A stretch of 64,000 nt of DNA from an uncultured bacterium (lineage in GTDB: Bacteria > Lernaellota > Lernaellaia > JACKCT01). The DNA lies in NCBI GenBank assembly GCA_964586775.1, contig CAZPJD010000184.1:69987-133986 (forward strand), given 5' to 3'. Below the pieces are notes generated by a model, which was not told the origin of the DNA, did no database searches, and saw only the letters and a program-made list of their open reading frames with translations. Positions within the stretch are counted from its first letter, which is position 1; every line of letters starts with the position of its first letter. Shown one piece after another: positions 1-64,000 of the stretch. A program made the position numbers and the translations under genes.

Positions 1-63
1 ATCTTCGACAACGAGCGAAGACCGGATCTGATCGCGTGAATTCCGCGCGAGGGAGCCATTTGC

Positions 64-393
64 ATGTACGACGAGCCCGAGATTTGCGAGATCGACGTTC
101 AGGAAGCCAAGCGCCGCTTCGATGCAAAGGCGGCCGTCTTCGTCGACGTGCGCATGGGACGCGACTACGCGTTCGCCCACGTGCCCGGCGCGTTGCACCT
201 GCGCGACGACAACGTCGAGGACTTCATCGAAAAGACGCCCAAGACCACGCCCGTGGTCGTCTACTGCTACCACGGCTACGTGAGCGTCGGCGGCGCGGGG
301 TTCCTGCGTTCGCGCGGGTTCACCGACGTGTGCAGCATCGCCGGCGGATTCGAGGCGTGGCGACCGCTTTTCCCGACGGAGAAATCCGCTTAG
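64..393 (+). CDS. single-domain rhodanese-like sulfurtransferase (109 aa)
   Basis: ATG at 64 and TAG at 391 verified in the sequence. The protein has a rhodanese-type active-site loop, VVVYCYHGYVSVGGAGF, with a conserved Cys. The residue composition is coherent, in contrast to the overlapping Arg-rich 36..1259 frame. Confidence 0.75.
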   Translation: MYDEPEICEIDVQEAKRRFDAKAAVFVDVRMGRDYAFAHVPGALHLRDDNVEDFIEKTPKTTPVVVYCYHGYVSVGGAGFLRSRGFTDVCSIAGGFEAWRPLFPTEKSA

Positions 394-1229
394 CGCGTGC
401 CGCGATTGTCCGCGGCGAGGCGCTTGAGATACCGGCCGACCAGCGCCGCGACCCACGTCTCCGGCAACAGCCGCAGCACCGCGCGCGCGAGCGCGTTCGA
501 CCAACCGACCGTGACCACCGTGCGCCGCCCGAGCGCCCCCAGCGCCGCGCGCACCGGCACTTCGATGGGCATCGGTCGCTTGCCCAGGGCGCGGATGTTC
601 AGGCGGCGGATCGCGCGGGTGTCGGTGAGAGCGGGGCACGCCACGAGCACGTCCACGCCGCTGCCGCGCAGTTCTACCGCAAGTCCCATCCCGAATTGCC
701 GCTGCCAGCCCTTCGTGGCCGCCGCGTTCGCGGCGAAGGGTGCGGCGAACGCGCCCATCGTGGACGACACGATCACGATGCCGCCCCGGCCACGATCGCG
801 CATCGACGGCGCGAAGGCGCGCGCGAGCATGATCGTGGATTCGACATGCAGCGCGGCGATGTCCAGCTCGGCCTCGACGTCGGCGTCGCAAAACGCACCG
901 AGGGTCATCGTCCCCGCGTTCAGCACGAGCAGGCCGATGTCGATGCCCGCCGTCTCCTCGATCAATCGACGCACGTCTTCCCGCCGCGACAGATCGGCGG
1001 CGATTCCGCGCGTTTTTATGCCGAAGGTTTCGGCAAGGTTTTGCGCGACGCCCTCCACGTCCTCGCGATGCCGCGCGTTCACAACGACGTGGAGCCTTCG
1101 CCGGGCGAGTTCGCGCGCGAAACACGCCCCGATTCCCATCGTCGCACCGGTGACGAGCGCCCACGGACCGTAGCGCGCGCGCCATGCGTCGGCGTGCTCC
1201 CCGGTCGTTTCGCGGCTTCGATTTGTCAT
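390..1229 (-). CDS. short-chain dehydrogenase/reductase (SDR family, 279 aa)
   Basis: The C-terminal 279 aa of track ORF 390..2663 (-). The start MTNRSR was verified as the reverse complement of cat at 1227-1229. It has the Rossmann motif TGATMGIGACFA and an SDR-like layout. The N-terminal 478-aa extension of the track ORF is Arg-rich antisense of the + strand glycoside hydrolase gene and was discarded. Confidence 0.8.
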   Translation of the reverse strand: MTNRSRETTGEHADAWRARYGPWALVTGATMGIGACFARELARRRLHVVVNARHREDVEGVAQNLAETFGIKTRGIAADLSRREDVRRLIEETAGIDIGLLVLNAGTMTLGAFCDADVEAELDIAALHVESTIMLARAFAPSMRDRGRGGIVIVSSTMGAFAAPFAANAAATKGWQRQFGMGLAVELRGSGVDVLVACPALTDTRAIRRLNIRALGKRPMPIEVPVRAALGALGRRTVVTVGWSNALARAVLRLLPETWVAALVGRYLKRLAADNRGTR

Positions 1230-1313
1230 GCCCGCCGCATTCTTCCCGCGACCGTTTGACAACGCTACCCCGAGCGTCTGACAATTCGGGCGATTTCCCT
1301 GCCAGGGCAACAC

Positions 1314-3083
1314 GTGATGAGGGGCTCCCGTTCGTACCCCGCGCTGCTCGCGTCGGCCTGCTCGATCGTGCTGATCGCGGCTTGCGCCGAACCTCATCAC
1401 CCGTCGAGCGATCCTTCCACGAAACCGGTGACGGCACTGCACCCCGGTGCGGACTTCCATGATGAACCATCCGATGTCGACACCGAATCCGCGCCCGTGG
1501 TGCTGGCCGTCAACTTCGCGGGACCCTCGACCGAAACCGGTCGGCTCATCGGCTGGAACATCGGTCGCGGGACCACTTACGCGCCCGAGGGCGATCCGCT
1601 CCATCCCGAATGGCGAACGCCCGCGATGGTCGAGGCGATCCGGCGGCTCTCCGCGATCCGCACCGCCGACGACCGACCGCCGCTGGTGCGTTTTTCGGGT
1701 TTGCAGATCGACGGAATGCTCGGCGGCGACGGGTATCACTTCTGGGACTTCGTGCGGCCCGATCGCACCGTCGCCGAAGACGACAACATGGCGACCTTCG
1801 AATACCACGCGATCATGGACGAGATCGGCGGCGACGGCCTCGTGACGCTCAACTTCGGGTCGGGCACCGCGCTCGAGGCGGCGGCGTACGTGCGTCATCT
1901 CAACAGCGCCGACCCCGACGACGCCATGGCCGGTGCGCGGCGGTATTGGGGTTACGAGAGCCCGTGGGATCACACGACGTTCGAGATCGGCAACGAGGTC
2001 TTCGGGTGGTGGAACACCGCGTATTCGCAGACCGGGCGATTCTCTTACGCGAATCCACGGGCCGAGAACGGCGGCGATCCCGCGTGGCATCGCAAACCGT
2101 CGGACGATCCCGCGAACTTCTCCGCCCGCGCCTTGGCCTACGTGCAAGCCGTGCTCGCCGTCGAGCCCCGCGCGCGGTTTTGGGTGCCGCTCTCGCAGGC
2201 ATCGATGGATGCGTGGGGAGGCACGAGCGAGGCTGTCGCGGCTCTTGCGCCGCTGCTCGCCCACCCGGCGGTGGAGGCCGTCGTCATCCACCAATATCAG
2301 GTGGACGACGCGGCGGTCTTCGGATTCTGGGATAAGAACTCGTCCGAAATGCTGCTGGCGGGCGGCGATCTCTTTGCACCGCTCTATGAAGAACTGCGTG
2401 CCGAAATCGACGCCCTGCCCCGCACCGAGCCGCTCGGCATCGTCGTGACCGAATACCACGTCGCGGGTGCGTTCTCGCGTTTTCGTTTCACGCGCGGCGA
2501 CCAGCCGGTCGTGGGGCTCGGCATCGCCGACATGCTGATCGCCTACGCGAATCTCGGCATCGACGCCGTGTGCCAGCACATGGCGCTGGCCTTTGGCGAC
2601 GATGGCGACGACCGCGACGCGCTCGTCGAGCGCTGGTACAACCCTTTCCGCATCGACACGCACGGCGCGCTCGTCAACATGCCCTCATTCGAAGTGACGA
2701 ACTTGATCGCGGGCGCGATGCTGGGACGCACCGTGCCGGTGCGAACGCTGCGCATGCCCTCGCGCTCGTATTCGTTCGAGCGGACGGCGCTCAAATACGC
2801 GAGCGTCGCGGCGACGGCGTTCGCGAACGCACATGGCACGCGCGGCTCGATCGTCCTGCTGAACCGTGTGCAGGACGCGAACACGCACGTCGACGTGAAG
2901 ATCGACCGCGACGCCCGCGTGACCGGCGCGGCGATGTACGCGCCGAAGTCGCTGGAGTCGGACGAATCGGGTGTGTACAGAACGGCGGACGCCGTCTTCG
3001 TGCAGGTCGGCACGCGCGTAACGCTCGACCTGCCCCCGCACAGCCTCACCATCCTGCGCGTGGAGTTCGACGCGTCGCACTGA
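1314..3083 (+). CDS. secreted lipoprotein, clan GH-A-like glycoside hydrolase (family uncertain)
   Basis: Signal peptide plus lipobox (LIAACAEP). The protein has an FEIGNEVFGWWN acid/base-like NE motif and a later VVTEYHV nucleophile-like TE motif, both typical of clan A (beta/alpha)8 glycosidases. 589 aa. Confidence 0.6.
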   Translation: MMRGSRSYPALLASACSIVLIAACAEPHHPSSDPSTKPVTALHPGADFHDEPSDVDTESAPVVLAVNFAGPSTETGRLIGWNIGRGTTYAPEGDPLHPEWRTPAMVEAIRRLSAIRTADDRPPLVRFSGLQIDGMLGGDGYHFWDFVRPDRTVAEDDNMATFEYHAIMDEIGGDGLVTLNFGSGTALEAAAYVRHLNSADPDDAMAGARRYWGYESPWDHTTFEIGNEVFGWWNTAYSQTGRFSYANPRAENGGDPAWHRKPSDDPANFSARALAYVQAVLAVEPRARFWVPLSQASMDAWGGTSEAVAALAPLLAHPAVEAVVIHQYQVDDAAVFGFWDKNSSEMLLAGGDLFAPLYEELRAEIDALPRTEPLGIVVTEYHVAGAFSRFRFTRGDQPVVGLGIADMLIAYANLGIDAVCQHMALAFGDDGDDRDALVERWYNPFRIDTHGALVNMPSFEVTNLIAGAMLGRTVPVRTLRMPSRSYSFERTALKYASVAATAFANAHGTRGSIVLLNRVQDANTHVDVKIDRDARVTGAAMYAPKSLESDESGVYRTADAVFVQVGTRVTLDLPPHSLTILRVEFDASH

Positions 3084-3119
3084 CCCCCCGTTTGCGCGCA
3101 TCTTCGAAAGGATGACCCC

Positions 3120-3752
3120 ATGGCCGTGAGCATGTTTCACGAGGGACTCGACCGGTATCTCGACGAGCTGATCCCCGCGCGCTCCGCCGAGGTCGCCCTT
3201 ATGGAAGAGTACGCGGCGGTTCATCGCTTCCCGATTATCGGCCCCCACGTCGGTCGCCTGCTCGCGCTGCTCGCGAGGGCAACGAACGCGCGATCGGTCT
3301 TCGAGATGGGCTCGGGCTACGGTTACTCGGCGTATTGGTTTCTGACGGGCATGGCAAGCGACGGTCGAATCGTCCTGACGGACGGGTCGGCTTCGAATCG
3401 CGACCGCGCTTCGGCGCACCTCGATGCGCTGGGGTTCGCCGGGCGCTACGACTTTCGCGTCGGCGTCGGTCAGGAGGTCCTCGCGCGCGAGGCCGGACCC
3501 TTCGACATCGTCTACAACGACATCGACAAGGAACAGTACCCCGACGTGATCGACCTCGCGATCGAAAAGCTGCGGCCCGGTGGGCTCTTCATCACCGACA
3601 ACGTGCTGTGGAGCGCGCGCGTGGCCACGGACGACGACGCACCCTCGACGCGGGCGATCCGCGATTTCAACAACCGCCTTTTCGCACGCGCGGACGCGTT
3701 TTCCGCCGTCGTTCCGCTGCGCGACGGGATCGCGGTCGCCCTCAAGCTCTAG
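3120..3752 (+). CDS. class I SAM-dependent O-methyltransferase (family 3, caffeoyl-CoA OMT-like)
   Basis: Motifs VFEMGSGYGYSAYW (SAM-binding Gly-rich), DIVYNDIDKEQYP and LRPGGLFITDNVLW. 210 aa. Confidence 0.8.
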   Translation: MAVSMFHEGLDRYLDELIPARSAEVALMEEYAAVHRFPIIGPHVGRLLALLARATNARSVFEMGSGYGYSAYWFLTGMASDGRIVLTDGSASNRDRASAHLDALGFAGRYDFRVGVGQEVLAREAGPFDIVYNDIDKEQYPDVIDLAIEKLRPGGLFITDNVLWSARVATDDDAPSTRAIRDFNNRLFARADAFSAVVPLRDGIAVALKL

Positions 3753-3808
3753 CGTCCTGTGGCGTGCGACCACCGGCCTCGAAACGCCCGAAAAACGGTA
3801 CATTTTCG

Positions 3809-3836
3809 TTGACACCGGACCGCCCGGCGTTATCAT
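3809..3836 (+). promoter_or_regulatory. sigma70-like promoter (TTGACA-16nt-TATCAT) upstream of the 3898 gene
   Basis: TTGACA at 3809-3814 and TATCAT at 3831-3836. A GGGAGG ribosome-binding site lies at 3885-3890, 7 nt before the ATG at 3898. Confidence 0.35.
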
Positions 3837-3897
3837 CGCCGGGCTTTCGGGGGCTCTCCCTCCGTGTTTATTTCCCTTTGATGTTTGGGAGGTCTGC

Positions 3898-5712
3898 ATG
3901 CCGGCGCTGAAGGGCCAGACGATTCTGGTTCTGGGCGGTTGGGGCCTGGTGGGTCGCGCGATCTGCTACGAGCTGCTCAAGGAAAATCCGAAAAAACTCG
4001 TCATCTGCTCGCTCAAGGAAAGCGAATCGAAGGACGCCATTCAGGATCTCGCTCAGGAGATCGGGTTCCTCACGGATACCGGCAAGACGCGCGTCACGAC
4101 AAAGCTCGTTCCCGAATGGGGGGATCTTTTCGCGCGCGTCGAGCACAAGGACATGGACGCGCGCGCGATCACCGACACGGCGACGCTCGACCGGGTCATC
4201 GACGACACGTTCAACGACCTGTCCACCGTGGACGTGACGAAGAACACCCTGTACCGGCTCGTTACGCGGTATCGACCGGATGTCGTCATCGACGCGGTGA
4301 ACACGGCGACGGGCGTGGCCTATCGCGACGTCTACGCCTCGGTGCTCGATCTGCGCCTGCGCATGCGCGACGTCGAGGCGCTCGATCCGTCCGATCCCGC
4401 CTATGCCGACGCCGTGCGTGCGATGATGAAAAGCGCGCGGATCCAGATGGCGTCCACATACCTTCCGCGCCTGATCCGGCACGTGCAGATTCTTTTCAAC
4501 GCCATGAAAAAGGCCGGCACGCGCAGCTATTTCAAGATCGGCACCACGGGCACCGGCGGCATGGGGCTCAACATCCCCTACACGCACAGCGAGGAAAAGC
4601 CGAGCCAGAAACTGCTGTCGAAGTCGGCGGTGGCGGGCGCGCACTCGCTGCTGCTCTTTCTCATGAACAACACGCCGGGCTTTGCGTTCACGATGGAGGT
4701 GAAGCCGGCGGCGGCGATCGCGTGGAAGGACATCGACCGGGGCGAGATCCGCAAGGCGGGCAAGCCCATCGAGCTGTACGACTGCGACACGCGCGCGCCA
4801 TTCGACGTGACGAAGTCGGTCGATCTGGTCGCGGCGGGCGACGCGCGCATCCGCGCCCTCGGCGAGCCGCTGCGCGCCGTGTACATCAACACCGGCGAGA
4901 ACGGGCTGTTTTCGGCGGCGGAGTTCGAGGCGATCACCACCGCGGGCCAGATGGAGTACGTGACGCCCGAGGAGATCGCGAAGAACGTGAAGGAAGAACT
5001 GCTGGGCGGCAACACGGGCTTCGACATCATCGGCATGCTTTCGAACTCGGTGATGAAATCCACCTACCGCGCGGGCGTGATGCGCGAGATCGCTCTGGAG
5101 CGACTGCGCGACATGCAGGCCGAGGGCGGCGAAGACAGCATCGCCTTCGAGCTGCTCGGCCCGCCGCGCCTGTCGAAATTGCTTTACGAGGCGCACCTGC
5201 TGCGCCGCGTGTACGGCGACATCGCGACCGCGACGAAAGCCGATCCCGCGAAGATGTCCGCCGATCTCGAACGGCTCGTGCGTCGCGACAAGACGCTGCG
5301 CGCGCGCATCATCTCGATCGGCATCCCGATTCTGTTGCCCGACGCAAAGGCCATGCTGCGCGGCCCGAACATCGTGATCCCGCCGTTTCGGGGCAAAAAC
5401 ACGATCGAGCTCGACGCAGGGCGGATCGACCGCTACGCCCACGACGGTTGGGTTGATCTTCGCGTCGCGAACATGAAACACTGGCGTGAGCGGCTCGCCC
5501 GGCTCGCCGCCGAAATCGAGTCGATGGATTGGAAGCAGACGCAGTCGGGAATGGGCACCAGCAGCCGCGTGCACCGCAAGCGCTACCAGATCACAGTTCG
5601 CGGCAAGACGGTGCTGAACGTCGGCGAGATCGTCGGATGGATCTTCAATGAAGAGGAAGAAGGCAGCCGAAAGACCTACTCGCACCCTCGGGTGCGTCCG
5701 CCGCGCGTGTAG
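3898..5712 (+). CDS. NAD(P)-binding Rossmann-fold protein of unknown function (604 aa)
   Basis: ATG at 3898 verified, preceded by GGGAGG. The N-terminus GQTILVLGGWGLVGRAICYEL is a GxGxxG dinucleotide-binding motif. The long, compositionally normal protein occupies the 3' part of track ORF 3580..5712. No confident family assignment. Confidence 0.65.
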   Translation: MPALKGQTILVLGGWGLVGRAICYELLKENPKKLVICSLKESESKDAIQDLAQEIGFLTDTGKTRVTTKLVPEWGDLFARVEHKDMDARAITDTATLDRVIDDTFNDLSTVDVTKNTLYRLVTRYRPDVVIDAVNTATGVAYRDVYASVLDLRLRMRDVEALDPSDPAYADAVRAMMKSARIQMASTYLPRLIRHVQILFNAMKKAGTRSYFKIGTTGTGGMGLNIPYTHSEEKPSQKLLSKSAVAGAHSLLLFLMNNTPGFAFTMEVKPAAAIAWKDIDRGEIRKAGKPIELYDCDTRAPFDVTKSVDLVAAGDARIRALGEPLRAVYINTGENGLFSAAEFEAITTAGQMEYVTPEEIAKNVKEELLGGNTGFDIIGMLSNSVMKSTYRAGVMREIALERLRDMQAEGGEDSIAFELLGPPRLSKLLYEAHLLRRVYGDIATATKADPAKMSADLERLVRRDKTLRARIISIGIPILLPDAKAMLRGPNIVIPPFRGKNTIELDAGRIDRYAHDGWVDLRVANMKHWRERLARLAAEIESMDWKQTQSGMGTSSRVHRKRYQITVRGKTVLNVGEIVGWIFNEEEEGSRKTYSHPRVRPPRV

Positions 5713-6034
5713 CGCCGTCACATTCGCAGCGCTGTTGGCCGTCGCGATCGCGACCGCGCCGTCGTGCACGTGCGATGGCGACGAATGGGATGACGAGGAT
5801 ATCGACCGCACCTGCGATTGCAGCGGCATGGCGCTCGCGATCTTCGAAGACTGCCACGGCGTGATCGAGATCGACGGCGAAACCCCGGACGTGGCCGCCT
5901 TCGCCGGCGCCTGCAACGAGGCGATCGCGGGCGAAACGGTGGATCAGGCGGCGTTCGAGTGCCGCATTCAGGCATCTTGCGACGCGCGCGATTGCGAGGA
6001 TTTCGCCAAGCGCCTCGCCCTGTGCGCCTACTGA
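5648..6034 (+). CDS. small secreted cysteine-rich acidic protein (128 aa)
   Basis: The N-terminus is MKRKK, followed by a hydrophobic stretch VTFAALLAVAIATAPSC that reads as a signal peptide, possibly a lipobox. The mature part has 10 Cys and is Asp/Glu-rich. It overlaps the upstream gene end by 65 nt and has no alternative in-frame start. Confidence 0.45.
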   Translation: MKRKKAAERPTRTLGCVRRACSAVTFAALLAVAIATAPSCTCDGDEWDDEDIDRTCDCSGMALAIFEDCHGVIEIDGETPDVAAFAGACNEAIAGETVDQAAFECRIQASCDARDCEDFAKRLALCAY

Positions 6035-6087
6035 AACGGCCCGCGTCGATTCTTTACACGCGCGGCCAAAACGTCTAAGTTCCCGCC

Positions 6088-7104
6088 GTGAATTCGAACC
6101 GACATTCGCGGAATCGAGGCGCAAACCGCCTCGTTTTTCTCATGGCCGGCGCGCTCGCTGCCTGGGTGATCGCCGCCGCCACGCCCGCGCACGCCGTGTG
6201 GTTCTGGGGCGCCAAACCCGTGGGCATGGGCACCGCGTTCACCGGCGTCGCCGACGACAACAACGCCATTCAGATCAATCCGGCGGGCATCGCGATGATC
6301 GAGACGTACAGTCTCGACGTCGAATACGAGCGCCGCGAGTACGAGATCCTCGACTACGAACAGCTTCACAGCGACGACATCGAGCCGCTCGAGGAAGAGG
6401 ACGATTTCAACAATCAGTTCTTCACCGACGAAGAATCGGCGATCGACGCGCAGGAAAAAAACATCTCGGACTTCTGGCACATGTCGATCGTGGACGGCAA
6501 GACGACAAACGCGATCGCCGCGGGGCTCTCGTTCACGGCGGCGAACTTTCCCAATCGCACCTTCGCCGAGGGCAAGGACTATCAGGCGGCGTTGGCCATC
6601 GCCGGCGGCGCGGCCGACATCTTCTTCATCGGTGCGTCGGGCAAGTACCGGCAGCTCGAACCGGGCTCGTCAAACTTCAACATGGACGCGGGCGTGCTCA
6701 TCAAGGCGATCGACTACTTCGCCATCGGCCTCGCGGGACGCAACATGTTCGGCGGCCCCGATCCGTATCTCATCGAGCGCGAGTTCTCGATCGGCCTCGC
6801 GGGCTTCGTGCTCGACTACGCGACGATTTCGTTCGATGCGACCAAGGTCTTCGACGTGGACGAGGTCAACACGTTCAACTTCGCACTCGGCGCCGAGAGC
6901 TTCGTCTATCGTTATCGTTCGATGACCAAGGCGGGGCTCGTGCTGCGCGGCGGATTCAACTGGGATCAGATCTACGACCGCGACCGCTACGGCGCGGGCA
7001 TTGCGTGGTACGCGCCGGAGGGCACGCTCGGCTATTCGTTCCGGGGCGATGTCGAGAATCCGAAAAACTTCTCGCACATGCTCATGATCAACATGAACTT
7101 CTAG
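6088..7104 (+). CDS. outer-membrane beta-barrel protein (338 aa)
   Basis: GTG start at 6088. The signal peptide ends in AHA-VW. The protein shows alternating amphipathic beta-strand character with Gly/aromatic-rich segments and a C-terminal aromatic residue (MLMINMNF), typical of the OMP C-terminal signature. Confidence 0.65.
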   Translation: MNSNRHSRNRGANRLVFLMAGALAAWVIAAATPAHAVWFWGAKPVGMGTAFTGVADDNNAIQINPAGIAMIETYSLDVEYERREYEILDYEQLHSDDIEPLEEEDDFNNQFFTDEESAIDAQEKNISDFWHMSIVDGKTTNAIAAGLSFTAANFPNRTFAEGKDYQAALAIAGGAADIFFIGASGKYRQLEPGSSNFNMDAGVLIKAIDYFAIGLAGRNMFGGPDPYLIEREFSIGLAGFVLDYATISFDATKVFDVDEVNTFNFALGAESFVYRYRSMTKAGLVLRGGFNWDQIYDRDRYGAGIAWYAPEGTLGYSFRGDVENPKNFSHMLMINMNF

Positions 7105-7116
7105 AGCGTCCCGCTC

Positions 7117-8589
7117 TCACCGCGATAAAAAAGCCTTCAACTGCCCCTGTCGCGACGCAGTCCCGTACCACATCAGCAGATCCGCCCGGCCGTCGCCATC
7201 CAGGTCCATCACCTCCGCGCCGTTCGGCGCCGGGGTCTTGATCGAGGCCGTCGGGCCGCTGAAATCAAGACCGCCCTTGCCCGTCTTCACCACGATCTCG
7301 TCGGGGCTCACGCCGATCAGCAGGTCGGGCTTGCCGTCGGCGTCGAAATCCTGACCGTACTCCGGCGGCGTGCCCGAAAAATCGTTCTCGTCGCCGGTGC
7401 TCATGTGGAAGGGCACGTCGAATTTCTGCGTCGGCTCCTGCGCGAATAGCTGCGGCCCGTCGCAACGATAAAGACCGTACTCCATGTCGAGCTTCTTGAC
7501 CGTGAGCACGCGGATGACCTTGCCGATGCTCACCTCCACGCCCGGCGCGATCAGATCCACGCGACCATCGCGGTCGGCGTCGGCGAACTTGAGCAGCCCC
7601 GAAAACCCCTTGAACTGCCGCGTGTAGGTCGGGCTCGTGGGAAGCCCCGCCGCGCCGCCGCGAAACACGCGGATGTCCGACGAAAAATTCGTGATGCTGC
7701 CGCCGAATTTGTTGAACACGAGATCGCCGAATCCATCGCCGTCCAGGTCGCGCACGTGCGTCGATACCGTCACGTCCTGACGCTTCCAGTCCTGCTCGGA
7801 GCGGATCTTGAAAAAGCGCGACGTCGCGGGCTTCGTCTCGAATCGGCCGTCGGTCTGCTTGACGACCCAGATCCGTTCGTTGCCCACGACGTAGAGATCC
7901 GCGTCGCGATCGTTGTCGTAATCGACAAGCGCCCACTCCGGCACCTTGATCGTGGCGGTCAGCGAGAACCCGTAGCTCTCGGACTTCGTCGCCTGCGCGC
8001 TGTTCAGGTCGCGCTCCATCTCGACCGCCACGGTCTCCGCCGCGACGAACGCGCCATCGCGCCGCTCGAAGAAACGAAACTCGCCGTCGCCGGGGAGCAT
8101 CAGGTCGACCGCCGCGTCGCCCCGCCAATCACGAGCGAGATCCAGCACGGGCGCCTTGGTGCGATCGGCCCAGCACACGCCGCAGCCCTTGTCCGCGAGG
8201 GTGCGTTCCTCGCCCGGTCCCGTTCCGGTGAAGTCCACCGCACTCACGCGGGTTCGATAGATCCACAGCAACTCCGCCGCCCCGTCGCCGTCCACGTCGC
8301 CGGTGTCGAAGGCCGACGCCCCCGCCGGCACGTCGAGCGTCCAGCGCGGCTGCGCCTCGTATCCGTTCGCGCCGACATGAAAGACCTGAATCCGCCGTTT
8401 TTCGTTCGGCGGCGTGCCGGCGGTGATGGACACGAGGATCTCGAGCTTCTTGTCGCCGTCGAGGTCGTCGGCCACGACCGAGCGGATCGTGCCCGTCGCC
8501 TGCATGGCGCTCTCACGAAATTCCAGGGCCCCGGCGGGCGTGGCGATCAGCAGCGCGACCAGGGCCGCGACGAACGTCGAACACTTCAT
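7117..8589 (-). CDS. secreted FG-GAP/VCBS-repeat protein (integrin-alpha-like beta-propeller)
   Basis: The start MKCSTF at 8587-8589 was verified and overlaps the aroK stop as ATGA. It has a signal peptide and repeated DxDGDG calcium-binding FG-GAP motifs (DLDGDKK, DVDGDGAAE, DLDGDGFGD, DADRDGRVD, DADGKPD, DLDGDGRAD). Confidence 0.8.
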   Translation of the reverse strand: MKCSTFVAALVALLIATPAGALEFRESAMQATGTIRSVVADDLDGDKKLEILVSITAGTPPNEKRRIQVFHVGANGYEAQPRWTLDVPAGASAFDTGDVDGDGAAELLWIYRTRVSAVDFTGTGPGEERTLADKGCGVCWADRTKAPVLDLARDWRGDAAVDLMLPGDGEFRFFERRDGAFVAAETVAVEMERDLNSAQATKSESYGFSLTATIKVPEWALVDYDNDRDADLYVVGNERIWVVKQTDGRFETKPATSRFFKIRSEQDWKRQDVTVSTHVRDLDGDGFGDLVFNKFGGSITNFSSDIRVFRGGAAGLPTSPTYTRQFKGFSGLLKFADADRDGRVDLIAPGVEVSIGKVIRVLTVKKLDMEYGLYRCDGPQLFAQEPTQKFDVPFHMSTGDENDFSGTPPEYGQDFDADGKPDLLIGVSPDEIVVKTGKGGLDFSGPTASIKTPAPNGAEVMDLDGDGRADLLMWYGTASRQGQLKAFLSR

Positions 8590-9116
8590 CCGCGATTCTC
8601 CACGTGCGTCTTGATCCACGAAATCGCCGCCGCGAGCGTGTCGTCCGGCGACGCATCCGTCGTGTCGATGGTCACGTCGGCCAAAGAAGCATAGATCGGC
8701 CCGCGTTCAGCCAACACCCGGCGCATATCCTCGATGGGGTCCGGCGCGTCGGTCAGCGGCGGGCGGTTCGGGTCTCGCGAGATGCGCCCGACCAGCGTTT
8801 CGACCCGCGCCATGAGCAGGATGCGCGCATCGAATCCCCGCAGCAACTCGCGGTTGTGCTCGGCGACGATCAGCCCGCCGCCCGCGTCGAGCAGCAGGTC
8901 GCCGGGGTGATCGCGCAGGATGTTTTCGAGCATCGTCGTTTCGAGCGCGCGAAACGCGCCCCACCCGTTCGCGGCGACGAAATCCGCGATGGGGCATCCC
9001 GCGACGCGCGCGATCTCTTCGTCGCTCGACACCTGGGGCAGCATGAGCGCCTCAGCAAGGCCGCGCGCCAACCGCGATTTTCCCGCGCCGCGCGGGCCGA
9101 TCAGAACCAGTCGCAT
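8586..9116 (-). CDS. aroK: shikimate kinase
   Basis: The 176-aa C-terminal part of track ORF 8586..9728. The start [14 protein letters not shown] carries a Walker A motif, with ATG verified at 9114-9116 and a TGA stop at 8586. Its start overlaps the aroE stop. Confidence 0.85.
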   Translation of the reverse strand: MRLVLIGPRGAGKSRLARGLAEALMLPQVSSDEEIARVAGCPIADFVAANGWGAFRALETTMLENILRDHPGDLLLDAGGGLIVAEHNRELLRGFDARILLMARVETLVGRISRDPNRPPLTDAPDPIEDMRRVLAERGPIYASLADVTIDTTDASPDDTLAAAISWIKTHVENRG

Positions 9117-9943
9117 CCGGGGACCGTTTCGAGCGCCGCGCGCATCGCCTCGACCGGGGCCTCGCGGCCCGTCAGCAGGCGGAATTGCTCGGCCGCCTGC
9201 CCGAGAAACCAGCGTGTGCCGGGGATCGCCGTCGCGCCGCGACCCATCGCCTCGAGCAAAAACCGCGTGCGCGCGGGGCGATACACCGCGTCGAGCACCG
9301 TCATGTCGCGACGCAGCAACTGCTTGGGCGCGGGGAGCGAATCGCCGGGCTTCATCCCCAGCGGCGTGGCGTTGATGACGAGCGTCGACGCCGCGAGGGC
9401 TTCGCGGATGCTCGCGTCGGTTCGCCGACGAAGCCACATCATGACCTTGCGTTCGGGCGTCACCTGACAATGAAGATTCGCGTCGCGCTTCGATCTGGAG
9501 ATGATGTGGATCTCCCGGATGCCTCCCTGGATCAACGCGTTCCAAACCGCCGGAGCCGCTCCGCCACTGCCGATGATCGTGGCAACCCGGTCGCGCGCGT
9601 CGAATTCGACGCTGGCGAGCGCGGCGCGCACCCCCGCGACATCGGTGTTGAACGCGCGCGTCCGATCGTCGAACACCACCGTGTTCGCAGCCTTCATCTC
9701 CTCCACGTCGGGGGAGCGTTCGTCGCACAGGGACGCGGCGATTTTTTTGTGCGGCATGGTGACGGCGATTCCGGCGTAACCCTCGTCGCGCGCGCGGGCG
9801 AAGGCGCGCTCGCCGTTTTTGTCTTCGATGCGGTCGAAGGTCGCGTCCATGCCCAGCGCAAGAAACGCCGCGGCATAGATCGCCGGGCTCGCCGAGTGCG
9901 CGAGCGGATAGCCGATGATGCCGTACTTCGCCGGCGCCTTCAT
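9101..9943 (-). CDS. aroE: shikimate dehydrogenase
   Basis: The 280-aa C-terminal part of track ORF 9101..10249. It begins [20 protein letters not shown] and has the AroE NAD(P)-binding segment [13 protein letters not shown]. The stop is TGA at 9101-9103, inside the aroK 5' end. Confidence 0.85.
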
Positions 9944-10308
9944 GGATTCGGGGGGAGTGGGTTCACGGCGATGACGAGGTCTTCCACGGGCCGCCCGCCG
10001 ATCAGGTGTTCGTCGATGATGCGCTCGAGCGCCTCGGGCGTTGCCGCGCGATACCACGTGCCCTCGGGGTAGACGAGGCAGATCGGCCCGTCGGCGCAGA
10101 TGCGCAGGCACCCGACCTTGGAACGCAGCACGTTGCCGGGCGAAAGGCCGCGCTCGGCCATCCGCTTTTTCAGGAATTCCCAGGATTCGAGCCCCTGCTC
10201 GGGGTGGCAGCAGTCGGGCCCCGTGCACAACAAAATGTGCCGCGTACACTGGCCGAGCCGAAGGGCCGCGATCTTTCTGGCCGCGATTTCGTTCATGACG
10301 ACATACAA
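9940..10308 (-). CDS. thioredoxin-like [2Fe-2S] ferredoxin (NuoE-like fold)
   Basis: The four-Cys pattern CTGPDCC...C(x3)C with flanking GGRPVEDL is typical of thioredoxin-like [2Fe-2S] ferredoxins. Its stop overlaps the aroE start (ATGA), so it is translationally coupled to aroE-aroK. The true start may be the internal MNEIAARK at 10296. Confidence 0.65.
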
Positions 10309-10488
10309 GACCGGTGACTTGGACGTGTCAATCGAATCGGCGAGGACTTCGGATGGTGGGCCGCTAAAAAATGGAGGGGACCGGCGGCGACATCAAGGGA
10401 GGGGTCCAGGCTCCTTGATCGAAACGGTTGTCGGGCGGATTACCAGCCGTTCCGCTGCCGCCGATCCCCGTCCGGTTCTCGTTCACGA

Positions 10489-11193
10489 TCAAGGAGGTTC
10501 GTGCCGCCCTCGTTCGCCAGTTCCGACGAGGATCGCCTCGGCGATCCGTCCCCAGGTTTCGTCGCCCGCGCCGTCCGGCGTTCGCCAGATCGACCGGTGC
10601 GTCCATTCGCCCAGGGTCTTTTCGTTCGACAACCGCGATACGTCGCCGGTTCCCGGCGGTTGGTTCATCACAAAACCGAGGTGAGTGACGCCCGCCGCGC
10701 GTAATGCACGCTCGGTGAGAAGCGCGTGGTTCAGGCAGCCGAGCCGATCGGCGACCACGACCAGCATCCGGGCGCCCGTTTGGGTCGCCAGATCGAGCAG
10801 CGTCCAACCCGGCGCGAGCGGCGCGAGCAGCCCGCCCGCCCCTTCGACCAGCACCACGTCGCACCCGTCGCGAAGGCCATCGACATGCCGCGCGATCAAG
10901 CCCGTGTCGATTTCGACGCCCTCGCTCGCCGCCGCCACATACGGCGCGACCGGCTCGCGAAAGCGGTACAGGCAGACATCCTCGATCGATTGATCCGCCC
11001 CCGCCGCGACGCGAAGACGCCCGGCGTCCGTTTCGTCTGCGTCGCCGTCTTGCGGCCAGCCGGTCTCGAGCGGCTTGCAGACGCGCACGCGAAGCCCCGC
11101 GGCCGTCCACGCCCGCGCGAGCGCGCAGGCGACCCACGTCTTGCCGACGCCGGTGTCGGTGCCGGTGACGGCGATCAGCCGCGCCCGGCTCAC
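10489..11193 (-). CDS. bioD: dethiobiotin synthetase
   Basis: GTG start at 11191-11193, seen as cac on the + strand, overlapping the stop of the upstream gene (GTGA). The N-terminal P-loop is IAVTGTDTGVGKTWV, with BioD motifs CKPLETG and VVLVEGAGGL. Confidence 0.8.
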   Translation of the reverse strand: MSRARLIAVTGTDTGVGKTWVACALARAWTAAGLRVRVCKPLETGWPQDGDADETDAGRLRVAAGADQSIEDVCLYRFREPVAPYVAAASEGVEIDTGLIARHVDGLRDGCDVVLVEGAGGLLAPLAPGWTLLDLATQTGARMLVVVADRLGCLNHALLTERALRAAGVTHLGFVMNQPPGTGDVSRLSNEKTLGEWTHRSIWRTPDGAGDETWGRIAEAILVGTGERGRHEPP

Positions 11194-12494
11194 GGTTTGA
11201 GCTTGGCGGCCTTTTCGACCGCCGCGTCGACGTGCGTGCGGATGGGTTCCATGAGGGCTTCGACGAGGGCGAGCACGATGCCCTCGGTGTGGCGCTGGAG
11301 CAGGTCGTTCGCCTCGTCCTCGGTCAGCTTGTGCGCCTTGGCCGACGCGCGCACGCTTTTGATCACCGACTCGAAGATCTCGCGCCGATACGGATCGGCG
11401 GTTTCGCGCAGAATCTCCTGCGTGAGCGTGACGGCGACGTTGTTGCGCCACAGCTCCTCGATCGCGGGATTGCCCTCGACCTTCTGCTCGGCAACCCACG
11501 CCTTTTTCGCCTCGGCGTCGTCGATCTGTTCGCGAATCAGCGCGACGCTCTGGTCGCTGTCGATGAGCTTGAAGAGGCGATTTTTGAGGTCCTCGTTGGC
11601 CGCGAAGGCGACGCGCCAATACTCGGTCACCGCCGCGCTGATCTTCTGCTTCTCGTCGTCCGTGGTGGTTTTCCACCGCGCCGCCGACGCCGCGAGCAGG
11701 GCGTCGATGCGGATGTTGAACTGGCTGCGCACGACCGCGTCGACGGCGTTGGAGTCGGACTGCGCCTGTTCGGTGCGCGTGACCGGCGGCAGCGTGAGAT
11801 GAAAGACGGCGGGGTCGGGCTTCTTGACCTCGAACGACGTGCGCACGAGGGAACGAACGACAATGTCGTTCTCGCGGTGCTCCACGGCCATCAACACGCC
11901 GGTCTTCGGGTCGATGCGGTGCGTGAAGTTTCCGTACGACACGACGATCTCTTTATCGCCGACCTGCGGTTCGTCGGGATTCGCGGCGAGCCGGTTGAGC
12001 CACGGGGCGTCGCACGCGCGCGCGCCAAAATAGACGGCGAGCTCCGCGTTCGATTCCGTCAGGTCGAGCAGCACAAAGGGAAAGACGTCGGCCTGATCGG
12101 GCCAGGTCTTCGCCGAGGGCACAAGCCAGTCGAGCGCGGCGAGCGCCTTGGCGGATTCCTTCACCACGCGGCGCGCGTTTTCGAGGCTCATCTCGAGCAC
12201 GGTGCCCGATTTTTCGTCGTAGTGAACGAGGCGCTTGCCGTCGTAGGCCGTCCGCACGTTTTTGGACACGACATCCATGCGCACGCGATCGGGCGATGCG
12301 TACGTCACCTCGATGCGGAGCGTCGCGCCGGTGGCGTTGTTCTTTCCCTCGTAAACGGCCGCGAAGCCAGGGAGCTGGAGCAGCTTCGCGCGCAGGTCGT
12401 CGGCGAGCTTTCGGTTGTCGGCCCGCGCGGATCCGGCGAACGCGAAGATAGCGCACCAGACCGCCGCCAAAGACGTAAAAACCCGAACCTTCAT
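11190..12494 (-). CDS. secreted hypothetical protein (434 aa)
   Basis: The start MKVRVF with signal peptide SLAAVWCAIFAFAGSARA. The track ORF extends 9 codons upstream to a GTG. The composition is coherent and Lys/Glu-rich, and the stop overlaps the bioD start. Confidence 0.65.
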   Translation of the reverse strand: MKVRVFTSLAAVWCAIFAFAGSARADNRKLADDLRAKLLQLPGFAAVYEGKNNATGATLRIEVTYASPDRVRMDVVSKNVRTAYDGKRLVHYDEKSGTVLEMSLENARRVVKESAKALAALDWLVPSAKTWPDQADVFPFVLLDLTESNAELAVYFGARACDAPWLNRLAANPDEPQVGDKEIVVSYGNFTHRIDPKTGVLMAVEHRENDIVVRSLVRTSFEVKKPDPAVFHLTLPPVTRTEQAQSDSNAVDAVVRSQFNIRIDALLAASAARWKTTTDDEKQKISAAVTEYWRVAFAANEDLKNRLFKLIDSDQSVALIREQIDDAEAKKAWVAEQKVEGNPAIEELWRNNVAVTLTQEILRETADPYRREIFESVIKSVRASAKAHKLTEDEANDLLQRHTEGIVLALVEALMEPIRTHVDAAVEKAAKLKP

Positions 12495-12509
12495 GAAAAG
12501 CCCCTGCCC

Positions 12510-12687
12510 TGTGGAGAACACCCCTATTTATCAGCCCGGGACGGCATCGGTCAAAACGCGATGGCCACAGCGATATCCACAGAATTTTCCGAATCAGGTC
12601 GGCCAGATCTCGAAGTTATCCCGTTTTCTATCCACACGCCTTTTTTTGCTTCGGAAAACCTGTGGATAAAAGGGCCACTTGTCCACA
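12510..12687. promoter_or_regulatory. cluster of five DnaA-box-like 9-mers (TTATCCACA/TGTGGATAA) in the 226-nt intergenic region, with a T-rich tract
   Basis: The five boxes are: TGTGGAGAA at 12510-12518; ATATCCACA at 12574-12582; CTATCCACA at 12628-12636; a perfect TGTGGATAA at 12661-12669; and TTGTCCACA at 12679-12687. A T7 tract lies at about 12641-12649. Confidence 0.45.
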
Positions 12688-12747
12688 GACAACACTCGCG
12701 ACGCACGCAGGCAAGGCTGAAAAACCGGGCCATCCGGTCGGTTTTCG

Positions 12748-13530
12748 TCACACGCTCGTCGCCCGGAAGCGCGGCACGATCTGCGCCGCCAGCTCGTCCC
12801 AAATATCGGCCGGCGCGGCGAGGTACGCATCGAGGATCTTCTCGCCGTTCAGGGTCGGTGCGGGATCGAAAGGCCGTCGATCGAGATCGAGATAGCTGCA
12901 CCCGACCGCGTCGAGAATGGCGAGGGACGCGGCGAGGTCCCAGATGTGCGACCGAAACGCGAGCGCCGCCGCCGCCTGCCCCGACGCGACGTAGCACAGG
13001 TGCTGCGCGACGCTGCCGTAGCCGCGGATCTTTCCCGCGAAGGTGGTCGTGTAATAGCGATGGAAGTTGCTGGGAGCGAGCAAGAGCCGGCCTTCGCCGA
13101 GCCGGCGATCGACCAGACGCGGCAGCGGCTCGCCGTTCAGATACGCCGTCCCCGCGTCCGCGGCGTACAGCAGGTCGAGGGCGGGATTGAAGAACACGCC
13201 GAGGGTGCATCGCCCGCTTTCCACCAGCCCGATCGAAACACCGAAGTGCACGAAGCCGCGATGGTAGGAATCGGTGCCATCGATGGGATCGACGGCGAAG
13301 GTCGGTCCGCTTCGGTCGCCGTCACCAAGCCCGCCTTCTTCGCCGACAATGGCAAAATCGGGAAACGACCGGCCGAGCGCCTCGACGATGCGCGCCTGCA
13401 CCGCGACGTCGGCGTTGGTGACGATGGAGCCGTCGGGTTTCGTCTCGACGCGAAGGTCGTGACGCAGGTCGAGCGCCAGGCGCCCCGCGTCGCGGGCGAT
13501 GGCGATCACCGCCTGCAAGCGATCGGTCAT
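12748..13530 (-). CDS. inositol monophosphatase family protein (SuhB/CysQ/ImpA-like), copy 1
   Basis: The metal-binding signature FAVDPIDGTDSY (DPIDGT) is present, plus the WDxAAG-like motif IWDLAAS. 260 aa. Its start overlaps the stop of the upstream PP-loop gene (ATGA). Confidence 0.85.
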   Translation of the reverse strand: MTDRLQAVIAIARDAGRLALDLRHDLRVETKPDGSIVTNADVAVQARIVEALGRSFPDFAIVGEEGGLGDGDRSGPTFAVDPIDGTDSYHRGFVHFGVSIGLVESGRCTLGVFFNPALDLLYAADAGTAYLNGEPLPRLVDRRLGEGRLLLAPSNFHRYYTTTFAGKIRGYGSVAQHLCYVASGQAAAALAFRSHIWDLAASLAILDAVGCSYLDLDRRPFDPAPTLNGEKILDAYLAAPADIWDELAAQIVPRFRATSV

Positions 13531-14378
13531 TGGTGCCGGGCTTTCGTTTCTTCGTCGAGCGATTCGTTCATCGATCCCGACCGGTAGCCTTCGAGATCGA
13601 GCACGACGTACGTGAATCCCTGCGACTTGATGGCCGCGATCACGCGTGTGCGCGCGGCCTCGTCGAGCATGCGCGCGAAGTCCGCGGGCGGGATTTCGAC
13701 GCGCGCGATCTCGTCGTGAAAGCGAACCCGATAACCGCGAAAACCCTCTCTACGCAGCGCCTCTTCGCACGCCTCGACGCGACCGAGCCGCGCGACGGAG
13801 ATCGATGTGCCGTACGGAAAGCGCGACGCGAGGCACGCGAACGCGGGCTTGTCCCACGTGGGCAGGTCCATGGCGTGCGACGCCGCGCGGATGTCGTCTT
13901 TCGACAGGCGCGCCTCGGCAAGGGGGTGGCGAACCTCCCAGTCGGCGGCGGCGCGTTTGCCGGGGCGATAGTCGCCTTCGTCGTCGGCGTTGAATCCGTC
14001 GCAGACCCAGCGAATGCCGAGGCGCGTTGCCTCGTCGGCGCAGATGGAAAACAACTCGGTCTTGCAGTGAAAGCAGCGGTCGGGGTTGTTGGCCGCGTAG
14101 TCGGCGTTTTCGATTTCGTGACTGGTCACGACGCGCAGATTCGCACCGACCCGCTTCGCGAAATCGAGCGCCTCGGCGAGTTCGGATCGCGGCAGCGAGG
14201 GGCCGTCGGCGATGAGCCCCGTCACGCCTTCGCCGACGTTTTTTGCCGCGAAGGCGAGCAGAAACGCGGAATCGACGCCGCCGGAGAAGGCCACGAGAAA
14301 GCGGTCCATGTCGCGCAGGATCGCGCGCAGCCGGTCCAGCTTGTCGTCGAGATTGGAATTTTCTCGGGCCGTGTTCAT
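13527..14378 (-). CDS. PP-loop ATP pyrophosphatase of the TIGR00268/LarE-like family (three-Cys variant)
   Basis: PP-loop LVAFSGGVDSAFL. A conserved Cys cluster CFHCKTELFSIC (CxxCx7C) resembles the Fe-S-type LarE-like sulfur-insertion enzymes. 283 aa. Confidence 0.75.
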   Translation of the reverse strand: MNTARENSNLDDKLDRLRAILRDMDRFLVAFSGGVDSAFLLAFAAKNVGEGVTGLIADGPSLPRSELAEALDFAKRVGANLRVVTSHEIENADYAANNPDRCFHCKTELFSICADEATRLGIRWVCDGFNADDEGDYRPGKRAAADWEVRHPLAEARLSKDDIRAASHAMDLPTWDKPAFACLASRFPYGTSISVARLGRVEACEEALRREGFRGYRVRFHDEIARVEIPPADFARMLDEAARTRVIAAIKSQGFTYVVLDLEGYRSGSMNESLDEETKARHQ

Positions 14379-14501
14379 CGCGCCCGCCTTTTACCCGTTG
14401 CGCGCCGCACTGTCCACGACCAACGTCAGGATTCGGCGACTGCGACGAAAAGATCGAGGAGCGGCGTTTTTGGTGATCTTGTGACGCACGTCGCGCGTCG
14501 G

Positions 14502-14532
14502 TAGCAAAGAGAAGGCCGACCCGAAGGCCGGC
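14502..14532 (-). terminator. rho-independent terminator with a UUCG tetraloop after the cytochrome c gene
   Basis: The minus-strand RNA GGCCGGCC-UUCG-GGUCGGCC forms an 8-bp stem with one G.U pair, followed by UUCUCUUUGCU. It lies 28 nt downstream of the TAA stop at 14560. Confidence 0.5.
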
Positions 14533-14559
14533 CTGCTGCGCGTCGTCTTGACTGCGGGA

Positions 14560-14955
14560 TTACTTTGCGAACGCGCGCACGTAAGCCGCCACGTCCTTGA
14601 TTTCCTGATCTTTCAGCGTGCCCTTCCACGGGGCCATAAGAGGCGACTTGCCGACCGCCGCGCCGCCCTCGGTGATGACCTTGAGCAGGTTTTCGTCGGT
14701 CAGGCCGGTCATGTACGCCTTGTCGGTGAAGGCGCGCGGCTTGGGGTTGAGCGCCGCGCCCGCGGGGCCGTTGCCGTCGCCTTTTTCGCCGTGGCACGAG
14801 AAGCAGAAGGTCTTGTAGGGGGCCGCGCCTTTGGCCGCGTCGCCGAGCAGACCGGCGGCATCGGCGGCGGGGCCGAACGCGATCTGCGCCGCCATCGCCA
14901 AGGCCATCGCCATGGCGACCGTCATCACGAACTTGGAAACCGAACCCTTGCTCAT
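14560..14955 (-). CDS. class I c-type cytochrome (mono-haem, c553-like), periplasmic
   Basis: Signal peptide MTVAMAMALAMAAQIAFG, a haem-binding CFSCHG (CxxCH) motif, and a distal Met candidate in LMAPW. 131 aa. It is the last gene of the molybdoenzyme operon. Confidence 0.85.
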   Translation of the reverse strand: MSKGSVSKFVMTVAMAMALAMAAQIAFGPAADAAGLLGDAAKGAAPYKTFCFSCHGEKGDGNGPAGAALNPKPRAFTDKAYMTGLTDENLLKVITEGGAAVGKSPLMAPWKGTLKDQEIKDVAAYVRAFAK

Positions 14956-15028
14956 GTCATCTCTCCTTCATCGATTCCGCGGCGGGCGACCCGCCGGATG
15001 TGGGCGACGGCGAATGTTCGTCGCGGTT

Positions 15029-15781
15029 TCACGAATGGGGGACGCCGGGATCGAACTCGACGGGCGTCCATTGTTCCTCGGTGGCCATGGGGCACTCGTA
15101 GGGCGTGCCGTCGTCGGCGACGAACGCCGCCGGATCGCCCGCGGGCCAGTTGTGCGCGAGCACAAGGCCGTCCCACAGATGGCCCAGCGCCGCGGCCGCC
15201 GCGTCGAGCACGCCGCCGGGCACGGTGGCCGAGAGCCGCTCGCAAAAAGCGGGCAGCCAGTCGCCCAGGTGATCCCACACGAAGCCGTCGATGGCGGCCT
15301 GCGTGATCGTCAGACGTTCGTGCTCGGCCTCGGCCTTGGCGCGCTCGGCCATCACCAGCAGCGCGGCGAGGAATTCGAGCTCGCAGACGAGGTGATCGGC
15401 GCGGCGCTCGCCGGGTTGATCGGCGCGAAAGCCGAACGCCTCGTAGAATCCGGCGATGTCTCCCAGGATCGCGCCCTTGTCGCGACGCACGAACGCCGAC
15501 TCGTAAGGCGGGCAGTCGGACTGCGCCCAGAACGCGCGGGCGTGCTCGGCCTCGATCTGGTCGAGCGGTGCGCCCGTCACGCGGGCGTGGAGTTCGTCGA
15601 TCGCCGCGACCAGCGCCTCGGCCCCGCCGAAACCCGCCGTGTCGATCAGGGCGCGCAGATCCTCGATCTTCGTGTCGCGCAGCGCGTGCGCCGAGGCGGG
15701 GCTGTTGAAGGCGTCGGCGAGCACGCCCAGCAGGTCGGACTGCGCGAGCGGCGCGAGGTTGGTGAAGCCGACGGTCGTCAC
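15029..15781 (-). CDS. TorD/NarJ-family redox-enzyme maturation chaperone (delta subunit)
   Basis: GTG start overlapping the gamma-subunit stop (GTGA). The sequence is helical and Ala/Leu/Glu-rich, with TorD-family features (EHARAFW...YESAF...). 250 aa. Confidence 0.7.
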   Translation of the reverse strand: MTTVGFTNLAPLAQSDLLGVLADAFNSPASAHALRDTKIEDLRALIDTAGFGGAEALVAAIDELHARVTGAPLDQIEAEHARAFWAQSDCPPYESAFVRRDKGAILGDIAGFYEAFGFRADQPGERRADHLVCELEFLAALLVMAERAKAEAEHERLTITQAAIDGFVWDHLGDWLPAFCERLSATVPGGVLDAAAAALGHLWDGLVLAHNWPAGDPAAFVADDGTPYECPMATEEQWTPVEFDPGVPHS

Positions 15782-16755
15782 GGTTGCACCTCGAAGGGCA
15801 CCCAGTTCGTCCAGTGCTTTCGCCCGCCGACGTTTTCGTGCGTGCCTTCCCAAACGGCGAACGACACCTGGCCCGTGCCGCCGAGCTGGAACTGGTAGTC
15901 GCCCGGATCGCTCGACGAGAGCGGTCGCGAAAACACAACGGACCACGTTCCGTTCGCCCACACGCCCTTGGCACGCGAGACGGAATCCTTCTGGTGCGTG
16001 AGCGTGCCGAAACCCTCGGCGATCAGTTCTTCGGCCGGCTGCGTGCGAGAGAACACGGCCAGGGGATTGCCCGCCTGGTTGGCGACGAACCACTGCATCG
16101 AGCGCGGGTCCTTGAACGCCGACGGGATCGGATACGGGAACTGGCCCTCGGCGAACCAGTACAGGTCGCTCCAGTAGTTCGGATGAAGATCCTGAACGTC
16201 CTGAAAGCCCACGTCGAGGTCCTTCTGCCACAGCGCCTTCCAGTGGACGATCTGCACCTTGCCGGTTTCACGGTGGCCCATCATGGGGGCCGCGCCGGGG
16301 TCGAGGGGGAACTGCATCGCCACTGCGTCGGTGAACCTGGCCGTATCGACGTTTCCGTCGGCGGTGGCATCGGTCCACGTGAGCCGCCACGCGATGGTCT
16401 TGCCGTCGGTCACCGCCTGCACATCGACCTGATCGAGGGCCTTTTGCTCGGGCAAGAGCTGCGGCGCGGTGATGAGTTGCGGCAGCACGGGAACGCGATA
16501 GTACGGAACATCCTTCCAGTATTCGGCATACGGATTGTCCGTCGCGAGGTCGGCCTTGGCCCGAACGACGACGAGCTTGTCGGCCTGCGAAGAGTTGATG
16601 GTCGGAAACTCGCCGGCGGGCGGCCACGGGGCCTTGGCGACCGGCGCGGCGGCGTCTTCCAGCGCGGCTTCGGGCGCGGTGGTGGACGCGCACGCGGCGG
16701 CGAACGCGAGCGCGATCGTTGCAACAACACCCACGATGATGGTTCGCATCGTCAT
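15778..16755 (-). CDS. gamma subunit, periplasmic haem b protein of type II DMSO-reductase-family enzymes (EbdC/NxrC/DdhC-like)
   Basis: Signal peptide with lipobox-like AFAAAC. 325 aa. The sequence resembles ethylbenzene-dehydrogenase gamma/DOMON-like haem-binding subunits. It sits immediately downstream of the beta subunit. Confidence 0.7.
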   Translation of the reverse strand: MTMRTIIVGVVATIALAFAAACASTTAPEAALEDAAAPVAKAPWPPAGEFPTINSSQADKLVVVRAKADLATDNPYAEYWKDVPYYRVPVLPQLITAPQLLPEQKALDQVDVQAVTDGKTIAWRLTWTDATADGNVDTARFTDAVAMQFPLDPGAAPMMGHRETGKVQIVHWKALWQKDLDVGFQDVQDLHPNYWSDLYWFAEGQFPYPIPSAFKDPRSMQWFVANQAGNPLAVFSRTQPAEELIAEGFGTLTHQKDSVSRAKGVWANGTWSVVFSRPLSSSDPGDYQFQLGGTGQVSFAVWEGTHENVGGRKHWTNWVPFEVQP

Positions 16756-16765
16756 TGCCCGCCCC

Positions 16766-17893
16766 TCAGTTCGTGTTGTGACGATACGCGCCGAAGCGCT
16801 CGTCGCGGTGATCGCGAATGTACGTCGGCTCGGTGAAGGGCACGCGGGTCACCTCTTCGCCCTTGTCGTTCCAGCCGACCACCTCGTCGCCCTGCACCTC
16901 GAACCGGTCGATGATGTACTCGGTCGATCCAAAGAGCATGAGCGCGCCGAGGAGCTTCTTGTCGTTCTTCAAGTTTCGGTAAGTCTCTTTCGCCTCTTCC
17001 ACGCCCGGCCCGAAGATCATCTCGAGGAAGCCGTCGGGCACGTGGATCGGCGGGATGTAGTAGACGTTCGGACCGGTGCCGAACTGCGGGTAGAGCGGCA
17101 ACGCGAGCTTGCGGATCTTGACGATGTAGTCGAAGGGATTGTCCTCGCGCGGCTGGTCCTGCGTGGTGAGGAAACCGTGCAGGCGGATCTTGCCGATGCA
17201 CGACTCGACGCACAGCGCGACCTTGCCTTCTTCGACGCGCGGGAAGCAGCCGATGCACTTCTCGCTCGCGCGGCCGATGACGTTGTAGAAGACCTTCTTG
17301 TACGGGCAGGCCTTCACGCACTCCTGATAGCCGCGGCAGCGCTCCTGATCGACGAGCACGATGCCGTCCTCTTCGCGTTTGTAGATCGCCTTGCGCGGGC
17401 ACGCGGCGGCGCAGGCCGGGTTGTCGCAGTGGTTGCAGATGCGCGCGAGGTAGAACATCCAGTGCGGGTGAACGCCATCGAAGAATCCGCCCTGTTCCAT
17501 CAGGCCGGTCGTGTCGTCCTCGCCGATATTCGGCGCGGCGTAGTCCTCGATGACGGGGCGGTGGCCGGTCGGCGGGTCGAGCGGACCGTGCGTTTCAAAG
17601 ACGGTCTTGCCGATGAACGTGACCTTGTTCCACTCGCCCGGGCCCTGCATGTCCAGCAGCTTCTGATCCCAGGCCAGCGGATAGCCGCCGTATGGCTTGG
17701 TCTCGACGTTGTTGTAGAAGATGTGCTCCTGGCCCTTGCCACTGGTCCAGCAGGTTTTGCAGGCCACGGTGCAGGTCTGGCACTCGATGCACTTGTTCGT
17801 ATCGAAGATGTAGGCGACCTGCCGTTTGGGCGGAGTGGAATCGTAGGGGTAATCCATCTCCCGGCCGATCTGCCAATTGAATCGCTTCGCCAT
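16766..17893 (-). CDS. beta subunit, four-cluster Fe-S protein of a NarH/EbdB-type molybdoenzyme
   Basis: Four Cys clusters: CIECQTCTVAC, CNHCDNPACAAAC, CRGYQECVKAC and CIGCFPRVEEGKVALCVESC. The N-terminus MAKRFNWQIGREMD...NKCIECQTC is typical of NarH/EbdB/SerB. 375 aa. Confidence 0.9.
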   Translation of the reverse strand: MAKRFNWQIGREMDYPYDSTPPKRQVAYIFDTNKCIECQTCTVACKTCWTSGKGQEHIFYNNVETKPYGGYPLAWDQKLLDMQGPGEWNKVTFIGKTVFETHGPLDPPTGHRPVIEDYAAPNIGEDDTTGLMEQGGFFDGVHPHWMFYLARICNHCDNPACAAACPRKAIYKREEDGIVLVDQERCRGYQECVKACPYKKVFYNVIGRASEKCIGCFPRVEEGKVALCVESCIGKIRLHGFLTTQDQPREDNPFDYIVKIRKLALPLYPQFGTGPNVYYIPPIHVPDGFLEMIFGPGVEEAKETYRNLKNDKKLLGALMLFGSTEYIIDRFEVQGDEVVGWNDKGEEVTRVPFTEPTYIRDHRDERFGAYRHNTN

Positions 17894-17914
17894 GGTCGAT
17901 GCCTCCGTTGATGA

Positions 17915-21394
<3,480 letters not shown>

Positions 21395-21558
21395 GTCGCC
21401 TCCCGCGATCGCGATGGGATGTCGTACCTGTGGAACGAACTCGAACCCTGGGAAACCAGTTGCCCTGCGGCCGACGACGGGCGTCGGGGCGGCGGGCAAA
21501 ATCCGAAAAATGACGTGTTCCGTCGCGAGCCTTATCCCACATGCCGCGGGGCATGAGT

Positions 21559-21572
21559 TTGACGTGCGTCAA
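21559..21572 (-). promoter_or_regulatory. FNR/Dnr/FixK-type CRP-family binding site TTGAC-N4-GTCAA upstream of the molybdoenzyme operon
   Basis: Perfect palindrome TTGACgtgcGTCAA about 165-180 nt upstream of the alpha-subunit start. Confidence 0.45.
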
Positions 21573-21704
21573 AGGCGCGCGAATTCCATGAGCAACATAC
21601 CGGTCGGGATGATTGGAATGTCCCGAAGGCGGTCCAAGGGCGTTCGTCCTGTAGAACGTGACGCGATCGCATGGAGCGGGTCGTCCGCTCTCACCGCTTC
21701 GAAG

Positions 21705-22676
21705 CTAATTTGAGACGTGCCCTTGCGGAATCAACAGATCGCGCTCGATCGCGTCCCGTACGAGACGCGCGATCATGGCGTACCCTTTTTCGTTCGGATG
21801 CCAATCGTCGATGACGACGAAAGGACGGACATCGGCCCGCCTCGCGCCGGGGATTCCGAAGTCGCGCACATCCACGAACCTCGCGTTACCCTCGTCCCGA
21901 ATTTTCTCGAACGCGCGGTCCACCCACGGCGTGGTGTGATCCCAGTAATTGACCAGATAGATCCGAGAAGACGCGCCGAGTTCCTTCCGAAGCGCCGCGA
22001 CATCCCGCGATATCCACTCCACAACGAGCGCTTGCTCGGCCTCGCCACGAACATCCAATACCTGATCGTACGCCAGGTCGACCTGCTCGACATCGCGCCC
22101 GGCCAATTGCTCAAGCCTCCGCGACGTCACGGTTCCGAAACGAAAGGCGCGACTGTTCCGTGCCAGGTATCGAACCCAGATCGTCGGAGGCATTCCTCGA
22201 ACTTCGTCGGGAAGCACGCGCGCATCGGCAAAATTGTGCGGGTTGTTTTTCCCCGCGTTGAACACGACGTGACTCGGCACTTGGCCGGATTGGCGCACGA
22301 AGGCGAGCGCCGCGTCGGCCGCTTGGCTCGAGTTGCTCCCGGCTATTCCCGCGTTGATCACGCGCACCGGATTCGCGGGACTTCCGGCATCGAACAGCGC
22401 CTGCAACTGCGCGGGGTAATCCTCGCCGCGAGGCGCTCCAATACCTTCGGTGTGGCTGTCGCCGACGCAGAGGATCAAGAGTTCGGTTTCGCCTTGGGTT
22501 CGTGACGCTCGCGACGTCCCGGGCGCGCGCGACGTCCCGGGAGTGCGTTCAATCGCCCGCCAAGCGCCGAAAATCCGCAGCCCGATTTCAAGTGTGACGA
22601 CGAGCGCCAGCATCGCGATCACGAAAGCCGCGATCGCGAATGCGACGGTCTTGGTGCGCGAACGTGCGCGATTCAT
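21705..22676 (-). CDS. membrane-anchored SGNH/GDSL-family hydrolase
   Basis: An N-terminal TM helix and the GDSHTEG block I (GDSxT). The 18-nt tandem duplication below encodes TSRAPG/TSRASR. 323 aa. Confidence 0.75.
   Translation of the reverse strand: MNRARSRTKTVAFAIAAFVIAMLALVVTLEIGLRIFGAWRAIERTPGTSRAPGTSRASRTQGETELLILCVGDSHTEGIGAPRGEDYPAQLQALFDAGSPANPVRVINAGIAGSNSSQAADAALAFVRQSGQVPSHVVFNAGKNNPHNFADARVLPDEVRGMPPTIWVRYLARNSRAFRFGTVTSRRLEQLAGRDVEQVDLAYDQVLDVRGEAEQALVVEWISRDVAALRKELGASSRIYLVNYWDHTTPWVDRAFEKIRDEGNARFVDVRDFGIPGARRADVRPFVVIDDWHPNEKGYAMIARLVRDAIERDLLIPQGHVSN
22510..22545. repeat. 18-nt tandem direct repeat (cgcgacgtcccgggcgcg / cgcgacgtcccgggagtg) inside the SGNH gene
   Basis: Two adjacent near-identical 18-mers encode the duplicated peptide GTSRAP/GTSRAS. 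Confidence 0.6.
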
Positions 22677-22718
22677 GATTCGGCGATCAATTCGGGTTCG
22701 ATACCTCGGCCCGCCCGC

Positions 22719-23150
22719 CTACGCCATCAGATCCTTCAGACGCACGTGCGCGAACTTGTGCTTTTCCAGCACGTCCTTCGTCTCTTTTTCCTGCCGTGGC
22801 GGAACGCGCAGAACGATGACGGGATCGGCGCTGTTCTTCTGCTGCATCACATAGATGTAGCGGATGTTGATCTTCGCCTTGGCGAGCGTCGAGACGATGT
22901 TGTGCAGCGCGCCGGGGGCATGCGCCAGACGCACCGTGAAGACCTTGGACACGCTGACGGTCAGGTTCTTTTCCTCCAGCGCGTTCTTCGCGATCTCGGG
23001 AGCATCGACGATGAACCGCGCGATGCTGACGGACTGCACCTCGTCGATCGTCAGGCCGAGGATGTTGACGTCGGCGTCCTTGAGCAGTTGCAGAATGCGG
23101 GCGAGTTCGCCCGAACGATCGGGCACGTAAATCGAGAGTTCATCGACCAT
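22719..23150 (-). CDS. tandem ACT-domain protein (143 aa)
   Basis: The start MVDELSIYVPDRSGELARILQ and a second ACT-like unit VRLAHAPGALHNIVSTLAKAKINI. The 42-codon upstream extension of the track ORF is Arg-rich and was discarded. Confidence 0.65.
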   Translation of the reverse strand: MVDELSIYVPDRSGELARILQLLKDADVNILGLTIDEVQSVSIARFIVDAPEIAKNALEEKNLTVSVSKVFTVRLAHAPGALHNIVSTLAKAKINIRYIYVMQQKNSADPVIVLRVPPRQEKETKDVLEKHKFAHVRLKDLMA

Positions 23151-23265
23151 GGGCACGTCCTCCTCAAGTGAAAGTCCACTTCTGGCCCATCGGCGCGCTC
23201 TGAGCAAGCCCCGGCTGCTCGGGCCGTTTGACACGGCGACGAGCCGCCGGTAGGATTTTTCGCAC

Positions 23266-24261
23266 ATGCCGAGCAAGCTCTTTCGTTGTTATTTTGCGAA
23301 CGCGGTCCTCGCGGCGCTCGCCCTTTGGATCGCGGGCTGCAAGCCCCCGCCCGTCGAGCTGACCCCCGGTCGCTTCGAGATCGTCGAGCCCGCCCGCGAC
23401 CGCGCCGCCGTGGATGGCCTGTGGCTCATCAAGACCGGCGAGGCGACGACCCCCGACGGCCACCTGCACGAGGGCGGGACCAAGGACCCGGTCACGATTC
23501 CCTTCCTGTGCGCGCTGATCCGGCACGGCGACGACATCGTGCTCGTCGACACGGGCCTGAACCACCACTTCGCGTTTCGGCCACAGGAGTATCTGGGCGG
23601 TTTGGTGAAGTTCATCGCCGAGCGCGGATACGAACTGCCCAAGATGGCCGAGGGCCAAGACGTGATCGCTCAGCTCGCACGAATGGCCATCACGCCCGAC
23701 ATGATCCGCCACATCGTCCTCACGCACGCCCATTTCGATCATACGGGCGAGCTTCGGGCCTTTCCCAACGCGCGGGTCTGGGTCGGCAAAGGCGAAAAAG
23801 AATACCTCGAGCGCGCCTTCGGGGTGTCGCGCGGGGTGATGCGCGACGATTTCGAGGGCGTCCGCATACGGGAACTCGATTTCACGAAATCGCCGAAGGT
23901 TCTGGCCTTTGCGGGGTCGCGCGACCTGCTCGGCGACGGGTCGATCCTCGTCATCCCGACGCCGGGGCACACGCCCGGTGCGGTTTCGGTGCTCGTCAAG
24001 ACCAAGGCGGGCGATGTCCTGCTGGTCGGCGACGCCGCATACACCAACACCAACATCGACAAGCCGGTCCCGATCGGCCTTGCCACGATCCCCGAGCAGG
24101 CGGCGGACACGCTGACGCGGCTCCACGACCTGCGCAAGGGCCGCCCGGAGCTGCGGATCGTCCCCGCGCACGACCCGAACATCTGGCCGGCGGGACGCGT
24201 CGATCCATGGCCACTGCACGAACCCGCTCAGGACACGTCCTCGGGGAAATCGGGGTCTTAG
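23266..24261 (+). CDS. MBL-fold metallo-hydrolase lipoprotein (AHL-lactonase-like)
   Basis: Lipobox LWIAGC, a zinc-binding HAHFDHTG (HxHxDH) motif, and downstream His/Asp ligands (TPGHTPG). 331 aa. Confidence 0.85.
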   Translation: MPSKLFRCYFANAVLAALALWIAGCKPPPVELTPGRFEIVEPARDRAAVDGLWLIKTGEATTPDGHLHEGGTKDPVTIPFLCALIRHGDDIVLVDTGLNHHFAFRPQEYLGGLVKFIAERGYELPKMAEGQDVIAQLARMAITPDMIRHIVLTHAHFDHTGELRAFPNARVWVGKGEKEYLERAFGVSRGVMRDDFEGVRIRELDFTKSPKVLAFAGSRDLLGDGSILVIPTPGHTPGAVSVLVKTKAGDVLLVGDAAYTNTNIDKPVPIGLATIPEQAADTLTRLHDLRKGRPELRIVPAHDPNIWPAGRVDPWPLHEPAQDTSSGKSGS

Positions 24262-24430
24262 GCGATTTCCCCGCGAGTATTCCGGCGTTCGCCTCCCGGT
24301 CGGCACCCTCGGGCGGGAGTCGGATTCTTTTGACATCGCACCCGATTTCCGGTATGAATTGCGCCAATCGATATGGGAGTGAAGCGGGAGGCAACCGCTG
24401 AACCTTTTTTGACCACGGGAGGACTACCTG

Positions 24431-25819
24431 ATGCGAAAACGGACTGCGTTCGCGATGATCGCGCTCGCCATGACGATGCTTGTGGGCGCCGGCTGCGACG
24501 AAGCGGCCGAAGAGGCGCTCGAAGCGGCCACCGGTTTGGACTTCGTCCTGAACGAGGACGATGCGGACGTGACGTCCCCCGATGGGTGGGTGTTCCTGTT
24601 CGGCGTCGTTCTCGATGAGGAACAGTCCAAGCTGATCGACCAGGAATTCGAGGTTCCGCTGGACGTGCTCGAGAGCGTCGTCGACCTCGACGGCATCGAG
24701 TACATGCTCGCGTTCGCCAAGAAAGAGGCGCTCGAGGGCTACGGCAACCGGCTGCGTTACGCGAACAAGTTGAAGGTCGAGGACAAAAAGCTCGTGCTCG
24801 ACACCGCCGCCGTCGAGGCGCTCGGCCCGTCGATCGGCTCCTCGGGCGAGGGTCTGTATATCGCGTACTTCGCCGAAGCCCAGAACGGCTACATCAACGG
24901 CACCGTGACGAGCTGCGACGGCTCGGTGAAGTCGGGCATTCTGGCCACCGCGTCGGACGGCCCGTTCTTCACGTACAGCGCGGATGACGGCTCGTGGGCC
25001 CTGCCCTCGCTGTCCGGCGTGCCCGCTCAGATCAACTTCACCGACGGCGATTGCTCCGGTTCCACCTCGCAGCCCTCGACCGAGGACGGCGAAGAGAACC
25101 CGAAGGATCCCGAAGAGACGCCCCCGATCGACGAACTCCCCGACGGCACCGATTCGACCGATGCCGGCGACACCGAACTTCCGCCCGACGGCAGCGGCAG
25201 CGGCACCACCGACGGCGACTGCGTCGCCCTCGACACCGGCTGGTCGGCGACCGGCGAGTGCGTGGCGTTCGGCGTGAGCAGCGAAGAGTACGACGCCCTG
25301 TTCCCCGATGGCGACGGCGCGGATTACCTCTACGCCACCAGCAGCGGCAACCAGACGCCGAGCTGCACCCTGTCCACCACCGTGGCGGTGCCCGAAGGCG
25401 CGACGAAGATCAAGGCCACCTACAACTTCCTGTCGCAGGAATGGGAAGAGTGGGCCGGCAGCGCGTACAACGACATCTTCACGCTCATCGTGCAGGGCGC
25501 GCCCGACTACCTCGTCAACCGCACCGTGAACAACACGGCCTCCGCGGGCGACTGGGAAGACATCAGCATGGCGATCCTCGGCATCGATGGCTCCGCCGAC
25601 GCCGGCTACAACGGCACGGGCGCGGTCTATGACGGCCAGCTCATGAACGCCGGCGGCGAAGGCGTGCGCGGCGAGCCCGAGGACGACAACGTCGGCAAGT
25701 TCGCGACCGTGAATCTGCCCGCCGACATGACGACGATCACGGTGCTCTTCACCGTGTCCGACGTCGGCGACGCGATCTACGACTCCGCGGGCCTCGTCGA
25801 TTCGCTCTGCTTCGAATAA
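24431..25819 (+). CDS. acidic secreted lipoprotein of unknown function (462 aa)
   Basis: Lipobox LVGAGC. The C-terminal half has a Gly/Asp/Thr-rich linker and a conserved-looking module NFLSQEWEEWAGSAYNDIFTL. Confidence 0.65.
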   Translation: MRKRTAFAMIALAMTMLVGAGCDEAAEEALEAATGLDFVLNEDDADVTSPDGWVFLFGVVLDEEQSKLIDQEFEVPLDVLESVVDLDGIEYMLAFAKKEALEGYGNRLRYANKLKVEDKKLVLDTAAVEALGPSIGSSGEGLYIAYFAEAQNGYINGTVTSCDGSVKSGILATASDGPFFTYSADDGSWALPSLSGVPAQINFTDGDCSGSTSQPSTEDGEENPKDPEETPPIDELPDGTDSTDAGDTELPPDGSGSGTTDGDCVALDTGWSATGECVAFGVSSEEYDALFPDGDGADYLYATSSGNQTPSCTLSTTVAVPEGATKIKATYNFLSQEWEEWAGSAYNDIFTLIVQGAPDYLVNRTVNNTASAGDWEDISMAILGIDGSADAGYNGTGAVYDGQLMNAGGEGVRGEPEDDNVGKFATVNLPADMTTITVLFTVSDVGDAIYDSAGLVDSLCFE

Positions 25820-25886
25820 TCCGGAAGTCTTCACGACGAACGGCGCGGCTTTGGCCGCGCCGTTTTTCTTTGCGCGAGTCGCCTGG

Positions 25887-26600
25887 TTATAGACGCCGGC
25901 TGAGGTCCTCACGCTGGCGGGCGAGCATGTATTGGGCGAGGGCCGTCTTCGCCCCGGCCGAGAACGTCTGAAACCGAATCCCGACCTCGAAGAAATTCTC
26001 CGATCCCGCGCCGATGCGACGCACCTCACCCGTGAGGCGGATGACGCCGAGGCTCCCCAGACGCAGTTCGATGTTTCCGATGGGCTCGCCCAATCGATGC
26101 TTCGGCTCGCCGCGAAAGACGATGCAGATTCCCGACAGGCTGATGTTGAAAACGATCAGCGCGGCGGCTTCTTTTCCCCTCCGATCGCCGTAGGAGATCA
26201 CCTGAATGGGATTCTGGATCGACGGCGCGATGCGATAGCTGTCTCGCCGCTGGATGCGGTCGATGCGCGCCGGGCGGGTGATGAAGACCTCGCCGCGCTC
26301 CACATCCACCCACTCCCCGATGGCCGACTCGAACTCGTAGAAGGCGTCTTGCCAGACCAACCGGATCAGGATCGAGCCGCGAAGCGCAATCAGGTCCTTG
26401 GCGAGCTCGATCTCCTGGGGAAATACGAGGATGCCTTCGGGGCCGAGCTTCATGAGACGCACGAGCGTGAAATCGCGACGACCGCCCGACGACAACTCCG
26501 CCCGGGCGCGCTCGGCGACCATCTCCTCGAGCGTCCGCTCGAGGGCCTCGCCTTCGAAGTACGCGGTGTTCACGCGGTCATCTCCGGCGTTTGACGCCAT
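25887..26600 (-). CDS. PilZ-domain c-di-GMP receptor protein (YcgR-like two-domain)
   Basis: PilZ motifs RIDRIQRRDSYRI (RxxxR) and NISLSGICIV (D/NxSxxG). 237 aa. Confidence 0.8.
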   Translation of the reverse strand: MASNAGDDRVNTAYFEGEALERTLEEMVAERARAELSSGGRRDFTLVRLMKLGPEGILVFPQEIELAKDLIALRGSILIRLVWQDAFYEFESAIGEWVDVERGEVFITRPARIDRIQRRDSYRIAPSIQNPIQVISYGDRRGKEAAALIVFNISLSGICIVFRGEPKHRLGEPIGNIELRLGSLGVIRLTGEVRRIGAGSENFFEVGIRFQTFSAGAKTALAQYMLARQREDLSRRL

Positions 26601-26746
26601 GCGAAGGCAACACCAAACTCGAAGACGTCGATTCGCGCCATGATTCTTCTATCGGATCGTTGTTCCGATTCGATGAACGCGAATTTGGGGCGCGGTGACG
26701 CGCCGACGCATCAGCGACGCGGCCCGAGCCCGGATTCGCAAGATTC

Positions 26747-27766
26747 TCACGAAAAATCCAGCACTTCGACGGTTTCCTGCGCCACGCCGACCGTCACGGA
26801 GCGAACTTGCCCTTCGGGGTCGCCGCCGAGCTGGAACGGGATGTCGTGATCGCTCTCGATTCGGACCCGCGTCAGAAGGTAATCGCGGACACCCGGATGG
26901 CGAATGGTGCCCGTCCAGACCTGCGGCACGCGGGCAATCAGACCGGGGATCGACGTGGACACGAGGCGAAGCTGCAGGTATCCGGGCGGCATCGTCCCCG
27001 CGAACGGAAAGACCTTGAGATTAAAACCGTAGTTCATGGTCGTAGCGAATCCAACGAACCTGAGCGGCCCCTCGAAGATCAGATCGCCGCGCCGCAGTCC
27101 GAGCCGCGTCGGCTGCTCGCCGATCGCGGCCTGAAAAACCGGGTCGTCGGAGTCGTTATAAACGCGCACGTTCCATTGGGACCCGTGCCGGAAAAAGTAC
27201 GGGATCGACACGAACACGATGGCGTAGATGTAGCCCCACATACTGTTGGCGAATTTCCAGCGCCATCCCTCGTGGTGCCGGTTTTTCAGCGTGATGTAGT
27301 CGTTCAGCACCGCGGCGTCGATGCCGAGACCGCCCATGTGCGCGAGGCGGTCGCCGACCTGCAGCATGGAAAAGCGCGTAAAGCGCGATGGCGCGCCGCG
27401 CTTGAGCCGGTCGATCGGGTCCGTCTTGGGCGGCACCTTGAGCTGCCCCGCCCAGCCGTTTCCCGTGCCGAGCTTGAGCAGGCCGATGCGCGGCATGACC
27501 GCCTCGCGGCCGTCGGCGATCCGGCGTTTCACGTGGCGAAACATCTGCTCGATGATGCGCATGGCGGTGCCGTCGCCACCGCCGCAGAACACAAGCGGGT
27601 ATTTTTTTTCGATGATCTCTTCGAGGCAGGCGTCGGACTGCTCGACGGTCTGCGTGACGAACAGGTCCTCGTCCGGCACGTGGCGCGCGACCATCTCGAT
27701 CGTGTGCGCCTTCACCTTGCGCGCCCTGTTGTTCATCACGACCGCGAATCGCTGCGCCTGGTCCAT
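26747..27766 (-). CDS. DAGK_cat-family lipid kinase (YegS/diacylglycerol kinase-like)
   Basis: The start MDQAQRFAVVMNNRA and the catalytic motif FCGGGDGTAM (GGDGT). About 340 aa. It is co-directional with nadE and the NDT-like gene, 8 nt downstream of the latter. Confidence 0.75.
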   Translation of the reverse strand: MDQAQRFAVVMNNRARKVKAHTIEMVARHVPDEDLFVTQTVEQSDACLEEIIEKKYPLVFCGGGDGTAMRIIEQMFRHVKRRIADGREAVMPRIGLLKLGTGNGWAGQLKVPPKTDPIDRLKRGAPSRFTRFSMLQVGDRLAHMGGLGIDAAVLNDYITLKNRHHEGWRWKFANSMWGYIYAIVFVSIPYFFRHGSQWNVRVYNDSDDPVFQAAIGEQPTRLGLRRGDLIFEGPLRFVGFATTMNYGFNLKVFPFAGTMPPGYLQLRLVSTSIPGLIARVPQVWTGTIRHPGVRDYLLTRVRIESDHDIPFQLGGDPEGQVRSVTVGVAQETVEVLDFS

Positions 27767-27773
27767 CGCGCCC

Positions 27774-28244
27774 TCACTCGACCGAAGCGAGATTTCCGGC
27801 TGATTTTTGGACAATAGCTTCCAGACGGTCTTCCGACAACCATGCGTCGAATTCTTCGACATCGCGGAACACCGCCGCCGAGAAAAGCCGCACGACCCAG
27901 TTGTGCGTCATCGGGGTGATCGCGATCACCGGCACGCCCGCGCGCGCGCACTCCCACATCTCGATGGCGGTCCCCATGCTGGCCGTCGGCAGCACCGCGA
28001 TGAGGAATCGGCAGCGCGTGGCGAGATCGATGTGGTGGTGAAACACGCGGTGCGCGTCGGCGTCGTCGTACGCCGGGCTCTCGCGATGATGATCGACGGG
28101 GCAATAGATCGTCCGCGACGGCGTCCTGCGCGCCACGATGTCCTTGATGCGCGCGCGGTAGTCCTGCGTCTCGACATCGCGATCGATTCGCGAACCCTGG
28201 ATGACCCCCGCGAGAAAGAAGTCGTACGCCGGGCCGGTCGTCAC
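27774..28244 (-). CDS. nucleoside 2-deoxyribosyltransferase-like (Rcl/DNPH1/LOG-fold) protein, 156 aa
   Basis: GTG start overlapping the nadE TGA (GAGTGACG, i.e. GTGA coupling). The N-terminal YDFFLAG motif and the Gly/Thr/Glu motif SMGTAIEMWECARAGVPVIAI match the PF05014-type fold. Confidence 0.55.
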   Translation of the reverse strand: MTTGPAYDFFLAGVIQGSRIDRDVETQDYRARIKDIVARRTPSRTIYCPVDHHRESPAYDDADAHRVFHHHIDLATRCRFLIAVLPTASMGTAIEMWECARAGVPVIAITPMTHNWVVRLFSAAVFRDVEEFDAWLSEDRLEAIVQKSAGNLASVE

Positions 28245-30001
28245 TCGCCGCCGTCCCGTTCGCCCGACTCGAAGCGGCCGAAGCCCTCGGTGATGGGCAG
28301 GCGGCGGTCCTTGCCGAAGGCGAGCGGCGTGATCTTCACGCCGGGCGCGGCCTGACGGCGCTTGTACTCGCTGCGCCCGACCTGACGGATCACCCACGAC
28401 GCCGTCTCGCGATCGGCTCCGCGCTCCACCATCTGCGCGAGGGACAGTTCTTCCTCGACGTACATCTCGAGGATGTCGTCGAGCACCGCGTATTCGGGCA
28501 GCGAGTCCGAGTCCTTCTGGTTCTCGCGCAGCTCCGCCGTCGGGGCCTTCGTCAGGATTCGCGCGGGGATGAGGTCCGATTCCGCCAGCTCGTTGACGCG
28601 GCGACACAGGTCGTACACGCGGGTCTTCGACACGTCCTTGATGGGCGCGAACGCCCCGCACATGTCGCCGTAGAGCGTCGCATATCCCACGCTCATCTCG
28701 CTCTTGTTGCCGGTCGCGAGCACGAGGTGGCCGAACTGATTTGAGAGCGCCATCAGCAGCACGCCGCGGATGCGCGCCTGAATGTTCTCCTCGGTGGTAT
28801 TCGGCGGGCGGTCGCCCATCACCGGGCGAAGCGCGTCGCCGAAGGCGCCAAACGCATCCTCGATCGGAATCGTCGTCAGCCTGAAGCCGAGCTCGGCTGC
28901 GAGGGCCTGCGAATCCTCGAGCGAATCGTCCGACGAAAAACGGCTCGGCATGAAGACGCCCCAGACGTTCTCGGGGCCGAGCGCACGGCACGCGATGGCC
29001 GCCACGAGGGCCGAGTCGATGCCACCCGAGATGCCGACGAGCACGCCGGTGAAGCCGTTCTTGCGCACGTAATCGCCCACGCCCGTGGTGAGCGCGCGCA
29101 GCAAAAGGTCGGTGGTGTCGGGAATCGCCTCGACGACAGGCTCCACCGGGTTCGACGGCCGCGTGCCGACCACGGGAACCGGCGTGACGCGCACGGGTGC
29201 GGCATGCGCCCGTCGCGCGGGGGAGGCGTCGCGATGGCGCGGGTCGCGAAGGCGTCCGTGGCTGGCGCGTTCCAGATCGAGGTCCGTGATGAGCAACTGC
29301 TCCTCGAATGCCGCCGCGCGCGCCACGACGTTTCCCTCGACGTCGATCACGCACGACACGCCGTCGAAGACCAGCTCGTCCTGCCCGCCGACGAGGTTGC
29401 AAAAGATGACGAAGACGCCGTTGTCCACCGCGCGCTGCCGCAGCATGCGCTCGCGCTGCTCCGTCTTGCGCGCGTGAAACGGCGATGCGGAAATGTTGAG
29501 GATCGCGCTCGCACGGCCCGTGACCGCGGCGTCGACGTAGGGGCCGTCGGTCACCCAAATGTCTTCGCAGATGGTCAGCCCGAAGCCTTCGCCTCGCAGC
29601 GTGATGACGTCCGCCGACTCCCCCGCATGAAAGTAACGGCGCTCGTCGAAGACGCCGTAGTTGGGAAGGTGGACTTTTTTGTAGACGAGCCCGACCTCGC
29701 CATCGGCGCAGACCGCCGCCGCGTTGTACACGTCCTGATCGAAAACCGGCGTACCCACGATGGCGACGATGCCGCGGGCTTCGGCGGCGATGTCGGCCAG
29801 AGCACGCTCGCACATCTCGACGAAGTGCGGCTTGAGCAGCAGATCCTCGGGCGGGTATCCGGCGATGGCGAGTTCGGGAAACAGCACCAGATCCGCGCCG
29901 GCGTCGCGCGCACGCGACAGGCCATCGAGAATCCGATCGCGATTCTCCGAAACGGCGCCCACCACCGGATTGATCTGCGCGCAGGCGATCCGCACGGTCA
30001 T
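28241..30001 (-). CDS. nadE: glutamine-dependent NAD+ synthetase (N-terminal CN-hydrolase domain plus NadE domain)
   Basis: Nitrilase-type N-terminus (MTVRIACAQINPVVG...FPELAIAGYP...CEDIW) and the C-terminal PP-loop GISGGIDSALVAA. 586 aa. Confidence 0.9.
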   Translation of the reverse strand: MTVRIACAQINPVVGAVSENRDRILDGLSRARDAGADLVLFPELAIAGYPPEDLLLKPHFVEMCERALADIAAEARGIVAIVGTPVFDQDVYNAAAVCADGEVGLVYKKVHLPNYGVFDERRYFHAGESADVITLRGEGFGLTICEDIWVTDGPYVDAAVTGRASAILNISASPFHARKTEQRERMLRQRAVDNGVFVIFCNLVGGQDELVFDGVSCVIDVEGNVVARAAAFEEQLLITDLDLERASHGRLRDPRHRDASPARRAHAAPVRVTPVPVVGTRPSNPVEPVVEAIPDTTDLLLRALTTGVGDYVRKNGFTGVLVGISGGIDSALVAAIACRALGPENVWGVFMPSRFSSDDSLEDSQALAAELGFRLTTIPIEDAFGAFGDALRPVMGDRPPNTTEENIQARIRGVLLMALSNQFGHLVLATGNKSEMSVGYATLYGDMCGAFAPIKDVSKTRVYDLCRRVNELAESDLIPARILTKAPTAELRENQKDSDSLPEYAVLDDILEMYVEEELSLAQMVERGADRETASWVIRQVGRSEYKRRQAAPGVKITPLAFGKDRRLPITEGFGRFESGERDGGE

Positions 30002-30019
30002 GCCCGGCCCCCTCGCCGA

Positions 30020-33280
<3,261 letters not shown>

Positions 33281-33594
33281 GTCGGGGCGGGCTCTCCCTC
33301 GTGACTTTGGATTTCGTCTCGCGGATGCGCCGGTGCCCGCCGTCGGTTCAGGGGAACCGGCGCGACGGGCTGGGATGTCGGAAAACGACACGGCGCCGAA
33401 CCGCGGGCGCGAACTTTACCAGCAACGTCGCCGGGGAACAAGCGAGACGCGCCCGGTCGTTTGGCGGCCGCGATCGGCGACGAAACTGAGGAAATCGGTC
33501 GAATTTTCGGGGGTTTCGCCAATTTTCGGCTATTTTCCAAAACCGATGTTGTGGTAGCATTTGGTCGCGTTTTTTCGCGCGGATGGAGTCCCTC

Positions 33595-35259
33595 ATGACG
33601 TTTCGGATTTCGGCGCTGCTGATCGGAACCTTGATGCTTGCCGCCTCGTTCGCATGGGCCGATGCGCCGATCGCACGGCACGCGATCGTCGCGCCCGGTT
33701 CCGGCGGATTCGACACCCTGGTTCCACCGCGCCAAACCACGCCGCGCACGGGTTCGCCCACCATCGCCGCGACGCGCAAGGTGCTCTTCGACACCTCGCA
33801 CTATCCCTACACCGACACGGGCGACCCCAGTACCGAGTTCGTCGCGTTCATCCAGACCTTCGAGACCTACGGCTTCGACGTCTACGTGCAGTCGGATTTC
33901 GCGAATCTGATGAATTACGACGTGGTGGTCATGAGCCTGCCGCAGATGGCGTTTTCGCCCAGCGACGTGACCGCCATCGAGGCGTATCTCGACGCGGGCA
34001 AGATCTTCATCATCTTCGGCGAATGGGGTGGTTACGACCCCGGCGGCGCGGGCGGCTGGACGAACCAGTACGTCAACGACCTGCTCGAAGACCTGGAGAC
34101 GGGTGTGCAGATCGTCGATTCGCAGGTCTACGAGCCGACCAGCTACTACCTCTACAACAAGTGGATCCTGCTCGACGAATTTTCCGATCACTGTCTCAAC
34201 GACGGGATCGGCATGGTCGTGCATCCGCGATGCAGCCACCTCGAAACCGACAACCCCGACAGCGGCCTCTACTTCTCGTCGCCGCAGTCGTACCTGCTCG
34301 AGTTCCCTTCGCAGAACGGCCCCTTCACGATCGCGGCCATTCCCGACCCCACCGTGCATCCCGACTGGAAGATGTTCATCATCGGCGACACCAACCTGTT
34401 CGCCAGCGATCCGCAGATCGACGCGTTCAACCTCTACGACAACCGGGACTACTCCATCAATCTGATGTTCTGGTGCGACATCGACTGCGACCTCGACAAC
34501 GACGGCTACGAGGGCGGCCAGTGCGGCGGCGACGATTGCGACGACTCCGATCCCGACGTCCACCCCGGCGCGACCGAGATCGACTGCGACGGCATCGATC
34601 AGAACTGCGACGGCGAATCGCCCTGCCCCTGCACCACCGACGAGCAGTGCAGCGACCACCAGTTCTGCAACGGCGTCGAAACCTGCAACACCGATACGGG
34701 CGAGTGCGAACCGGCGACCGAGGGTCCCTGCCTCGACGACGGCCTGTGGTGCAACGGCACCGAGCAGTGCAACGAATTCACCGACCAATGCTGGCAGTTC
34801 GGTGTGCCTTGCCCCGGCGATGACGGCGTCTATTGCAACGGCGAAGAAAGTTGCAACGAGGACTCGAACGAGTGCGAGAGTTCGGGCAATCCCTGCGCCG
34901 ACGACGGCGTCTTCTGCAACGGCTACGAAGAGTGCAACGAGTTGACCGACCTGTGCGAAACGAACTCCGTCTGCGAAGACGACGGCGCGTTCTGCAACGG
35001 CGACGAGACGTGCGTCGAAGAGACGCAGATTTGTGAGCACGCCGGAAACCCCTGCCCCGACGGCGCGATCTGCCTGGAGGACGAGGACTCCTGCGACGAG
35101 CCCGACGAGGACGACGACGTCGAGCCCCCGACGGATGACGACGAGGAAACGCCGCTGGCAGATCCGACGCCGTCCGGCGAGAAAGAGGACGAGGCGGGTT
35201 GGCCCGAGGGCCAAGTCACCGGCGGATGCTGCGGCTGCGGCGACAACGGATCGGATTGA
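33595..35259 (+). CDS. secreted protein with an N-terminal alpha/beta domain and C-terminal Myxococcales-type cysteine-rich repeats
   Basis: Signal peptide MTFRISALLIGTLMLAASFAWA; the track starts 4 codons earlier, at 33583. Repeated DDG(L/V/A)(W/Y/F)CNGxExCNE modules and a CDxDNDGY...DCDDSD metal-binding-like motif. The acidic tail ends in GGCCGCG. Confidence 0.8.
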   Translation: MTFRISALLIGTLMLAASFAWADAPIARHAIVAPGSGGFDTLVPPRQTTPRTGSPTIAATRKVLFDTSHYPYTDTGDPSTEFVAFIQTFETYGFDVYVQSDFANLMNYDVVVMSLPQMAFSPSDVTAIEAYLDAGKIFIIFGEWGGYDPGGAGGWTNQYVNDLLEDLETGVQIVDSQVYEPTSYYLYNKWILLDEFSDHCLNDGIGMVVHPRCSHLETDNPDSGLYFSSPQSYLLEFPSQNGPFTIAAIPDPTVHPDWKMFIIGDTNLFASDPQIDAFNLYDNRDYSINLMFWCDIDCDLDNDGYEGGQCGGDDCDDSDPDVHPGATEIDCDGIDQNCDGESPCPCTTDEQCSDHQFCNGVETCNTDTGECEPATEGPCLDDGLWCNGTEQCNEFTDQCWQFGVPCPGDDGVYCNGEESCNEDSNECESSGNPCADDGVFCNGYEECNELTDLCETNSVCEDDGAFCNGDETCVEETQICEHAGNPCPDGAICLEDEDSCDEPDEDDDVEPPTDDDEETPLADPTPSGEKEDEAGWPEGQVTGGCCGCGDNGSD

Positions 35260-35320
35260 GGTCGGCCGGCGACGACGTTCGTACGGATTCACGCGCCGAC
35301 GACACGAGGTCCGCGGACTG

Positions 35321-35995
35321 ATGGGTTCCGTTTCGGTCGAAAACTACCTCAAGGCCATCTTCGAGATCGAGGAGGAGCACGGCCGCGCCACGACGACGGC
35401 GCTGGCCGAGCGCCTCGCTATCGCCTCGCCATCGGTGACCGAGATGGTCAAGCGGCTCGCCGGCGAGAAACCGCCGCTGGTCGAATACCGCCGTCACCAC
35501 GGCGTGACGCTCTCCGACGAAGGTCGACGGCAAGCCCTGCGCGTGCTGCGCAGGCATCGTCTGCTCGAAACGTTTCTGATGCGCGTGCTCGGGTATTCGT
35601 GGGACGAGGTTCACGAGGAAGCGGAGCAGCTCGAGCATCACATCTCGGAGCGCTTCGAGAACCGCATCGCGGCCCTGCTCGATCATCCCGCGCACGACCC
35701 GCACGGCTCGCCCATCCCCGCCGAGGACGGCGCGATGGAAACCGTCGCCTCGATGTCGCTGCGCGATCTCGCCGTCGGACGCTCGGCGCGCGTGGTGCGG
35801 ATTCGCGACGATTCACCCGATCTGCTGCGCTACCTGGCCACGCTCGGCATCGAGCCCGATGCCGCGATCGAGGTCGAGGAGCGAAGCCCCTTCGACGGCC
35901 CCCTGCACGTGTTCGTGGGGACGGGAAGACGTCGCCGCCGGAAGGTCATCGGTCTCAATGCCGCGGGTCGCGTGCTCGTCAGTCGCGACGAGTGA
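35321..35995 (+). CDS. DtxR/MntR-family metal-dependent transcriptional regulator (with C-terminal FeoA/SH3-like domain)
   Basis: ATG at 35321 verified. An HTH is followed by the metal-binding/dimerisation region HISERFENRIAALLDHPAHDPHGSPIP and an SH3-like tail. 224 aa. The upstream 96 codons of the track ORF are Arg/Thr-rich and were discarded. Confidence 0.85.
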   Translation: MGSVSVENYLKAIFEIEEEHGRATTTALAERLAIASPSVTEMVKRLAGEKPPLVEYRRHHGVTLSDEGRRQALRVLRRHRLLETFLMRVLGYSWDEVHEEAEQLEHHISERFENRIAALLDHPAHDPHGSPIPAEDGAMETVASMSLRDLAVGRSARVVRIRDDSPDLLRYLATLGIEPDAAIEVEERSPFDGPLHVFVGTGRRRRRKVIGLNAAGRVLVSRDE

Positions 35996-36007
35996 AACCG
36001 AACCCGT

Positions 36008-37327
36008 TCAGCGTTTCGTCGCGGGCGGCGTGGGGCGAATCCGGTCGGTAATTGGGCGACCGTGGGGATCGTGGTCGGGATTCCCCAGATGCCCCGCCAG
36101 ATCTTCGCGCAGGTCGTCCGTCAGGTAGTGTTCCACGCGGTCCGCCGGTCCGTGCACGCGGTCGGGCGCAACGCCGAAATATTTCTCCAGATAGCTCTCC
36201 CACAACCGATGCCCGCGAATCAGATTCGCGGCCCGCGACGCGCCGCGTTCGGTGAGAATCAGGGAATCGGCGTCCCGCCGGATTTCGCGCGCGCGGATCG
36301 CCGCCGTGAGGGCAATGCGGGACCAAATCTCGCCGCCGACCGCCGACAAGGCGTCGCGCTCCGAGAGACGACGATCCGGCGACGCCTCGCGAAGGCGATA
36401 GAGCATGCCGAGCAGGTCCTCGCGCACCACGTTGAGCGCGGCCCAGGCACGGGAGACGCGCTTCGCGAGCCAGCCGTAGCGGGGCGCGAAAAAGACTACC
36501 AGCGCGAAGGTCAGCCCCGCGGCGACGGCCATCATTCCGGCGGCCGATGTGGACAGCGCGCTCGCGCCGAACCGACCCACGAGCGCGGCGAGCGCGCCGA
36601 GTGCGGCGGAGATGATCGCCATGACCCAGAGACGATCGGTGAGCAGGTACGCCGTCGCGGGCGGCACGATGAGCATCGCCACGACGAGGATCGACCCGAC
36701 CGCCTCGAACGCGGCGACGCAGTACGCGGCGGTCATGAACATCAGCGCCGCGTGAACCCACGACGCGCGGATCCCCAAGGTCGTCGCGAGGTCGGGGTCG
36801 AAGGACACGATTTTGAGTTCCTTCCAAAACGCGACCACGAATGCGATCACCGCGAGCGTCATGACGCCCATCGTGACGGTGATGCGCGGGACCTCGAAGC
36901 CCCATATCGCGCGCGTGTCCAGCGCCGCCGATTCGAGGATTCCATACAGCACGCACCCCGGATCGAGATCGACGGCGCTCGCCGAGCGCGTGATGATGAC
37001 GACGCCCGCGGCGAAGAGCGTCGTGAAGACCACGCCCATGGCCGCGTCCTCGGGCACGCCGGCGAAGCGGCGGATCCACTCGGTCAGCGCGGCGGTCGCC
37101 AAACCCGCCAGCGCCGCGCCGACGAGCATCGCCAACGGCGCGCGGGACTGCGTGACGACGAAAGAGATCGCCAGCCCCGGCAGGATTGCGTGAGAGATCG
37201 CGTCGCCCAGCAGACTCAGGCGGCGAAGAACGAGGTAGTTGCCGAGCAGCGCGCCCGACACGCCCACCATCGCACCGGTCACGACGATCCAGAACGCGAT
37301 GGCGTCGAACCCGAGCACCGTGCCCAT
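36008..37327 (-). CDS. metal (Mn/Zn) ABC transporter permease fused to a C-terminal DtxR-like metal-binding/dimerisation domain
   Basis: The start MGTVLGFDAIAFWIVV, with ATG at 37325-37327 overlapping the stop of the upstream permease. It has 8-9 TM segments of the MntB/TroD type. The C-terminus LWESYLEKYFG...HLGNPDHDPHGRPI parallels the DtxR-family domain of the regulator at 35321. Confidence 0.85.
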   Translation of the reverse strand: MGTVLGFDAIAFWIVVTGAMVGVSGALLGNYLVLRRLSLLGDAISHAILPGLAISFVVTQSRAPLAMLVGAALAGLATAALTEWIRRFAGVPEDAAMGVVFTTLFAAGVVIITRSASAVDLDPGCVLYGILESAALDTRAIWGFEVPRITVTMGVMTLAVIAFVVAFWKELKIVSFDPDLATTLGIRASWVHAALMFMTAAYCVAAFEAVGSILVVAMLIVPPATAYLLTDRLWVMAIISAALGALAALVGRFGASALSTSAAGMMAVAAGLTFALVVFFAPRYGWLAKRVSRAWAALNVVREDLLGMLYRLREASPDRRLSERDALSAVGGEIWSRIALTAAIRAREIRRDADSLILTERGASRAANLIRGHRLWESYLEKYFGVAPDRVHGPADRVEHYLTDDLREDLAGHLGNPDHDPHGRPITDRIRPTPPATKR

Positions 37328-38724
37328 CACGCCCCTCCCACGTGGGCGTGCGCTTTCGCGGGCTCGGGCCACCGGCCCTCGCGGCGAAGCATCGACTCCA
37401 ATTCCTCGACGAGCGAGGGCGGTAGCGCCTGCTCGAGCTGCGTCGTGTCGCGATCGGCGTAGTCGCCGGCGACATCGGCATAGCGCGTCAGAAACAGTTC
37501 CCACAACCGTCTCGACTTGGCGACCGCCGCGGCGTCGGCAAGCCCACTCGGGGTCAATCGAACGCTTCCGTCCGACAACTCGACCTGCCTGCGGCGGATT
37601 GCGATGGCGATTTCGTGGTGGACATGGCGCTCGCTCCACGACCTGGCGGTCAGCACCCGATCGAGGGGGATCGCGGGAAGTGCGACGGGGTTCGGGCCGG
37701 AAAGTTCGTAGAGCGTGCGCAGGAGATTTTGCCGCGCGACGCGCGAGCGCATCGACGCAAATGAAATCGCGCGGGAGATGACGCCGCGTCGCGGGGCGAC
37801 GAGCATGGACACGGAAAAGATCGCCCCGCCGGTAAGCACGATCATCGCCCCGGCGGGAAACTCCGACCAATGCGCGCTCGCCGCCGTTCCCGCCGCGCCG
37901 GTCACGAGGCCGAATATTCCCGCGAGGATGAGCATGTGGCCGAGGCGCTCGGTCCAGAATCGCGCCGAAACGCCGGGCAGGATGATGAGCGACGCCATGA
38001 GCACGACGCCGACGGCGGGAAGACCGATGACGACCGCCGCGACGAGCAGCGCCATCATGAGCGCGTCGAGCGCCAATACGGGGAAGCCCTGGACCGACGC
38101 GAACGCGGCGTCGAAGGACAGGAGCTTGAATTCCTTGTAGAGCAGCAGCGTGATCGCGACGATGTTCGCGCCCACGAGGGCGATGAAGACGAGATCCTGG
38201 CTCACCATGCCGGCCGTCTTGCCGAGCAGAAACGAGTCGAGCCCCGCCTGCCTACCGGTCGGATCGTTCTGCGCGATGCCCGACAGCGCGATTCCCGCGC
38301 CATAGAAGACCGATAGCACGATGCCGATCGCCGCGTCGGCCTTGATGCGCGTGTGCCGCTGCAGCCACGACACGCACGTCGATCCCAATAGGCCGGAGGC
38401 CAGCGCCCCCGCCAGAAGCCACGCGAAGTCCCGCTCGCGCAGGACCAGAAACGCCGCGGCCACGCCGGGCAGCGCCGCATGGGCGACCGCGTCTCCGACC
38501 AGCGAACGACGGCGCAGCACGGCGTAAGAACCGATGATGCCCGATGCCGCGCCCAGCAGGCTCGTTCCCAGCAGCACGAGGAGCGTGTTGTACTGAAGTC
38601 CGACGGCGCCCGCGACGGTCTCGACGATGCGCACCACGCCCGCCGGACCGACGAGCGCGTGCGCGGCGGCCTGCGCGCCGATCAGCACCCCCAGGACGAT
38701 GGCGAGTCGCCGCAGCGGCATCAC
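37327..38724 (-). CDS. metal ABC transporter permease (second TroC/MntB-type subunit), also carrying a C-terminal DtxR-like extension
   Basis: The TM core is paralogous to the downstream permease. The C-terminal soluble tail is RRLWELFLTRYADVAGDYADRDTTQLEQ. 465 aa. Confidence 0.85.
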   Translation of the reverse strand: MMPLRRLAIVLGVLIGAQAAAHALVGPAGVVRIVETVAGAVGLQYNTLLVLLGTSLLGAASGIIGSYAVLRRRSLVGDAVAHAALPGVAAAFLVLRERDFAWLLAGALASGLLGSTCVSWLQRHTRIKADAAIGIVLSVFYGAGIALSGIAQNDPTGRQAGLDSFLLGKTAGMVSQDLVFIALVGANIVAITLLLYKEFKLLSFDAAFASVQGFPVLALDALMMALLVAAVVIGLPAVGVVLMASLIILPGVSARFWTERLGHMLILAGIFGLVTGAAGTAASAHWSEFPAGAMIVLTGGAIFSVSMLVAPRRGVISRAISFASMRSRVARQNLLRTLYELSGPNPVALPAIPLDRVLTARSWSERHVHHEIAIAIRRRQVELSDGSVRLTPSGLADAAAVAKSRRLWELFLTRYADVAGDYADRDTTQLEQALPPSLVEELESMLRREGRWPEPAKAHAHVGGA

Positions 38725-38758
38725 ATCCCCGAAAATCCCGGCAAACGTCCGCTCGCGC

Positions 38759-39556
38759 TCATCGCGTCGCCCGACGCACGGCTTCCGCCGCCTGATCGAG
38801 GTGCGTGAGACGGCCGCCGTAGGTTTTTTGCAGATTCTCGGTCGTATAGGTTTCCTCGACGGGACCGCTGGCGACGACGCGCATGTTGAGCAGAACGAGG
38901 TGGTCGAAGTAGTCGCGCACCGTTTGCAACGTGTGATGCACGACCACGACCGTTTTTCCCGAGTCCTTGAGCTCGTGGAGCAGGTTCAGGATCGCCCGTT
39001 CGGTGGCGGCATCCACGCCCGCGAAGGGTTCGTCCATGAAATACAGCCGCGCGTCCTGAGCGAGCGCGCGAGCGAGAAACACGCGCTGTTGCTGTCCGCC
39101 CGAGAGCTGGTTGATCTGGCGCTTCGCGAATCCGCCCATGCCGACCTTTTCCAAACATTCGAGCGCGCGCGCCGCGTCGGCCTTGCCGGGACGGCGAAGC
39201 CACCCGATGCGCCCGTAGCATCCCATCAGGACGACCTCGAGCGCGCTGACCGGAAAGTCCCAATCGACGGACTCACGCTGCGGGACATAACCGACGAGCG
39301 ATCGCTGCTCTTCGTAAGGTTTGCCGAAGATTTCGACCTTGCCGCTCGCGCGCGGGATGAGACCGAGCACGGCCTTCATGAACGTGCTCTTGCCCGCGCC
39401 GTTGGGACCGACGATGGCGATCAGCCGCCGCGCGGGCAGCGAGAGATCGACATCCCAGAGCACGGGCTTGCGATGATACGCCACCGTCAAATCGCGAACC
39501 GACAGCGGCGGGGATTCGCCAGTATCGATTTCGGCTCGTTCGAGCGCGGTGCTCAT
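38759..39556 (-). CDS. metal ABC transporter ATP-binding protein (MntA/ZnuC/TroB-like)
   Basis: Walker [10 protein letters not shown], signature LSGGQQQRV, Walker [13 protein letters not shown]. The start is probably MSTALE; the track starts 2 codons earlier, at 39562. Confidence 0.85.
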
Positions 39557-39563
39557 GCCCACC

Positions 39564-40538
39564 TCACTTCAACGCGGCGACGACGGTGTTCACGTTGTGG
39601 CGCACCATGCCGACGTAGGTGCCCTCGGGCGAACCCTCGGCGCCCATGGCGTCGCTGAAGAGCTGGCCGCCGACGGTGACCGACGCGCCGCGCGACCGCG
39701 CACCCTCGACGAGCGCCTCGACGTTTTTGCGCGGCACGCTGGACTCGACGAAGACCGCCTTCACGCCGCGCTTGGCGATGAGATCGACGAGGGCGTTGAT
39801 CTCTTTCACCCCGGCCTCGCTCTCGGTGCTGATGCCCTGAATCCCGCGGACCTCCATCCCGTACGCCCGTCCGAAATAGCCGAACGCGTCGTGCGCCGTG
39901 ATGAGCACGCGGCGCTGGGGAGGAATGGTCTGGATCTGCTCGCCCACCCATTGGTGCAGGGTCTGAAGCTCCGCGGTCAGTGCCGCCGCGTTTTTCTCGA
40001 AGTCCGACTTGTGCGCCGGGTCGATTTCGGCGAGCCCGTCCCGGATCGCCTCGGCGGCGGACATCCACATCGACACGTCAAACCAGATGTGCGGATCGTA
40101 GTTGCCCTGCATCTCGGGCGGCTCGCGCAGCTTCGACGGATCGATCTTGCCGCTGACGGGAATCACCGGCTTCTTGCGCGCCAGTGATACCAGGATGTCG
40201 CCGAGTTTTCCTTCGAGATGCAGCCCGTTGTAAAACACGATGTCCGCGCCCGAGAGAAGCCGGATGTCGGATTCGTTGGCCTTGTACAGATGCGGATCGG
40301 TCCCCGGGCCCATCAAGCCGGTCGCGCGGACGTGTTCGCCGCCAACGATGCGAACCATATCGGTGATCATGCCGATCGTGGCGACGGCATTGATCGGGCC
40401 GGTCTTCGGTGCCGGGGCGGTCTCTTTCGCGGGGACCGCCTCGCCGCCTTTGCACGCGGCAAAAAGACACCAGAAACCGATCGCGAAATAAACGGGAAGA
40501 AGGCTGGATTTGGACAGGGCCAAGCGGAATTTGCGCAT
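39564..40538 (-). CDS. metal ABC transporter substrate-binding lipoprotein (TroA/MntC/ZnuA cluster-9 family)
   Basis: Lipobox LFAAC and typical cluster-9 solute-binding-protein motifs ([17 protein letters not shown]). 324 aa. Confidence 0.85.
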
Positions 40539-40576
40539 GACGACCTCTTCGTGTCACGTTTGTCCTAATTCATGTT

Positions 40577-40590
40577 TTAGTCAAGCCTAA
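40577..40590. promoter_or_regulatory. palindromic putative metalloregulator (DtxR/MntR-type) operator TTAGTCAAGCCTAA at the mnt/tro promoter
   Basis: The half-sites TTAGGC and TTAGTC are inverted, with a TTAGG core as in DtxR-family boxes. The site overlaps a TTGACT -35-like hexamer about 40-55 nt upstream of the TroA-like start. A second TTAGG copy lies at 40564-40570. Confidence 0.3.
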
Positions 40591-40632
40591 TAGTATGACG
40601 AACATCAGACCCGCGCCGCTTCGGCCCGGGGC

Positions 40633-42423
40633 TTATTCGTCGATCTCGTGCTCGAAGACGAATTCGACGCGGCGGTTTTTTTGGCGATCTGGCTCGTTGG
40701 TGTTCGGCGCGATCGGCTTCGACGGCCCGTAGCCCACGGCATAAAGCAGCTTGGGATCGACGCCGCGCTGGATCAGCCATGCGCGTACGGCCTCGGCGCG
40801 TCGCTGCGAGAGGCGCTCGTTGTGCACGATCCAGCCCTCGCCCGAGGTGTGCCCCTCGATGCGCACGCGCTTGACGCCGGCCGCGGCCTGCTCCGCCTTG
40901 ATCTTCGCGAGCGCGTCTTGCAGGACGGGGGCCGAGATGTCGCGGATGCGCGGCGAATCGAAGAAGAAGTGGATCGTGCCGGTCAGGATGACCTTTTTTT
41001 GCAGCACGATCGTGACCTCGCGCTTCTCGCCCGGTTCCAGCGTGACGCCGACGTCCTCGAAGGTGAATCCCGAGCCGGTTCCGCGCACGAGGTATTCGCC
41101 CGGTTCGAGATCGCCGGTCCAAGTTCCGGCGGGCAGCTCGTGCGTGATCGATCCCGGCTCATCCATGCGCGTGATCGTGATCGTCGAATTTGCGATGGGT
41201 GACTTGTCCTTCTCAAAAACAACGCGAACGCTCAGTTGCGGCATCGGCGGCGGAACCGGCGAGAGCGCGAACGACACCGTCCGCTGCTGCGTGTCGGGCA
41301 GATCCACGGTCGCCGACTGGGCGATGTAACCGTCGGCCGACGCGCCGATCGTGTAGGAACCCGGCTCGATCACCGCGCCCCAGGTCCCCGCCCCGTCGGT
41401 TATTACGGTGAACGACTTTTCGCCCGTGACATCGAGCGTCGCCGCGAGCGGCTGGCCGTCCGCGTTCGTCACGACGACATCGAGCCGTCCCTGCGGCACG
41501 TACACGGGCTTCTTCACGCACGTCGGGTAGTAGTCGAATCCCGCGACGGCCCGGTATTGCGGCGAACCGAGCCCGCCGCCGAATCCCCCGCCGCCCCCGC
41601 CGATCACGCGGAACCCCGAGCCGAACTTCCAGCGCAGGGTCGCCAGAGCTTCCATCGGCACCGGTCGGATCTCGTCGTTGGTCTCGTTCGCGTCCGACCA
41701 AAACGACTCGCCGAAGTACTCGATCGAGAAACCGAAGCCCGATGCGAAATCGCGCGAGATGCCCGCGCCGAAGAGGATCGAGTCGCCCACCTCGAGGCCC
41801 AGGACCTCGCGCGTCGGCCGGTAGAGGTATCCGCCGCTCGCGGCGATGTTGAAGATCCCCAGATCCTTCTCGACGATCAGTTTCGCGCCGGGATTGACCG
41901 TCCCCTCGCCGAGCAGTCGATCGGGATCGCCCGTGGGAAACGTGGCAAACGCCGCGAGCGCGAGGCCGAAGGGGCCGGGGTCATCGCGCACGAGGCCGAA
42001 CTTGATCTCGCCCTTCAGGTCGCCGAACGCGCTTGCGTTTTCCTGCGCGGCGCCTTGGGTGCCGAGTTCCTCGATGTCGTCCAGCGACTTTCCGCGCGCT
42101 CGAACGTGAAACGGCGCTTCAACGCCCAGGCTCAGCCAACGCCACGGCGAGAACGCCGCCGTCAGGTGCGCAGTCGCCACCGACGCGAAGACGGCGGAAT
42201 CGAAGTCGTCGTCAATGCGTTGCTCGACGAGCCCCGAGGCGTAATCGCCATAAAGCCCGAAGCCGTAGCACATCCGCGGCATCGTGGCGGCGTCTTCGAT
42301 CGCGAGAAATCGCCCGTTGAAAATGCTCGGGCGAAACATCTGAGCGTTGTACGACTGATCGACCGCCATGGCCGGCGCGGTCAGCGCGAGCAGGACGGTC
42401 GCGATAAAAAGCGCGCGCCTCAT
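40633..42423 (-). CDS. OmpA-family outer-membrane protein with central carboxypeptidase-regulatory-like domains
   Basis: A signal peptide and an N-terminal beta-barrel-like region. The C-terminal OmpA/MotB peptidoglycan-binding domain has the motifs IEGHTS...NERLSQRRAEAV...GYGPSKPIAPN...RRVEF. 596 aa. Confidence 0.85.
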   Translation of the reverse strand: MRRALFIATVLLALTAPAMAVDQSYNAQMFRPSIFNGRFLAIEDAATMPRMCYGFGLYGDYASGLVEQRIDDDFDSAVFASVATAHLTAAFSPWRWLSLGVEAPFHVRARGKSLDDIEELGTQGAAQENASAFGDLKGEIKFGLVRDDPGPFGLALAAFATFPTGDPDRLLGEGTVNPGAKLIVEKDLGIFNIAASGGYLYRPTREVLGLEVGDSILFGAGISRDFASGFGFSIEYFGESFWSDANETNDEIRPVPMEALATLRWKFGSGFRVIGGGGGGFGGGLGSPQYRAVAGFDYYPTCVKKPVYVPQGRLDVVVTNADGQPLAATLDVTGEKSFTVITDGAGTWGAVIEPGSYTIGASADGYIAQSATVDLPDTQQRTVSFALSPVPPPMPQLSVRVVFEKDKSPIANSTITITRMDEPGSITHELPAGTWTGDLEPGEYLVRGTGSGFTFEDVGVTLEPGEKREVTIVLQKKVILTGTIHFFFDSPRIRDISAPVLQDALAKIKAEQAAAGVKRVRIEGHTSGEGWIVHNERLSQRRAEAVRAWLIQRGVDPKLLYAVGYGPSKPIAPNTNEPDRQKNRRVEFVFEHEIDE

Positions 42424-43469
42424 AGCGAGCAGGACCCGCCGGTGTATTCCACGGCCTCGTCCTTCGGCGTCGGCGCTGGACCGGCGTCGTCATCGGCGTC
42501 GTCATCCGCCGCCGCGTCGTCGTCCATGTCGTCGTCCGCGGTGTCGTCATCGGTCGTATCATCGTCCGCGTCATCATCCGCATCGTCATCCGAGTCGTCA
42601 TCGGTGTCGTCGTCAGTGTCGTCGTCGCCGGGCTGCGTTGTCGTGGTGGTCGATGTCGGGACGCTGGTCGTCGTCGTCGTGGTCGTGGTGGGTTCCGTCG
42701 ATGTTGTCGTCGTGGGCGACGTGGTCGACGTGGTCGTCGGCTCCGTCGTGGTCGTGGTGGTCGTCGTTGGTTCCGTCGTTGTCGTGGGCTCGGTCGTGGT
42801 GGTCGTGGTGGTGGTCGTGGTGGTGGTCGTCGTCACGAGGCAGTATTCGGTGATGGCGCGAATCATCACGTTGCCGTCGGGCCGCACCACATCCCAGCCG
42901 GTCCAGCCATCCTCGTCGTTGCCGACCCAGCCGTGTCCCGCGTGCGGAAGATCCTGATCGAGGCCCACCCCGCTGTCACCCGGCCCGGTCTGGAACTCCA
43001 CGCCCATGCACCAAGCGCCGCTCGCGATCGGGGTCGCAAAGACCGCCTCTCCGGAGACATCCAAGCTAAAAAACCCCGCGCCCGGCGGATCGAAGACACC
43101 CGAGACGAACCACGGCGCGGCATCCGGGGGCGAAATGGCGTCGGTCGCCGAATAGACCACCCAGCGCATCGACGACGTTTCTTCAATGCCGACTAAAAAC
43201 GCTGATATTTCAATCAAATACGATGGGTACTGCTCGGGGACGATGCACGTGATGTACTGCGTGCCGGGGAAAGCGGTGAAGAGCGAGTCCCAAGCCCCGT
43301 CGTCCTCGATCAGGTCCTCGGTGGCCGAGACCTCGCACTCCGCGGTCGCCGCGTCGAAGTCCGAAGTCGTCCATTGCCCCGATGCACCGAGGACGACGAA
43401 CGAGATCGCCCCCATCAGGGCGTACAGGCCGATCTGAACAAATCGACGTCTCGCGCGCAACGAAGCCAC
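42420..43469 (-). CDS. secreted protein with a globular N-domain, poly-Thr linker and poly-Asp tail
   Basis: GTG start at 43467-43469 with a signal-anchor. It has a 180-aa normal-composition domain, about 70 residues of T/P/E/S (TTTTTTTTTTTTTEPTTTTEPTTTT...), and then D-rich tripeptide repeats (DDDTDDDTDDDSDDDADDD...). The stop overlaps the OmpA-family start (ATGA). Confidence 0.55.
   Translation of the reverse strand: MASLRARRRFVQIGLYALMGAISFVVLGASGQWTTSDFDAATAECEVSATEDLIEDDGAWDSLFTAFPGTQYITCIVPEQYPSYLIEISAFLVGIEETSSMRWVVYSATDAISPPDAAPWFVSGVFDPPGAGFFSLDVSGEAVFATPIASGAWCMGVEFQTGPGDSGVGLDQDLPHAGHGWVGNDEDGWTGWDVVRPDGNVMIRAITEYCLVTTTTTTTTTTTTTTEPTTTTEPTTTTTTTTEPTTTSTTSPTTTTSTEPTTTTTTTTSVPTSTTTTTQPGDDDTDDDTDDDSDDDADDDADDDTTDDDTADDDMDDDAAADDDADDDAGPAPTPKDEAVEYTGGSCSL
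42440..42840. repeat. coding microsatellite-like tandem codon repeats ((GAC/GAT)n and (ACC/ACG)n) inside the Thr/Asp-rich gene
   Basis: On the + strand there are runs of gtcgtcatc... and ggtcgtggtggt... units over about 400 nt. They generate long spurious ORFs in several frames. Confidence 0.6.
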
Positions 43470-43576
43470 CCATGGGAAAAGCCCAAATCACCATATTTAT
43501 CGGCTAGATCCGTGAAAAGTTGAAAGTAAATTCTGAAGTTGGCGAGATCGCTGGGAATTTGGGAGCCGGAATCGGT

Positions 43577-44614
43577 TTACGACGCCTTTTCCTTCTCGAC
43601 GCCGATGGCGCGCAGGAACACGTCCACCAGATCGGGGTCGAACTGTCGCCCCGCATTGCGAATGATGATCCGACAGGCATCCTCGTCCGAAAGCGCACGA
43701 CGGTAGGGGCGATCGGAGGTCATGGCGTCGTAGGCGTCGCAGACCGCGAGGATGCGTCCGCCGAGCGGGATATCGGCACCGGCCAAACCGTCGGGATAGC
43801 CGCTGCCGTCGTAGAACTCGTGGTGATGGCGCACGATCATCGAGATCCGCCGAAACTGCGGGATCTGCTCCAGAATCTTCACGCCGATGACCACGTGCTC
43901 CTTGATGATCTCGTACTCCTCAGGTGTCAGCTTTCCCTCTTTGTGGAGCACCGACTCGCGCACGCCGATCTTGCCGATGTCGTGGAAGAGCCCCGCGAGG
44001 TGCAGCTCCTCTTGATCGCGCGGCGACAGGCCGAGGCGCTTCGCCACCGCCAAGGCCGTGTCCGCCACCCGGCGCGAATGGCCCTCGGTGTATTTGTCCT
44101 TGGCTTCCAGCGTGTGGACGAGGCTGTTGATCGTGTTGTTGATGAGGTTCTGCTTCTCCTCGTTGCGCAGACGCAGCGACAGAAGCTGCTCCTTCATCTT
44201 TTTTTCGAGATTCGTCTGGAACTCGCGGTTCTCGAGCGCGAGACGCCGCTTTTCCATAGCCCGCTGAACGGACATGAGCATGGAGTAGCTGTGGAACGGC
44301 TTCACGACGAAGTCGTAGGCGCCTTTTTCCATCGCCTTCTGGGCGATCTCGAAGTCGTTGTAGGCCGTCGTCACCACGCAGTCCACGCCCGGGTGCGACG
44401 CCTGAATGAAGTCCATCAGCGCGAATCCGCCCGTCTTGGGCAAGTGCGTGTCCACGATGACGAGGGCGATGAACTCCGTTTCCAGGACGCTCATGGCCTC
44501 GGCCGCGTCCCGCGCCGACGTGACGCCGAATTCCTGCGACTCGAGCAGGCTCACCAGACTCTCCCGCACGGTGGAGTCCGGATCGACGACGAGGACTTTT
44601 TCACGGAATTTCAT
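43577..44614 (-). CDS. response regulator with HD-GYP c-di-GMP phosphodiesterase domain (RpfG-like)
   Basis: A receiver domain with phospho-acceptor Asp in ALVIVDTHLP. HD-GYP motifs HSRRVADTA...FHDIGKIGV...HHHEFYDGSGYPDGL. 345 aa. Confidence 0.9.
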   Translation of the reverse strand: MKFREKVLVVDPDSTVRESLVSLLESQEFGVTSARDAAEAMSVLETEFIALVIVDTHLPKTGGFALMDFIQASHPGVDCVVTTAYNDFEIAQKAMEKGAYDFVVKPFHSYSMLMSVQRAMEKRRLALENREFQTNLEKKMKEQLLSLRLRNEEKQNLINNTINSLVHTLEAKDKYTEGHSRRVADTALAVAKRLGLSPRDQEELHLAGLFHDIGKIGVRESVLHKEGKLTPEEYEIIKEHVVIGVKILEQIPQFRRISMIVRHHHEFYDGSGYPDGLAGADIPLGGRILAVCDAYDAMTSDRPYRRALSDEDACRIIIRNAGRQFDPDLVDVFLRAIGVEKEKAS

Positions 44615-44754
44615 GCCACCTCGAAAGCAACGCGCGGCTTCGGCAACGCCCGACGCATCCCCAGCATTGCGGCCCCATCGTCGCCCAAAACGGGCGTAAG
44701 GACCATGACGCGATACATCCTAACGTCGTTTCATCGAAGGTTTGCGCAGTTTCC

Positions 44755-45783
44755 TTAAATCATTTTCTCACGAAGCGGCCCTTCTGGATACGGATCAGTG
44801 ACCACTAGCACGCTTTTTGCGCCGCCGGAGCCGAGCCAGAGCACACGCGGCTCGGCGGGGCGCTTTTTGGTCCAGAACAGTATCATCCGAGCCGCGTCGA
44901 TCACGTCGGCCTCGGTGCGTTCGCCAAGGACGAGCGCTGACGGCCCCTGGAAGTTCTCGGGCTCCAAAAACGCCGTCGCGCGGTCCTGATACCCTTCCAG
45001 CATGGCGTTTTCGCGCTCGTTGCGCCCCACCACCACGCGCACGGCGTCGCGCAGCTTCACGATGCGCCCGAGTTGAAGGATCTGCAGGTCGCGGAACAGA
45101 ACCTCTTCCTGCCGGTCGAACAGGTCGCGGACGCGCACCGCGAAGTTTTTGTCGGTGAGCAGACAGCCGCCGGCGGGGGTGGGGAAGTCCGTGACGTCGA
45201 ATTTCTTCGCGAGCGCGAACTGCTCCTTGCGCGAGCGGCCCGTGATCGCGCCGAGCCTTTCGCGGTTGAGCGTGCCGTCCAGTTCGGGCTTCGTCGGCGG
45301 CATTTCGCGGGCGGACAGCGGACGCAGCAGGATGCCGCCCATGTCGGCTTGGTCGTCGATCGTCTCCATCGCGTCCTTGCGCTGGCTCATCGGGCGCTGG
45401 CCGAGGACCTCGCCGCTGACGATGAAGTCCGCGCCCTCTTCCTCCATCACCCGCTTCGCCTTTTTCATCGTGTAGATGCGGCAGTCGATGCACGGATTCA
45501 CGCCCGCGCCGTAGCCGAACCGCCCGTGGCGGATGACATCCACATAGTCCTCGTCGAGCGGCACGAAACGCACGGGCACGCCGAGTTGCCGCTGCGCCTT
45601 CTGAATCTTCGACTCGCCCCCGGTCGCCGGCGTTCGGCACGACGGACAAAACGGGCTGACGAAGTTCAGTCCGATCACCTCGACGCCCTGCTCCTGCATC
45701 ATCTTGGCGGCGAGCGTCGAATCGAGCCCGCCCGAGAGCAGGGCGATGGCTTTTTTGCCCATGCTTCGCTCCGAATCCGGCAC
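44755..45783 (-). CDS. PP-loop ATPase with two CxxC motifs (MnmA/TtcA-like; candidate tRNA thiolation enzyme)
   Basis: N-terminal PP-loop KKAIALLSGGLDSTLAAKMMQEQGVEVIGLNF, resembling the MnmA N-terminus. CPSC and CIDC motifs follow. 342 aa. Confidence 0.7.
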   Translation of the reverse strand: MPDSERSMGKKAIALLSGGLDSTLAAKMMQEQGVEVIGLNFVSPFCPSCRTPATGGESKIQKAQRQLGVPVRFVPLDEDYVDVIRHGRFGYGAGVNPCIDCRIYTMKKAKRVMEEEGADFIVSGEVLGQRPMSQRKDAMETIDDQADMGGILLRPLSAREMPPTKPELDGTLNRERLGAITGRSRKEQFALAKKFDVTDFPTPAGGCLLTDKNFAVRVRDLFDRQEEVLFRDLQILQLGRIVKLRDAVRVVVGRNERENAMLEGYQDRATAFLEPENFQGPSALVLGERTEADVIDAARMILFWTKKRPAEPRVLWLGSGGAKSVLVVTDPYPEGPLREKMI

Positions 45784-45911
45784 CGTGCCGGATAAATATC
45801 TGGTTGCGTAACGAGTGTGAGGACCGGCTGGGTGCGTGTCAACGAAGATCGACAGGATCGGTCGCGGTTTTCACCTTCCTCCGCCGACCGAACGCGATAA
45901 GCGATCGCAAC

Positions 45912-46295
45912 TCACGCCAGCGCGCTGCGTATCTTTTCCGAAAGGAGATTTGCGGATTTCCAAATCTCTTCCGCTTCGCCCGCATGCTCCAGGATTTTCT
46001 GCCGATAGACGCTTTGCGAGGTGACCTGCGGATAGAACGAAAGTTCGTGCAAAAACTCGAGATCCGCGCCGGAAAGCGATGCGTCGAGACCGCTCGCGCG
46101 CGCCAAGGCGGGCAGGTGTGGTTCATTCGGCGGATAGCGGTTTTGCGTTTCGAGAAAATAGCCGCGCAGGAGTTTGAATAGCGCCTGATGGCAGAGGAAA
46201 CCGACCCAGAACGGGCGGCCGGAATCGAGAAGCGTGCGCGCGGCGTCGAGGTCGTCGCGGCAACCCTCGACGTACTTGACCACCACGTCCATCAT
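45912..46295 (-). CDS. HEPN-domain protein (solo, no adjacent nucleotidyltransferase)
   Basis: It has the four-helix HEPN layout and a conserved Arg/His region (LRGYFLETQNRYPPNEPHLPALARASG). The start was taken at MMDVVV to avoid overlap with the upstream IMPase gene; the track starts at 46316. Confidence 0.6.
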   Translation of the reverse strand: MMDVVVKYVEGCRDDLDAARTLLDSGRPFWVGFLCHQALFKLLRGYFLETQNRYPPNEPHLPALARASGLDASLSGADLEFLHELSFYPQVTSQSVYRQKILEHAGEAEEIWKSANLLSEKIRSALA

Positions 46296-47113
46296 GGCGC
46301 GCCCGTCTCCCGCCACGCGGGATTTTGCGCGAGAAGGCGTCGAAGCTCGCCGTGAATCGCCGCGCTTCCCGCGACCACATGGCGCGGCGGATCGCCGATC
46401 GGCTCACCCGCGAAGTCGGTGACGAGCCCGCCGGCCTCGGCGACGACCAGCGCGCCCGCCGCCACGTCCCACACGTTCAGCCGCAGCTCCCAAAATCCAT
46501 CGAGCCGTCCCATGGCGACCCAGCACAGGTCGATCGCCGCGCTGCCCATGCGCCGGATGCCGCGCACGTGCGGCACGATGGTCGCGAAATGGTCCAGGTT
46601 GTTATGGGGATTCGTCTTCTTGTCGTAAGGAAAGCCCGTGCCCACGATGGCATCGGCGAGCCGCGTCTTGTCGCTTACGCGGATCGGCGCGTCGTTGCAT
46701 GTCGCTCCGCCGCCGCGAATGGCGACGAATGTCTCGCCAAATCGCGGCGCGTGGACGACGCCGACCTGCGTCGCGCCGCCGCGCACGAGGGCGATGGAGA
46801 CGCAAAACATCGGGATGCCGTTGGCGTAGTTGTTCGTGCCGTCGAGGGGATCGACCACCCAGCGCCACAGGGCGGCGAGGTCGTGCCGCGCGCCCTCTTC
46901 GCCCACGTACCCGCTGCCGGGAAACGCGGCGAGCAGTCGCTCGCGGCACAGCGCCTCGGCGGCGAGATCGGCCGCCGTGACCAGATCGTACTCGCCCTTG
47001 CGGTCGATCGTCGCACGGCCCTGGTAGTCGAGCAGCAGCTCGCCCGCCTCGACCGCGACGCCGCGCGCGATGCCCGCCCAGTGCGCGAGGTCGACCGATT
47101 CGGCGAGCGTCAC
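46292..47113 (-). CDS. inositol monophosphatase family protein, copy 2
   Basis: VVDPLDGTNNY metal-binding motif and the WDVAAG motif. 273 aa. Confidence 0.8.
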   Translation of the reverse strand: MTLAESVDLAHWAGIARGVAVEAGELLLDYQGRATIDRKGEYDLVTAADLAAEALCRERLLAAFPGSGYVGEEGARHDLAALWRWVVDPLDGTNNYANGIPMFCVSIALVRGGATQVGVVHAPRFGETFVAIRGGGATCNDAPIRVSDKTRLADAIVGTGFPYDKKTNPHNNLDHFATIVPHVRGIRRMGSAAIDLCWVAMGRLDGFWELRLNVWDVAAGALVVAEAGGLVTDFAGEPIGDPPRHVVAGSAAIHGELRRLLAQNPAWRETGAP

Positions 47114-47856
47114 TTGAGCCCCGGCGGCGGCTGGATCTTCGTGAACCCGGCGGGCAGTTCGAAGAGCGCGTCGTTCACCGTGGGGAACTCGATCTTCTTA
47201 AGCGTCTTCGTCGTCGAGACGATCTGCCCCTGCGCGTTGGTCACCGTTTTTTGCTCGACGGGGTAGCCGGGCAGAAGTTGCACCTGCGCGTAGAACTTGT
47301 CGAAGGTCGCCGAGGTCGCGCCGCCCACCGACAGGCGAAACACGTGAACGAGATCCGCCGCGGTGAGGCCCGCCTTGGCCGCCACGCACTGCGTGGTGGT
47401 GGACGTGATGCCCGGTCCGAGAACCTGCTTCGCGGCGACCTCGTAGTCCTCGCAATTCCACGCGCCCACGTCGCGCTTTTTGCCCGTCGCCACAAACAGA
47501 GGTTCGGGGATGACGAACACGCCGTTTTCAACGCGACCGAAGACCGACAGGCTTTGCATGCCCATCTGCGCGAGTTTGTCGGAGCCGATTTCGACGTAGG
47601 TCTTCGACGGCGAGTGGACGAGCCACGCCACGCCGAGGTCCGGGCGGTAGATCGCGATCTCGCCGTTGCTCGACTCGGTGCGCATGCGGTCGCCGCGCAC
47701 CCAGGTCTTGATGGTTCCGCCGGGCGCGCGCTGCCCCGGCGGGGCCGAGGTCGCGAGCAGTTCCTCGATATAGAACGCGCGCTCCTGCGCGAACGCGCTC
47801 ACCGCCAGCGCGAGCGCCGCGAGACAAATTCCGATGACGCGAATCCATTTAGCCAA
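47110..47856 (-). CDS. secreted hypothetical protein (DUF4412-like)
   Basis: Signal peptide MAKWIRVIGICLAALALAVSAFA. 248 aa. Its stop overlaps the IMPase start. Confidence 0.65.
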   Translation of the reverse strand: MAKWIRVIGICLAALALAVSAFAQERAFYIEELLATSAPPGQRAPGGTIKTWVRGDRMRTESSNGEIAIYRPDLGVAWLVHSPSKTYVEIGSDKLAQMGMQSLSVFGRVENGVFVIPEPLFVATGKKRDVGAWNCEDYEVAAKQVLGPGITSTTTQCVAAKAGLTAADLVHVFRLSVGGATSATFDKFYAQVQLLPGYPVEQKTVTNAQGQIVSTTKTLKKIEFPTVNDALFELPAGFTKIQPPPGLK

Positions 47857-48985
47857 TGATCATCTGCTCCGTGGCGAGCTGCCCGTTTTCGAATCGCTCC
47901 GGATAGCACGCGTCGAGTTCCGGGTGTTTGCGTCCGCCGACGATCGCCTCGGCCATGATTTCGCCCATCACCGGCGCCATCATGAAACCATGGCCCATGA
48001 ACCCGTGGCACTGCCAGAATCCCGGCCAGCCGCGCGCCGGGCCGAGGATCGGGTTCGTGTCGGGCGTGATGTCGTAGTACCCGCCCCACTGACGCAGCAC
48101 CTTGACCGGCCCGAGCTGCGGAATCAGATCGATCATGAGCCGGCTGATCTTGCGCACGAAACGGAAGGTCGGCGTATATCCGGTCGGCGTGTGCTTGTCC
48201 ACTCCCACGCACGCGTAAATCTCGCCGCGCATCGTTTGCGAAACGAAAAGTCCGCTGTCCATCGGCACGAGATTCGGCCCGAGAAAGGGCCGTAGCGCCT
48301 CGGTCACGAGCGCCTCGTGTTTCTCGGGATGATTCGGCAGTCGAACCCCCAGCATCGCGCCGATGGCGGGCGCCCACGCCCCCGCCGCGTTGACGACGAG
48401 GTCGGTCTCGATGTCGCCGCGCGTCGTGCGCACGCGGTGGATCGTCCCGGCTTCGCCGTCGATACCCGTGACCTCGGTATGCGTGCGCAGGTCGTGGCCG
48501 AAGCGCGCAATGGCGCGGGCGTAAGCCCACAGCACCGAAAACGGAAAGATCGTGCCGTCCGTGGGGTTGAACGCGCCGCCCGCGACCCCGTCGAGATTCA
48601 CGAAGGGGCACATCGATCGGATCTCGGTGCGGTTCACGATGCGGCTGCGAACGCCGTGCGCGTTTTGCAGGGCGACGTTCGTCTCGAGCTGCGCGAGCTG
48701 CTCCGGCGACTTGGCGAGAAACAGGTAGCCGTCCTGCCGGAACCAGATGTTCGCGCCGGTTTCGCGCGTGAGGTCTTTGTAGAGTTCCACCGAGCGCTTC
48801 ATCAGTTCGATGTTGTTCGCGGTGGACCACTGCTGGCGCACGCCGCCGCCGCAGCGCCCGGTCGCGCCGCCGTTCAGGTGGCCGCGCTCGACGACGACCA
48901 CATCGCGCCGCCCCCGTCGGCCGAGTTCGTACGCGATGGCGAGGCCGATGACGCCGCCGCCGATGATGACGACGCGCTCACCCAT
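47849..48985 (-). CDS. FAD-dependent oxidoreductase, SoxB/DadA/HcnC-like catalytic (beta) subunit
   Basis: N-terminal FAD-binding VVIIGGGVIGLAIAYEL. 378 aa. It is co-operonic with the 2Fe-2S and HcnB-like genes. Confidence 0.85.
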   Translation of the reverse strand: MGERVVIIGGGVIGLAIAYELGRRGRRDVVVVERGHLNGGATGRCGGGVRQQWSTANNIELMKRSVELYKDLTRETGANIWFRQDGYLFLAKSPEQLAQLETNVALQNAHGVRSRIVNRTEIRSMCPFVNLDGVAGGAFNPTDGTIFPFSVLWAYARAIARFGHDLRTHTEVTGIDGEAGTIHRVRTTRGDIETDLVVNAAGAWAPAIGAMLGVRLPNHPEKHEALVTEALRPFLGPNLVPMDSGLFVSQTMRGEIYACVGVDKHTPTGYTPTFRFVRKISRLMIDLIPQLGPVKVLRQWGGYYDITPDTNPILGPARGWPGFWQCHGFMGHGFMMAPVMGEIMAEAIVGGRKHPELDACYPERFENGQLATEQMIIG

Positions 48986-49265
48986 CGCCCGGCTCCGACG
49001 TGTCGCGCCCCGCGAAATCGGCGAGCGTGGTCATGCTCGTCGGCGGACGACTGACGAACGGCGCGCTACCCGCGAACGACTCTCCCGTTTCCTCTTCCAA
49101 CAGACGCACCATCGCGGCGACGCACCCCTTGGCCTGACACGCACCGGTCCCCACGGCGAGATAACGCTTGAGGCTCTCCAGATCGCGGCACCCGCCGCGG
49201 ATCGCCTCGCGGATCTCGATCTCGGTCACGTCTTCGCACCAGCAGACGAGCGTCTTCGCGGTCAT
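48978..49265 (-). CDS. small BFD-like [2Fe-2S]-binding protein (95 aa)
   Basis: The start MTAKTLVCWCEDVTEIEIREAIRGGC...GTGACQAKGC carries a CxC...CxxxC BFD-like motif. ATGA overlaps with both neighbours. Confidence 0.65.
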   Translation of the reverse strand: MTAKTLVCWCEDVTEIEIREAIRGGCRDLESLKRYLAVGTGACQAKGCVAAMVRLLEEETGESFAGSAPFVSRPPTSMTTLADFAGRDTSEPGDG

Positions 49266-50665
49266 GGTTGACCGCCCCCGCGCAGGTCGCGGATCACGGC
49301 GGCGGCGGCGCGCAGCGCGTCGTCCTCGACCGCCGATGCTCCGCCCGCTTCGCCCGCGACGAAGACATCCGTTCGCGTCGTGCGTCCGTCGTTGTCTCGT
49401 ATTGGCGCGAATCGTCCGAGCGTCGAATCCCACACGATGCGCGCGCCGGCCTGCGCGGCCAGCTCGAACGCGGGCTGAGGGGCAAGATCGAGAATCAGCG
49501 TGTCGCACGAGCCCGCGCGGCGATTCGCGGAAGCCGACTCGAACTCCACGGACTTCACGCGCCTGCGCCCCGCGACGGCGCGGAGCCGGTGGTTCGTCAG
49601 GATCGCGCAACCCGCGGCGCGCAGCGCATCGAGGTCTTCGGCCGTCGTGTCGCTGGATTCGCGCGGCGTCGCGAGCGCGACGACCTCGACCCCCGCCGCG
49701 ATCAGCATCCGCGCCGTTCGTGCGCCGCGTCCCGCGTCACCCCAAATCATCGCCCGCTCGCCGGGGCGCACCCCGTAGCGCACAACCAACGACTGCGCCG
49801 CGCGCGCGCTCATCACGCCCGGCAGATCGTTTTGCGCGAACAGCGCACTCTGGTCGTACGATCCCGTGCACATGATCGCCCGCGCGGCGTGAACGCGTTT
49901 CAATCCCGTCGCGTCGCGCACCACGTAAAATCCTTCCTCGAAAAACCCGATCGCCTCGGTGTGCGCGAGCACGCGCCCGCCGGCATTTTCGATTCGCGCC
50001 CGAAGCTCGGTGATGAGCCGGCGCGAGTCGCCGCCATTTTCGCCGAACGCATCGAGCAGCCGCCCGCCGACGTCCTCGGCATCGACGACGACGACCTCGA
50101 TTCCCGCATCGGCGATGGCCGCGCCCGCGACGAGCCCGGCAAGGCCCGCGCCGACGATCAGCACCTCGGTACGCAGGTCGCCGATCGTCTTTTCCGGCGT
50201 TTCCATCAATTCGGGCAACTCGCCCAAGCCCGAAACCCCGCGCACGAGGCGCGTGATGGCGCGAGCCGACGCGCCGGTGGACGTGCCCATGTGGTGGTAG
50301 TCGAGCTTGTCGCGAAACAGCAGGTCCGACGCGCCGAGCACGTCGAAATCGGCGCTGGGATAACCCGGCTCGCGCAGTACCGACACCCCCGGGGCGCAAC
50401 GCACGCGGCAGCCGTTTTGGTTCGGCACGCCGTCGATGCGCATCAGGCACCGACCGCAATGTCCCTTGGCGCAAAAGAGCCCGCGCGGGCGGTGAAACTT
50501 CAGGCTGCGCGAGAGGATATCGATCCCCGACGCGTGGAGCGCGACGCTGACCGGCTCGCCGTCAAATGCGGCCAGATCGCGGCCCTCGAATTGGAGGACA
50601 ACCCGATTCCCCCGCGCGTGACCGAAGCGCGGATCGTTCAGAATGCGGCGGTCGGTTCGGGCCAT
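49262..50665 (-). CDS. HcnA-like [2Fe-2S] N-domain fused to an HcnB/PdhA-like FAD/NAD(P)-binding oxidoreductase
   Basis: The N-terminus VVLQFEGRDLAAFDGEPVSVALHASG...CAKGHCGRCLMRIDG is a sarcosine-oxidase-alpha/HcnA-type ferredoxin domain. It is followed by a Rossmann motif LIVGAGLAGLVAGAAIADAG and a second one VFVAGEAGGA. 467 aa. Confidence 0.8.
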   Translation of the reverse strand: MARTDRRILNDPRFGHARGNRVVLQFEGRDLAAFDGEPVSVALHASGIDILSRSLKFHRPRGLFCAKGHCGRCLMRIDGVPNQNGCRVRCAPGVSVLREPGYPSADFDVLGASDLLFRDKLDYHHMGTSTGASARAITRLVRGVSGLGELPELMETPEKTIGDLRTEVLIVGAGLAGLVAGAAIADAGIEVVVVDAEDVGGRLLDAFGENGGDSRRLITELRARIENAGGRVLAHTEAIGFFEEGFYVVRDATGLKRVHAARAIMCTGSYDQSALFAQNDLPGVMSARAAQSLVVRYGVRPGERAMIWGDAGRGARTARMLIAAGVEVVALATPRESSDTTAEDLDALRAAGCAILTNHRLRAVAGRRRVKSVEFESASANRRAGSCDTLILDLAPQPAFELAAQAGARIVWDSTLGRFAPIRDNDGRTTRTDVFVAGEAGGASAVEDDALRAAAAVIRDLRGGGQP

Positions 50666-50678
50666 GACGACGCCCGCG

Positions 50679-52238
<1,560 letters not shown>

Positions 52239-52356
52239 GATGACTCCGAGCCCGTGCCGCGAGCCGCCCGGAGTATAGCGACAAATTTCGGACGTGGATA
52301 GAGAAAAAGCGCGAAATCGTGTGCGCGGTTGACCGGCGTGGGCCGCAACTGACATC

Positions 52357-53091
52357 ATGCCGCGCGTCCGGGCGGGAAGGAGTTTTTTCGTGCGCGTCAT
52401 CGTCGTCACTGTTGCCATACTCGCCTGGGCGTGCGCTGCCCAAGCCGCGAGCGTAGAATCCAAATACGGCGCGACGCCCGTCCCGACACCCGAGGTCGCG
52501 ACCCCCGAAACCGCCGCCGACCATTTCGCCATCGCGGTCGAGGCGTTTCGCAAGGGCGACTCGCGCAATGCGGAACAAAGCGTGCGTAACGCGCTGTCGC
52601 TCGACCCGAAAAACCCCGACTACCACTACCTGCTGGGCAAGATCTATCTGTTCCGCGCCGCCGAGAAGAATCGGCTCGAGATCCGCAACGACGGCACCGA
52701 TTCGCCCGAGACCAAGTACGTCAAGCGTTACGTGAAGGGGCGCGAGGAACTCGAGCTCGCCAAGTCGTCGTTCGAGGTCGTGACCAAGCTGCAAGCCCAC
52801 GCGGCGGATGCCTGGCTGAACCTCGGCACCTGCGAGGACAATCTGGGCAATGAGGACGCGGCGGTAGCGGCCTTCGAGCAGGCGATCCGCCTCGCCCCGG
52901 CCACCACCACCGCCCGTGACGCGAGCAACAACCTGGGCCTGCTCCACCGCAGCGAAAACCGCCCGGAACTCGCCTACGCGGCGTTTCAGGCGGCGCTCGC
53001 CATCGACCCCACGTTTCTGCCCGCGCGCGTCAACGTCCAGCGACTGCTGGAAAAGTACCCCAAGCTGAAAAAGGCCGCGAAGCCGAAATGA
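52357..53091 (+). CDS. secreted TPR-repeat protein
   Basis: A signal peptide and TPR-like repeats (AEQSVRNALSLDPKNPDYHYLLGKIY; AAVAAFEQAIRLAP; AYAAFQAALAIDP). 244 aa. Confidence 0.7.
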   Translation: MPRVRAGRSFFVRVIVVTVAILAWACAAQAASVESKYGATPVPTPEVATPETAADHFAIAVEAFRKGDSRNAEQSVRNALSLDPKNPDYHYLLGKIYLFRAAEKNRLEIRNDGTDSPETKYVKRYVKGREELELAKSSFEVVTKLQAHAADAWLNLGTCEDNLGNEDAAVAAFEQAIRLAPATTTARDASNNLGLLHRSENRPELAYAAFQAALAIDPTFLPARVNVQRLLEKYPKLKKAAKPK

Positions 53092-53963
53092 CGGCCCGCG
53101 CGCCCGCCGAACGTCCAGCCCTCGGCGCGACGTCGCGGACGCTGGTGGTGATGCCGGCCCTCAACGCCGAGGCGACGCTCGAAAAGACGGTGGCCGACAT
53201 CCCGCCCGGAACCGCGGACGAGATCCTGCTTGTCGACGACGCCAGCACCGATCGCACGGTCGAGATCGCCACGCGCCTCGGCCTCACGGTGATCCGGCAC
53301 GATCGGACGCGGGGATACGGCGCGAACCAGAAAACGTGCTACCGCGAGGCCCTCGCGCGCGGCGCGGACATCGTGCTCATGATCCACCCCGACTATCAGT
53401 ACGACTCGCGACTCGCGCCGCACTTCGTCCGCTTCATCCGCGACGGGTACTTCGACGTCATGCTCGGCTCGCGCATACGCACCCGGGCCGAGGCGCTGGC
53501 GTGCGGGATGCCGGTTTACAAATACGTGGCCAACCGGTTTCTGACGATCGTCGAAAACCTGATGATGGGCACCAACTTCAGCGAGTGCCATACGGGCTAC
53601 CGGGCATATCACCGGCGCGTGCTCGAAACCGTCCCGTGGGAGCAAAACTCCGACGATTTCCTCTTCGACACGCAGTTCCTGATGCAATCCGTCTACTTCG
53701 GGTTCCAGATCGCCGAGCTTCCCGTCCCGGTGCGCTACGGCCCCGACGCCTCATCGACGAGCTTCTCGGCCGGAGTGCGTTACGGCCTCGGAACGCTCTT
53801 CGAGGCATGCCGATTCGTGCTGAACCGGATGGGCGTTATGAATTCCGCGATATTCCGGAGAGCCGGCCGGCCCGCGTCCCTGGCGACGACCTCCGGGGTC
53901 ATTTCTGATACGTCATCATCGCCGCACGAGAAAACGGAAAACACCAAATCCCCGATTCCGTGA
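53088..53963 (+). CDS. family 2 glycosyltransferase (dolichyl-phosphate mannose synthase-like)
   Basis: GT-A motifs LVVMPALNAEATL and EILLVDDASTD (DxD). Its start overlaps the TPR gene stop (ATGA). Confidence 0.85.
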   Translation: MTARAPAERPALGATSRTLVVMPALNAEATLEKTVADIPPGTADEILLVDDASTDRTVEIATRLGLTVIRHDRTRGYGANQKTCYREALARGADIVLMIHPDYQYDSRLAPHFVRFIRDGYFDVMLGSRIRTRAEALACGMPVYKYVANRFLTIVENLMMGTNFSECHTGYRAYHRRVLETVPWEQNSDDFLFDTQFLMQSVYFGFQIAELPVPVRYGPDASSTSFSAGVRYGLGTLFEACRFVLNRMGVMNSAIFRRAGRPASLATTSGVISDTSSSPHEKTENTKSPIP

Positions 53964-54115
53964 CCCGATTTTGCCACTTACACGAGCGTCATCGCGATCT
54001 GAACTGAAATGATTTCAAGGCTTCGGTGTTATCGGAACGCGAAATCGCGGAAAACGCGGCGTGAACATCGGATTCTTCCTCTTCCGCTGATTTCCGAACC
54101 GGCAACCGCGAGCGC

Positions 54116-54418
54116 ATGAAACTTCGCATTGAGATCGTCCGTTTCAACAGCCATCCCCACGAATACCTCAAAATTGTCGAGTCAATTCGCGAGGGCGGCA
54201 CGCTCAGGCCCAGAATCGTGCCACGCCTGGGCCGCCGCGTTCGCCGCGGGTCGTCCGGGCAATGCGTGACGCGGTCCTGGAGTCCCGCCCTCGTCTTCGC
54301 CCGGCTCCGGGTGCGGCAGGAGTTGCCGCGGGCGGCCGGGAATCTCGCGGAGGGACGGAGGTTCCATTTCGATCCGGAGCGCGCGGACGAGGCGCGAAAC
54401 GTCGCCTACGCCGATTGA
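54116..54418 (+). pseudogene. possible degraded or small ORF in a local low-GC pocket
   Basis: The first 30 codons (MKLRIEIVRFNSHPHEYLKIVESIREGG) have normal composition. The remainder is Arg-rich, typical of an out-of-frame reading. It sits in a 550-nt gap between the GT2 and SGNH genes. Confidence 0.2.
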
Positions 54419-54571
54419 CAAGGCGGCGGCTTTCCGACCACATTACGGCGCTTTTTTTTCGCGGCCCCGCGGCGCGTCGATGCGCGACGCCGTGCGCTTT
54501 TTGGGGGACGAGGCTTGATTCCAGGCGCTTTCTGGACCGAACCGCGTTTTCGGCGGATTCGAATCGCGGCG

Positions 54572-55693
54572 ATGGTCGTCGCGATCTTCGTCGTGCTCGA
54601 AATCGGCGTTCGGATTTTCTTCGCGCGGCCCGGCGTCGTCGTCCGCAACGAGGAAAACAACCCGCAGGCGATGCCCTACCTGCTGGATCAGTACGAGAAA
54701 CACAAGGGCATCAAAATCGCGTGCATCGGCAGCTCGGTCATGCAGGGCTACCTGAACTCGTGGGACGACCGCGCGTTTCCGTCGATGGCCGAAAAGATCC
54801 TGCGCAAAAAGTACGGCTACAAGAACCTCAGGACCTTCAACTTCGCGACCGCTGGCAACAACTTCGGCGACCACCTGTGCGTGCTCAACCGCGTGCTGGA
54901 GGACGACCCCGACCTGATCGTCCACGCGGTGCACTTCAAGCTCTTCTCCACGTTCCGCCTCTCGGCCATCGCGCGCACGGATAACGCCTACTACCTGCTC
55001 GGCAATCCCGAGCTGTCGTCCTACCTCGCCCGGTTCAACATCCCGACGCGCGACTGGGTCAAGATCTACATGAGCGGCAAGGTCGGCGACGCCTGGCACA
55101 CCTACGGCTATCGCGACCTGATCTCGCTGCTGCTTTTCGGCACCAAGAAGGTGCCGCAAAAAGAAATCGCCGACCGCTTCCACGAACTGTTCGGCTTCGT
55201 GTCGCAGGAGGCGATCCTGGCGCGGCTCCACACCCCCGAGGAGCACAACCAGGAGTACCTGTGGAAGCTGCTCCCGCAGGCGCTGGTGGCCAAGCACTAC
55301 GAGATCTGCGGCAACTTCGATTTCACCGACGCCAATCCCAACTGGCAGTTTTTCACCGACGGCGCGAAGCTGGCCGCGCTTCACGACCAGAGCGTTCTGT
55401 ACTACGTCAGCCCCATCAACCGGCCCTTCGTCGAGGAGATGAACTTTTTCAACTGGGAGCGCGTGGTGCCGGTGATGAAGGAGCGCGTCTATCAGACGAC
55501 GCGCCAGTACGACCACCAGCTCCTCGACTATTCGCAGATCGTGGAGCCGGCGTATTTTTCGGATACCGACCACATCAACATGGCCGGGCACAAACAGGTC
55601 GCGAGCCGTCTGGCCAAGGACATCGACCGACGCCTGTCGAGCCGGCGGCACAAGACCCGCGATGCCGAGCGCCGGGCCGACCAGGAGAAATAA
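54572..55693 (+). CDS. membrane-anchored SGNH-like protein partnered with the MBOAT gene (AlgJ/AlgX/DltD-like role)
   Basis: The ATG at 54572 gives an N-terminal TM helix MVVAIFVVLEIGV; the track ORF starts at the TTG at 54515. Block I is IACIGSSVMQGY (GSS in place of GDS) and the C-terminal DTDHINMAGH (DxxH) is the catalytic His motif. It ends 7 nt before the MBOAT start. Confidence 0.7.
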   Translation: MVVAIFVVLEIGVRIFFARPGVVVRNEENNPQAMPYLLDQYEKHKGIKIACIGSSVMQGYLNSWDDRAFPSMAEKILRKKYGYKNLRTFNFATAGNNFGDHLCVLNRVLEDDPDLIVHAVHFKLFSTFRLSAIARTDNAYYLLGNPELSSYLARFNIPTRDWVKIYMSGKVGDAWHTYGYRDLISLLLFGTKKVPQKEIADRFHELFGFVSQEAILARLHTPEEHNQEYLWKLLPQALVAKHYEICGNFDFTDANPNWQFFTDGAKLAALHDQSVLYYVSPINRPFVEEMNFFNWERVVPVMKERVYQTTRQYDHQLLDYSQIVEPAYFSDTDHINMAGHKQVASRLAKDIDRRLSSRRHKTRDAERRADQEK

Positions 55694-55699
55694 TCCGCC

Positions 55700-56902
55700 A
55701 TGGAATTGATCTCCTGGACCACCGCCATCGCCTTCCTCGTCGCGCTGCCGATCTATTGGTGGCTGCCGGCGGCGAAGCGCGGCCCGTTTCTGTGCGTGTA
55801 CGGCCTCGTCTATTTCCTCGCGTCGCAGCCGCAGGCCGGGCTCATCGCGCTGATCTTTTTGTGGGTCATCCTCTATTTTCAGCGGCTGATCCTGACCGCG
55901 CAGACCGATCGCGGGAAGAAATGGGTGCTATTTTTCGGCGTGGCGATCGCACTCGCGCCGATGATCTTCTACAAGTATCGCTTCTCGCTGCTCGGCCACA
56001 TCCCGTTCCTCGCGTGGATGGCCGCCCTGCCCCTCGCCGCGCCGGTGGGCATCAGCTACTTCACCTTCCGCGCCGTGCACGTGCTGGTTGAGACGCGTCG
56101 GGGTGCGATCGAGCGCCTCTCGGGCATCGACTTCTTCTACTACATCACATTCCTGCCCACGGTCGTCGCGGGGCCGATCGAGCGCTTCGGGCCGTTTCGC
56201 GAGCAGCGCGCGGCGGCGCATGAATTCTCGCCCGACCTGTTCGGCGAGGGCCTGCAACGCATTCTGATCGGGCTCGTCAAAAAGCTCGTGCTCGCCGACA
56301 TGTTCTACGGGTTCATCAGCGACTTCATGAACCCGGTCACAACGCTCACCCTGCGTCCGTGGCAGATCTGGCTGTGCCTGCACGGCTATTACGCCTACCT
56401 GTACATGGATTTTTCGGGATACTCGGACATCGCGATCGGCGTGTCGCGGCTGTTCGGATTCCGCATCATGGAAAACTTCAACTGGCCGATTCTGGCCACC
56501 AACATCCGCGAGTTTTGGCGGCGGTGGCACATCTCGCTCACGTCGTGGCTGACCGATTACGTGTACTTCGCGCTGGGCGGCAACAAAAAGGGCAAGGTGC
56601 GCGCCGAGATCAACACGATGATCACCATGCTCCTGATCGCCCTGTGGCACGGCTCCAACCAGATCGGCCACTACATCATCTGGGGCATCTGGCTCGGCCT
56701 CGGGCTGGTGGTCTTCCGCCAGTGGACGCGCGTGAAGGCGCGACTGTTCCCGAACCTCGTCGAAAACCCGACGCTGGTCGGCCAGCTCGTCGGTGCGTTC
56801 ATGACGATCCAGTTTATGAACCTGTCCTGGCCGATCTTCCTGTTCGAGTCGCGCGTGGCGATTCTGACCTACCTCAAGATGTTCGGCCTGGTGGGGAGAT
56901 AA
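55700..56902 (+). CDS. MBOAT-family membrane O-acyltransferase (AlgI/DltB-like)
   Basis: A multi-TM protein with the MBOAT His-containing motif WRRWHISLTSWLTDYVYFALGGN and a second conserved His in LIALWHGSNQ. 400 aa. Confidence 0.9.
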   Translation: MELISWTTAIAFLVALPIYWWLPAAKRGPFLCVYGLVYFLASQPQAGLIALIFLWVILYFQRLILTAQTDRGKKWVLFFGVAIALAPMIFYKYRFSLLGHIPFLAWMAALPLAAPVGISYFTFRAVHVLVETRRGAIERLSGIDFFYYITFLPTVVAGPIERFGPFREQRAAAHEFSPDLFGEGLQRILIGLVKKLVLADMFYGFISDFMNPVTTLTLRPWQIWLCLHGYYAYLYMDFSGYSDIAIGVSRLFGFRIMENFNWPILATNIREFWRRWHISLTSWLTDYVYFALGGNKKGKVRAEINTMITMLLIALWHGSNQIGHYIIWGIWLGLGLVVFRQWTRVKARLFPNLVENPTLVGQLVGAFMTIQFMNLSWPIFLFESRVAILTYLKMFGLVGR

Positions 56903-56914
56903 GGACGTGCGGGA

Positions 56915-57075
56915 ATGACGAACGAAACGACCCCGGCCGCGCCGCCCGCATCCCCCGCCGAACTGCGCCGCTCGCTCGTGCGCGAGTTCGGCTGGGCGCT
57001 CGTTTACGCCGCGCTGGGATTCATCCTGATTCTGCTCGGAAGCGCCGGCCCGCAGTTCATCTACGCGGGGTTCTG
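56915..57075 (+). CDS. candidate small hydrophobic peptide (about 52 aa) downstream of the MBOAT gene
   Basis: MTNETTPAAPPASPAELRRSLVREFGWALVYAALGFILILLGSAGPQFIYAGF. It is not in the ORF track because it is under 60 aa. It has one predicted TM helix and lies 13 nt after the MBOAT stop. Confidence 0.3.
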
Positions 57076-57132
57076 AGGGCGCGCGCTTTCGACGCTCAGC
57101 GAGGGAGCATGCCTTGTCGTTGGGGCGTCCGA

Positions 57133-57280
57133 CAGAGCCGCGACCGTGAGGGAGCGGCCCGGTCGTAAAGCAGGAAACGTCCCCGACTCTACGGAAAACG
57201 CTCGAAAGTCGTCGGTTAAGTTAAGCCGGAGTCGCTAGCGAGGCGAAAGTCATGGCCGCTCCCTCACGGTCGCGGCTCTG
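57133..57280. repeat. 27-bp perfect inverted repeat flanking a 94-nt spacer (MITE-like element or long stem-loop RNA)
   Basis: Arm A, cagagccgcgaccgtgagggagcggcc (57133-57159), is the exact reverse complement of arm B (57254-57280). The element lies between convergent gene ends, 17 nt from the dnaJ stop. Confidence 0.6.
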
Positions 57281-57296
57281 ACATCACATGCGCGCC

Positions 57297-58424
57297 TCAG
57301 CCCTCGCCCATGGCGAAGTGCTTGATGCGGTCGAGCAGGCTGCCGAGCACGTCGGGCTTCCTGCCCGCTTCGATCTTGCCGAATTCCTCGAGCAGCTCTC
57401 GCTGACGCTTGGTGAGCTTTTTGGGCACGCGCACCTTGATGATGCAGAGCTGATCGCCGCGCCCGTAGCCGCGCAGGTGCGGGATGCCCTTTCCGCGGAT
57501 TTTGAGGATGTCGTCGTGCTGCGTGCCCGCGGGGATCGCGAGGGCCGTGTCGCCGTCGAGCGTGGGCACCTGGATCTGCGTGCCGATCGCCGCCTCGTGC
57601 AGCGCGATGGGGATCTCGATGACGACGCTGTCTTCGTGGCGCTTGAAGAACTCGTGCGCCTTGACGTGGATGAAGACGTAAAGATCGCCGGCAGGACCGC
57701 CGCGCGAGCCGTCCTCGCCCTTGCCCGACACGCGCAGGCGCATGCCGTCTTCGACGCCCGCGGGGATGCGCACCGAGACCTGCGTCTTTTCCAGAACGCG
57801 GCCTTTGCCCGAGCACTCGGCGCACGGCTCTTTGATGATGCGGCCCACGCCGCCGCAGTTGGGGCACGTGGTGGAGATCGAAAAGAACCCCTGCGAACGA
57901 CGCACCTGCCCCTGCCCGTGGCACAGCGGGCACGCCACCGGCGACGAGCCGGGCGCGGCGCCGCTGCCGTGGCAGGTCAGGCAGGACGCGCTTTTTTGAA
58001 CATCGAGTCGCTTTTCGGCGCCGAAGGCGGCTTCCTCGAAGGGGATTTCGAGATCGAAGCGCAGGTCGTCGCCGCGCGAGGGTCCGTCGCGGCGCGAGCG
58101 GAATCCGCCGCCCATGCCGCCGAAGATGTCCTCGAAGATCGAGCCCATCGACGAGAAGATGTCGTTGAAGTCGTGGAAGCCCTGATAGCCCGATCCGCGC
58201 AGGCCGTCGTGGCCGAAGCGGTCGTAGGTTTGGCGCTTCTCGGCGTCGGAGAGGACCTGATAGGCTTCGGAGGCTTCCTTGAAGCGGGTTTCGGCCTCGG
58301 CGTCGCCCTGATTGCGGTCGGGGTGGAATTTGACCGCGAGCTCGCGATACGCCTTTTTGATCTGCGCGGCGGAGGCGTCGCGGGGCACGCCGAGAATCTC
58401 GTAGTAGTCACGCGTGACGGACAC
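57297..58424 (-). CDS. dnaJ: molecular chaperone DnaJ (type I, with four CxxCxGxG zinc-finger repeats)
   Basis: J-domain DYYEILGV...HPDRN. A G/F-rich linker. Zinc-finger repeats [24 protein letters not shown] and CAECSGKG. 375 aa. Confidence 0.9.
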
Positions 58425-58451
58425 CTGGACCCCCGGCGACGAGCGGACGCG

Positions 58452-58664
58452 TCAATCCTCGTCGTCTTCTTCTTCGTCGATGCCCGCGTCGGCGGCTTCC
58501 TCGAAGAACACGTCGGCGGCCAAGTAGTCGGCGTTGTCGCCGGCGTCCTTGAGCGACTTCTGCCACGCCTTGTAGTCGGCGTCGGACACGAGGCCCTTGG
58601 CGCGGTTGCGTTCGATAATCCGAACGTCGAACAACTGCTCGCGGCTCCTGATGACACTGCCCAT
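58452..58664 (-). CDS. small acidic hypothetical protein (70 aa)
   Basis: The composition is coherent, with an acidic tail DEEEDDED. It sits between rpoZ and dnaJ. No family recognised. Confidence 0.35.
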   Translation of the reverse strand: MGSVIRSREQLFDVRIIERNRAKGLVSDADYKAWQKSLKDAGDNADYLAADVFFEEAADAGIDEEEDDED

Positions 58665-58676
58665 GGCCTTGCCCCC

Positions 58677-58901
58677 TTATTCCGTCGCTTCGGGTTCGAC
58701 CGGGTCGCCGTGCTTGCGCGTGACGTGGATCTTGCCCGCCGCGATCTCGCGCAGCGAGTTCACGATGTGCTTGTTTTCCGACTGGTGGAGCAGATACCGG
58801 CTGCCCTTCATCAACATGCGCGTGCGCCGCGCCGCCAGAAGCACCAGGGCGAATCGGTTTTCCACCTGCTCGATGCAATCCTCGACCGTGATTCGTGCCA
58901 T
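58677..58901 (-). CDS. rpoZ: DNA-directed RNA polymerase subunit omega
   Basis: MARITVEDCIEQVENRFALVLLAARRTRML is a canonical RpoZ N-terminus. 74 aa. Confidence 0.85.
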   Translation of the reverse strand: MARITVEDCIEQVENRFALVLLAARRTRMLMKGSRYLLHQSENKHIVNSLREIAAGKIHVTRKHGDPVEPEATE

Positions 58902-58953
58902 CGCTGCGTCGCTCCTCGCGGACTATCCGCGTGTCTTTCGATCCTGCCGCGTT

Positions 58954-60438
58954 TCAGTCGCCCTTGTCGCCTTCGCCCGCGGCCTCGACAGGCGTCGGCG
59001 GCGCGTCGGCCACCTTCACCCAGTCGCCGATCGTCGTCGGCCAACCGGTCAGCACCGACGGATCGACCCGCCAGATGGTCGGCGAGGTCAGCCCCCGCGC
59101 CACCACGAAATCGTCCTTCGACCCCGGCTCCCGCATCCGGGCCGCCTCGACACGCGCGAGGACGCGGTCCCCGTCGCCCGTCAGTTCGATCACCAGATCC
59201 GGCTTCATGAGCGCGTTGACGGCCTTGTTGGCCAGCCGGGGCTCGATTTCGTCGATCCCCGCCAAGTCCACCAGCCGCCGAAGGTCGGCGAGCACCCGCT
59301 CGTCGTCGAGCGGCCCCGCGCCGGGCGCGGAAAAATCCTGCTCGGCGGAGCGGGAGACTATAATCTCGTCCGCTCCCGTTTGCAACCGGGCCTTGCGGAC
59401 CTTGGAAAGCGCGAAGTCGCCGAGCGCCTTGGCGCGCAAATCGGCCCAGGATTTCGCAATCTTGGCGACCGTGGCCTCGCGCACGAGGGCGAGGTAGCCC
59501 TTGGGCACGGCGGCCACGCGGTTTTGCGGGTCGTTCGCGGGCAGCGCTCCCAGATCGACGCGGATCTCGCGGTTTTCGTCGCCGCCGTACTTGGCGATGA
59601 TCGAATGGACCGGCGGGGCGAGACCGTTCGCCGCGGTGCGCTCGGCGCTCTCGGCCACCACTCCCTCGACCTGCAGCTCGCGCAGGGCGGCCACGAGGTC
59701 CGCAACGGCCTGATCGTCGGCCTTCCACCACGGATTCGGCCCCGCGATGCGCCAGACGGTCTCGGCTTTTGGCGTTTCGGCCGCGTCGTCGTCGCCGGCC
59801 GTCGCTTCGTTTTCGGGCTGGATCTCCTCGCGCACCAGCACCCAGCGCGTCGCGCCCGCATCCTGCAGCTCGATTCGCTCGGGCTCGATGTCGTATCCCT
59901 TGGGAAAGATCGTCTTGTCGCGCAGCTTGAACGCGGGGACGTCGAAGGTGGCTAGGAAGGTGTCGGACATGACGAGCAGCTTGGGGCTGTCGGGGCGTTT
60001 GGCGAATACGGCGTTGCCGATGGGATTCGTCGCGCCCAGATCGATCGACTGCTCCACGCCGTCCGAACGCACCGTCACGCGCAGACGCGGATCGGCGAGG
60101 CCATACTGGCCGAGATCCGCGTTGGGCTCTTCGACCACGCGCTCGGCGCGCGCGTTGCGCAATTGCGAGACCATGCCCTGCACCGTGTACTTGTCCGCAT
60201 CGTCCACGAAGGGCGTGGTGACCTTCCATGCGTCTTCGCCGCTTTTTTCGACGATGACCGTCGCCTTGTCCTGCGTGAGCTGGATGCGATCGACCTTTTC
60301 CAGATCGATCGACATCGCCTTCTCGGCGTTCGCCTTGTCGTCCACCGCTTTTTTCTGGCGCGGTTTTTCGTACAGAAAAAACACCGCGGCGACCGCCGCG
60401 AGCAGCACGATCGCGACGAGGGTCTTGCGAAAGCTCAT
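58954..60438 (-). CDS. DUF4340-like periplasmic protein associated with the GldG-like ABC system
   Basis: The start MSFRKTLVAIVLLAAVAAVFFLY is an N-terminal anchor. 494 aa. It lies immediately downstream of the GldG-like gene, with overlapping start and stop. The 60-codon leader of the track ORF was discarded. Confidence 0.75.
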   Translation of the reverse strand: MSFRKTLVAIVLLAAVAAVFFLYEKPRQKKAVDDKANAEKAMSIDLEKVDRIQLTQDKATVIVEKSGEDAWKVTTPFVDDADKYTVQGMVSQLRNARAERVVEEPNADLGQYGLADPRLRVTVRSDGVEQSIDLGATNPIGNAVFAKRPDSPKLLVMSDTFLATFDVPAFKLRDKTIFPKGYDIEPERIELQDAGATRWVLVREEIQPENEATAGDDDAAETPKAETVWRIAGPNPWWKADDQAVADLVAALRELQVEGVVAESAERTAANGLAPPVHSIIAKYGGDENREIRVDLGALPANDPQNRVAAVPKGYLALVREATVAKIAKSWADLRAKALGDFALSKVRKARLQTGADEIIVSRSAEQDFSAPGAGPLDDERVLADLRRLVDLAGIDEIEPRLANKAVNALMKPDLVIELTGDGDRVLARVEAARMREPGSKDDFVVARGLTSPTIWRVDPSVLTGWPTTIGDWVKVADAPPTPVEAAGEGDKGD

Positions 60439-62018
60439 GCGTCGCTCCGACGTCCCCGGGCGATGAAGACCCCGATGCCGAACATCGCGACGAGCAGAGG
60501 CACCGAGAAGACGGAGACGAAGAAGACGGCGTCGCGATCTTGAGGGGTCAGATAGACGGGTGCGGCGTCGTAGGTGTTGGGCCGGATCGAGATGATGTCT
60601 TCCTTGCCCGCGAGCCACGCGACCGCGTTGAGCGCAAGGTTGCTGTTGTAAAGCTGCGTGATGAGTTCGTTGCGAATCCAGTTGGAGTCGCCGAACACGA
60701 GCACGCGTCCCCCGGTTTGCGGCGTCTTCTCGGCCTCGGGTTCATCCACCTCGGGCGGCGCGGGCTGCGCGCCCGGCGCCATCTCGACCGCCGCGCCGAG
60801 CACGAGCGGTCCGGGGGCGTCGGCGTCGCCCTTCTCGACCTTGCCGTCGTTCAGCAACGCGTTGATGTCGGTCTCGCCCCACGCCTCGGCGGTGGTCTTG
60901 AGCAGCGCCGAGACCATCGCCGGGGCGTTGGCGTTGGTGTTGAGCGTCAGCGAGCGCGCGAGGCTGAAAATGGTGGGCTGCTTCAGGTCCTTGGTGATCT
61001 CGTGGGGCGGGTAGTCCTGCACCACCGGCGTCACGCCGAGTTGGCTGCCGTAAAACGGATTGTCGAAGGGCTCGACCACCGCGTCGTTGTTGAGCTTCAC
61101 AGACAGCGACTCAAGCCACGCCTCGAAGCCCGTCGTCGTGTTGGCGTCGGCCATGAGCATCAGCCGCCCGCCCTTTTGCGCCCAGTCGGTGACGGTCTTC
61201 ACCTCGATCTCGCCGTAGGCGCGATCGGGTCCGGCGATCGCCAGGACGGCGCAGTCCTCGGGCACCGCGCGACCGGCGAGCACGATCTCCTTCACGTCGT
61301 GGTTTTCGTTTTCGAGCAACCGCTTGAAAAGCGCGGCGCCGTTTTGTTCGTTGTCGCCGAGGCTCGACTCTCCGTGACCGCTGACGAAGCAGATCGGTCC
61401 GCCCTTGGCCTGCGTGACTTTGAGAATCGACTGCGTGAGCGCCTGTTCGGTCTGCTCGCCGATGATGTTCTGGCTGCCCTGCTGCTCGACGACGATCGCG
61501 CCCCGGCGCTGGATGTTGTAGCGCTGCGCGAGCTGCGGATCGCGGTCGGGATCGACAATGCGATACGCGAACATCTCGGGCTTGGCGGCTTCCTTGTAGC
61601 GCTTCAGCACGCCCTCGAAGGCCTTCGATTCGGTGGACTCGAAGAACGCCGTCACCTCCACCGGGGCGGTGAGGTTCTGGAGGATCTTGACCGTCTGCTC
61701 GGAGAGCGTGTTGACCTTGGCGCTCGTGCCGTCCCAGGTCTTGTCCCAGCCCTTCGCCATGACGTTCACGAACACGAGAATCGCCGTAACGACGATGGTG
61801 AACACGATCGCGTTCGCGCCAAACCGCGCCGTGCGTCGGCGCAGCGTGGAGGTGACCGATCCCAGGTCGAGGACGAGGCCCGCGACGAGCGCGACCGGGC
61901 CGACGGCCAGCACGTACCAGAAGCGCACGAACATGTCGGTGGCGAGCAGCAGCACCACCAGCGCGATGAAGCTGAGCAGCAGCCCCTCGTATTTCAGGAT
62001 CTTGGCGAACGACTTCAT
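60435..62018 (-). CDS. GldG-like ABC-transporter auxiliary component
   Basis: N- and C-terminal TM anchors flank a large periplasmic domain with the GldG-family architecture (VFGDSNWIRNE near the C-terminus). 527 aa. Confidence 0.8.
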   Translation of the reverse strand: MKSFAKILKYEGLLLSFIALVVLLLATDMFVRFWYVLAVGPVALVAGLVLDLGSVTSTLRRRTARFGANAIVFTIVVTAILVFVNVMAKGWDKTWDGTSAKVNTLSEQTVKILQNLTAPVEVTAFFESTESKAFEGVLKRYKEAAKPEMFAYRIVDPDRDPQLAQRYNIQRRGAIVVEQQGSQNIIGEQTEQALTQSILKVTQAKGGPICFVSGHGESSLGDNEQNGAALFKRLLENENHDVKEIVLAGRAVPEDCAVLAIAGPDRAYGEIEVKTVTDWAQKGGRLMLMADANTTTGFEAWLESLSVKLNNDAVVEPFDNPFYGSQLGVTPVVQDYPPHEITKDLKQPTIFSLARSLTLNTNANAPAMVSALLKTTAEAWGETDINALLNDGKVEKGDADAPGPLVLGAAVEMAPGAQPAPPEVDEPEAEKTPQTGGRVLVFGDSNWIRNELITQLYNSNLALNAVAWLAGKEDIISIRPNTYDAAPVYLTPQDRDAVFFVSVFSVPLLVAMFGIGVFIARGRRSDA

Positions 62019-62022
62019 CGGC

Positions 62023-62793
62023 TTATCTCCAGCGCGTGCTCTCGACCGCGCGGGTCGCCAGGAAAATGAAAAAGACGATGAACGACGCGAAGTAGATCAG
62101 GTCGGGCAGCGCGATCGTGCCCGACGCGAAGCCCTCGAAGTGCGTCGTCATGGCGAGGTATTTCAGGATCTCGCCGCTGGCCCCGCCGATCGATTCGGAG
62201 ATCCAGTTGAGAATCCACAGCACGAGCAGCAAAAAGAACGTGTAGAGGGCGGCCTGAATCTGCGTCTTGGCGACGGTGCTGGCAAACAGTCCGAAGGCGA
62301 GGAACGAGCTGCCCATCAGGAACAGACCCAGATAGCCGGTCGCCATCTTGCCGGGGTCGGGGTTCGCGAACTTCAGGAGCATCGCGGGGAATTGGAGCGT
62401 GAGCAGCAGCGCGACGACGTAGAACGACACCGCGCCCAGGTACTTGCCCCACACGATCGACGCTTCGGAGACCGGGCTCGTGAGCAGCAGTTCGTCGGTG
62501 CGGTTCTTTTTTTCCTCGGCGTACAGACGCATCGTGATGAGCGGCACGATCAGCATCAGCAGCACCGAGAGGTTGTGGAACAGCGGCGTGAGGATCATGT
62601 CGTTGACGTTCATCTGCTCGGCCATGCCGGGGCTTTGGTACATCTGGTACATCGACTGCATCTGCACGAAGTACGTGAAGGTGTCGAAGAAGAAAAACCC
62701 GGCCAGCGCAACGAACACCACGAGCACGACGTACGCCACGGGCGACAGGAAAAACTGCCGCCATTCCTTTTGCCAGATCGTGAACAAGCCCAT
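62023..62793 (-). CDS. ABC-2 type transporter permease (GldF-like)
   Basis: A 6-TM ABC-2 permease. 256 aa. Confidence 0.85.
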   Translation of the reverse strand: MGLFTIWQKEWRQFFLSPVAYVVLVVFVALAGFFFFDTFTYFVQMQSMYQMYQSPGMAEQMNVNDMILTPLFHNLSVLLMLIVPLITMRLYAEEKKNRTDELLLTSPVSEASIVWGKYLGAVSFYVVALLLTLQFPAMLLKFANPDPGKMATGYLGLFLMGSSFLAFGLFASTVAKTQIQAALYTFFLLLVLWILNWISESIGGASGEILKYLAMTTHFEGFASGTIALPDLIYFASFIVFFIFLATRAVESTRWR

Positions 62794-62817
62794 CGCGTGC
62801 TCCCTGTGACTCTTCGA

Positions 62818-63771
62818 CTAGTGGCTCGTGAGGCGCACGAAGACTTCCTCGAGCGACGGCATCTTGTCGGCGATTTCCAGCAGGCCCCATCCCGCGTTGA
62901 GCACCTCGAGGGCCACCTCGTTGGCGATATCCGCTCCGGCCTGCGAGGTGAGCAGGTATTCGCCCGGCACGTTGGTGGCCTGCACGTCGAGGATCCCGTC
63001 GAGTTTGCCGAGGCGCTTGACGACGTTTTGGTCGTAACTCGCGAGACGCACCGTCAGGCTGCGGTTCGACGCCACCTTGCGGGTGAGCTCGGCGACCGTG
63101 CCGTCGGCCACCACCTTGCCCTGGTTGATGATGACGACGCGGTCGCAGGTCATCACCACCTCGGGCAGGATGTGCGTGGAGAGCAGCACCGTGTGCGCGC
63201 GGCCGAGTTCCTTGATGAGCGCGCGGATCTCTTGGATCTGCACCGGGTCGAGACCGATGGTCGGCTCGTCGAGGATCAGCACGTCGGGCTCGTGGACGAT
63301 CGCCGCGGCGAGGCCCACGCGCTGCTGGTAGCCCTTGGAAAGATGCCCGACGAAGCGGTCGGCGACGTGCGTCAGGCCGCAGCGGTTCATCGCCGTGTCG
63401 ATGCGCCCGTCGCGCTCGGTGCGGGCGATGCCCTTGAGCTTGGCGACGAAGTCGAGGTTTTCGCGGACCGTGAACTCTTGATACAGGGGCGGGTGCTCGG
63501 GCAAATAGCCGATGCGATGCCGGGCCTTGAGGCTGTCGGTCATCACGTCGAGACCGTCGATCAGCACCGTTCCCTCGGTGGGCGGCATATAGCCGGTCAC
63601 GATGCGCATGGTCGTGGTCTTTCCGGCGCCGTTGGGCCCCAGAAACCCGAGGATTTCGCCCTGATGAACGGTGAAGTCGATCCCGCGGACGGCGTGGTAG
63701 TCGCCGTAACTTTTCACGAGACCCTTGACCTCCACCATCGGGCGCGCACTTCCCGCGGCGTTTGACGTCAT
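62818..63771 (-). CDS. ABC transporter ATP-binding protein (GldA-like)
   Basis: Walker A GPNGAGKTTT, signature LSKGYQQRV, Walker B LILDEPTIGLD. The start is probably MTSNAAG. The track ORF begins 15 codons upstream, at 63816. Confidence 0.85.
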   Translation of the reverse strand: MTSNAAGSARPMVEVKGLVKSYGDYHAVRGIDFTVHQGEILGFLGPNGAGKTTTMRIVTGYMPPTEGTVLIDGLDVMTDSLKARHRIGYLPEHPPLYQEFTVRENLDFVAKLKGIARTERDGRIDTAMNRCGLTHVADRFVGHLSKGYQQRVGLAAAIVHEPDVLILDEPTIGLDPVQIQEIRALIKELGRAHTVLLSTHILPEVVMTCDRVVIINQGKVVADGTVAELTRKVASNRSLTVRLASYDQNVVKRLGKLDGILDVQATNVPGEYLLTSQAGADIANEVALEVLNAGWGLLEIADKMPSLEEVFVRLTSH

Positions 63772-64000
63772 GGCTTGGCTCCCGGCAACGGACCCGAACG
63801 GGCGAAGTGGACCCACGAAGAGGTGTCAGAACCTAAGTTCGCCCCGGTCCCCTGTCAAGTTTGATCGTCGGCCCGCAATACCCGGGGTCGGGACGACGGA
63901 TGGACACCACCGACGCGCGCCGGTTCCCGCCGTGTTGCGGTCATCGCGCGTCGATCCGCGTCAGTTCGCGTCGGGATCCTCGTCCGCCTCGCCGGACTCA

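What the first reader, a model, noticed from the sequence alone, without database searches (positions are those of the whole stretch)
12495..12747. Cluster of five DnaA boxes in a 226-nt intergenic region, not next to dnaA
Between a secreted-protein gene and the IMPase/PP-loop operon lie five DnaA-box-like 9-mers in both orientations, one perfect and four with a single mismatch. The perfect box is TGTGGATAA. The others are ATATCCACA, CTATCCACA, TTGTCCACA and TGTGGAGAA. A T-rich tract (ttttttt) sits among them. Such density is characteristic of oriC, of DnaA-titration loci (datA-like), or of strongly DnaA-regulated promoters. Both flanking genes are on the same strand, and no dnaA/dnaN is nearby. 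A secondary DnaA-binding locus or a DnaA-controlled promoter of the downstream secreted protein is therefore more likely than the origin itself.
Basis: seen in the sequence. Interest (0 to 1): 0.55.

Follow-up and report, generated by a model that had tools for sequence, protein, structure and literature searches.

The report
DnaA-box cluster on an operon promoter
A short non-coding stretch carries a real, conserved cluster of binding sites for the replication initiator DnaA; it is most likely a DnaA-controlled promoter and DnaA sink inside an operon, a known kind of element, and not the chromosome's replication origin.

Summary
All five matches to TTATCCACA (one mismatch or fewer) in the 64-kb window lie in 12510-12687, inside the 253-nt spacer between an inositol-monophosphatase-family (IMPase) gene and a gene for a secreted LolA-fold protein. 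Local-composition chance is about 1e-9. Two weaker boxes sit 3 bp from strong ones.

The cluster recurs at the same place in every related locus with a comparable spacer:
- two loci at 89% protein identity have five boxes each, with conserved spacing;
- one locus at 49% has three boxes;
- two at 35-39% have degenerate boxes.

It is absent from one lineage with a 60-nt spacer. More distant homologues have the two genes overlapping.

An origin is unlikely. No dnaA or dnaN is in the window. No AT-rich unwinding element or DnaA-trio run was found. GC skew and gene orientation do not switch here, and about 78% of coding DNA to the right is on the strand that an origin here would replicate as lagging.

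The best reading is a non-origin DnaA-box cluster of the Bacillus subtilis type. It lies over an internal promoter (TTGACC-N17-ATAAAT), with one box at the predicted transcription start. DnaA binding itself is untested. This is a new member of a known kind, of modest interest.

The parts
12495..12747 (.). Intergenic spacer that holds the DnaA-box cluster, between the IMPase stop codon and the ATG of the LolA-fold protein gene
   Evidence: It contains the lowest-GC 100-nt stretch of the window, 43% GC.
12679..12687 (+). Box B1, TTGTCCACA (1 mismatch). It forms an inverted pair with B2, 9 nt apart.
   Evidence: repeat I6. It is TTATCCACA in L002 and TTGTCCACA in L003.
12661..12669 (-). Box B2, perfect TTATCCACA (the + strand reads TGTGGATAA)
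   Evidence: It is degenerate (TTGCCCACA) in L002 and L003, where a different box is the perfect one.
12637..12660 (.). Conserved T-tract/A-tract element (cgcctttttttgcttcggaaaacc) between the divergent boxes B2 and B3. Possibly an intrinsic bend or a site for another protein.
   Evidence: 21 of 24 columns are invariant among window, L002 and L003. It has no IHF consensus match. A box plus TTTTCCGAA occurs twice as an inverted repeat (repeats I3 and I4).
12628..12636 (+). Box B3, CTATCCACA (1 mismatch)
12616..12624 (+). Box B3b, TTATCCCGT. It is degenerate here (3 mismatches), sits 3 bp from B3 and has the same orientation.
   Evidence: The homologous position is TTATCCACT (1 mismatch) in L002 and L003.
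12573..12581 (+). Box B4, ATATCCACA (1 mismatch)
12561..12569 (+). Box B5, ATGGCCACA. It is a weak box (3 mismatches) in tandem with B4 at a 12-nt period.
   Evidence: repeat D3, GCGATGGCCACA / GCGATATCCACA. The position is conserved in L002 and L003.
12526..12554 (-). Promoter-like element read on the minus strand: TTGACC (12554-12549), a 17-nt spacer, then ATAAAT inside TGATAAAT (12533-12526)
   Evidence: Read from the sequence. 23 of 29 columns are invariant in window, L002 and L003. The strict consensus scan did not report it, so it is inferred.
12510..12518 (-). Box B6, TTCTCCACA (1 mismatch), at about +1 to +10 of the predicted promoter and 20 nt before the ATG
   Evidence: It is identical in window, L002 and L003.
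12720..12741 (-). Weak terminator-like hairpin plus T-run just after the IMPase stop codon
   Evidence: A hairpin followed by a T-run is kept in L002 and L003, but the energy is no better than shuffles.
11190..12494 (-). Downstream gene: a 434-aa secreted protein with a LolA-fold N-domain and a long helical C-domain. It is the first gene of the unit LolA-like, BioD-like, 2Fe-2S ferredoxin-like, AroE, AroK, FG-GAP.
   Evidence: The model has pLDDT 90.7. Foldseek against PDB matches LolA at E 7.5e-9. No Pfam or NCBIfam family matched. Synteny is shown.
10489..11193 (-). BioD-like (AAA_26/CbiA) gene. Its GTG start overlaps the stop codon of the LolA-like gene.
   Evidence: Pfam family labels
12748..13530 (-). 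Upstream gene: an inositol-monophosphatase-family protein, preceded by LarE (13527-14378)
   Evidence: PF00459 at 1e-40. LarE matches TIGR00268 at 305 bits.

Best explanation
This is a DnaA-box cluster outside the replication origin, lying over an internal promoter of a conserved operon.

Ancestrally the IMPase-family gene and the LolA-fold protein gene were contiguous, and they overlap in distant relatives. In this clade a 250-300-nt spacer separates them. It carries a weak terminator-like hairpin, four strong or medium DnaA boxes (B1-B4), two weak boxes placed 3 bp from strong ones (B3b, B5), a promoter-like TTGACC-N17-ATAAAT, and a seventh box (B6) at the predicted transcription start.

Proposed mechanism (inferred, not shown):
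1. DnaA domain IV occupies the strong boxes.
2. ATP-DnaA spreads cooperatively onto the adjacent weak boxes.
3. Together with the box at +1, this oligomer modulates RNA polymerase at the promoter, most probably repressing it.
4. Expression of the LolA-like, BioD-like, ferredoxin-like, AroE, AroK, FG-GAP unit then follows the cellular level of active DnaA.
5. As a by-product, each copy of the locus holds about five to seven DnaA molecules away from the origin.

Shown: the boxes, their non-random clustering, their conservation in place and spacing, and the gene context. Inferred: DnaA binding, the promoter, and the direction of regulation.
For: Clustering:
- All five boxes with one mismatch or fewer in 64 kb lie within 178 nt.
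- P is about 1e-9 with local composition.
- No permuted motif clusters this way.

Conservation:
- In L002 (21 kb), L003 (7 kb) and L004 (14 kb), every such box in the locus lies in the homologous spacer: 5, 5 and 3 boxes.
- Box centre spacing is conserved between window and L002: 18, 33, 12-13, 42-43, 12 and 50-51 nt.
- Box columns are 84% invariant against 67% for the spacers between them. Four-fold degenerate sites of the flanking genes are 61-76% identical.
- Which box is the perfect one differs between relatives. That fits selection on the array as a whole.
- More distant syntenic loci still show enrichment of two-mismatch boxes. L008 has 3 of 11 in 145 nt and L009 has 4 of 29 in 200 nt.
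- A homologue at 25% identity, in a 49%-GC organism, has a perfect box 39 nt before its ATG.

Promoter context:
- TTGACC-N17-ATAAAT, a Shine-Dalgarno AGGGG and box B6 between them are conserved.

Precedent:
- B. subtilis has six such clusters in intergenic regions. Some control neighbouring genes and some restrain initiation (PMC3245932; PMC4447404).
- DnaA boxes ahead of the gidA promoter regulate transcription in P. aeruginosa (PMC13438810).
Against: - No binding or expression data exist for this uncultured lineage.
- The strict sigma-70 scan reported no promoter, and the -10 element is poor.
- In L004 no promoter is evident in the 87-nt spacer.
- The L006/L011 lineage keeps the synteny with no boxes at all, so DnaA control is not essential to the operon.
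- The regulated genes have no obvious link to replication or the cell cycle.
- Seven boxes is more than most DnaA-regulated promoters carry.
Confidence: 0.6

Rival explanations
1. The main role is control of DnaA, not of the neighbouring genes. The cluster would act as a datA-like sink or inactivation site, or as a DARS-like reactivation site that tunes initiation at a distant origin. Any effect on transcription would be secondary.
For: - Five to seven boxes in 180 bp matches the density of B. subtilis DBCs and of E. coli datA, whose minimal region is 183-262 bp (PMC5742627; PMC3245932).
- Four boxes (B3, B3b, B4, B5) share one orientation, as the essential datA boxes do.
- B2 is opposite to B3 and B3b, which loosely recalls the DARS core, where box I is opposite to boxes II and III.
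- A highly conserved T/A-tract element lies between the divergent boxes, where datA and oriC carry a bending-protein site.
- The array varies from 0 to 7 boxes among relatives with unchanged gene content. That fits a dosage-type element better than a gene-specific switch.
Against: - No IHF consensus is present in the spacer.
- Distance to the origin is unknown.
- The boxes wrap a conserved promoter-like element, and one sits at +1, which suggests transcription is affected.
- datA and DARS are defined by biochemical activities that sequence cannot show.
- This reading does not exclude the best explanation.
Confidence: 0.2
2. It is the chromosomal replication origin (oriC) of this organism, located away from dnaA.
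For: - Box density is typical of an origin, and the spacer length is similar to the 245-bp minimal E. coli oriC (PMC5742627).
- The spacer holds the lowest-GC 100-nt stretch of the window.
- GC skew changes sign locally near 11-13 kb.
- Many bacteria have an oriC that is not next to dnaA (general knowledge).
Against: - Skew returns to negative from 20 kb to 64 kb. Whole-flank values have the same sign in the window (-0.025 left, -0.013 right), in L002 and in L004.
- About 78% of coding bases to the right are on the minus strand, which an origin here would make the lagging strand.
- There is no AT-rich unwinding element; minimum GC is 33% over 30 nt.
- There is no DnaA-trio run.
- No dnaA, dnaN, gyrB, parAB, gidAB or rpmH lies in the window.
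- The homologous spacer is 87 nt in L004 and about 60 nt with no box in L006 and L011. The two genes overlap in L013 and L015.
- The spacer must also hold a terminator-like hairpin, a promoter and a 5' leader.
Confidence: 0.07
3. The repeated motif is bound by another factor, not DnaA. A lineage-specific transcription factor would recognise CTGTGGA-type sites, and the likeness to DnaA boxes would be coincidental.
For: - Several sites share a flanking base (CTGTGGA, equivalent to TCCACAG), so the motif may be longer than 9 nt.
- Two sites are followed by TTTTCCGAA.
- No DnaA binding data exist.
Against: - The consensus of about 25 sites across relatives is TT[A/G]TCCACA over the full 9 positions. 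That is the near-universal DnaA box (PMC4447404 gives TTATNCACA).
- Substitutions fall at positions 1, 3 and 9, while the CCACA core is kept.
- Sites occur singly, in tandem and inverted at varied spacings. This is typical of DnaA and unlike a dimeric factor with a fixed palindrome.
Confidence: 0.08

Closest known systems
[quoted passage not shown]
   Same: - Both are arrays of several DnaA boxes in an intergenic region away from the origin's unwinding site.
- Both overlap the promoter of a neighbouring gene.
- In B. subtilis, DnaA activates sda and represses ywlC and yydA. Together the clusters restrain initiation (PMC3245932, PMC4447404).
   Different: - This is a different phylum with about 65% GC.
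- Here the cluster sits inside an ancestrally contiguous operon.
- Binding, regulatory effect and distance from the origin are all unknown.
Escherichia coli datA
   Same: Both are non-coding clusters of DnaA boxes of about 200-260 bp, with several boxes in one orientation and a conserved element between boxes (PMC5742627).
   Different: - datA needs a defined IHF site and stimulates DnaA-ATP hydrolysis.
- No IHF consensus is present here, and the activity cannot be tested.
- There is no sequence homology.
Escherichia coli DARS1 and DARS2
   Same: The DARS core has three boxes, with one opposite to the other two (PMC5742627). B2 against B3 and B3b has that orientation pattern.
   Different: - The DARS core has a fixed, tight spacing, and DARS2 has regulatory IHF and Fis sites.
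- Here B2 and B3 are 24 nt apart.
- ADP-release activity cannot be tested.
DnaA-regulated promoters (autoregulated dnaA promoter; P. aeruginosa gidA promoter within oriCII)
   Same: Both have DnaA boxes upstream of, and overlapping, a sigma-70-type promoter, so that transcription follows DnaA activity (PMC13438810).
   Different: - Those promoters lie in the origin region and drive replication or segregation genes.
- This one drives a periplasmic LolA-fold protein and shikimate-pathway and biotin-like genes, and lies far from any dnaA.
Streptomyces coelicolor DnaA-box clusters
   Same: Both are in high-GC genomes with extra box clusters. In S. coelicolor they affect replication control (cited in PMC3245932 and PMC5742627).
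   Different: Those clusters are origin-proximal and were tested in vivo. The position of this one relative to the origin is unknown.

Membership tests
oriC (chromosomal replication origin) | Cluster of DnaA boxes | tested here: met
   Five boxes with one mismatch or fewer, plus two weak ones, lie within 180 nt.
oriC (chromosomal replication origin) | Adjacent AT-rich DNA unwinding element and/or DnaA-trio repeats | tested here: not met
   Minimum GC is 33% over 30 nt and 40% over 50 nt, and much of that is the boxes themselves. No run of at least 4 matching trios out of 5 occurs on either strand.
oriC (chromosomal replication origin) | Located at the switch of GC skew and of gene orientation | tested here: not met
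   Skew has the same sign on both flanks in the window, L002 and L004. About 78% of coding bases to the right are on the minus strand. Only 64 kb could be examined, so this counts as strong but not final.
oriC (chromosomal replication origin) | Supports initiation (marker-frequency peak, autonomous replication) | not testable with these tools
   This needs read-depth profiles of the whole genome or a plasmid replication assay.
Non-origin DnaA-box cluster (DBC, B. subtilis type) | Several DnaA boxes clustered in an intergenic region outside the origin | tested here: met
   The origin features are absent, as in the oriC rows above.
Non-origin DnaA-box cluster (DBC, B. subtilis type) | Stable DnaA binding in vivo or in vitro | not testable with these tools
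   This needs ChIP, DAP-seq or EMSA.
Non-origin DnaA-box cluster (DBC, B. subtilis type) | Overlaps and controls the promoter of a neighbouring gene | tested here: inconclusive
   A conserved TTGACC-N17-ATAAAT with box B6 at about +1 can be read in the sequence. The strict consensus scan found no promoter, and there are no expression data.
datA | IHF-binding site between the essential DnaA boxes | tested here: not met
   WATCAANNNNTTR with one mismatch or fewer has no hit in 12495-12747. A conserved T/A-tract element lies between B2 and B3 instead.
datA | Stimulates hydrolysis of DnaA-bound ATP | not testable with these tools
   This is a biochemical assay.
DARS | Core of three boxes at fixed close spacing, with box I opposite to boxes II and III | tested here: inconclusive
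   The orientation pattern of B2 against B3 and B3b fits. However, B2 and B3 are 24 nt apart, and the E. coli spacing was not available to compare.

The most novel reading that the evidence does not exclude
The cluster would be a dedicated regulator of the DnaA cycle in an uncultured lineage that NCBI labels Deltaproteobacteria. The MAG isolate names suggest GTDB lineage FEN-1099. In function it would be an analogue of datA or DARS that arose independently, by expansion of a spacer inside an operon. The conserved T/A-tract element between the divergent boxes would then serve as the bend that E. coli obtains from IHF.
Probability: 0.15. Interest if true: 0.55.

Novelty: new member of a known kind. 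Interest (0 to 1): 0.3.

Why it matters
DnaA-box clusters away from the origin have been characterised experimentally in only a few model bacteria: E. coli, B. subtilis, Streptomyces, Caulobacter and Pseudomonas. This locus shows the same kind of element in an uncultured, high-GC lineage.

The related loci also form a graded series for the same spacer:
- the two genes overlap;
- a 60-nt spacer with no boxes;
- an 87-nt spacer with 3 boxes;
- a 250-300-nt spacer with 5-7 boxes.

That series illustrates how such a cluster can grow inside an operon. The locus is also a caution for origin-prediction tools: on box density alone, this region would be called an origin candidate.

Tried and rejected
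- **Wasted search.** spent a protein search on a wrong-frame ORF (10364-11137). The real BioD-like gene is 10489-11193.
- **Few new relatives found.** The genome-contig scan with the 4-sequence alignment found nothing. The metagenome scan returned only a duplicate of L003. The 21-sequence profile search returned only 5 proteins, and that alignment was too divergent for a locus scan. Relatives had to be reached through the representative-library search plus contig look-ups.
- **dnaA locus not retrievable.** I could not fetch the dnaA locus, or more than 21 kb, of any related assembly. A genome-wide skew analysis and a comparison with a dnaA-proximal origin were therefore impossible.
- **Possible depletion of boxes outside the cluster.** The window has 0 hits outside the cluster against about 7.7 expected from shuffles for TTATNCACA. 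I rejected this, because 18% of same-composition permuted motifs also have zero hits.
- **Third-codon-position GC skew per gene.** It is dominated by the coding strand and shows no flip at 12.6 kb, so it is uninformative beyond that.
- **Rfam.** The only hit was a sub-threshold CcsR1 match inside the coding region, which I treat as chance.
- **Motif scans.** DnaA-trio and IHF consensus scans were negative.
- **Terminator hairpin.** It folds no better than shuffled sequence, so I keep it only as 'terminator-like'.

Full report

Yes. The spacer 12495-12747 (253 nt) lies between the stop codon of an inositol-monophosphatase-family (IMPase) gene (12748-13530, minus strand) and the ATG of a 434-aa secreted-protein gene (11190-12494, minus strand). 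A search for TTATCCACA with up to one mismatch finds five sites in the whole 64-kb window. The relaxed consensus TTATNCACA gives the same five sites.

The total number is not remarkable, since shuffles give 2.6 per window. The clustering is remarkable:
- With the spacer's own base composition, 0.043 boxes are expected, so P(5 or more) is about 1e-9.
- Among 300 letter-permuted versions of the motif, none gave more than three hits in any 253-nt span of the window.

Two further weak positions sit 3 bp from strong boxes in the same orientation. ATGGCCACA (12561-12569) forms a 12-nt tandem repeat with ATATCCACA. TTATCCCGT (12616-12624) is a one-mismatch box in the relatives.

**2. Surroundings**

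The upstream genes are LarE (TIGR00268, 305 bits) and the IMPase-family protein. The downstream unit has six genes:
- the secreted protein;
- a BioD-like protein whose GTG start overlaps the preceding stop codon;
- a 2Fe-2S ferredoxin-like protein;
- AroE;
- AroK;
- an FG-GAP protein.

The secreted protein has no Pfam or NCBIfam match. It models with high confidence (pLDDT 90.7) as an N-terminal LolA fold (Foldseek against PDB, E 7.5e-9) followed by a long helical domain.

Read in the direction of the genes, the spacer contains, in order:
1. a weak hairpin plus T-run just after the IMPase stop codon;
2. boxes B1 and B2 as an inverted pair, 9 nt apart;
3. a conserved 24-nt T-tract/A-tract element;
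4. boxes B3 and B3b, then B4 and B5, all in one orientation;
5. a promoter-like TTGACC-N17-ATAAAT;
6. box B6 at about +1 to +10;
7. a Shine-Dalgarno AGGGG and the ATG.

The promoter is my reading of the sequence. The strict consensus scan did not report it.

**3. Related loci**

The secreted-protein family is rare. It has 21 clusters at 50% identity among 1.84 billion representative proteins. Each homologous spacer is listed below; the identity is that of the LolA-like protein to the window's protein.

| Locus | Protein identity | Spacer length | Boxes in the spacer |
|---|---|---|---|
| L002 | 89% | 305 nt | 5 with one mismatch or fewer; none elsewhere in 21 kb |
| L003 | 89% | 292 nt | 5 with one mismatch or fewer; none elsewhere in 7 kb |
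| L004 | 49% | 87 nt | 3 with one mismatch; none elsewhere in 14 kb |
| L008 | 39% | about 320 nt as called | 3 of the locus's 11 two-mismatch boxes within 145 nt |
| L009 | 35% | about 400 nt as called | 4 of the locus's 29 two-mismatch boxes within 200 nt |
| L006, L011 | 32-33% | about 60 nt | none, with synteny intact |
| L013, L015-L017 | about 21% | genes overlap | none |
| L007 | 25% | 104 nt seen | one perfect box 39 nt before the ATG (49% GC organism) |

Within the close clade:
- Box spacing is conserved: 18, 33, 12-13, 42-43, 12 and 50-51 nt between box centres.
- Box columns are more conserved than the spacers between them (84% against 67% invariant).
- Four-fold degenerate sites in the flanking genes are 61-76% identical.
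- Which box is the perfect one differs between genomes. That is turnover within a maintained array.

The cluster is therefore a derived, selected elaboration of a spacer inside an ancestrally contiguous IMPase and LolA-like operon.

**4. Is it the origin?**

Points in favour:
- Box density is high and the spacer is about the size of a minimal origin.
- The spacer holds the lowest-GC 100-nt stretch in the window.
- GC skew changes sign locally near 12 kb.

Points against:
- The positive skew covers only 12.7-21.6 kb, then returns to negative for the remaining 42 kb. That stretch contains a molybdopterin oxidoreductase gene cluster that is absent from the same position in L002.
- Whole-flank skews have the same sign in the window, L002 and L004.
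- About 78% of coding bases to the right of the cluster are on the minus strand, which an origin here would make the lagging strand.
- There is no AT-rich unwinding element and no DnaA-trio run.
- No dnaA was found by tblastn, and no dnaN, gyrB, parAB, gidAB or rpmH among about 45 scanned proteins.
- The same spacer shrinks to 87 nt, to 60 nt, or to nothing in relatives.

I put the origin reading at about 7%. Whole-genome skew, the position of dnaA and read-depth profiles could not be obtained with the data available.

**5. Most likely mechanism**

The element fits the known class of non-origin DnaA-box clusters. In B. subtilis, six such clusters lie in intergenic regions. DnaA activates sda and represses ywlC and yydA from them, and together they restrain initiation (PMC3245932; PMC4447404). 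In P. aeruginosa, DnaA boxes ahead of the gidA promoter control the operon (PMC13438810).

Here I infer the following sequence of events:
1. DnaA binds the strong boxes.
2. ATP-DnaA extends onto the weak neighbours spaced 3 bp away.
3. With B6 at the transcription start, the complex modulates, and probably represses, the internal promoter.
4. The locus also sequesters several DnaA molecules per copy.

Transcription control and titration are not exclusive. I cannot tell which one is the selected function. The variable box number among relatives with the same genes leans slightly toward a dosage-type role.

Neither datA nor DARS membership can be claimed. No IHF consensus is present, the DARS-like orientation pattern has a different spacing, and both families are defined by biochemical activities (PMC5742627).

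**6. Novelty and score**

This is a new member of a known kind. The points of interest are modest:
- it is an example from an uncultured lineage that NCBI labels Deltaproteobacteria, where the isolate names 'FR-FEN-1099-1' and 'HK-STAS-FEN-2' suggest GTDB lineage FEN-1099 (inference from names only);
- the graded series of spacers shows how such a cluster can grow inside an operon.

Interest is 0.3.

Noticed in passing
window 14560-21499 (minus strand): A type II DMSO-reductase-family complex lies here. It comprises a 1194-aa NarG/EbdA-like alpha subunit (17915-21499), a 4Fe-4S beta subunit (16766-17893), an EB_dh haem subunit (15778-16755) and a cytochrome c (14560-14955). It sits directly upstream of LarE but is absent from that position in L002 and L009. 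It coincides with the only stretch of positive GC skew in the window, so it may be an acquired or rearranged block.
   Followed up: partly
L013 5240-7284; L015 1388-3453; window 11190-13530: The IMPase-family gene and the LolA-fold protein gene stay adjacent down to about 21% protein identity, and they overlap in the distant loci. This points to a functional link between a cytoplasmic phosphatase-family enzyme and a periplasmic LolA-like protein, of unknown nature.
   Followed up: partly
window 11190-12494: The secreted protein belongs to a rare family, with 21 clusters at 50% identity in 1.84 billion representatives. It has no Pfam or NCBIfam model. It is confidently predicted as a LolA-fold domain fused to a helical domain of about 190 residues.
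   Followed up: partly
window 12574-12596 and 12647-12668: A DnaA box followed by TTTTCCGAA occurs twice as a 23-nt inverted repeat, 50 nt apart. The central copy is almost invariant in L002 and L003, while the other copy is not. Its function is unknown; it could be a bend or a second factor's site.
   Followed up: partly
L007 57-65: A perfect TGTGGATAA lies 39 nt before the ATG of a homologue only 25% identical, in a 49%-GC metagenomic contig. This hints that the link between DnaA boxes and this gene family may extend beyond the clade. Only 104 nt of upstream sequence was available.
   Followed up: no
window 37327-38724: An ABC-3 (Znu/Tro-type) permease domain is fused to the C-terminal metal-binding domain of an iron-dependent repressor. 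It sits next to ZnuA-like and ABC ATPase genes.
   Followed up: no
window 46292-47113: A second, better-scoring IMPase-family gene (PF00459, 1.2e-64) lies elsewhere in the window. The copy next to the box cluster is the more divergent paralogue.
   Followed up: no
L009 5240-5784 and 18592-21083: RNase HII, PriA, the histidine kinase and the FG-GAP genes are each split into fragments on the 549-kb contig JAOSJX010000001.1. This is probably frameshift error from long-read assembly, so the gene calls and start sites there are unreliable.
   Followed up: no
window 12353-12448 (minus strand): A sub-threshold Rfam hit to the CcsR1 sRNA (19.6 bits against a gathering score of 65.3, E 0.03) lies inside the 5' coding region of the secreted-protein gene. 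It is probably chance.
   Followed up: no

Follow-up and report, generated by a model that had tools for sequence, protein, structure and literature searches.

A metal ABC importer operon with DtxR-like domains on both permeases and a separate DtxR-family regulator

The window, by which we mean the whole 64-kb stretch of DNA analysed here, very probably encodes a TroABCD/YtgABCD-type importer for Mn, Zn or Fe, in which both permeases are fusions of the YtgC-YtgR kind, together with a separate, convergently encoded three-domain regulator. To our knowledge, permease-repressor fusions have been studied only in Chlamydia, which has a reduced genome with no other DtxR regulator and releases the fused domain by cleavage to serve as the repressor. 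The system described here differs from YtgC-YtgR in that tails are present on both permeases, one of them ligand-degenerate, and in that a separate, complete regulator is present. As the best reading of the evidence, we tentatively propose that the regulator binds the operator and that the tails sense cytoplasmic metal in place, which would give two tiers of negative feedback. If the tails act in place, an ABC importer would for the first time be seen to carry an allosteric brake made from the core of a DtxR-fold transcription factor, and for the first time such a brake would sit on the permease instead of the ATPase. In either case, these operons are a tractable source, outside the pathogens, in which to study the fusion of a repressor to the transporter that it serves; in Chlamydia, the cleavage step itself still lacks an explanation.

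The importer operon

The minus strand of the window carries, in this order, genes for a binding protein, an ATPase and two ABC-3 permeases, referred to as P1 and P2 (Pfam and ORF map), an order that recurs in almost all of 80 related loci. The first gene (39564–40538) encodes a TroA-like substrate-binding lipoprotein, which matched PF01297 with 274 bits and Treponema pallidum TroA (1toa) with 280 bits; all four of the TroA ligand positions (H68, H133, H199 and D279) are conserved in the alignment. The assignment to the tro/mnt type made in the preliminary description is thereby upheld. The 267-aa ATPase (38759–39562, with a start that is uncertain by two codons) matched ABC_tran (PF00005) with 101 bits and has Mn/Fe ABC ATPases as its closest NCBIfam models. 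Pfam detected no additional domain in it; the extra domains of this transporter sit on the permeases.

P1 (37327–38721, minus strand; 464 aa) begins with a signal-peptide-like stretch, which is followed by an ABC-3 core and then the DtxR-like tail; in P2 (36008–37327, minus strand; 439 aa), a YtgR-like tail is fused to a 9-TM ABC-3 core. Their matches to ABC-3 (PF00950) scored 206.5 and 146.8 bits, respectively, and an Asp/His pair in TM2 is invariant in both (D42/H46 in P2 and the equivalent D77/H81 in P1). The TGA stop codon of P1 overlaps the ATG of P2, for which both a start codon and an SD sequence were located. NCBI contains proteins identical in sequence to the P2 and the regulator of the window, encoded on a 157-kb contig, and a further one (P0121) that is 100% identical to its P1. 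A His3Asp binding protein, a TM2 Asp/His site and an ABC ATPase, the features of the cluster A-I importers (Tro/Mnt/Psa/Znu), are accordingly all found in this operon.

The AF2 model of P2 (pLDDT 86.6) has a core that matches PsaC (7kyp) with a TMt of 0.83 (Foldseek). In PsaC, which has nine TM helices, the extracellular gate follows TM4, a coupling helix follows TM5, and TM9 forms part of the dimer interface. The likeness of the window permeases to PsaBC, the Mn importer of Streptococcus pneumoniae, comprises the core fold, the nine TM helices, the TM2 Asp/His site and the TM9 interface, whereas PsaC is a homodimer that ends after TM9 without a cytoplasmic domain and the window permeases continue into tails. 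The TroABCD-TroR systems of T. pallidum and T. denticola resemble the window in gene order and His3Asp site, and they too have a DtxR-family repressor and, ahead of the first gene, a palindromic operator (PMC2628430). TroR, however, is a free protein encoded by the last gene of its operon, whereas the window has a convergent regulator and permeases with DtxR-like tails.

The permease tails and their metal ligands

Each permease ends in a C-terminal tail of about 150 aa. The DtxR/MntR-like domain of P2 occupies about residues 300–427 (36047–36430, minus strand) and the P1 tail about residues 316–464 (37330–37776, minus strand). Fe_dep_repr_C (PF02742), for which the Pfam cut-off is 27 bits, matched P2 with 73.6 bits and P1 with 31.6 bits, so that the preliminary description, whose quoted peptides were all found in the window proteins, was right in ascribing DtxR-like tails to both permeases. 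It had also likened the P2 tail to the metal-binding and dimerisation segment of the regulator. This resemblance is real (37% identity over 71 aa, E 2e-11), but the tails are not limited to that segment: each spans the full wHTH plus dimerisation core, with TM9 of the 9-TM core running via a connector helix of about 20 residues into the DtxR/MntR two-domain core. The P2 tail aligned to residues 5–142 of PDB 5zr4, and its PDB sequence matches include DR2539 and Mtb MntR. In structural comparisons of the AF2 model by Foldseek, it matched DR2539 (TM 0.8, rmsd 2.3 Å) and also IdeR and SloR (TMt about 0.8), with rmsd values of 2.2–2.8 Å across DtxR-family structures. The P1-tail and P2-tail families are themselves related (hhalign probability 99.8%, E 2e-30, 134 columns).

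The tails are cytoplasmic by homology-based topology, since this placement follows both from the topology of PsaC and from the extra TM helix that natural single-chain P1-P2 proteins require after the tail or core. With the Mn-sensing repressors of the DtxR family (Deinococcus radiodurans DR2539, Mycobacterium tuberculosis MntR, SloR, IdeR and DtxR), the tails have in common the fold of the wHTH and dimerisation core and the ligand positions of both the primary and the ancillary site, among them the DPH motif of the DR2539 binuclear site; unlike these repressors, they are membrane-tethered and lack both the SH3-like domain and the recognition-helix signature.

The preliminary description took the fusion to be unusual, whereas it is of a known kind, YtgC-YtgR of Chlamydia being cleaved to an iron-dependent repressor (PMC5599777, PMC6504234, PMC7755916), a mechanism that it had left out of account. 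Both Chlamydia and E. coli yielded a cleavage product of 28–30 kDa (PMC5599777; PMC6504234; PMC7755916), and YtgR acts on its own promoter as a metal-dependent, DNA-binding repressor (PMC5599777, PMC6504234); the cleavage site and the protease have not yet been identified in Chlamydia (PMC5599777). Permease-repressor fusions occur in 11 phyla according to the passage of a review (PMC5599777) that cites Thompson et al. 2012. Our survey of the spread of the fusion, for which the preliminary description had called, extended to the window plus several hundred related protein clusters and located relatives in free-living bacteria of the Planctomycetota, Verrucomicrobiota, Myxococcota/Desulfobacterota and others, in which the fusion is usually on both permeases and often found alongside a separate regulator.

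YtgABCD of Chlamydia trachomatis (CT069/CTL0325) has the same gene order as the window (binding protein-ATPase-permease-permease), and YtgC-YtgR likewise consists of an ABC-3 permease with a C-terminal DtxR-like domain of about 140 aa that bears DtxR ligands. Identity to C. trachomatis YtgR is 32% over 153 aa (E 4e-28) for the P2 tail and 26% over 76 aa (E 6e-07) for the P1 tail. The ABC-3 domain, a YtgR-homologous tail and the four-gene operon are common to the two systems, with the ligands retained by P2 and not by P1. In Chlamydia, however, only the first permease is described as fused and there is no separate DtxR regulator, whereas in the window both are fused and a full regulator adjoins them; chlamydial YtgC combines a P1-type core with a P2-type tail, whereas the P1 tail of the window is of a derived, ligand-degenerate type. 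Cleavage and DNA binding were demonstrated for YtgR.

Among the residues of the P2 tail, all of the metal-ligand positions are occupied (D304, H373, E377, H392, D396, E399, H400, D420 and H422). At positions 10, 79, 83, 98, 102, 105 and 106, the ligand string reads D-H-E-H-D-E-H in the P2 tail, N-R-E-D-T-E-Q in the P1 tail, N-H-E-H-E-E-H in the regulator and H-H-E-H-E-E-H in YtgR. Across 226 P2 tails, H79, E83, H98, E105 and H106 are conserved to 99–100% and position 10 is Asp in 98%. The DPH motif, present in both YtgR and the P2 tail and invariant or nearly so among P2 tails, is the equivalent of D126/H128 in the binuclear site of DR2539 (bioRxiv 10.1101/2024.02.12.579695). In the ligand comparison for which the preliminary description had asked, the P2 tail keeps every position, as a metal-sensing domain would, whereas the P1 tail has lost three of six ligand residues: it has R79, T102 and Q106, where its family mostly has H79, D102 and H106. 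It also represents the derived type with Asp at position 98 and no DPH motif.

Such losses follow a pattern among 79 loci. The full ligand set is kept wherever only one permease bears a tail (11 of 11 P1-tail-only and 16 of 16 P2-tail-only loci), and wherever a P1 tail is degenerate, its P2 partner retains six or more of the seven ligand positions, varying at position 102 only. Hardly any variation is seen at the nine ligand positions across several hundred clusters formed at 50% identity. This, together with the one or more intact sets that every transporter keeps, argues for a selected, specific function. These observations bear on the idea that the tails are metal acceptors or buffers at the pore exit, handing metal off in the manner of a chaperone, or else structural remnants of an ancestral troD-troR fusion. 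The ligand sites lie directly below the cytoplasmic end of TM9 in the predicted structure, as expected of an acceptor; the tro operon order ends in troR (PMC2628430), so that read-through would be an easy origin of the fusion; and the P1 tail is decaying in the window lineage. We nevertheless consider both variants improbable, given the selection evident at the ligands and given that a mere leftover would not keep a confident fold. A recent local fusion with the neighbouring regulator gene was also considered as the origin of the tails and rejected: the best 150 cluster representatives are permease-fused or are fragments bearing the TM9 end, and the P2 tail is just 37% identical to the regulator.

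The standalone regulator and the action of the tails

The standalone regulator (35321–35995, plus strand; 224 aa) comprises a wHTH (PF01325, 53.7 bits), a dimerisation/metal domain (PF02742, 113.7 bits) and an FeoA/SH3-like domain (PF04023, 59.2 bits). Its top NCBIfam match is the Thermus-type MntR, with 193 bits, under the cut-off of that model. Its convergent orientation to the operon is as previously described, although the gap to P2 measures 12 nt and not 13 nt. The recognition helix SPSVTEM and the wing YRRHHG are common to the regulators at loci with the same operator class, and the signature (S/T)xx(T/S)V(T/S)xM at positions 37–44 scored 3.6–4.0 bits in regulators; this canonical signature was not found in the tails, which scored about 1 bit. 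A conserved recognition helix in a free DNA-binding dimer is therefore a feature of the standalone gene and not of the membrane-tethered tails. Across relatives, the recognition helices of 15 regulators co-vary with operator class, in a comparison confounded by phylogeny, whereas those of the tails showed no such co-variation in a test subject to the same confounding.

By the precedent of Chlamydia, one or both tails, whether cleaved or tethered, might form metal-dependent dimers that repress this operon or further genes, and the regulator would then control a regulon that differs from theirs or overlaps it. A functional Fe-dependent repressor is formed by the C-terminal 139 aa of YtgC (PMC5599777; PMC6504234; PMC7755916); the P2 tail aligns with YtgR along its full length, at 32% identity and with the same ligands. 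Moreover, the tails retain the wHTH fold, its wing and positive charge (a complete fold and a net charge of +3 are kept across several phyla), and palindromes lie upstream of many related operons that have no adjoining regulator gene. The absence of the canonical signature does not exclude DNA binding by the tails, since helix 3 of YtgR resembles that of the P2 tail. We regard repression by the tails as a strong rival, although a somewhat less likely reading than action in place, because their recognition helices are poorly conserved and do not track operator class as those of the standalone regulators do, a full regulator adjoins the window operon, the window P1 tail is without its metal ligands, and single-chain variants hold the domain between two membrane domains. 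This last arrangement was found in 15 single-chain proteins; in the AF2 model of one of them, the P1-tail-P2 protein P0054, the overall pLDDT is 80, with values below 50 for the second half of the tail and the linker.

Action of the tails in place, our tentative preference, would agree better with these sequence comparisons: with the co-variation of the regulator helices, with the missing signature and single-chain placement, with a wHTH that is the fastest-evolving part of the fused permease (mean pairwise identity 35%, compared with 50% in the dimerisation/metal domain and about 60% in the core), and with the alpha-1 charges R311 and E314, which are tail-specific, invariant and kept whether or not the partner permease has a tail. 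In the first tier, the metal-loaded regulator would bind the TTAGG-CTTG-ACTAA palindrome upstream of the binding-protein gene and repress the operon. It counts against this reading that some 50% of the related loci have no regulator gene close by, but such a gene may lie in another part of the genome. In the second, the fused domains would stay attached to the transporter as sensors of cytoplasmic metal, with a Mn-type primary site (D304, D396, E399 and H400) and an ancillary site (H373, E377, H392, D420 and H422) in the P2 tail. By binding there, metal would clamp helix alpha-1, a continuation of TM9, against the dimerisation domain and, because TM9 lies at the permease dimer interface, would hold the importer inactive, a logic of trans-inhibition; the P1 tail, with half its ligands lost, would act as a structural partner. 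An obligatory pairing of the two tails is weakened as a candidate by the single-tail operons and single-chain proteins, which retain all of the tail-specific residues.

MetNI and ModBC resemble the window in this proposed logic only, in that the imported substrate turns transport off by binding to a cytoplasmic part of the transporter. Their regulatory domain, of an unrelated fold, is at the C-terminus of the ATPase, a feature absent from the window, where the domains are on the permeases, and trans-inhibition has been demonstrated for them, whereas for the window it is a proposal.

The tails might instead capture the regulator, their dimerisation domain pairing with the soluble protein at the membrane and coupling transporter abundance or state to transcription; the capture of MalT by MalK follows a comparable logic. 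Consistent with this, conservation within the tail is higher in the dimerisation domain, which is 37% identical to that of the regulator, a regulator gene adjoins the operon in the window and in its relatives L081 and L082, and single-tail variants, which would have no partner tail, exist. Adjoining regulators are not enriched in single-tail loci, however: they were found at about 3–5 of 11 P1-only and 0 of 16 P2-only loci, compared with about 21 of 52 double-tail loci. Moreover, the tails of any one transporter start from adjacent TM9 helices, and each is the likeliest partner of the other. We think capture quite unlikely. Least probable of all, and offered as speculation, is a combined scheme in which tails outside Chlamydia are not released and form a pseudo-symmetric metal clamp, with one active and one degenerate site, that would gate transport and also dock the regulator via the shared dimerisation surface, so that one membrane complex would read out both transporter state and transcription.

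The candidate operator

Upstream of the binding-protein gene lies a candidate operator, ATTAGGCTTGACTAAA (40575–40592, minus strand), whose core TTAGGCTTGACTAA at 40590–40577 has TTGAC in the spacer. The palindrome, TTAGTCAAGCCTAA at 40577–40590, is imperfect (10 of 14 positions) and is the sole TTAG-N6-CTAA in the 64-kb window, where 0.01 would be expected by chance. It is kept as ATTAGGATTGACTAAA in the 87%-identical relative L081, in which the flanks diverge, and palindromes of the TTAG[GC]-N4-[GC]CTAA type are found upstream of the operons with the most similar regulators. These results make the palindrome a credible operator, as had been proposed. A downstream block, (A/T)(C/A)ATGAATTAGG (40564–40576, minus strand), is also conserved between the window and L081 and contains a third TTAGG half-site at 40568–40564. 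The TroR box, as judged from the intact half of the mutant operator in the published account, is apparently of the TTTTGA-N4-TCAAAA type (class A in other loci), whereas that of the window is TTAGG-type.

The 64-kb window has no further copy of the operator, whether ahead of the regulator gene or at any other place, and positions 33000–43000 had no Rfam match, at E values up to 1, to a leader riboswitch or other RNA. The suggested overlap of the palindrome with a -35 element found no support in the window: the TTGAC of the spacer is common to relatives, but no sigma-70-type -35/-10 pair was found around the window palindrome, for want of a -10. By eye, the window has TTGACT without an acceptable -10 downstream, and promoter-like pairs are seen in two relatives, TTGACC-N16-TATTCT in L011 and TTGACC-N16-TAAATT in L021.

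A metal importer operon with two tailed permeases

Five genes make up the region of interest in the window, which has a G+C content of about 65%. A DtxR-family regulator is encoded on the plus strand (35321-35995; 224 aa), and permease P2 (36008-37327; 439 aa), permease P1 (37327-38721; 464 aa), an ABC ATPase (38759-39562; 267 aa) and a ZnuA/TroA-family binding protein (39564-40538; 324 aa) are encoded on the minus strand. The stop codons of the regulator and P2 are separated by 12 nt; the start codon of P2 overlaps the stop codon of P1 (ATGA) and is preceded by a ribosome-binding site, GGAGGGG. Identical sequences for P2 and the regulator and a 100% identical P1 are present in NCBI, all from the same 157-kb contig, and close relatives (Deltaproteobacteria bacterium) are annotated merely as 'metal ABC transporter permease' or 'metal-dependent transcriptional regulator'. 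No Rfam family was matched in 33000-43000.

The genes and their domain matches confirm the preliminary description of an Mn/Zn ABC importer in which both permeases carry DtxR-like tails, with a convergently encoded regulator; the interpretation given there is supported in part. P1 and P2 both matched PF00950 (ABC-3), and PF02742, the DtxR dimerisation/metal domain, was found C-terminal to each membrane core, scoring 73.6 bits in P2 and 31.6 bits in P1 (cut-off 27). The tail of the distal permease had been likened to the metal-binding/dimerisation segment of the regulator; the tails are longer than this segment, the P2 tail aligning with solved DtxR-family repressors from residue 5 to 142, winged helix included. 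The tails lack the SH3-like domain. The P1-tail and P2-tail families share clear homology (hhalign 99.8%, E 2e-30, 134 columns), the two tails of the window being 32% identical.

In an AF2 model of P2 (pLDDT 86.6), the 9-TM core superposed on PsaC, the Mn permease of S. pneumoniae (7kyp; TMt 0.83), and the tail on DR2539, the Mn-sensing repressor of D. radiodurans, as well as on IdeR, SloR and DtxR (about 130 residues, TMt about 0.8, rmsd 2.2-2.8 Å). Of the nine TM helices of PsaC, the fourth is followed by an extracellular gate helix and the fifth by a coupling helix, while TM9 is part of the dimer interface (PMC8346216). The element order of the model is that of PsaC, which places the C-terminus in the cytoplasm. 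Independent support for this topology comes from natural single-chain P1-P2 proteins, where an extra hydrophobic helix separates the end of P1, core or tail, from the P2 core. After the last TM helix, an invariant P-x-x-G is followed by a continuous 30-residue helix that includes helix 1 of the DtxR fold.

The single-chain permeases, of 780-810 aa, are of two types. Fifteen (P0054, P0159, P0161, P0164, P0165, P0169, P0170, P0173, P0175, P0181-P0183, P0195, P0197 and P0203) are ordered P1 core, P1 tail, extra TM helix and P2 core, so that the DtxR-like domain is internal and flanked by two membrane domains; P0174, P0184, P0190 and P0192 run from the P1 core through the extra TM helix to the P2 core and, last, the P2 tail. 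The N-terminus of the window's P1 (38650-38721, minus strand) has a signal-peptide-like segment with an AXA motif, MPLRRLAIVLGVLIGAQAAAHA/LVG, ahead of the ABC-3 core, which fits the periplasmic N-terminus expected of a 9-TM core.

The gene immediately preceding that of the regulator, 61 nt away and in the same orientation (33583-35259, plus strand), encodes a secreted protein of 558 aa and may be co-transcribed with the regulator; its product matches ABC_transp_aux weakly (25.6 bits, short of the cut-off) and has a long Cys-rich repeat run (…FCNGxExC…) and an acidic tail. The minus-strand gene at 42420-43469 encodes a protein of 349 aa that is without a match in Pfam and includes very long stretches of poly-Thr and poly-Asp. 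Immediately upstream of the operon lies an OmpA-family gene with CarboxypepD_reg domains (40633-42423, minus strand); because it has the same position in L081, the locus of an 87% relative, the neighbourhood is syntenic.

Kinship with chlamydial YtgR and the metal ligands

The permease-DtxR fusion itself is already published, as YtgC-YtgR (YtgCR) of Chlamydia. In C. trachomatis ytgABCD, the first permease (CT069/CTL0325) has a C-terminal DtxR-like domain, YtgR, which is released by cleavage both in the course of infection and in E. coli to yield a 28-30 kDa product, binds the ytg promoter, represses in a metal-dependent manner and regulates trpBA as a further target; the last 139 residues of YtgC are enough for repression (PMC5599777, PMC6504234, PMC7755916). 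Fusions orthologous to it are on record from 11 phyla.

Using YtgCR sequences from the supplement of PMC7755916, we compared the window's P2 tail with C. trachomatis YtgR: identity is 32% across 153 residues (E 4e-28), and the two share their ligands and the DPH motif. This likeness assigns the window's operon to the YtgCR kind, and it is securely a doubled YtgCR-type system. It differs from the chlamydial one in that P1 as well as P2 is a fusion, ligand positions are degenerate in one of the tails, and there is a separate regulator with a matching operator class. The chlamydial YtgC core is of P1 type (134 vs 54 bits, Simkania), whereas its tail is of P2/YtgR type (68 vs 14 bits, C. trachomatis), which indicates that tails and cores recombined in evolution. 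The P1-type tail forms a lineage of its own, marked by Asp at position 98 (DtxR numbering), the absence of the DPH motif and a conserved R-S-W-S ahead of helix 3.

We aligned the ligand positions of 226 P2-type and 163 P1-type tails with those of the window regulator, DtxR and B. subtilis MntR, the last two serving as reference sequences. P2-type tails have Asp at position 10 (98%), His at 79 (100%), Glu at 83 (100%), His at 98 (99%), Glu, Asp or His at 102, Glu at 105 (99%) and His at 106 (100%), and the window's P2 has D, H, E, H, D, E and H, respectively. P1-type tails have Asn or His at 10, His at 79 (82%), Glu at 83 (88%), Asp at 98 (85%), Asp or Glu at 102 (88%), Glu at 105 (83%) and His at 106 (75%), the corresponding residues of the window's P1 being N, R, E, D, T, E and Q. 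Retention of the DtxR ligands, for which an alignment had been proposed, thus holds throughout for the P2 tail but not for the P1 tail, where R79, T102 and Q106 mean that three ligands are lost. D420 is invariant and H422 nearly invariant among P2 tails; their counterparts in DR2539, D126 and H128, belong to its binuclear ancillary site (bioRxiv 10.1101/2024.02.12.579695).

The full ligand set is present in all operons having a single tail, be it P1 (11/11) or P2 (16/16), and every degenerate P1 tail has a P2 partner that deviates, if at all, at the variable position 102 alone. That the tails are a metal acceptor or a remnant seems to us quite improbable. The ligands of the tails and the regulator are of the Mn type, in which position 10 has Asp in place of Met and position 102 is acidic rather than Cys. 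The binding protein has T. pallidum TroA as its closest match (280 bits) and retains that protein's His/His/His/Asp site; TroA binds Zn and Mn alike. Judged by sequence, the imported metal would be Mn, Zn or Fe.

The candidate operator and its likely binder

An imperfect palindrome, TTAGGCTTGACTAA (10/14 positions), lies on the minus strand at 40590-40577, and TTAG-N6-CTAA occurs nowhere else in the 64-kb window. The block ATTAGG(C/A)TTGACTAAA(A/T)(C/A)ATGAATTAGG is kept between the window and L081, while the flanks differ. The palindrome had been said to overlap the putative -35 element of the operon; it is present, but no -10 was found near it in the window, and the overlap is only plausible.

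Upstream regions of the related loci contained five palindrome classes (examples preceding the binding-protein gene among L001-L080: L035, L046, L007, L019, L004, L057 and L074). Class A, TTTTGA-N4-TCAAAA, matches the intact half of a published T. denticola TroR operator mutant (PMC2628430); class B, TGTAGC-N4-GCTACA, has the architecture of the enterobacterial MntR box AACATAGCnnnnGCTATGTT (PMC1698941), and its neighbouring gene is often small and MntR-like (140-190 aa). Class C, the type of the window, is TTAG[GC]-N4-[GC]CTAA, class D is TTAACC-N2-GGTTAA and class E is TCTTGA-N4-TCAAGA. The regulators most similar to the window's adjoin class C boxes (L011, L021, L004 and L024), and the spacer of two of these boxes contains TTGAC, as it does in the window's box.

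The recognition helices of the standalone regulators sort by operator class: GTATSM in class A, xSV(T/S)(E/N/G)M in class C (PSVTEM in the window), AAVTKM in class D and GTVT(T/I)MM in class E. No such sorting was seen when the tail recognition helices were compared across the loci. The tails also lack the family recognition signature, and their winged helix evolves fastest (mean pairwise identity is 35% there, about 50% in the metal domain and about 60% in the core). On these grounds the palindrome is most likely the operator of the standalone regulator, and the operator classes with their regulator helices make up a small natural data set on the DtxR/MntR DNA-recognition code. Capture of this soluble regulator by the tails has, in our estimate, little likelihood.

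Action of the tails and distribution of the fusion

The literature searched apparently has no study of the doubled fusion in free-living bacteria, or of the hints, given by these comparisons, that it works differently there than in Chlamydia; both lend themselves to direct tests. We tentatively consider, at somewhat short of even chances, that the tails sense metal in place on the transporter. Their ligands are near-invariant while the DNA-reading surface drifts freely, the dedicated regulator and not the tails co-varies with the operators, and in the 15 single-chain proteins the DtxR-like domain has a membrane domain on either side. Moreover, the first DtxR helix, bearing ligand position 10, is continuous with TM9, itself in the dimer interface. 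In DtxR and MntR, metal binding locks the first helix against the dimerisation domain; a helix so locked and continuous with TM9 would act on the gate directly, as a lever. Against sensing in place, the only experimental data on such fusions, those on YtgR, show cleavage and DNA binding, helix 3 of YtgR resembles that of the P2 tails, and the complete wHTH fold is kept. The same observations argue for a Chlamydia-like repressor, released or tethered, which is a strong rival, though somewhat less probable than sensing in place; against it, the tail helices do not follow the operators.

Among the top 120 homologues of each permease, almost every one combines PF00950 with PF02742. With the P2 tail alone as the query, 646 clusters (50% identity, E up to 1e-10) were retrieved from 1.84 billion representatives, and all classifiable members of the best 150 were permease-fused or fragments beginning with the end of TM9. 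The best 80 loci, one genome per GTDB species, were mainly from Planctomycetota and Verrucomicrobiota, with single examples labelled as Desulfobacterales, delta proteobacterium, Sumerlaeota, Krumholzibacteriia, Omnitrophota and Gammaproteobacteria; the survey suggested in the preliminary description thus finds the fusion in several bacterial groups. Complete genomes with the fusion include those of Tautonia plasticadhaerens and Planctomicrobium sp. SH527, as well as Aureliella and Limisphaerales chromosomes. The order binding protein-ATPase-P1-P2 is conserved across the related loci. Most carry both tails and some only that of P2, while the Opitutales and Verrucomicrobiales loci have the P1 tail only; a DtxR/MntR-type gene adjoins about half.

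In three loci, L049, L058 (from the complete genome of Planctomicrobium sp. SH527) and L059, a tail-bearing P2-type permease gene is an orphan, outside any recognisable importer operon: neither a binding protein nor an ATPase nor P1 is encoded within 6 kb. In L082, a 65% relative of the window's operon, a regulator with DtxR and SH3 domains is co-transcribed with a VIT1-family (PF01988) gene (L082:3462-4873), likely encoding an Fe/Mn exporter. The pair is convergent with the P2 permease gene and overlaps its end by 11 nt, a layout that suggests control of both import and export from one spot.
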